Origin: a virus
Lineage: Duplodnaviria > Heunggongvirae > Uroviricota > Caudoviricetes
IMG/VR virus record: IMGVR_UViG_3300038345_000251
Span: 375,248-392,823 of that record
Strand: one strand, 5' to 3'
Length of the DNA: 17,576 nucleotides
Below are positions 1 through 17,576 of this stretch, one piece after another (positions within the stretch are counted from its first letter, which is position 1; each line of letters begins with the position of its first letter). The position numbers and the translations under genes are program-made. Below the pieces are notes generated by a model. It saw only the letters and a list, made by a program, of their open reading frames with translations. It made no database searches and had not been told where the DNA came from.

Positions 1-3000
1 TACTTATAGTTAACCATGATGGTTTATCTGATGATTTATATCCAACGTTTGTATATCCAGTAACTGAGTAACTTTCAGAGTTAGATACATATGTTCCACC
101 AGAATCCAATGAAGTTGGCGTAATAGTACTACTATTATTATAGTCCCATAAAAAGTTATTTGATGGTGTACTTGCAGTAAGTTTTAAATTCACATGGTCA
201 GAACCTGTTTGTGCACCATTAAAATATATATCAAAATCTTCAGCAGTTGAATGATTTGACCAAGATGCTGTTATTGTAGCACTACCTGTTCCAGCTGTTT
301 GTGATAAGTTTAACCAACTTGGTTTAGTAGAAGAATCTACTGTCCAACTTTGGTTTGCTGAAATATCAATTGTATTACTACCTGTACCTGTACTTGTTGT
401 ATAACTATAATTACTTCCATTCCAATATGCAGTAATATAATAACTTGGTGCAGAAGCCTCTTGATTAATTGTAATATAATCATTACCTTGAACTGAACCA
501 TTGAAATAAATATCAGCACTTCTTGCATCACCATCATTTGCACTCCATGATACTGTGATATTACTTGTAGATGAAGTACCAGCTGTTGGACTTACAGTTA
601 TCCAACTTGGTTTACTAGAAGTATTTAATGACCATCCTTGGTTTTCTGTAACAACACGAACAGTTGTTATGTTACCTGCATCTGCACCTGCACTATATTC
701 CCATCCTGTACCTGTTGAACCTGTATAAGTATGAATACTATAACTTACAGGTGGTACATACGCTGACTGTGTAATTGAAATATAACAAGTTTGTCCATGT
801 TCACCTGTAAATGTAAGTGTTGCTGTTCTTTGACTTCCAGCATTAGAACCAACTGTTACTGTTATATTTACATTATTAGTTCCAGCAGTTTGACTTAATG
901 TTGCCCAAGATTGGCTACTTGAACCTGTCCATGCCTGATTTGCTTGTACCCTAACAGTAAATGAACTACCGCCAGAATCTACAGTAGCAGCAGTTGCCGT
1001 ACCTGAAGTACCTGTATAAGCTGTAATTGTATAAGTAATACCTGTTGCTGCTTGTTGTAAATTTAAAGTCGCAACTGTTGTTGAACCTGTTTTAACTAAA
1101 AATTCACCTGTTCTTGCTGTAGTAGTAGTATTTTGTTGTGTTGTTGCACTAAACGTACCATTACCTGATGTATTAGTAATACCTTTTTGTGTAATCCAAT
1201 TATATGATGCAGCAGATGTTAATGTCAAGCCTGTCATATTGGTTGTATATGTGGTAGAATCGGTTGTTGTTGCAGCAGCAATTGATTTAGTGATAGCGGT
1301 TGAACTATTACTCCATAAGAAATATGCTTTTGCTTTTTGTGTAATTGTAATTGTTGCAATTACATTATCGCCAGACTTTATTTGTACAGTACCTGTTCTA
1401 TCAGTTGTATCAGGATTAGCAGCAAATCTACCAACAAAATTAGTACCGTTTAATGTTCCACCTGTAATCCAAGTATCAGTTGTTGCCGTTGTCAAAGTAC
1501 TTGAATAATTTGTAGTATAAGGAATATTACCTGTTGTTGTTGCAGCAGATGTAACTGTTACAGCAGTTGTTGTTGCGCTATTACTACCATCACCCCAATA
1601 GAAGTAATTAGACGTAGGTGCTGGTCCTTGAACAATTGTTATTGTACCAAGTACTTCACCTGTACCCATTCTTGTAATAGTAACAACGTTTCTTCTTTCA
1701 ACATAAGTTGTATTTTCTTTTAATTGGAAAGGTGTTCTATTAGAACTTAAACTAGGTAAATAGTTAAACATTGATATATTATCATTGCTTATAATTATTT
1801 CACCTAAAGGAATATTAGTATCGTACCATCCACCATTTTGAGTTGTTACTGTATTATAAGCAATCGTATCAAGTGTAATAGCAGTTGTTGTATGTGCCTC
1901 TGATTCTGCTTGGGTTTTACCAAGGAAGAAATAATCAGCAATAACTATTTCACCAGATGCTTGGTTAAATGTTATTTTAGCAATGTTGGTTGTACCTGAT
2001 TTAACATAAATATCACCACTTCTTGCAGGTGAATTTGCAGGGTTTTCTTTTACCCTAACACTAATTGTACCAGCAGTTGTTGTAGTCGCAAAACTTACAC
2101 TTTGATACATTGAAGGTGATTCAAAAGTTAATGTTCCAATTTCTGCTGATGTATAATTTGTTTTATAATAAACTGTATATGAACCAGCAGCACTACTTAC
2201 TGTACTTGCATATGTACAGGCTGTTGTCGTTGCTTGTGCTGCTGTATTACCAACATAAAAATATGATGCAGGTTTACCTGCTTGAATAACTTTAATTGTA
2301 CCAACAGTTGTACCATTATTTTGAATATTAAATGTATAATTTCTTTCTGTGGTATATATATTTTGTTGTGTACTTGCAGTAAAGTTACCACTACCCATAC
2401 CTGTGTTAGACAATCCTCTCTCTGTTACCCACGAAGTAGAACCGTTTACACTAATTGAAGTATAACTGTTAGTATATCCTTCACTTATTGTTGTTTCATC
2501 CCAATCAATGTTGATAACTAATGAACTTAAATCACCACCTGTTGCATCATCCCAATTAAATGTACGTTCCATACCTGCTTGTGTAAATGTTGCACCAGAT
2601 GAATATGTCATATTAGTATATTCAATAGTTACATTACCTGTTCTTTCAGTATAACTACTATTATTACTTGCACTAACAGTAATAGTTGTTGGACCAGTAC
2701 CTGTTAAAGTACTGAATGTAAGCCAACTATTTGTATTTGTTATCTTCCAAGGATTTCCTGCTGCTGTATGTACTTGAATTTGTTTACTTTCACCTGTAGC
2801 AACAAACGATGTGTTATCAAGTGTAATAAGACCAAATTGAATACAATTGTCAGTTAATTTATATGAAACATTTTCACATGTATTAGCATTACTACTAGGT
2901 GTACTTGCTGAGAACATATATTCAATATTAGAATCATTTCTTAAAGTACCAATAGTGTTAAATGTTAAGTTTGTTATTTTATTCTGTGTATATGCTGAAT

Positions 3001-3376
3001 AAAATGTTAAATCTGTTGTATTTAACTTTGTCCATGTGCTTGCAGTTGTATATCTCCACCAACAACCAATTGTACCATTAGTGATTGTATCAATAATAGG
3101 ACTGATTGTCATTGCAGTCGGATTTACATAATATTTGCAATTCACAAATAACATACATTTTGGATTATATTCAATATCCAAACTTGGTACATTATTAAAA
3201 AAATTGTCTTTTGAATATGGTTCTGTATAACGGTGACTTGTATTTTCTGTAATCGCAGTTGATACTGAAGCAGTACCAATACTTGATGCATCTGGACGCT
3301 CAAAACCACTTGTCGTTAAGAAATTACGATATGTACCATTATCATCGAATTTTTTTAATTTTTTGTTAATAGCCAT
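1..3376 (-). CDS. Large Thr/Ser/Gly-rich tandem BACON-like (Ig-like) repeat protein, putative virion adhesin; 3'-truncated at window edge
   Basis: Hand translation from ATG 3376 (MAINKKLKKFDDNGTYRNFL...) gives 1125 codons with no stop to position 2 (...KPSWLTIS). Recurrent BACON-type motifs: GNPWKITNTNSGLTFSTLTGTGPTTITVSASNNSSYTERTG, SSKPSWITVSPTAGT, KPSWLNLSQTAGTG, N...RTG.(V/I). Confidence 0.88.
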   Translation of the reverse strand, partial: MAINKKLKKFDDNGTYRNFLTTSGFERPDASSIGTASVSTAITENTSHRYTEPYSKDNFFNNVPSLDIEYNPKCMLFVNCKYYVNPTAMTISPIIDTITNGTIGCWWRYTTASTWTKLNTTDLTFYSAYTQNKITNLTFNTIGTLRNDSNIEYMFSASTPSSNANTCENVSYKLTDNCIQFGLITLDNTSFVATGESKQIQVHTAAGNPWKITNTNSWLTFSTLTGTGPTTITVSASNNSSYTERTGNVTIEYTNMTYSSGATFTQAGMERTFNWDDATGGDLSSLVINIDWDETTISEGYTNSYTSISVNGSTSWVTERGLSNTGMGSGNFTASTQQNIYTTERNYTFNIQNNGTTVGTIKVIQAGKPASYFYVGNTAAQATTTACTYASTVSSAAGSYTVYYKTNYTSAEIGTLTFESPSMYQSVSFATTTTAGTISVRVKENPANSPARSGDIYVKSGTTNIAKITFNQASGEIVIADYFFLGKTQAESEAHTTTAITLDTIAYNTVTTQNGGWYDTNIPLGEIIISNDNISMFNYLPSLSSNRTPFQLKENTTYVERRNVVTITRMGTGEVLGTITIVQGPAPTSNYFYWGDGSNSATTTAVTVTSAATTTGNIPYTTNYSSTLTTATTDTWITGGTLNGTNFVGRFAANPDTTDRTGTVQIKSGDNVIATITITQKAKAYFLWSNSSTAITKSIAAATTTDSTTYTTNMTGLTLTSAASYNWITQKGITNTSGNGTFSATTQQNTTTTARTGEFLVKTGSTTVATLNLQQAATGITYTITAYTGTSGTATAATVDSGGSSFTVRVQANQAWTGSSSQSWATLSQTAGTNNVNITVTVGSNAGSQRTATLTFTGEHGQTCYISITQSAYVPPVSYSIHTYTGSTGTGWEYSAGADAGNITTVRVVTENQGWSLNTSSKPSWITVSPTAGTSSTSNITVSWSANDGDARSADIYFNGSVQGNDYITINQEASAPSYYITAYWNGSNYSYTTSTGTGSNTIDISANQSWTVDSSTKPSWLNLSQTAGTGSATITASWSNHSTAEDFDIYFNGAQTGSDHVNLKLTASTPSNNFLWDYNNSSTITPTSLDSGGTYVSNSESYSVTGYTNVGYKSSDKPSWLTIS
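660..714 (+). repeat. Donor copy of a dispersed direct repeat (second copy 16254-16302)
   Basis: acagttgttatgttacctgcatctgcacctgcactatattcccatcctgtacctg; 682-714 is identical to 16270-16302 (33 bp); the rest aligns with one substitution and one 6-bp indel. Confidence 0.95.
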
Positions 3377-3396
3377 CTTAATTAAACATATTTTTA

Positions 3397-3407
3397 TATA
3401 AATAGTT
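3397..3407 (-). promoter_or_regulatory. AACTATTTATA motif upstream of the BACON gene (candidate phage late promoter)
   Basis: Identical 11-mer also at 7694-7704; both lie 21-33 bp upstream of minus-strand adhesin gene starts. Confidence 0.45.
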
Positions 3408-3423
3408 ATAAACTTTTAATAAT

Positions 3424-3455
3424 AAAAAAAGCAAGTTATTTTTAACTTGCTTTTT
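3424..3455 (-). terminator. Intrinsic terminator after the 828-aa gene (possibly bidirectional)
   Basis: Stem gcaagtta/taacttgc (3431-3438/3443-3450), 4-nt loop, flanked by A7 and T5 tracts. Confidence 0.8.
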
Positions 3456-3480
3456 CCTAAAATGTTATAATATAAAATCG

Positions 3481-5967
3481 TTACGTAGCATCCTCTACTG
3501 TCCAATTTGTAGGAATACCTGACGAGCCTGTTGTCCATCCTGTCATTGATGGATTCTTGACAAATGTACCAGAACTTGCAACTCCACTTACCCAATATTG
3601 TGTACAATTAGATGCGCTTATATCAGTTGCCAAACAATTAATATAATTTAAACTACTACAACGAGAGAACATATAATAATAACACTGAGTTGCTAATGTA
3701 GTAGCTGGTAATGCAGGTGCTGTAGTAAGACTTGTACAACCTACGAACATAAATTTATAACAATAATTTGCTAATGCAGTTGCTTGTAATGCAGGTGCTG
3801 TAGTAAGACTTGTACAACCATAGAACATTTCTTCATAACAATCTTCTTTTAATGTAGTTGATGGTAATGCAGGTGCTGTAGTAAGTCTTGTACAACCTCT
3901 GAACATACTTATATAACAATAAGGTGCTAATGTAGTAGCTGGTAATGCAGGTGCTGTTGTAAGACTTGTACAACCATAGAACATTTCTTGATAACAATAA
4001 TTTGCTAATGTAGTAGCTGGTAATTCAGGTGCAGTTGTTAAAATAGTACAACCTCTAAACATAGTACTATAACAATTAATTGCTAATGTAGTAGCTGGTA
4101 ATGCAGGTGCTGTAGTAAGACTTGTACAATCTCTGAACATTGCTCTATAACAATAAGGTGCTAATGTAGTAGCTGGTAATGCAGGTGCTGTTGTAAGACT
4201 TGTACAACCTTCGAACATATATTGATAACAATGTTGTGTTAATGTAGTAGCATGTAATTCAGGTGCTGTTGTTAAACTATTACAACCACTAAACATAGAA
4301 CTATAACAAGCATATGCTAATGTAGTAGCAGGTAACAAATTACTTGGTACAGTTGTTAAACCTGTACAGCCTTGGAACATACCAACATAACAAGCACCTG
4401 CTAAACTTGTTGCTGGTAACATATTATTAGGTATTGTAGTAAGACTTGTACAACGTGCAAACATATAAGTATATGCGCTTGTTGGTAATTTTCCAAGAGG
4501 TAAAACTTGTATATTTGTAAGACTTGTACAACTATCAAACATATTACTATAACAAGCAGTTGCTGCTGACAATTTACTTGACGGAAGTATAGATGGTCCA
4601 TTAACAAGACTTGTACAACCACTAAACATAGCAGAACAACAATATGCGCCCATTGTAGTTGCACTTGCACCAATACTTGTTGGTCCATTAACAAGACTTG
4701 TACAACCAAGAAACATTCTATTACATGCACTTTGGCCAATCGTAGTTGCATTTGCACCAATACTTGTTGGTCCATTAATAAGCCCAGTACAACCACTAAA
4801 CATTTCTTTACAAGACATTCTCGCTAAACTTGTTGCAGGTAATTCAGGTGCTGTTGTTAATGATATACAACCAGCAAACATACACTCATAACCTTCAAGA
4901 GATATTTCTGTTGCAGGTAATTCAGGTGCTGTTGTTAACGATGTACATCTTCTAAACATATAAGCACATGAATATACTTCTATTACTGTTGCTGGAATTA
5001 TAGATGGTGCTTTAGTAAGACTTGTACATCCTTGGAACATACTTGTATAAGAACCATGTCTTAAAGTAGTTGCTGGTAAAGACAATTTGCTTGCGTCTGT
5101 TAAACCTGTACAATTTGCAAATAAAGCAGAAAAATTATATCTATAAGTTAAATAGTTTAATGTAGTAAAATTAGTGCTACTAATTAAACTCATTATATTT
5201 CCTTTAACGTTAAATACTGCTGTTGTACCACTAAATGTACTCATTTTGTTATCAGGCCAAGGGTCAACACTAGTACCGTATGTACTATTATTACCTCTAA
5301 ATTGGATAATATCACCTGCCACTACTTCAATAGTTGGTGCTGAATCACCTGTACTACTTGTAATAGCACTCCACGTTTGCCCGCTATCTTTACTATATTC
5401 AATTGTTCTGTGATGATTATTATAATTACCATCTTCTATGTCACCGCCAATTTTACCAGCAGCTGATTTCCAATATATTGTACCACTAGATAAGATTTCG
5501 AATGTAAGTGGATATGTTTTGGGGTCTGGTACATGTTCCTGTGTAATACCATACTTAGTAGTAACGTATCTCGTATTTGGCATTGTATACCTAACAGTAA
5601 AAAATCCACTTCTATCTTCTTCAGTATTATCATATTCATCTGCCTCTACTGTTAATATAGTTGCACCTGTTCCCCTGTTTGGTGAAACATTAAGCCAACC
5701 TGATTTCTCAGTAATTGCCCACGTGTTTGTTGCTCTTGTAGTTAATGATGTAGTTTCACTACCACCTTCATAACTAAATGGTTCAATATCGTCAATTTCG
5801 ATTACACCATAATCAATTTCATCAGGTCTATCAATTGGACCTGGGTTATAATGCACATGATATTCATTTTCACAAACAGATACATTAGGTTTATATACTT
5901 TACCTTGTTCTCCGTCTATATAAGTCTGATATTCAGAATCTTGTTTAAATCTTTTTGTCCAAAGCAT
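3481..5967 (-). CDS. 828-aa adhesin-like protein: shared N-terminal module, BACON domain, beta-rich linker domain, about 19 BspA/DUF285-like LRR repeats, C-terminal cap
   Basis: BACON-like WAITEKSGWLNVSPNRGTGATILTVEADEYDNTEEDRSGFFTV; repeats APxLPATTLAxxCYxxMFxGCTSLTT; cap YINCLATDISA...GTFVKN...GIPTNWTV. Confidence 0.9.
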   Translation of the reverse strand: MLWTKRFKQDSEYQTYIDGEQGKVYKPNVSVCENEYHVHYNPGPIDRPDEIDYGVIEIDDIEPFSYEGGSETTSLTTRATNTWAITEKSGWLNVSPNRGTGATILTVEADEYDNTEEDRSGFFTVRYTMPNTRYVTTKYGITQEHVPDPKTYPLTFEILSSGTIYWKSAAGKIGGDIEDGNYNNHHRTIEYSKDSGQTWSAITSSTGDSAPTIEVVAGDIIQFRGNNSTYGTSVDPWPDNKMSTFSGTTAVFNVKGNIMSLISSTNFTTLNYLTYRYNFSALFANCTGLTDASKLSLPATTLRHGSYTSMFQGCTSLTKAPSIIPATVIEVYSCAYMFRRCTSLTTAPELPATEISLEGYECMFAGCISLTTAPELPATSLARMSCKEMFSGCTGLINGPTSIGANATTIGQSACNRMFLGCTSLVNGPTSIGASATTMGAYCCSAMFSGCTSLVNGPSILPSSKLSAATACYSNMFDSCTSLTNIQVLPLGKLPTSAYTYMFARCTSLTTIPNNMLPATSLAGACYVGMFQGCTGLTTVPSNLLPATTLAYACYSSMFSGCNSLTTAPELHATTLTQHCYQYMFEGCTSLTTAPALPATTLAPYCYRAMFRDCTSLTTAPALPATTLAINCYSTMFRGCTILTTAPELPATTLANYCYQEMFYGCTSLTTAPALPATTLAPYCYISMFRGCTRLTTAPALPSTTLKEDCYEEMFYGCTSLTTAPALQATALANYCYKFMFVGCTSLTTAPALPATTLATQCYYYMFSRCSSLNYINCLATDISASNCTQYWVSGVASSGTFVKNPSMTGWTTGSSGIPTNWTVEDAT
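3645..5130 (-). repeat. Coding tandem repeat array, 78-bp (26-aa) period in the distal block, 27-29 aa units proximally
   Basis: Repeat anchors at 3694, 3850 and 3928 are multiples of 78 apart; 3691-3739 and 4081-4129 are 49 bp identical (5 x 78 apart); 19 (M/L)FxxC motifs counted. Confidence 0.92.
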
Positions 5968-6011
5968 AATTTATTGTATATTTAAAAATTTTATTTATTA
6001 TTATTCTTGAT

Positions 6012-7661
6012 TTACGCTTCCATTACAAATCTAACATTCCATCCTTTTGCTGTTCCATCTGCTAATAAATGATACAATGGGTCAGAACTTGTTGGAATAT
6101 AATAACCATCACCACTAGATTGATAATATGTTAAAATGCCATTACCGTTAAATACAACTGTATGTGGATTTGCTGTACAATCTGCTGCGTTAGCAATAAC
6201 ATATTCAATAGAAGTTGCATTCATTTTTGGAATATACGTCTTTGTTGTTTTATTACTAAAGTTCCAGTCGTTATTATTTAAGTTAATAATTCTAACATCT
6301 GTTAATTCAGGGCATTCAAACATTATTCCACCTAATGCTTCTTGGTTATATCCTTCAGCTGTACATCCACTTAAACTAATACAATTCATATTAATTCTTG
6401 GACCAAGGAATGTCAAACTATCCATACCCCTAAATATATTTGAACAGTTTGATGTACCTCTTGTTCCATCGAATCTTGGATAAAGTGTATTATAAACAGA
6501 ATCTCTTCCCCATGCTGTAACATAAGGAATAGAAGTCAAACTACCACACTCTTGGAATACATTATGACATGTTCTAATAGCATCCCATCTAAATGAACCG
6601 TTAATATTAAGTGTTTGTAATCTGTAGCAAAATTCAAACATACCAACAACTTCATGACAACTGAATATACCACAGTTTAATGTTAATGCAGTTGTTTGTT
6701 GCATTTCACTAAACATAACTTGTGCAATACTACTATAGTCACCATTAATTGTAACAGTTACGTTTTTAGGCGTATTTCTGAAACCACTTTCACTATAATA
6801 TTCTTCTTGTGCTCCTTTATATCTTGGTGAGAAAATACCTTCACCTTGATATGTACCCCAAGGATAGTCAGGTGCTGCCCAACTTGCACCATTAAATGTA
6901 ATACTGAAATTATCTATACCATTAAGTGCCCAGAATATTGCAGCACCTGGTTTTGTTGGAACAGTTTTATTGTTATACCAACTATATAAATCATTATCAG
7001 TCCAACCTTCAGGTTTCTTATGATTCCAAAGAATAATGTTGTTTCTATAAACTGTAGGGTCTGAAGGGTCTGCTTCAATTTTCTTTTGATTTAATGAAAC
7101 TTCTTGCCAATCGCTTACAAGTAAAGCATTATAAGGACAAGCAGATAATATTTCAATTGTGTTTATACCGCCATTATATGACATTGTAGCATAACCTGCA
7201 TCAATTAAACCTTTAACAGTAATTTCATAGTTAGCATATAATACAACATCTTCATCTGTTACCATACTATCACCAGGTTCAATAATAAATCCTGATTGTT
7301 CTACTTCACTTCTTGTTGGGATTTCAACTGTTGACCAACCTATAAATTCGTATTCTGTTACAGGTGTTGCAGGTGCTGATTTTGCAGTAAATGTAACATC
7401 ACTTGACCTACCTGTTACTGTAACAGTTTCATCTGTAGTTTCAGCACTACTTGTTTTATATCTGTATGTAATTGTATAAGAATATGTTGTTCCAGTTTCA
7501 CCACTAGTATCTGAACAATGGTCAACTGTTCCATCATCGTTATAATGAACTTCATATTCTGCTTCGCAAACTGAAACGTTAGGCATACATACTTTACCTT
7601 CGCCTCCATTTATAAAGTTTTGATACTCTATATGATTAAGAAATGCTTTTGTATGTGACAT
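6012..7661 (-). CDS. 549-aa adhesin-like protein: shared N-terminal module, Listeria-Bacteroides-repeat-like domain, unknown middle domain, degenerate LRRs
   Basis: The track start at 7670 is TTG; ATG 7661 (MSHTKAF) aligns with the paralog starts. YEFIGWST...IEPGD...EDVVLYANY resembles the InlB-B/Flg_new repeat; LRR-like MFEFCYRLQTL, VFQECGSLTSIP, IFRGMDSLTFL. Confidence 0.82.
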   Translation of the reverse strand: MSHTKAFLNHIEYQNFINGGEGKVCMPNVSVCEAEYEVHYNDDGTVDHCSDTSGETGTTYSYTITYRYKTSSAETTDETVTVTGRSSDVTFTAKSAPATPVTEYEFIGWSTVEIPTRSEVEQSGFIIEPGDSMVTDEDVVLYANYEITVKGLIDAGYATMSYNGGINTIEILSACPYNALLVSDWQEVSLNQKKIEADPSDPTVYRNNIILWNHKKPEGWTDNDLYSWYNNKTVPTKPGAAIFWALNGIDNFSITFNGASWAAPDYPWGTYQGEGIFSPRYKGAQEEYYSESGFRNTPKNVTVTINGDYSSIAQVMFSEMQQTTALTLNCGIFSCHEVVGMFEFCYRLQTLNINGSFRWDAIRTCHNVFQECGSLTSIPYVTAWGRDSVYNTLYPRFDGTRGTSNCSNIFRGMDSLTFLGPRINMNCISLSGCTAEGYNQEALGGIMFECPELTDVRIINLNNNDWNFSNKTTKTYIPKMNATSIEYVIANAADCTANPHTVVFNGNGILTYYQSSGDGYYIPTSSDPLYHLLADGTAKGWNVRFVMEA

Positions 7662-7693
7662 ATATAACAATTATTTTATCAATTATTTTTTCC

Positions 7694-7704
7694 TATAAAT
7701 AGTT
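7694..7704 (-). promoter_or_regulatory. AACTATTTATA motif upstream of the 549/828-aa gene pair
   Basis: Identical to 3397-3407; 33 bp upstream of ATG 7661. Confidence 0.45.
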
Positions 7705-7733
7705 GATAAGACCCTTAAATTTTTGTACTTTTG
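7702..7733 (+). promoter_or_regulatory. Bacteroidota primary-sigma promoter for the plus-strand operon
   Basis: -7 box TACTTTTG (7726-7733) fits TAnnTTTG; GTTG (7702-7705) lies 20 bp upstream as a near-consensus -33 box. Confidence 0.55.
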
Positions 7734-7747
7734 TAAAAAATGAAAAT

Positions 7748-7999
7748 ATGTTACCTAAATCATATGATAAACGATTCAAAAGATTCATGAATCTTAAATA
7801 CTTAAAGTTTATGACTTTAAATAATAGGAAATATATGATAGATAAAAATGTTTTTAATTTTAAAGATTTGAAATCATTTAAGATAGTGGATAAACTTAAT
7901 GGAGAATCTAAAGATTGTATATTAAATAATAATGTTGTTACAATTGAAAGATTTAAGGTTACAAAAGAAATGGAGAATGGAAGTACATTCATCAGATAA
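7748..7999 (+). CDS. Hypothetical protein (83 aa, MLPKSYDKR...)
   Basis: Part of track ORF 7703-7999; ATG 7748 preferred because it lies downstream of the promoter motif; 6-bp gap to the next gene. Confidence 0.6.
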   Translation: MLPKSYDKRFKRFMNLKYLKFMTLNNRKYMIDKNVFNFKDLKSFKIVDKLNGESKDCILNNNVVTIERFKVTKEMENGSTFIR

Positions 8000-8005
8000 A
8001 AAATA

Positions 8006-8824
8006 ATGGGAGTAATAAACATAAAAAAAGAACCAAAACCTGAATGGAGTGAAGAACAAATCCAAAACGATTTGCGAAGACATTTTATGTCCGAATCAAA
8101 TATCAAGTTTGTTGCTGAAAATTTATTCATATATGAATGGGAATCTGACTTATGGTTTTTAACAAAATCGAATATTGCTTATGAAATAGAAATTAAAATT
8201 ACAAAAGCAGATTTTAAAAATGATTTTAAGAAACAGGATAAACATATAATATTGGAAACTAAAGATGATAAAAAGAAAATATTAAAACCTAATTTCTTTT
8301 ATTATGCTGTTCCTGAAAATCTAATAGATGTATCAGAAATACCTGAATATGCTGGATTAATTTATATGAAAGAATATTTTCCATATTTTGATGTAATTAA
8401 ATCAGCACCTAAATTAACAGCAAATAAATTTGATGAACAACAATTAAATCTATTGGAAAAATTCTATTATAATTATAGACAATGGAAAACTAAAACAATG
8501 ATAGAAAAACAAGCAGTTAATGATTTAAATGATTTAATTGATAGTTATCAAGAAAAACCTGAAGGTGAAAAGAAAACATATACAAAACTGCTTGAAGAAA
8601 ACAAAAAGACAAAATTATTATTACAAGAAGAAACAGATAAAGCAGAGAGATATTATAAGTTTTGGTCACAAAATCAAGATGAACTTACTTGTCAACGATA
8701 TGTAATAAGAGAACTTATGGGATTATTAAAAGATAATAAAATACCATTTGATATTGGTAAAATAGAAGATAGTTATTACGAAGATTATGGGAAAAAGAAC
8801 ATGGCTTGGCCAGACTTGGTTTAG
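8006..8824 (+). CDS. MmcB-related PD-(D/E)xK nuclease-like protein with C-terminal coiled-coil extension
   Basis: ESDLWFLTKSNIAYEIEIKITKADFKNDFKK and PNFFYYAVPENLI...EIPEYAGLIY resemble MmcB/DUF1052-type motifs; K/E-rich helical tail. Confidence 0.7.
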   Translation: MGVINIKKEPKPEWSEEQIQNDLRRHFMSESNIKFVAENLFIYEWESDLWFLTKSNIAYEIEIKITKADFKNDFKKQDKHIILETKDDKKKILKPNFFYYAVPENLIDVSEIPEYAGLIYMKEYFPYFDVIKSAPKLTANKFDEQQLNLLEKFYYNYRQWKTKTMIEKQAVNDLNDLIDSYQEKPEGEKKTYTKLLEENKKTKLLLQEETDKAERYYKFWSQNQDELTCQRYVIRELMGLLKDNKIPFDIGKIEDSYYEDYGKKNMAWPDLV

Positions 8825-9044
8825 TGAAAAACATACTGATGTTGTAAAAAAAATAGATAATCCTAGACCAAAACAATGGTTTATCTTTGCCAGCGAAACA
8901 GGTGTTTTTAATTTTAGACCAAATATATTAAAAGTGAAAAACAAACCAGAATCACTTAAAAAGAAACTTAATTTAAAAAAAGAAAGAAACAATTATATAT
9001 ACGATTATGTTGGAAAAATAAAATCAAATGAACCACTTTTATGA
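8787..9044 (+). CDS. Small basic hypothetical protein (85 aa)
   Basis: Stop overlaps the next start (ATGA at 9041); 38-bp overlap with the upstream gene makes the start uncertain. Confidence 0.5.
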   Translation: MGKRTWLGQTWFSEKHTDVVKKIDNPRPKQWFIFASETGVFNFRPNILKVKNKPESLKKKLNLKKERNNYIYDYVGKIKSNEPLL

Positions 9045-9280
9045 AAATATTAAAAAGTAGTTATAAGAAATATTTTACAATTAAACATGATGATGAACCA
9101 AATGTTATTGGTTCTTCACCTTTTAATATTGGTATATATAGATGTGATTTTAGTGGTGAGAGAACAAAATTTATCGGTAATCCCCATATATCAACAAAAG
9201 CATTTACTTCTGATGTATTTGAAAATATGATATATGGTTTACCTGTTGTAATAAAAATATTTGAATTAAAGAAAAAATAA
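9041..9280 (+). CDS. Small hypothetical protein (79 aa)
   Basis: ATGA coupling upstream, TAATG coupling downstream. Confidence 0.6.
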   Translation: MKILKSSYKKYFTIKHDDEPNVIGSSPFNIGIYRCDFSGERTKFIGNPHISTKAFTSDVFENMIYGLPVVIKIFELKKK

Positions 9281-9462
9281 TGGCACTTATCAGAACAAGA
9301 GATACTTTTTGTACTGCAAGAACCTTTGCAAGACATTGTAAAAATGTTTTTGAAGATAGACCATTATTAAAAATGAATTTATTTTACTTCGAAGTTAATA
9401 GAGACATTTTAGAACTAATGAATAAACAGCAATTTAAATTAAAAGACATAAAAATAAAATGA
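9280..9462 (+). CDS. Small hypothetical protein (60 aa)
   Basis: TAATG coupling upstream, ATGA coupling downstream. Confidence 0.6.
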   Translation: MALIRTRDTFCTARTFARHCKNVFEDRPLLKMNLFYFEVNRDILELMNKQQFKLKDIKIK

Positions 9463-9680
9463 GAGTGACAGATTCATTTAAATTACCAAAATATCAAGAA
9501 CAAAGACAAAAACGAAAACGTGCAAGAATGTTAGACAGAGATATTGAAACTGTATTTAATTGTTCTCGTAGATATGTTAGATTCAAAGACATTAAATCAT
9601 TAATATCTATGAAACTATATGATTTAAATTCTAAAAACAAAAAAGGCTATTTAAAGGATAATAGACAAATATTATGGTAA
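9459..9680 (+). CDS. Small Arg/Lys-rich hypothetical protein (73 aa)
   Basis: ATGA coupling; 7-bp overlap with the next ORF. Confidence 0.6.
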   Translation: MRVTDSFKLPKYQEQRQKRKRARMLDRDIETVFNCSRRYVRFKDIKSLISMKLYDLNSKNKKGYLKDNRQILW

Positions 9681-9892
9681 AATATAAATTGTGGAATAAC
9701 TTTGATGGATTTGTTTTACCAGCAAGAAGATTTAGTATAACACCCTTTACTTATAGTAGCCTTTATTTAGATGGATGCGTGAATAAATATCAAAATAATG
9801 GACAGAAAAAAACACAAAAAGGATATTTTATTAACAAATATAAAGAACAAAATAAAATCACAACATTCCAAAATAGAATTAAAATACAATGA
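9674..9892 (+). CDS. Small hypothetical protein (72 aa)
   Basis: Overlapping start/stop on both sides. Confidence 0.55.
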   Translation: MVKYKLWNNFDGFVLPARRFSITPFTYSSLYLDGCVNKYQNNGQKKTQKGYFINKYKEQNKITTFQNRIKIQ

Positions 9893-10083
9893 AATCAGAA
9901 TCACCTGCTGGTAATAGCAAACATATATATACTAAATCACTATTTGCATACTCAACAATTGTTATTAATTTCCATCAACATAAATTTAATAACCATAAAA
10001 ACTTTTTAAATCTTAAAAATGAAAAAAGAATGTTAAAAATTAAACATGATAAATATTGGTTAAATCATATTGAAATAGAATAA
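9889..10083 (+). CDS. Small hypothetical protein (64 aa)
   Basis: ATGA coupling upstream; next ATG 1 nt after the stop. Confidence 0.55.
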   Translation: MKSESPAGNSKHIYTKSLFAYSTIVINFHQHKFNNHKNFLNLKNEKRMLKIKHDKYWLNHIEIE

Positions 10084-10084
10084 T

Positions 10085-10261
10085 ATGCAAAATAATAGAT
10101 ATTGTTGTAACTGCGGTGATTTTATACCTGTAAATATTTTAGAAGGAACTTGTTCATATTTGTCAAAAATGAACTTCTCCAAACGTTCTCCAAATGAGCC
10201 ACATTATGTTCCTATTGACGGATATTGTTCACATTATTATATTAAAAATGAAAAAATTTGA
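10085..10261 (+). CDS. Small Cys-rich protein (58 aa), possible metal binder; not in ORF track
   Basis: Hand translation MQNNRYCCNCGDFIPVNILEGTCSYLSKMNFSKRSPNEPHYVPIDGYCSHYYIKNEKI*; CxxC...C...CxH pattern. Confidence 0.6.
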   Translation: MQNNRYCCNCGDFIPVNILEGTCSYLSKMNFSKRSPNEPHYVPIDGYCSHYYIKNEKI

Positions 10262-10415
10262 TTCACCTTGTATACAATGGACTTCAGCAAGAACATTTTG
10301 CTACACCCCACCTATTATGGATTGTCCTGTAAGATATAATGTCAAACTAAAAGTAAGTGGATATTTTTTAAATGATTTAAAAAATTGCAAGAAACCAACC
10401 CCATTAATCTTTTAA
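10248..10415 (+). CDS. Small hypothetical protein (55 aa, MKKFDSPC...)
   Basis: Internal ATG of track ORF 10194-10415; avoids a long overlap with 10085-10261. Confidence 0.5.
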   Translation: MKKFDSPCIQWTSARTFCYTPPIMDCPVRYNVKLKVSGYFLNDLKNCKKPTPLIF

Positions 10416-10498
10416 TCTTTACATACAAATATTAAATGACACTTTAAATAAAATTTATGTCTGTTTTTAATATAATAACACATGTTTAAAAAAATTTC

Positions 10499-11746
10499 TA
10501 CAAAAATAATTGACTTTTTGTAAATATAATATTATTCATTGTAAATGAAAGTGATTTACAAAACATATAAGTACAGAATGTACCCAAATAAGGAGCAAGA
10601 ACAAATACTTGCAAGGTATTTTGGGTCAGTCAGGTTTATATATAATTACTTTCTTGCTCAAAGAAAACAACAATATTCTGAAAATGGTACAAGTGATAAC
10701 TACTATCAACAAGCAAAAACACTTACCAATTTAAAAAAACAAGAAGAATACTCATGGTTAAAGGAAATTAACTCACAAACATTACAATTTACTTTAAGAA
10801 ACTTAGAAACTGCATATACTAATTTCTTTAATGGTAAAGCAAGGTTTCCAAGATTCAAAGCAAAGAAAAATGGTTGTAGTTTCCATATACCACAATTTTG
10901 TTCCATTGAAAATGGCATGGTTTATATACCAAAACTCAAAAATGGTATAAAAATAGTGGAACACAGACCATTCAAAGGTGGTGATGTTAGAAACATGACA
11001 ATCTCTGTCACACCAAGTGGGAAATATTATGTTTCCATACTTACACAAGTTGCATATGAGCCTTTACAGAAAACCAATGTAATGGTTGGTATAGACTTGG
11101 GTTTGAAAGACTTGGTGATTACAAGTGATGGTAAGAAATATTCAAGTAACAAATTCATCAAACATTACACCAAGGAACTTGCAAAAGCACAAAAACACTT
11201 GTCAAGGAAACAGAAAGGTAGTAATTCTTGGAACAGACAAAGACTTAAAGTTGCAAAAATACAGGAGAAAATACATAACTGTAGGTTTGATAAATTACAC
11301 AAGATTAGTACTGATTTGATTAGAAATTATGATGTGATTTGTTGTGAAGATTTGAATGTTAAGGGAATGCAAAAAAATCATAAACTTGCACAATCAATTT
11401 CAGATGCAAGTTGGGGTACATTTCTTACAATGCTTACATATAAAGCAGAAATGAATGATAAACAAGTAGTAAAGATAGGTAGATACTACCCATCTTCAAA
11501 AACTTGTCATTGTTGTGGTTATGTAAAAGAGGATTTAACACTTAGGGATAGAGAATGGATTTGTCCTGTTTGTGGTGAAGTTCTTGACAGAGATACAAAT
11601 GCAGCAATGAATATTCTTTCAGAAGGGTTAAAAAATATATCATCAGGAACTGGTGATTACACTGATGGAGTGGATATAAGACATTTTCAAAGGCAATCTA
11701 CTATGAAGTCAGAAGCCAACAAATCTTTAGTTTGTTGGTAGTTCAC
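10499..11746 (+). mobile_element. Solo-TnpB (IS200/IS605-superfamily, IS1341-like) element; left boundary uncertain
   Basis: tnpB with no tnpA; right-end hairpin ccaacaaa/tttgttgg (11716-11738) ending AGTTCAC at 11746; upstream hairpin tacaaaaa/tttttgta (10499-10522). Confidence 0.65.
10545..11741 (+). CDS. tnpB: RNA-guided endonuclease TnpB (IS605 OrfB family), 398 aa
   Basis: N-terminal YKYRMYPNKEQ...FGSVRFIYNYFL HTH; RuvC-I GIDLG, RuvC-II CEDL, Zn ribbon CHCCG...CPVCG, RuvC-III DRDTNAAMNI; D/E/D triad intact. Confidence 0.95.
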   Translation: MKVIYKTYKYRMYPNKEQEQILARYFGSVRFIYNYFLAQRKQQYSENGTSDNYYQQAKTLTNLKKQEEYSWLKEINSQTLQFTLRNLETAYTNFFNGKARFPRFKAKKNGCSFHIPQFCSIENGMVYIPKLKNGIKIVEHRPFKGGDVRNMTISVTPSGKYYVSILTQVAYEPLQKTNVMVGIDLGLKDLVITSDGKKYSSNKFIKHYTKELAKAQKHLSRKQKGSNSWNRQRLKVAKIQEKIHNCRFDKLHKISTDLIRNYDVICCEDLNVKGMQKNHKLAQSISDASWGTFLTMLTYKAEMNDKQVVKIGRYYPSSKTCHCCGYVKEDLTLRDREWICPVCGEVLDRDTNAAMNILSEGLKNISSGTGDYTDGVDIRHFQRQSTMKSEANKSLVCW

Positions 11747-11766
11747 TAACAGATAGATTTAATCAA
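11600..11766 (+). ncRNA. Predicted TnpB omegaRNA (scaffold overlapping tnpB 3' end to 11746; guide from 11747); 5' boundary approximate
   Basis: GAAGCC-hairpin-AGTTCAC end typical of tnpB elements; GAACT (11647-11651) is complementary to AGTTC (11740-11744). Location follows established TnpB biology. Confidence 0.6.
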
Positions 11767-11830
11767 GGAGTATATATACTGTAAATAGAACACTTCGTTA
11801 AATGGATAAATAAACCTGATGAAAAAGATA

Positions 11831-11846
11831 TGGCATAATCTTTGAT
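11831..11846 (+). promoter_or_regulatory. Sigma-54-like promoter (degenerate -12)
   Basis: TGGCATAATCTTTGAT vs TGGCACG-N4-TTGC; 35 bp upstream of ATG 11881. Confidence 0.35.
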
Positions 11847-11880
11847 ATATACCTCTGATATACTAAAACCTAAAATAATA

Positions 11881-12267
11881 ATGGATTTAATTATTAACGC
11901 AAGACTGATTAATAAGAAAAAGGAACCAAAATTTAAAATTGCAAAAGAAAATATTGTTTGCTATAAAGTTGTCGAATCTTGGTATAAACCAAATCTGAAT
12001 ACACTTTATAATGAAACAAATAATCTAATATATAACTATAGTAAATATTATGATACATATAACATTTCTGATGGAGTATTTCGTACTTTTAGAAATTATG
12101 AAGGTGCTAAAAAAACATATGACTATTATTCTATAAATAAAAAACTTAATATTATAGAATGTGTTATACCTAAAGGTACTGAATATGTAAAAGATATTTT
12201 TAATGGATTGCCTAACGCAAACCAATATGGAAGTAAATCAATTATATATAATAAAATAATAAAATAA
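11881..12267 (+). CDS. Hypothetical protein of a Bacteroidota-phage family (IAKENIVCYK...CVIPKGTEY...YGSKSI)
   Basis: Motif pattern recognised from Bacteroidota phage hypotheticals; the track starts at 11842 and ATG 11881 is preferred. Confidence 0.7.
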   Translation: MDLIINARLINKKKEPKFKIAKENIVCYKVVESWYKPNLNTLYNETNNLIYNYSKYYDTYNISDGVFRTFRNYEGAKKTYDYYSINKKLNIIECVIPKGTEYVKDIFNGLPNANQYGSKSIIYNKIIK

Positions 12268-12270
12268 ATT

Positions 12271-13245
12271 ATGAGTAGTGAAAATGAATTAAAACATCAT
12301 ATTATTACAGAATTTGCAAGAAATTATACAAGTCCCGCTGTTCTTAAAGAAGAACATGGTTATATTAATAATATTGATGCTGTTATTGAGTATTTTAAAA
12401 CTCTTGTAGAACCACAAGTTAAACTTGTGTTTGGTGATACACCAGGAAATTCTGTATCAAAAACATATAAAAATAAAATTAACATTAATACATTTTTTGA
12501 ATATTATAATCTGGATATTACTTTTGAATATTCAAAAACATCTTCTTATAAAGGTGGAGCAGCACCTAAGTCTGTTTATGTTCATCCAATAAAAGGTGAA
12601 TGGGTTTGTGTTCCAGATATTGAATTAACTATTATTGCATCTAACGGAATTAAAGCAATGAAGAATTTTTCGTTTGCTATCGGTCACGAATTAACCCATT
12701 GCTATGACTTACTTCAATATGCAAAAGAAACAAATCAAGACCCTTGGTATAGTATTGATAGAAACAGGTATTTTGATATAAGAACAAAGCATATGTACGG
12801 TATTGGTAATGAAAAAGCCTCTGCTAACATCCTCTATCTCCTTAATAGAATGGAAAGAAATGCTTATATTGCACAATTAAAACAAGAACTTTTAAATAAT
12901 AAAAAACAAATAAAAGATTCTAAATCTGCATTCGATGCTGTTAAAAATACTGAATCTTATAAAAAGTTCATTAACCTTGAAAATAATATGAATGTCATTA
13001 TGAATTTAACAGATGAAGAAACACAACAAAATCTTATTAAATATCTTAATGATATAATGCATAAAAAATTTACTACCTATAACCAATTGAAAAAATATTA
13101 TCTTAATAGATGGCAAAAATGGAAATATAAATATCTTACTACAGCATCAAAAATTGTACACGATATTTATACACAAGATAATAAAAATACTTGGCTTGAT
13201 AATGGTATGTTCGGTAAAAATGATTTAACAATTAAAACTAAATAA
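12271..13245 (+). CDS. Zincin-like HExxH putative metallopeptidase (324 aa)
   Basis: FAIGHELTHCYD motif preceded by beta-strand-like segment; downstream ERNAYIAQ provides a candidate third ligand Glu. Confidence 0.65.
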   Translation: MSSENELKHHIITEFARNYTSPAVLKEEHGYINNIDAVIEYFKTLVEPQVKLVFGDTPGNSVSKTYKNKININTFFEYYNLDITFEYSKTSSYKGGAAPKSVYVHPIKGEWVCVPDIELTIIASNGIKAMKNFSFAIGHELTHCYDLLQYAKETNQDPWYSIDRNRYFDIRTKHMYGIGNEKASANILYLLNRMERNAYIAQLKQELLNNKKQIKDSKSAFDAVKNTESYKKFINLENNMNVIMNLTDEETQQNLIKYLNDIMHKKFTTYNQLKKYYLNRWQKWKYKYLTTASKIVHDIYTQDNKNTWLDNGMFGKNDLTIKTK

Positions 13246-13248
13246 ACT

Positions 13249-13545
13249 ATGTTACAAATAATTACTCTCTGTGCTATTGTAATACTCATTCTCTTTCTTG
13301 TTACAATGCTTGGCATAAATAAATGCACACCAGAAAAGAACACTGAATCTAAACTATCATTTGCTATGGCTGCTGCTTGTGTTCTTGTTATGGGAATGTT
13401 CTGTTACCTTATTTGTACACAACCAGCTACACCTAAAGTGATAGAAACACCTGGTCAACCACAAATTGACACCTGTATTATGATTATTGATGGTGTGGCT
13501 GATACTTCCTATATCTATACCTTCCCTAATTATTTTGTGGATTAA
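13249..13545 (+). CDS. Two-TM membrane protein (98 aa)
   Basis: Hydrophobic IITLCAIVILILFLVTMLG and FAMAAACVLVMGMFCYLIC. Confidence 0.75.
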   Translation: MLQIITLCAIVILILFLVTMLGINKCTPEKNTESKLSFAMAAACVLVMGMFCYLICTQPATPKVIETPGQPQIDTCIMIIDGVADTSYIYTFPNYFVD

Positions 13546-13547
13546 TT

Positions 13548-14003
13548 ATGTTTAATATAGAATCACCTATCGAAATTTATTATCGAAATCATCCAAAAGC
13601 ATTGGTTGAGGAATATTTGCAATACGTTAAAGAAGAAAAAGAACGTAAATACGCAGAAGAAAAAGAAAGATATAATAACTGTATTGAATGGTATAAAAAC
13701 CTTAAGGGAAGATATTTTATCATTACTTTTAATAGAAGTTCATTTATTGCACTTTATGTAGATAAATGGCCTTCTTCTGAATTTAATACTTCATATACCT
13801 GCTATAATATCTCTCTTGATAGTTACAGTATCTGTAAAACAGAAAGAAAGATTAATAGATATTGGTTTAAAAACCCTTATGAAAAGCCTTATAGTGGACA
13901 AGATGTGGGTGAATGTAAGGAAATTACTAAAGAAGAATTTGATTCTATCGTAGACAAATGTAATATTATCGAAAACCTTGTTAAATCAATTAATTTAAAA
14001 TAG
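13548..14003 (+). CDS. Hypothetical protein (151 aa)
   Basis: Tightly packed operon ORF. Confidence 0.75.
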   Translation: MFNIESPIEIYYRNHPKALVEEYLQYVKEEKERKYAEEKERYNNCIEWYKNLKGRYFIITFNRSSFIALYVDKWPSSEFNTSYTCYNISLDSYSICKTERKINRYWFKNPYEKPYSGQDVGECKEITKEEFDSIVDKCNIIENLVKSINLK

Positions 14004-14014
14004 ATGATTAATTT

Positions 14015-14302
14015 ATGGGAATGACTTATACATATGACACAGGAAAAATAACAAGAGATTTCCATCTTCTTAAACCAGATGGAAAATCCTGTACTAAATC
14101 AAATCTACCTCCAGGTGTACATTGTATCGGATGTCAATTCTATGCTGGAGAATATTCAGCATATGATTATGAAAAAACTGAATGGAAAACCTTTATTAAA
14201 TGTAAACTCCCTGGTATTAGTGACCATGAAAGTGCACGAAGTTTTGTTAGACAAATGTATGAAAAATTTGAAACTGAAGCACTAGAATATTTGTGTCAAT
14301 AG
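14015..14302 (+). CDS. Cys-containing hypothetical protein (95 aa), possible Zn binder
   Basis: C...HCIGC...C...H pattern. Confidence 0.7.
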   Translation: MGMTYTYDTGKITRDFHLLKPDGKSCTKSNLPPGVHCIGCQFYAGEYSAYDYEKTEWKTFIKCKLPGISDHESARSFVRQMYEKFETEALEYLCQ

Positions 14303-14321
14303 TGATAAAATAAATAAATAT

Positions 14322-14543
14322 ATGACTTTAAGAGAATTAATTAATAGACTTGAACAACTGTCAAAAAATGGCTTGAATGACAAAATGACTGTTATGGTTC
14401 ATGTTGAAGGATATATGGAACAAGATTGTTTTGGTCAAGATGATTGTGCCGAAGTTGATAATGCATATATTGATATGTTTAATAACTGTGGTACATTCGA
14501 TGAATCAGATGATTCTTATGAATTTATTAAAATTAAAGCATAA
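14322..14543 (+). CDS. Small acidic hypothetical protein (73 aa)
   Basis: MTLRELINRLEQL start is typical of small phage proteins; AT-rich leader. Confidence 0.75.
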   Translation: MTLRELINRLEQLSKNGLNDKMTVMVHVEGYMEQDCFGQDDCAEVDNAYIDMFNNCGTFDESDDSYEFIKIKA

Positions 14544-14593
14544 AAATTTGGTAAATTTTATCTTTGCACTATGAACAAAAATTAACAGATAAA

Positions 14594-14625
14594 TTTGGCT
14601 ATTTGTTAAAAAAATTATATATTTG
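14594..14625 (+). promoter_or_regulatory. Consensus Bacteroidota primary-sigma promoter
   Basis: TTTG (14594-14597), 20 nt, TATATTTG (14618-14625) matches TTTG-N19-21-TAnnTTTG; 45 bp upstream of ATG 14670. Confidence 0.75.
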
Positions 14626-14669
14626 TAATGTTAAATAATTTTTTTGAGTAAATTTAAAATTAAAACATT

Positions 14670-15059
14670 ATGACACAGGAAGGGTTTCAAAACAAGGTAA
14701 AAGAGTTAAGGGATTCTTTAGTAAAAACAATCGAAGAATACATAGAATCCAATAAGCAGTATAACAACGGTGATATTTTAAAAATTTCTTTTACCAAGAA
14801 TGAAAAAAAATTTGTTTACAAATGTATGATAGTGAACATCTATCTAAAGCCAGATATGGTGTTTATGTCTACAATGCAGTGGCCAACACCTACAATATTG
14901 TATTTTGCCAGAAATTGTTGGAAAAATGAGAACGGAGTAATTGAAGTCGGTGAACATTGCCCACTTGGTTATCTTGAAGGAAGTGAAAATATTTGTGGTC
15001 ATATTGGTATAGATATGGACACATTGAAAATAGAAGTCATTAATATGAATGAATTATAG
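14670..15059 (+). CDS. Hypothetical protein (129 aa)
   Basis: ORF directly downstream of the promoter. Confidence 0.75.
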   Translation: MTQEGFQNKVKELRDSLVKTIEEYIESNKQYNNGDILKISFTKNEKKFVYKCMIVNIYLKPDMVFMSTMQWPTPTILYFARNCWKNENGVIEVGEHCPLGYLEGSENICGHIGIDMDTLKIEVINMNEL

Positions 15060-15061
15060 TT

Positions 15062-15484
15062 ATGAAACTGACACAAGAAGAAAAACAAATTACTGATTTT
15101 GTTGAGAAATACAACGAACAAATGGATTGGAACAAAGACATACGCTCCAACATTAAGAATAGTTCCAAATGGTCAAAGGATTTCATTGAAAAATGGCTTC
15201 CTACGGATAAAATTGATGAATCCTCTTTCGAATTGAAAGACGCAAAAGTTTATCCGTGTGATAGTAAAAGACTTGAAATGTACGTATATTCTTATAAAAA
15301 ATACGGTAAAATCTATTTTTGGGTTAATCCAAACATTACGGAACAAGAATATAAAGAGGAAAGAATCAATTTTATGAGACAAGATATTGTTCATCTTCTT
15401 GGGGAATTGCAGCCGAAAATAAAAGACCTTATGGCAAAGAACGATGCATATTCGAAAATCAAAAAAGCACTTGCAAAACTATGA
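15062..15484 (+). CDS. Hypothetical protein (140 aa)
   Basis: Operon-packed ORF, 2-bp gap. Confidence 0.75.
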   Translation: MKLTQEEKQITDFVEKYNEQMDWNKDIRSNIKNSSKWSKDFIEKWLPTDKIDESSFELKDAKVYPCDSKRLEMYVYSYKKYGKIYFWVNPNITEQEYKEERINFMRQDIVHLLGELQPKIKDLMAKNDAYSKIKKALAKL

Positions 15485-15506
15485 AAGCAAATAAAAAATA
15501 AATATT

Positions 15507-15905
15507 ATGACAAAAGAAGAAAAACAATTATTGCTTAAAGACCTATGTGCAAGGTTGTATTATGGGGTTTATGTTGATGCATATTCGTGGCAAAAAGATA
15601 CTCCCAAATTGCTCCTTGAATGTGTACCAGAATATATAGGAGAAGAAATTGTGGTTAACAGATTGGCTGGAAGACATTCGATAAAGGAAATCAAACCATA
15701 TCTTCGTCCAATGTCTTCTATGACGGAGGAAGAGAGGGAAGAATACTGTAATTTACAAGATAGATTTCTTTGTAGTCCCCAATATCCAGTTACTGATGCT
15801 TATGAAATCTTTGATTGGCTCAATTCCCATCATTTTGACTATCGTGGACTTATACCTATGGGTTTGGCTTTGGAAGCACCAGAAGATATGTATAAGGAGG
15901 GATAA
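15507..15905 (+). CDS. Conserved Bacteroidota phage/prophage hypothetical protein (132 aa)
   Basis: LLLKDLCARL, IKPYLRPMSSMTEEE and DWLNSHHFDYRGLI...LALEAPE motifs recognised. Confidence 0.82.
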   Translation: MTKEEKQLLLKDLCARLYYGVYVDAYSWQKDTPKLLLECVPEYIGEEIVVNRLAGRHSIKEIKPYLRPMSSMTEEEREEYCNLQDRFLCSPQYPVTDAYEIFDWLNSHHFDYRGLIPMGLALEAPEDMYKEG

Positions 15906-15908
15906 GAT

Positions 15909-16025
15909 ATGCCGATAGCAAAATGTGGGGTACAGTTTTCGTGGGACACACCAATGTGGTGTAAAACCGATAAAAAAGATTGTGATAAATGCCCATTAAA
16001 CAACAAATATAATAAAGATAATTAA
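15909..16025 (+). CDS. Tiny Cys-rich protein (38 aa); not in ORF track
   Basis: MPIAKCGVQFSWDTPMWCKTDKKDCDKCPLNNKYNKDN*; fills the gap exactly with 3-bp spacing on each side. Confidence 0.55.
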   Translation: MPIAKCGVQFSWDTPMWCKTDKKDCDKCPLNNKYNKDN

Positions 16026-16028
16026 GTT

Positions 16029-16214
16029 ATGACAGAAGTTTCTGTAAATATAAAACATAAGGATGGACTTTTGGTAAAAGATATGTGTGACTATGCTCTT
16101 GCCTACATGGATGAACATAATATCAAACGTAGAGGTGTAGAAAGAGTTACAAAAGAGATATTAGATAAAGTGAATTGGATGCTTGACAACCCACTAAAAG
16201 ACGGAAGATACTAA
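16029..16214 (+). CDS. Hypothetical protein (61 aa)
   Basis: Operon-packed ORF. Confidence 0.65.
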   Translation: MTEVSVNIKHKDGLLVKDMCDYALAYMDEHNIKRRGVERVTKEILDKVNWMLDNPLKDGRY

Positions 16215-16232
16215 TTAAAATATTCTAAAACT

Positions 16233-16595
16233 ATGAACAAATTAGAATTGAGCACAGTTGTTACGTTACCTGCACCTGCACTATATTCCCATCCTGTACC
16301 TGAAGATTACGTTTCCTTTGAAACAGCAAAAATAGCACAAGAAGTTTCCGTTCAATATAATGTTGATGAAAAAGGAATGCCTACGGTTAAACTGTCATAT
16401 CAAGATAAAACAAAGACTTTCCATTCAGAATTCAGTATAAACCGTTTTTTGGGAGTATATCATGGATTACTGCACGAACAGGTTAAGCCAGAAAATTATA
16501 TTATTGCAGGAATGCATGAAGATTGGGATTATGGTATTAAAATGACTGCTGAAGAGTGGTGTAAGTGTGTTAGGGCTATTTATAAGGTTTTTTGA
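16233..16595 (+). CDS. Hypothetical protein (120 aa) with mosaic N-terminus containing an antisense BACON-gene fragment
   Basis: Residues TVVTLPAPALYSHPVP are encoded by the 660-714 copy, followed by EDYVSFETAK. Confidence 0.7.
   Translation: MNKLELSTVVTLPAPALYSHPVPEDYVSFETAKIAQEVSVQYNVDEKGMPTVKLSYQDKTKTFHSEFSINRFLGVYHGLLHEQVKPENYIIAGMHEDWDYGIKMTAEEWCKCVRAIYKVF
16254..16302 (+). repeat. Recipient copy of the BACON-gene fragment (660-714)
   Basis: acagttgttacgttacctgcacctgcactatattcccatcctgtacctg, 49 bp. Confidence 0.95.
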
Positions 16596-16609
16596 TAGAG
16601 AATTTAGTT

Positions 16610-17014
16610 ATGATTACTGAAGATTATGTTTCATTTGATGTTGCTAAACTCCTGAAAGAGAAGGGGTTTGATGCAGAATGTGCTTATCTTTATATTGATG
16701 GGAAACTTGTAAAAGCACAGGGATATGCATGTAATTGGAATGACGGGGAAACACTTTTTGCCGATTACAAGAACGAATGTTCCGCCCCAACCCTTCAAAT
16801 GGCAATGAAGTGGCTGAGGAAGAAACAAAACCAGAACGTCACTGTGAAAGCCTACAACAACGTTGCAAGGCTGAAAACGATATATTACGCAGAAGTGCAG
16901 AATCTTTCAGAGCCAACCGAAAAGGGTTTCTGCGTAAACGGATGTACCTTCAAGGATACTTATGAAGAAGCCTGTGAATCGGCAATAAGATATATACTTG
17001 AAAATTTGATTTAA
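16610..17014 (+). CDS. Conserved Bacteroidota phage hypothetical protein (EDYVSF..AKLLKEKGF family)
   Basis: EDYVSFDVAKLLKEKGF, SAPTLQMAMKWLR and YEEACESAI motifs; the track start 16592 is TTG and ATG 16610 is preferred. Confidence 0.82.
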   Translation: MITEDYVSFDVAKLLKEKGFDAECAYLYIDGKLVKAQGYACNWNDGETLFADYKNECSAPTLQMAMKWLRKKQNQNVTVKAYNNVARLKTIYYAEVQNLSEPTEKGFCVNGCTFKDTYEEACESAIRYILENLI

Positions 17015-17033
17015 TGTAATAGAAGATAATTTC

Positions 17034-17049
17034 TGGCATGGTTATTGCA
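17034..17049 (+). promoter_or_regulatory. Sigma-54 (RpoN)-type -24/-12 promoter
   Basis: TGGCATGGTTATTGCA vs consensus TGGCACG-N4-TTGCW, one mismatch, correct GG/GC spacing, intergenic, 33 bp upstream of ATG 17082. Confidence 0.65.
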
Positions 17050-17081
17050 TATTAAAAAGTAAAATGAAAAATTAAAATATT

Positions 17082-17576
17082 ATGACAAGAGAAGAAGCAA
17101 TAGAAATCATTAAAAGAAACTGTACATCAGACAGTGACTTACGCAAAGCTTGTAAGTTGTTTATTCCAGAACTTACAGAGAATGAGGATGAGAGGATAAG
17201 GAGGGAGATAATTGGGTATCTTACACACAGAGCCAACGTGACAGGCTTTATTAGTGAGGATAGGGATTGTAAAAGGTGGATTTCCTACCTTGAAAAACAG
17301 AAAGAGCTGCCTACAAATGAGGAAATGCTCAGAACACTTCGTGTTGAATACGAAAAAGGTGTGGCAGATACTATTGCAAAATATGAGCAGAGAGAGCAGA
17401 AGCCCACAGAGTGTATACCTGATTCCGTAAAGTTTGAAGAAGGATTCAAGACTGGAAGGGAGTTGGGATTCCGTGAAGGCGTTGAGAGTGTAAAGCCCAC
17501 AGAGTGGAGCGAGGACAACATTAAAGAATTAACCGAATTTGAGGCTGCTATGCTTCATATTGGGATGTCTTTTTTT
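17082..17576 (+). CDS. Bacteroidota phage repeat-type hypothetical protein (EDERIR...LEKQ...KPxEWSE), 3'-truncated; not in ORF track
   Basis: Hand translation MTREEAIEIIKRNC...ENEDERIRREIIGYL...WISYLEKQ...KPTEWSEDN... open to the window end. Confidence 0.8.
   Translation, partial: MTREEAIEIIKRNCTSDSDLRKACKLFIPELTENEDERIRREIIGYLTHRANVTGFISEDRDCKRWISYLEKQKELPTNEEMLRTLRVEYEKGVADTIAKYEQREQKPTECIPDSVKFEEGFKTGRELGFREGVESVKPTEWSEDNIKELTEFEAAMLHIGMSFF

Follow-up and report, generated by a model that had tools for sequence, protein, structure and literature searches.

The small gene P0001 in a 393-kb phage genome carries, close to its start codon, a short piece of DNA that recurs, on the same DNA strand and at a distance of 15.6 kb, within the phage's own BACON-repeat gene, and we consider this insert to be probably a neutral or nearly neutral scar left by a templated insertion or by illegitimate recombination. 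The window (the whole stretch of DNA analyzed here, 17,576 nucleotides) is the last 17.6 kb (positions 375248 to 392823) of a 392,823-bp virus record (G+C content, 29.6%). Its left part is occupied by three large minus-strand genes with BACON and BspA-type leucine-rich repeats, and a long array of small plus-strand genes, among them P0001, follows from about 8 kb. Positions below refer to the window unless they are given as genome positions, and the features discussed are collected in Table 1.

Table 1. Coordinates of the donor, the recipient, and the parts of the recipient's 5' region (window positions)
Feature	Positions	Strand	Basis
BACON-repeat donor gene, 5' 1,125 codons	2..3376	-	ORF list
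Donor segment, 55 bp, GTGWEYSAGADAGNITTV, residues ~889-906, start of one BACON module	660..714	-	DNA and translation
Block shared with contig L003, young by its divergence	15873..16331	+	Position-by-position comparison
Orphan gene P0029, 61 aa, just upstream of P0001	16029..16214	+	
Recipient gene P0001, 120 aa	16233..16595	+	ORF, family search and alignment
Seven codons MNKLELS, including the present start codon	16233..16253	+	Also in L003
Putative captured copy, 48 bp plus one ambiguous G; TVVTLPAPALYSHPVP, residues 8-23 of P0001	16254..16302	+	
Putative second captured piece, EDYVSFETAK	16302..16331	+	First codons of the MITEDYVSF...AKLLKEKGF family (phrog_12005)
Ancestral ATG start of the family core; ATA in the window	16332..16334	+	Alignments
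Next gene, member of the MITEDYVSF family	16610..17014	+	phrog_12005, E 2.1e-15

The two copies form a direct DNA repeat, with positions 660 to 714 (55 bp) and 16254 to 16302 (49 bp) both read on the plus strand. The exact core of the repeat comprises 33 bp (682 to 714, identical to 16270 to 16302); the rest consists of 16 bases with a single T/C difference at 670/16264, and the only gap, of 6 bp, is located inside a CTGCA(T/C)CTGCACCTGCA run. In BLAST against the whole 393-kb genome, the gapped match had an E value of 3.5e-14, and in a self-BLAST of the genome the 33-mer alone had one of 3e-8, which shows that the repeat is not a product of chance, and the genome contains exactly two copies of it. 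The DNA agrees in position and in kind with what the earlier note had described (33 identical bp, one T/C change, and a 6-bp indel), and the two peptides that it had read from the opposite strands, GWEYSAGADAGNITTV and TVVTLPAPALYSHPVP, are both right on translation. In relatives without the piece, the G that closes the repeat (16302) doubles as the opening base of a GAA codon, which leaves 48 bp (16 codons) as the unambiguous insert.

The full BACON gene extends past the left end of the window and occupies genome positions 373245 to 378623 (1,792 aa). Its product matches Pfam BACON in five stretches (E = 2.2e-32), as well as viral BACON_2, and is a probable surface or adhesin protein. The donor piece aligns with the corresponding opening strands of the adjacent BACON modules; since it fits its neighbors in this way, it is a native part of the BACON gene, the ORF of which (1,792 aa) is intact. 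In the family of the small gene, by comparison, the piece is an extra found in 2 of 27 members, and the earlier proposal that the BACON gene was the donor is borne out by both observations. No orthologue of the BACON protein was detected by a related-locus search of viral and metagenome contigs, by a fragment search of 5.8 billion proteins, or in a 1.84-billion representative library, where the top nonself match was 35% identical, and a 90% cluster look-up returned the protein as a singleton. These searches gave no second allele for comparison with the earlier note's third option, a capture from a related phage that would explain the indel.

The recipient gene is unrelated to the BACON gene, as had been stated. 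A search among 5.8 billion proteins returned 26 relatives of P0001 (giving a family of 27 with P0001 itself), and the family alignment divides P0001 into a conserved 87-aa core (residues 34 to 120) that opens at residue 34 with M-(A/T)-Q-E-V and a chimeric 33-aa N-terminal tail. The majority of the family members begin with ATG at the start of the core (the equivalent of position 16332); in relatives that also carry an N-terminal extension, this position is CTG or CCG. The BACON piece lies upstream of this ancestral start codon, and residues derived from it are present in only two family members, P0001 and P0003. In an AlphaFold model built from the family alignment, the core is folded and residues 1 to 33 have pLDDT values of <50, which are due in part to the thin alignment over the tail; the tail is predicted to be disordered. 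A weak match of P0001 to Pfam DUF4121 fell below the cutoff, PHROG gave no match, and no informative fold match was obtained; none of these searches pointed to a function of the protein. P0001 likewise had no match in the viral contig collection, and relatives in GenBank phages were found by neither blastn nor tblastn. The earlier note had stressed that the piece is read in frame in the small gene. This is true but unremarkable, as all three plus-strand frames are open across it; moreover, of all 48-nt antisense windows taken from the BACON gene, 36% contain no stop codon when read in a given frame.

The second carrier of the piece, P0003, is encoded on L003, a 1,790-bp contig of sequencing run SRR16606034. 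This contig comes from a different sample and a different assembler and aligns with the window at 92.7% identity across 876 bp. L003 carries both junctions of the insert, left and right, in the same form as the window. Its insert matches the BACON copy of the window without a mismatch, apart from the 6-bp gap; the window's own insert has since changed an ATG to ACG. An assembly chimera, in which reads from the BACON gene were wrongly threaded into the small gene, had been kept as an option in the earlier note, and a 33-bp repeat is indeed within the size range of assembler k-mers. However, two false joins within 49 bases would be needed, at outer ends that have no sequence in common, the copy has variants of its own (one base change and the 6-bp deletion), and the independent contig has the same two junctions, so that this option is effectively excluded and, in our estimate, barely conceivable. 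Exact scans gave no further copies (0 matches for the 33-mer in the viral contigs and 0 for a 23-mer in the metagenome contigs).

Compared position by position, a block of about 460 bp (15873 to 16331) differs from L003 by four substitutions and one 12-bp indel (∼1%), and the flanks of this block differ by 6 to 20%. The block contains a 38-aa Cys-rich ORF, the orphan gene P0029, and the chimeric 5' end of P0001 with the insert, and it ends on the right at the ancestral start codon. A divergence of ∼1% indicates that the insert is young. Judged from these differences, the comparison suggests that the block is a cassette that was recently exchanged by recombination between strains; that the block is nearly unchanged in two strains which are 6 to 20% apart around it could mean that it was either recently exchanged or favored, and this counts against the neutral reading. 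The 38-aa Cys-rich ORF (15910 to 16026, plus strand), located in the gap before P0029, is uncalled in the window and is called as a gene in L003 (positions 200 to 316); it contains four Cys residues with a zinc-ribbon-like spacing and lies within the young shared block.

The tail of P0001 as a whole is stitched together from at least three parts, namely, the MNKLELS codons, the BACON piece, and the opening codons of the neighboring MITEDYVSF gene family. For the MNKLELS stretch, no second copy was found in the genome or in the viral contig collection, an exact scan of the viral contigs with the left-flank 21-mer gave 0 matches, and an allele with this left flank but without the piece was not present among the family members and viral contigs searched. 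On the other side, EDYVSFETAK has matches at the beginning of the next gene, whose ATG lies at 16610, and of genes at genome positions 370852 and near 900, and this stretch is itself borrowed from the MITEDYVSF gene family. Its protein sequence is conserved while its codons have changed synonymously, with serine codons, for example, alternating between TCN and AGT, and this conservation indicates that the tail is translated. The right end of the piece, at GAAGATTA, is precisely where homology with the window sets in for three closer relatives that lack the piece (L004, L011, and L012); these relatives begin with ATG-AT(T/A)-(A/G)C(A/C), followed by GAAGATTAT, and their protein begins with M-I-(T/A)-EDY(V/T)SFETAK. 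Alleles of the gene at 16233 that lack the insert, which the earlier note had suggested looking for, thus exist, and they define its right border only.

Microhomology at the junctions amounts to 0 nt on the left and 1 nt (the G) on the right, and it would be 3 nt (CTG) on the right only if the ancestor had at codon 3 the ACT that is found in the next gene. With microhomology this small, the signature of a template switch is weak. Just upstream, P0029 is known from this genome and L003 only, and its first codons resemble the start of the family core (16 of 20 bases match, counted by eye). A further slip at the same gene start is seen in L004 (positions 6040 to 6075) and at the equivalent site of L012, where a 12-bp tandem duplication at the start of the core, GAAGTTTCCGAA followed by GAAGTTTCCGTT, gives QEVSEEVS. 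The second stitched piece, this duplication, and the chimeric start of P0029 together point to a gene boundary that is prone to illegitimate joins. The paralogues that share the N terminus MITEDYVSF(E/D)(T/V)AKLLKEKGF (phrog_12005) are located at genome positions 820 to 1329, 370852 to 371265, and 391857 to 392261 (window 16610 to 17014), and the L004 homologue of this family is called DUF6794. Since the first of these paralogues is right at the beginning of the contig and the last close to where it ends, the array of small genes probably continues across the contig ends.

The reading that we favor, a copying scar, can be outlined as follows. In a recent ancestor of this lineage, while the 5' end of the small gene was being replicated or a break there was being repaired, 48 to 54 bases would have been copied with the phage's own BACON-repeat gene as the template, through polymerase template switching or illegitimate recombination that required little or no microhomology, and the copy would have been joined ahead of codon 4 of the small gene's earlier start region. 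The gene may have survived this event because the number of codons added was whole (the added length is divisible into codons with or without the 6 bp, i.e., at 54 or 48 bases), because the piece contains no stop codon in any frame, and because it entered a putatively disordered tail before the 87-aa core. The 6-bp indel would most simply be the result of slippage in the CTGCA triplet, and the complementarity of the two mRNAs would be a by-product of the copying. We infer the copying mechanism, the neutrality of the insert, and the timing of the 6-bp indel from the sequences compared here, with neutrality as an assumption.

A variant of this history, that the insert is the remnant of a larger rearrangement in which a longer BACON duplicate arose beside the small gene, e.g., by unequal recombination in a concatemer, and was later trimmed to 48 bases, would fit a region that is a patchwork with several old joins, a left flank without an identifiable source in the genome or the viral contigs, and the minimal microhomology at the junctions. 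We nevertheless regard it as unlikely: no relative has a longer BACON-derived stretch, L003 has exactly the same 49 bases, and the identity of the L003 insert to the donor, save for the 6-bp gap, makes the insert young and leaves little time for stepwise trimming. Where the earlier note had offered break repair or cDNA capture as sources of a templated-insertion scar, the scar itself is supported and the cDNA variant is not, as no reverse transcriptase was found in the phage. A preprint (bioRxiv 10.1101/2022.03.14.484287) reports that group II intron-like reverse transcriptases act in bacterial break repair, and one could imagine that such an enzyme copied RNA of the BACON locus and that the cDNA was ligated into a break. 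Against this, RVT_1 is absent from the phage genome, and the insert has the orientation of the donor DNA and bears no mark of an RNA origin, which leaves cDNA capture very improbable. End joining by Ku was rejected in the same way, since no Ku was found in the phage genome. A diversity-generating retroelement was considered as well and rejected on account of the missing RVT_1 and of a copy with one substitution in 49 bases and many unchanged adenines.

That the insert might instead be functional was the first option in the earlier note, which saw in it a trans-antisense element acting on the BACON gene. The two mRNAs are indeed complementary, as the genes are on opposite strands and the repeat is direct, and the predicted RNA duplex, in which 33 + 16 nt of complementarity are interrupted by one mismatch and a bulge of 6 nt, has an energy of about −83 kcal/mol. 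The mRNA of the small gene would then pair with the BACON mRNA, and cleavage by a double-strand-specific RNase or a block of translation would lower or delay production of the BACON protein. The two genes belong to different gene blocks, the insert has been retained in two strains, and a perfect RNA duplex of 33 bp would probably act in some way if both genes were transcribed together. Several observations argue against such a mechanism, which we rate as improbable. The target lies in the middle of an ORF (codons 889 to 906 of 1,792) and not at a ribosome-binding site, and the piece is part of a translated tail and not of a separate RNA gene. Only the 2 of 27 family members mentioned above carry it, both in one block that is ∼1% diverged, so that the pairing is not conserved across relatives, and the copy in the window already has one mismatch. 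No other pair of this kind was found in the genome, and the window has no match to an Rfam family; around the small gene, the frequency of promoter- and terminator-like sites does not exceed the chance expectation. Since the whole block, and not just the insert, is ∼1% diverged in both carriers, retention of the insert is no evidence of selection on the pairing. Beyond the complementarity itself, the antisense option found no support, and it seems to us hardly likely that the captured piece makes the transcript of the accessory gene a trans-antisense RNA against the BACON-repeat gene. If it did, one chance copy would have created a new regulatory link between two classes of megaphage genes, and the pairing would amount to the observed birth of an antisense regulator.

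The capture that we interpret as a copying scar is an isolated event and not part of a repeated system. When the matches of the genome self-alignment were sorted by gene context and protein relatedness, no other short capture was significant between unrelated genes (the next-best matches of this type had E values of 0.003 or worse), and the remaining short high-identity repeats in the genome proved to be intergenic motifs or to lie between paralogues. Among the intergenic repeats is a motif of 54 to 65 bp with 96 to 98% identity that occurs in gaps between small minus-strand genes (genome positions 16208 to 16272, 18225 to 18278, 19861 to 19913, and 22229 to 22293) and probably acts as a promoter or regulatory element common to the genes of that array. 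Repeats of another type are present in the window at 3574 to 5079 (minus strand), where about 17 tandem units of 78 bp encode the leucine-rich repeats of an 828-aa protein; the units have a near-identical scaffold with short variable slots.

The phage also has two TnpB-like genes, one in the window (10545 to 11741, plus strand) and one at genome positions 50328 to 51524 (minus strand). The genome copy starts with MNKAFKYKLNPT and is flanked by short inverted repeats (50290 to 50315 and 51622 to 51647), and a further 28-bp match is located at 370811 to 370838, just upstream of a MITEDYVSF-family gene. A link between TnpB and the insert was rejected, as the sequence past the right end of the TnpB gene in the window is, by eye, unlike the repeat.

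As a copying scar, the insert offers a clean, datable example of how accessory genes of phages gain new front ends from short pieces of unrelated genes, in this case with one captured piece that is read from the antisense strand and contributes 16 new residues. A further lesson is that a short exact repeat shared by distant phage genes is not necessarily a regulatory or recombination site. The view of how this phage works is not changed by it unless antisense pairing matters. Phage trans-acting antisense RNAs that work by such pairing include c4 of P1 and CI of P4, which are dedicated, processed, and conserved small antisense RNAs directed against ribosome-binding or leader regions. Our case is like them in that short complementary repeats, kilobases apart in one phage genome, allow transcripts to pair; it is unlike them in that the complementary stretch is coding, has its target in the middle of an ORF, belongs to one young lineage, and is known from sequence alone.

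Illegitimate recombination at gene boundaries is known from the work of Hendrix and Hatfull to build the mosaics of phage genomes, the classical joints of which connect whole gene modules. As in these mosaics, the join described here falls right at the beginning of a small accessory gene within a hypervariable array, the neighbors upstream of the gene differ among relatives, and its start was replaced on more than one occasion. It differs from the classical joints in that the joined parts enclose a 48-bp filler, which stems from an unrelated gene of the phage's own genome and is translated in antisense. The other process that we compared is polymerase template switching of the MMBIR/FoSTeS type, for which templated insertions have been described (e.g., PMC8421209). 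The insert resembles such events in being a short copy from the same genome at a novel joint, in having an intact donor, in being a one-off, and in showing a small slippage-type indel; it departs from them in that they are defined mainly from the genomes of eukaryotes and cancers, where each switch usually shows microhomology of a few bases, whereas the insert in P0001 is in a phage and its junctions have 0 to 1 nt, at most 3.
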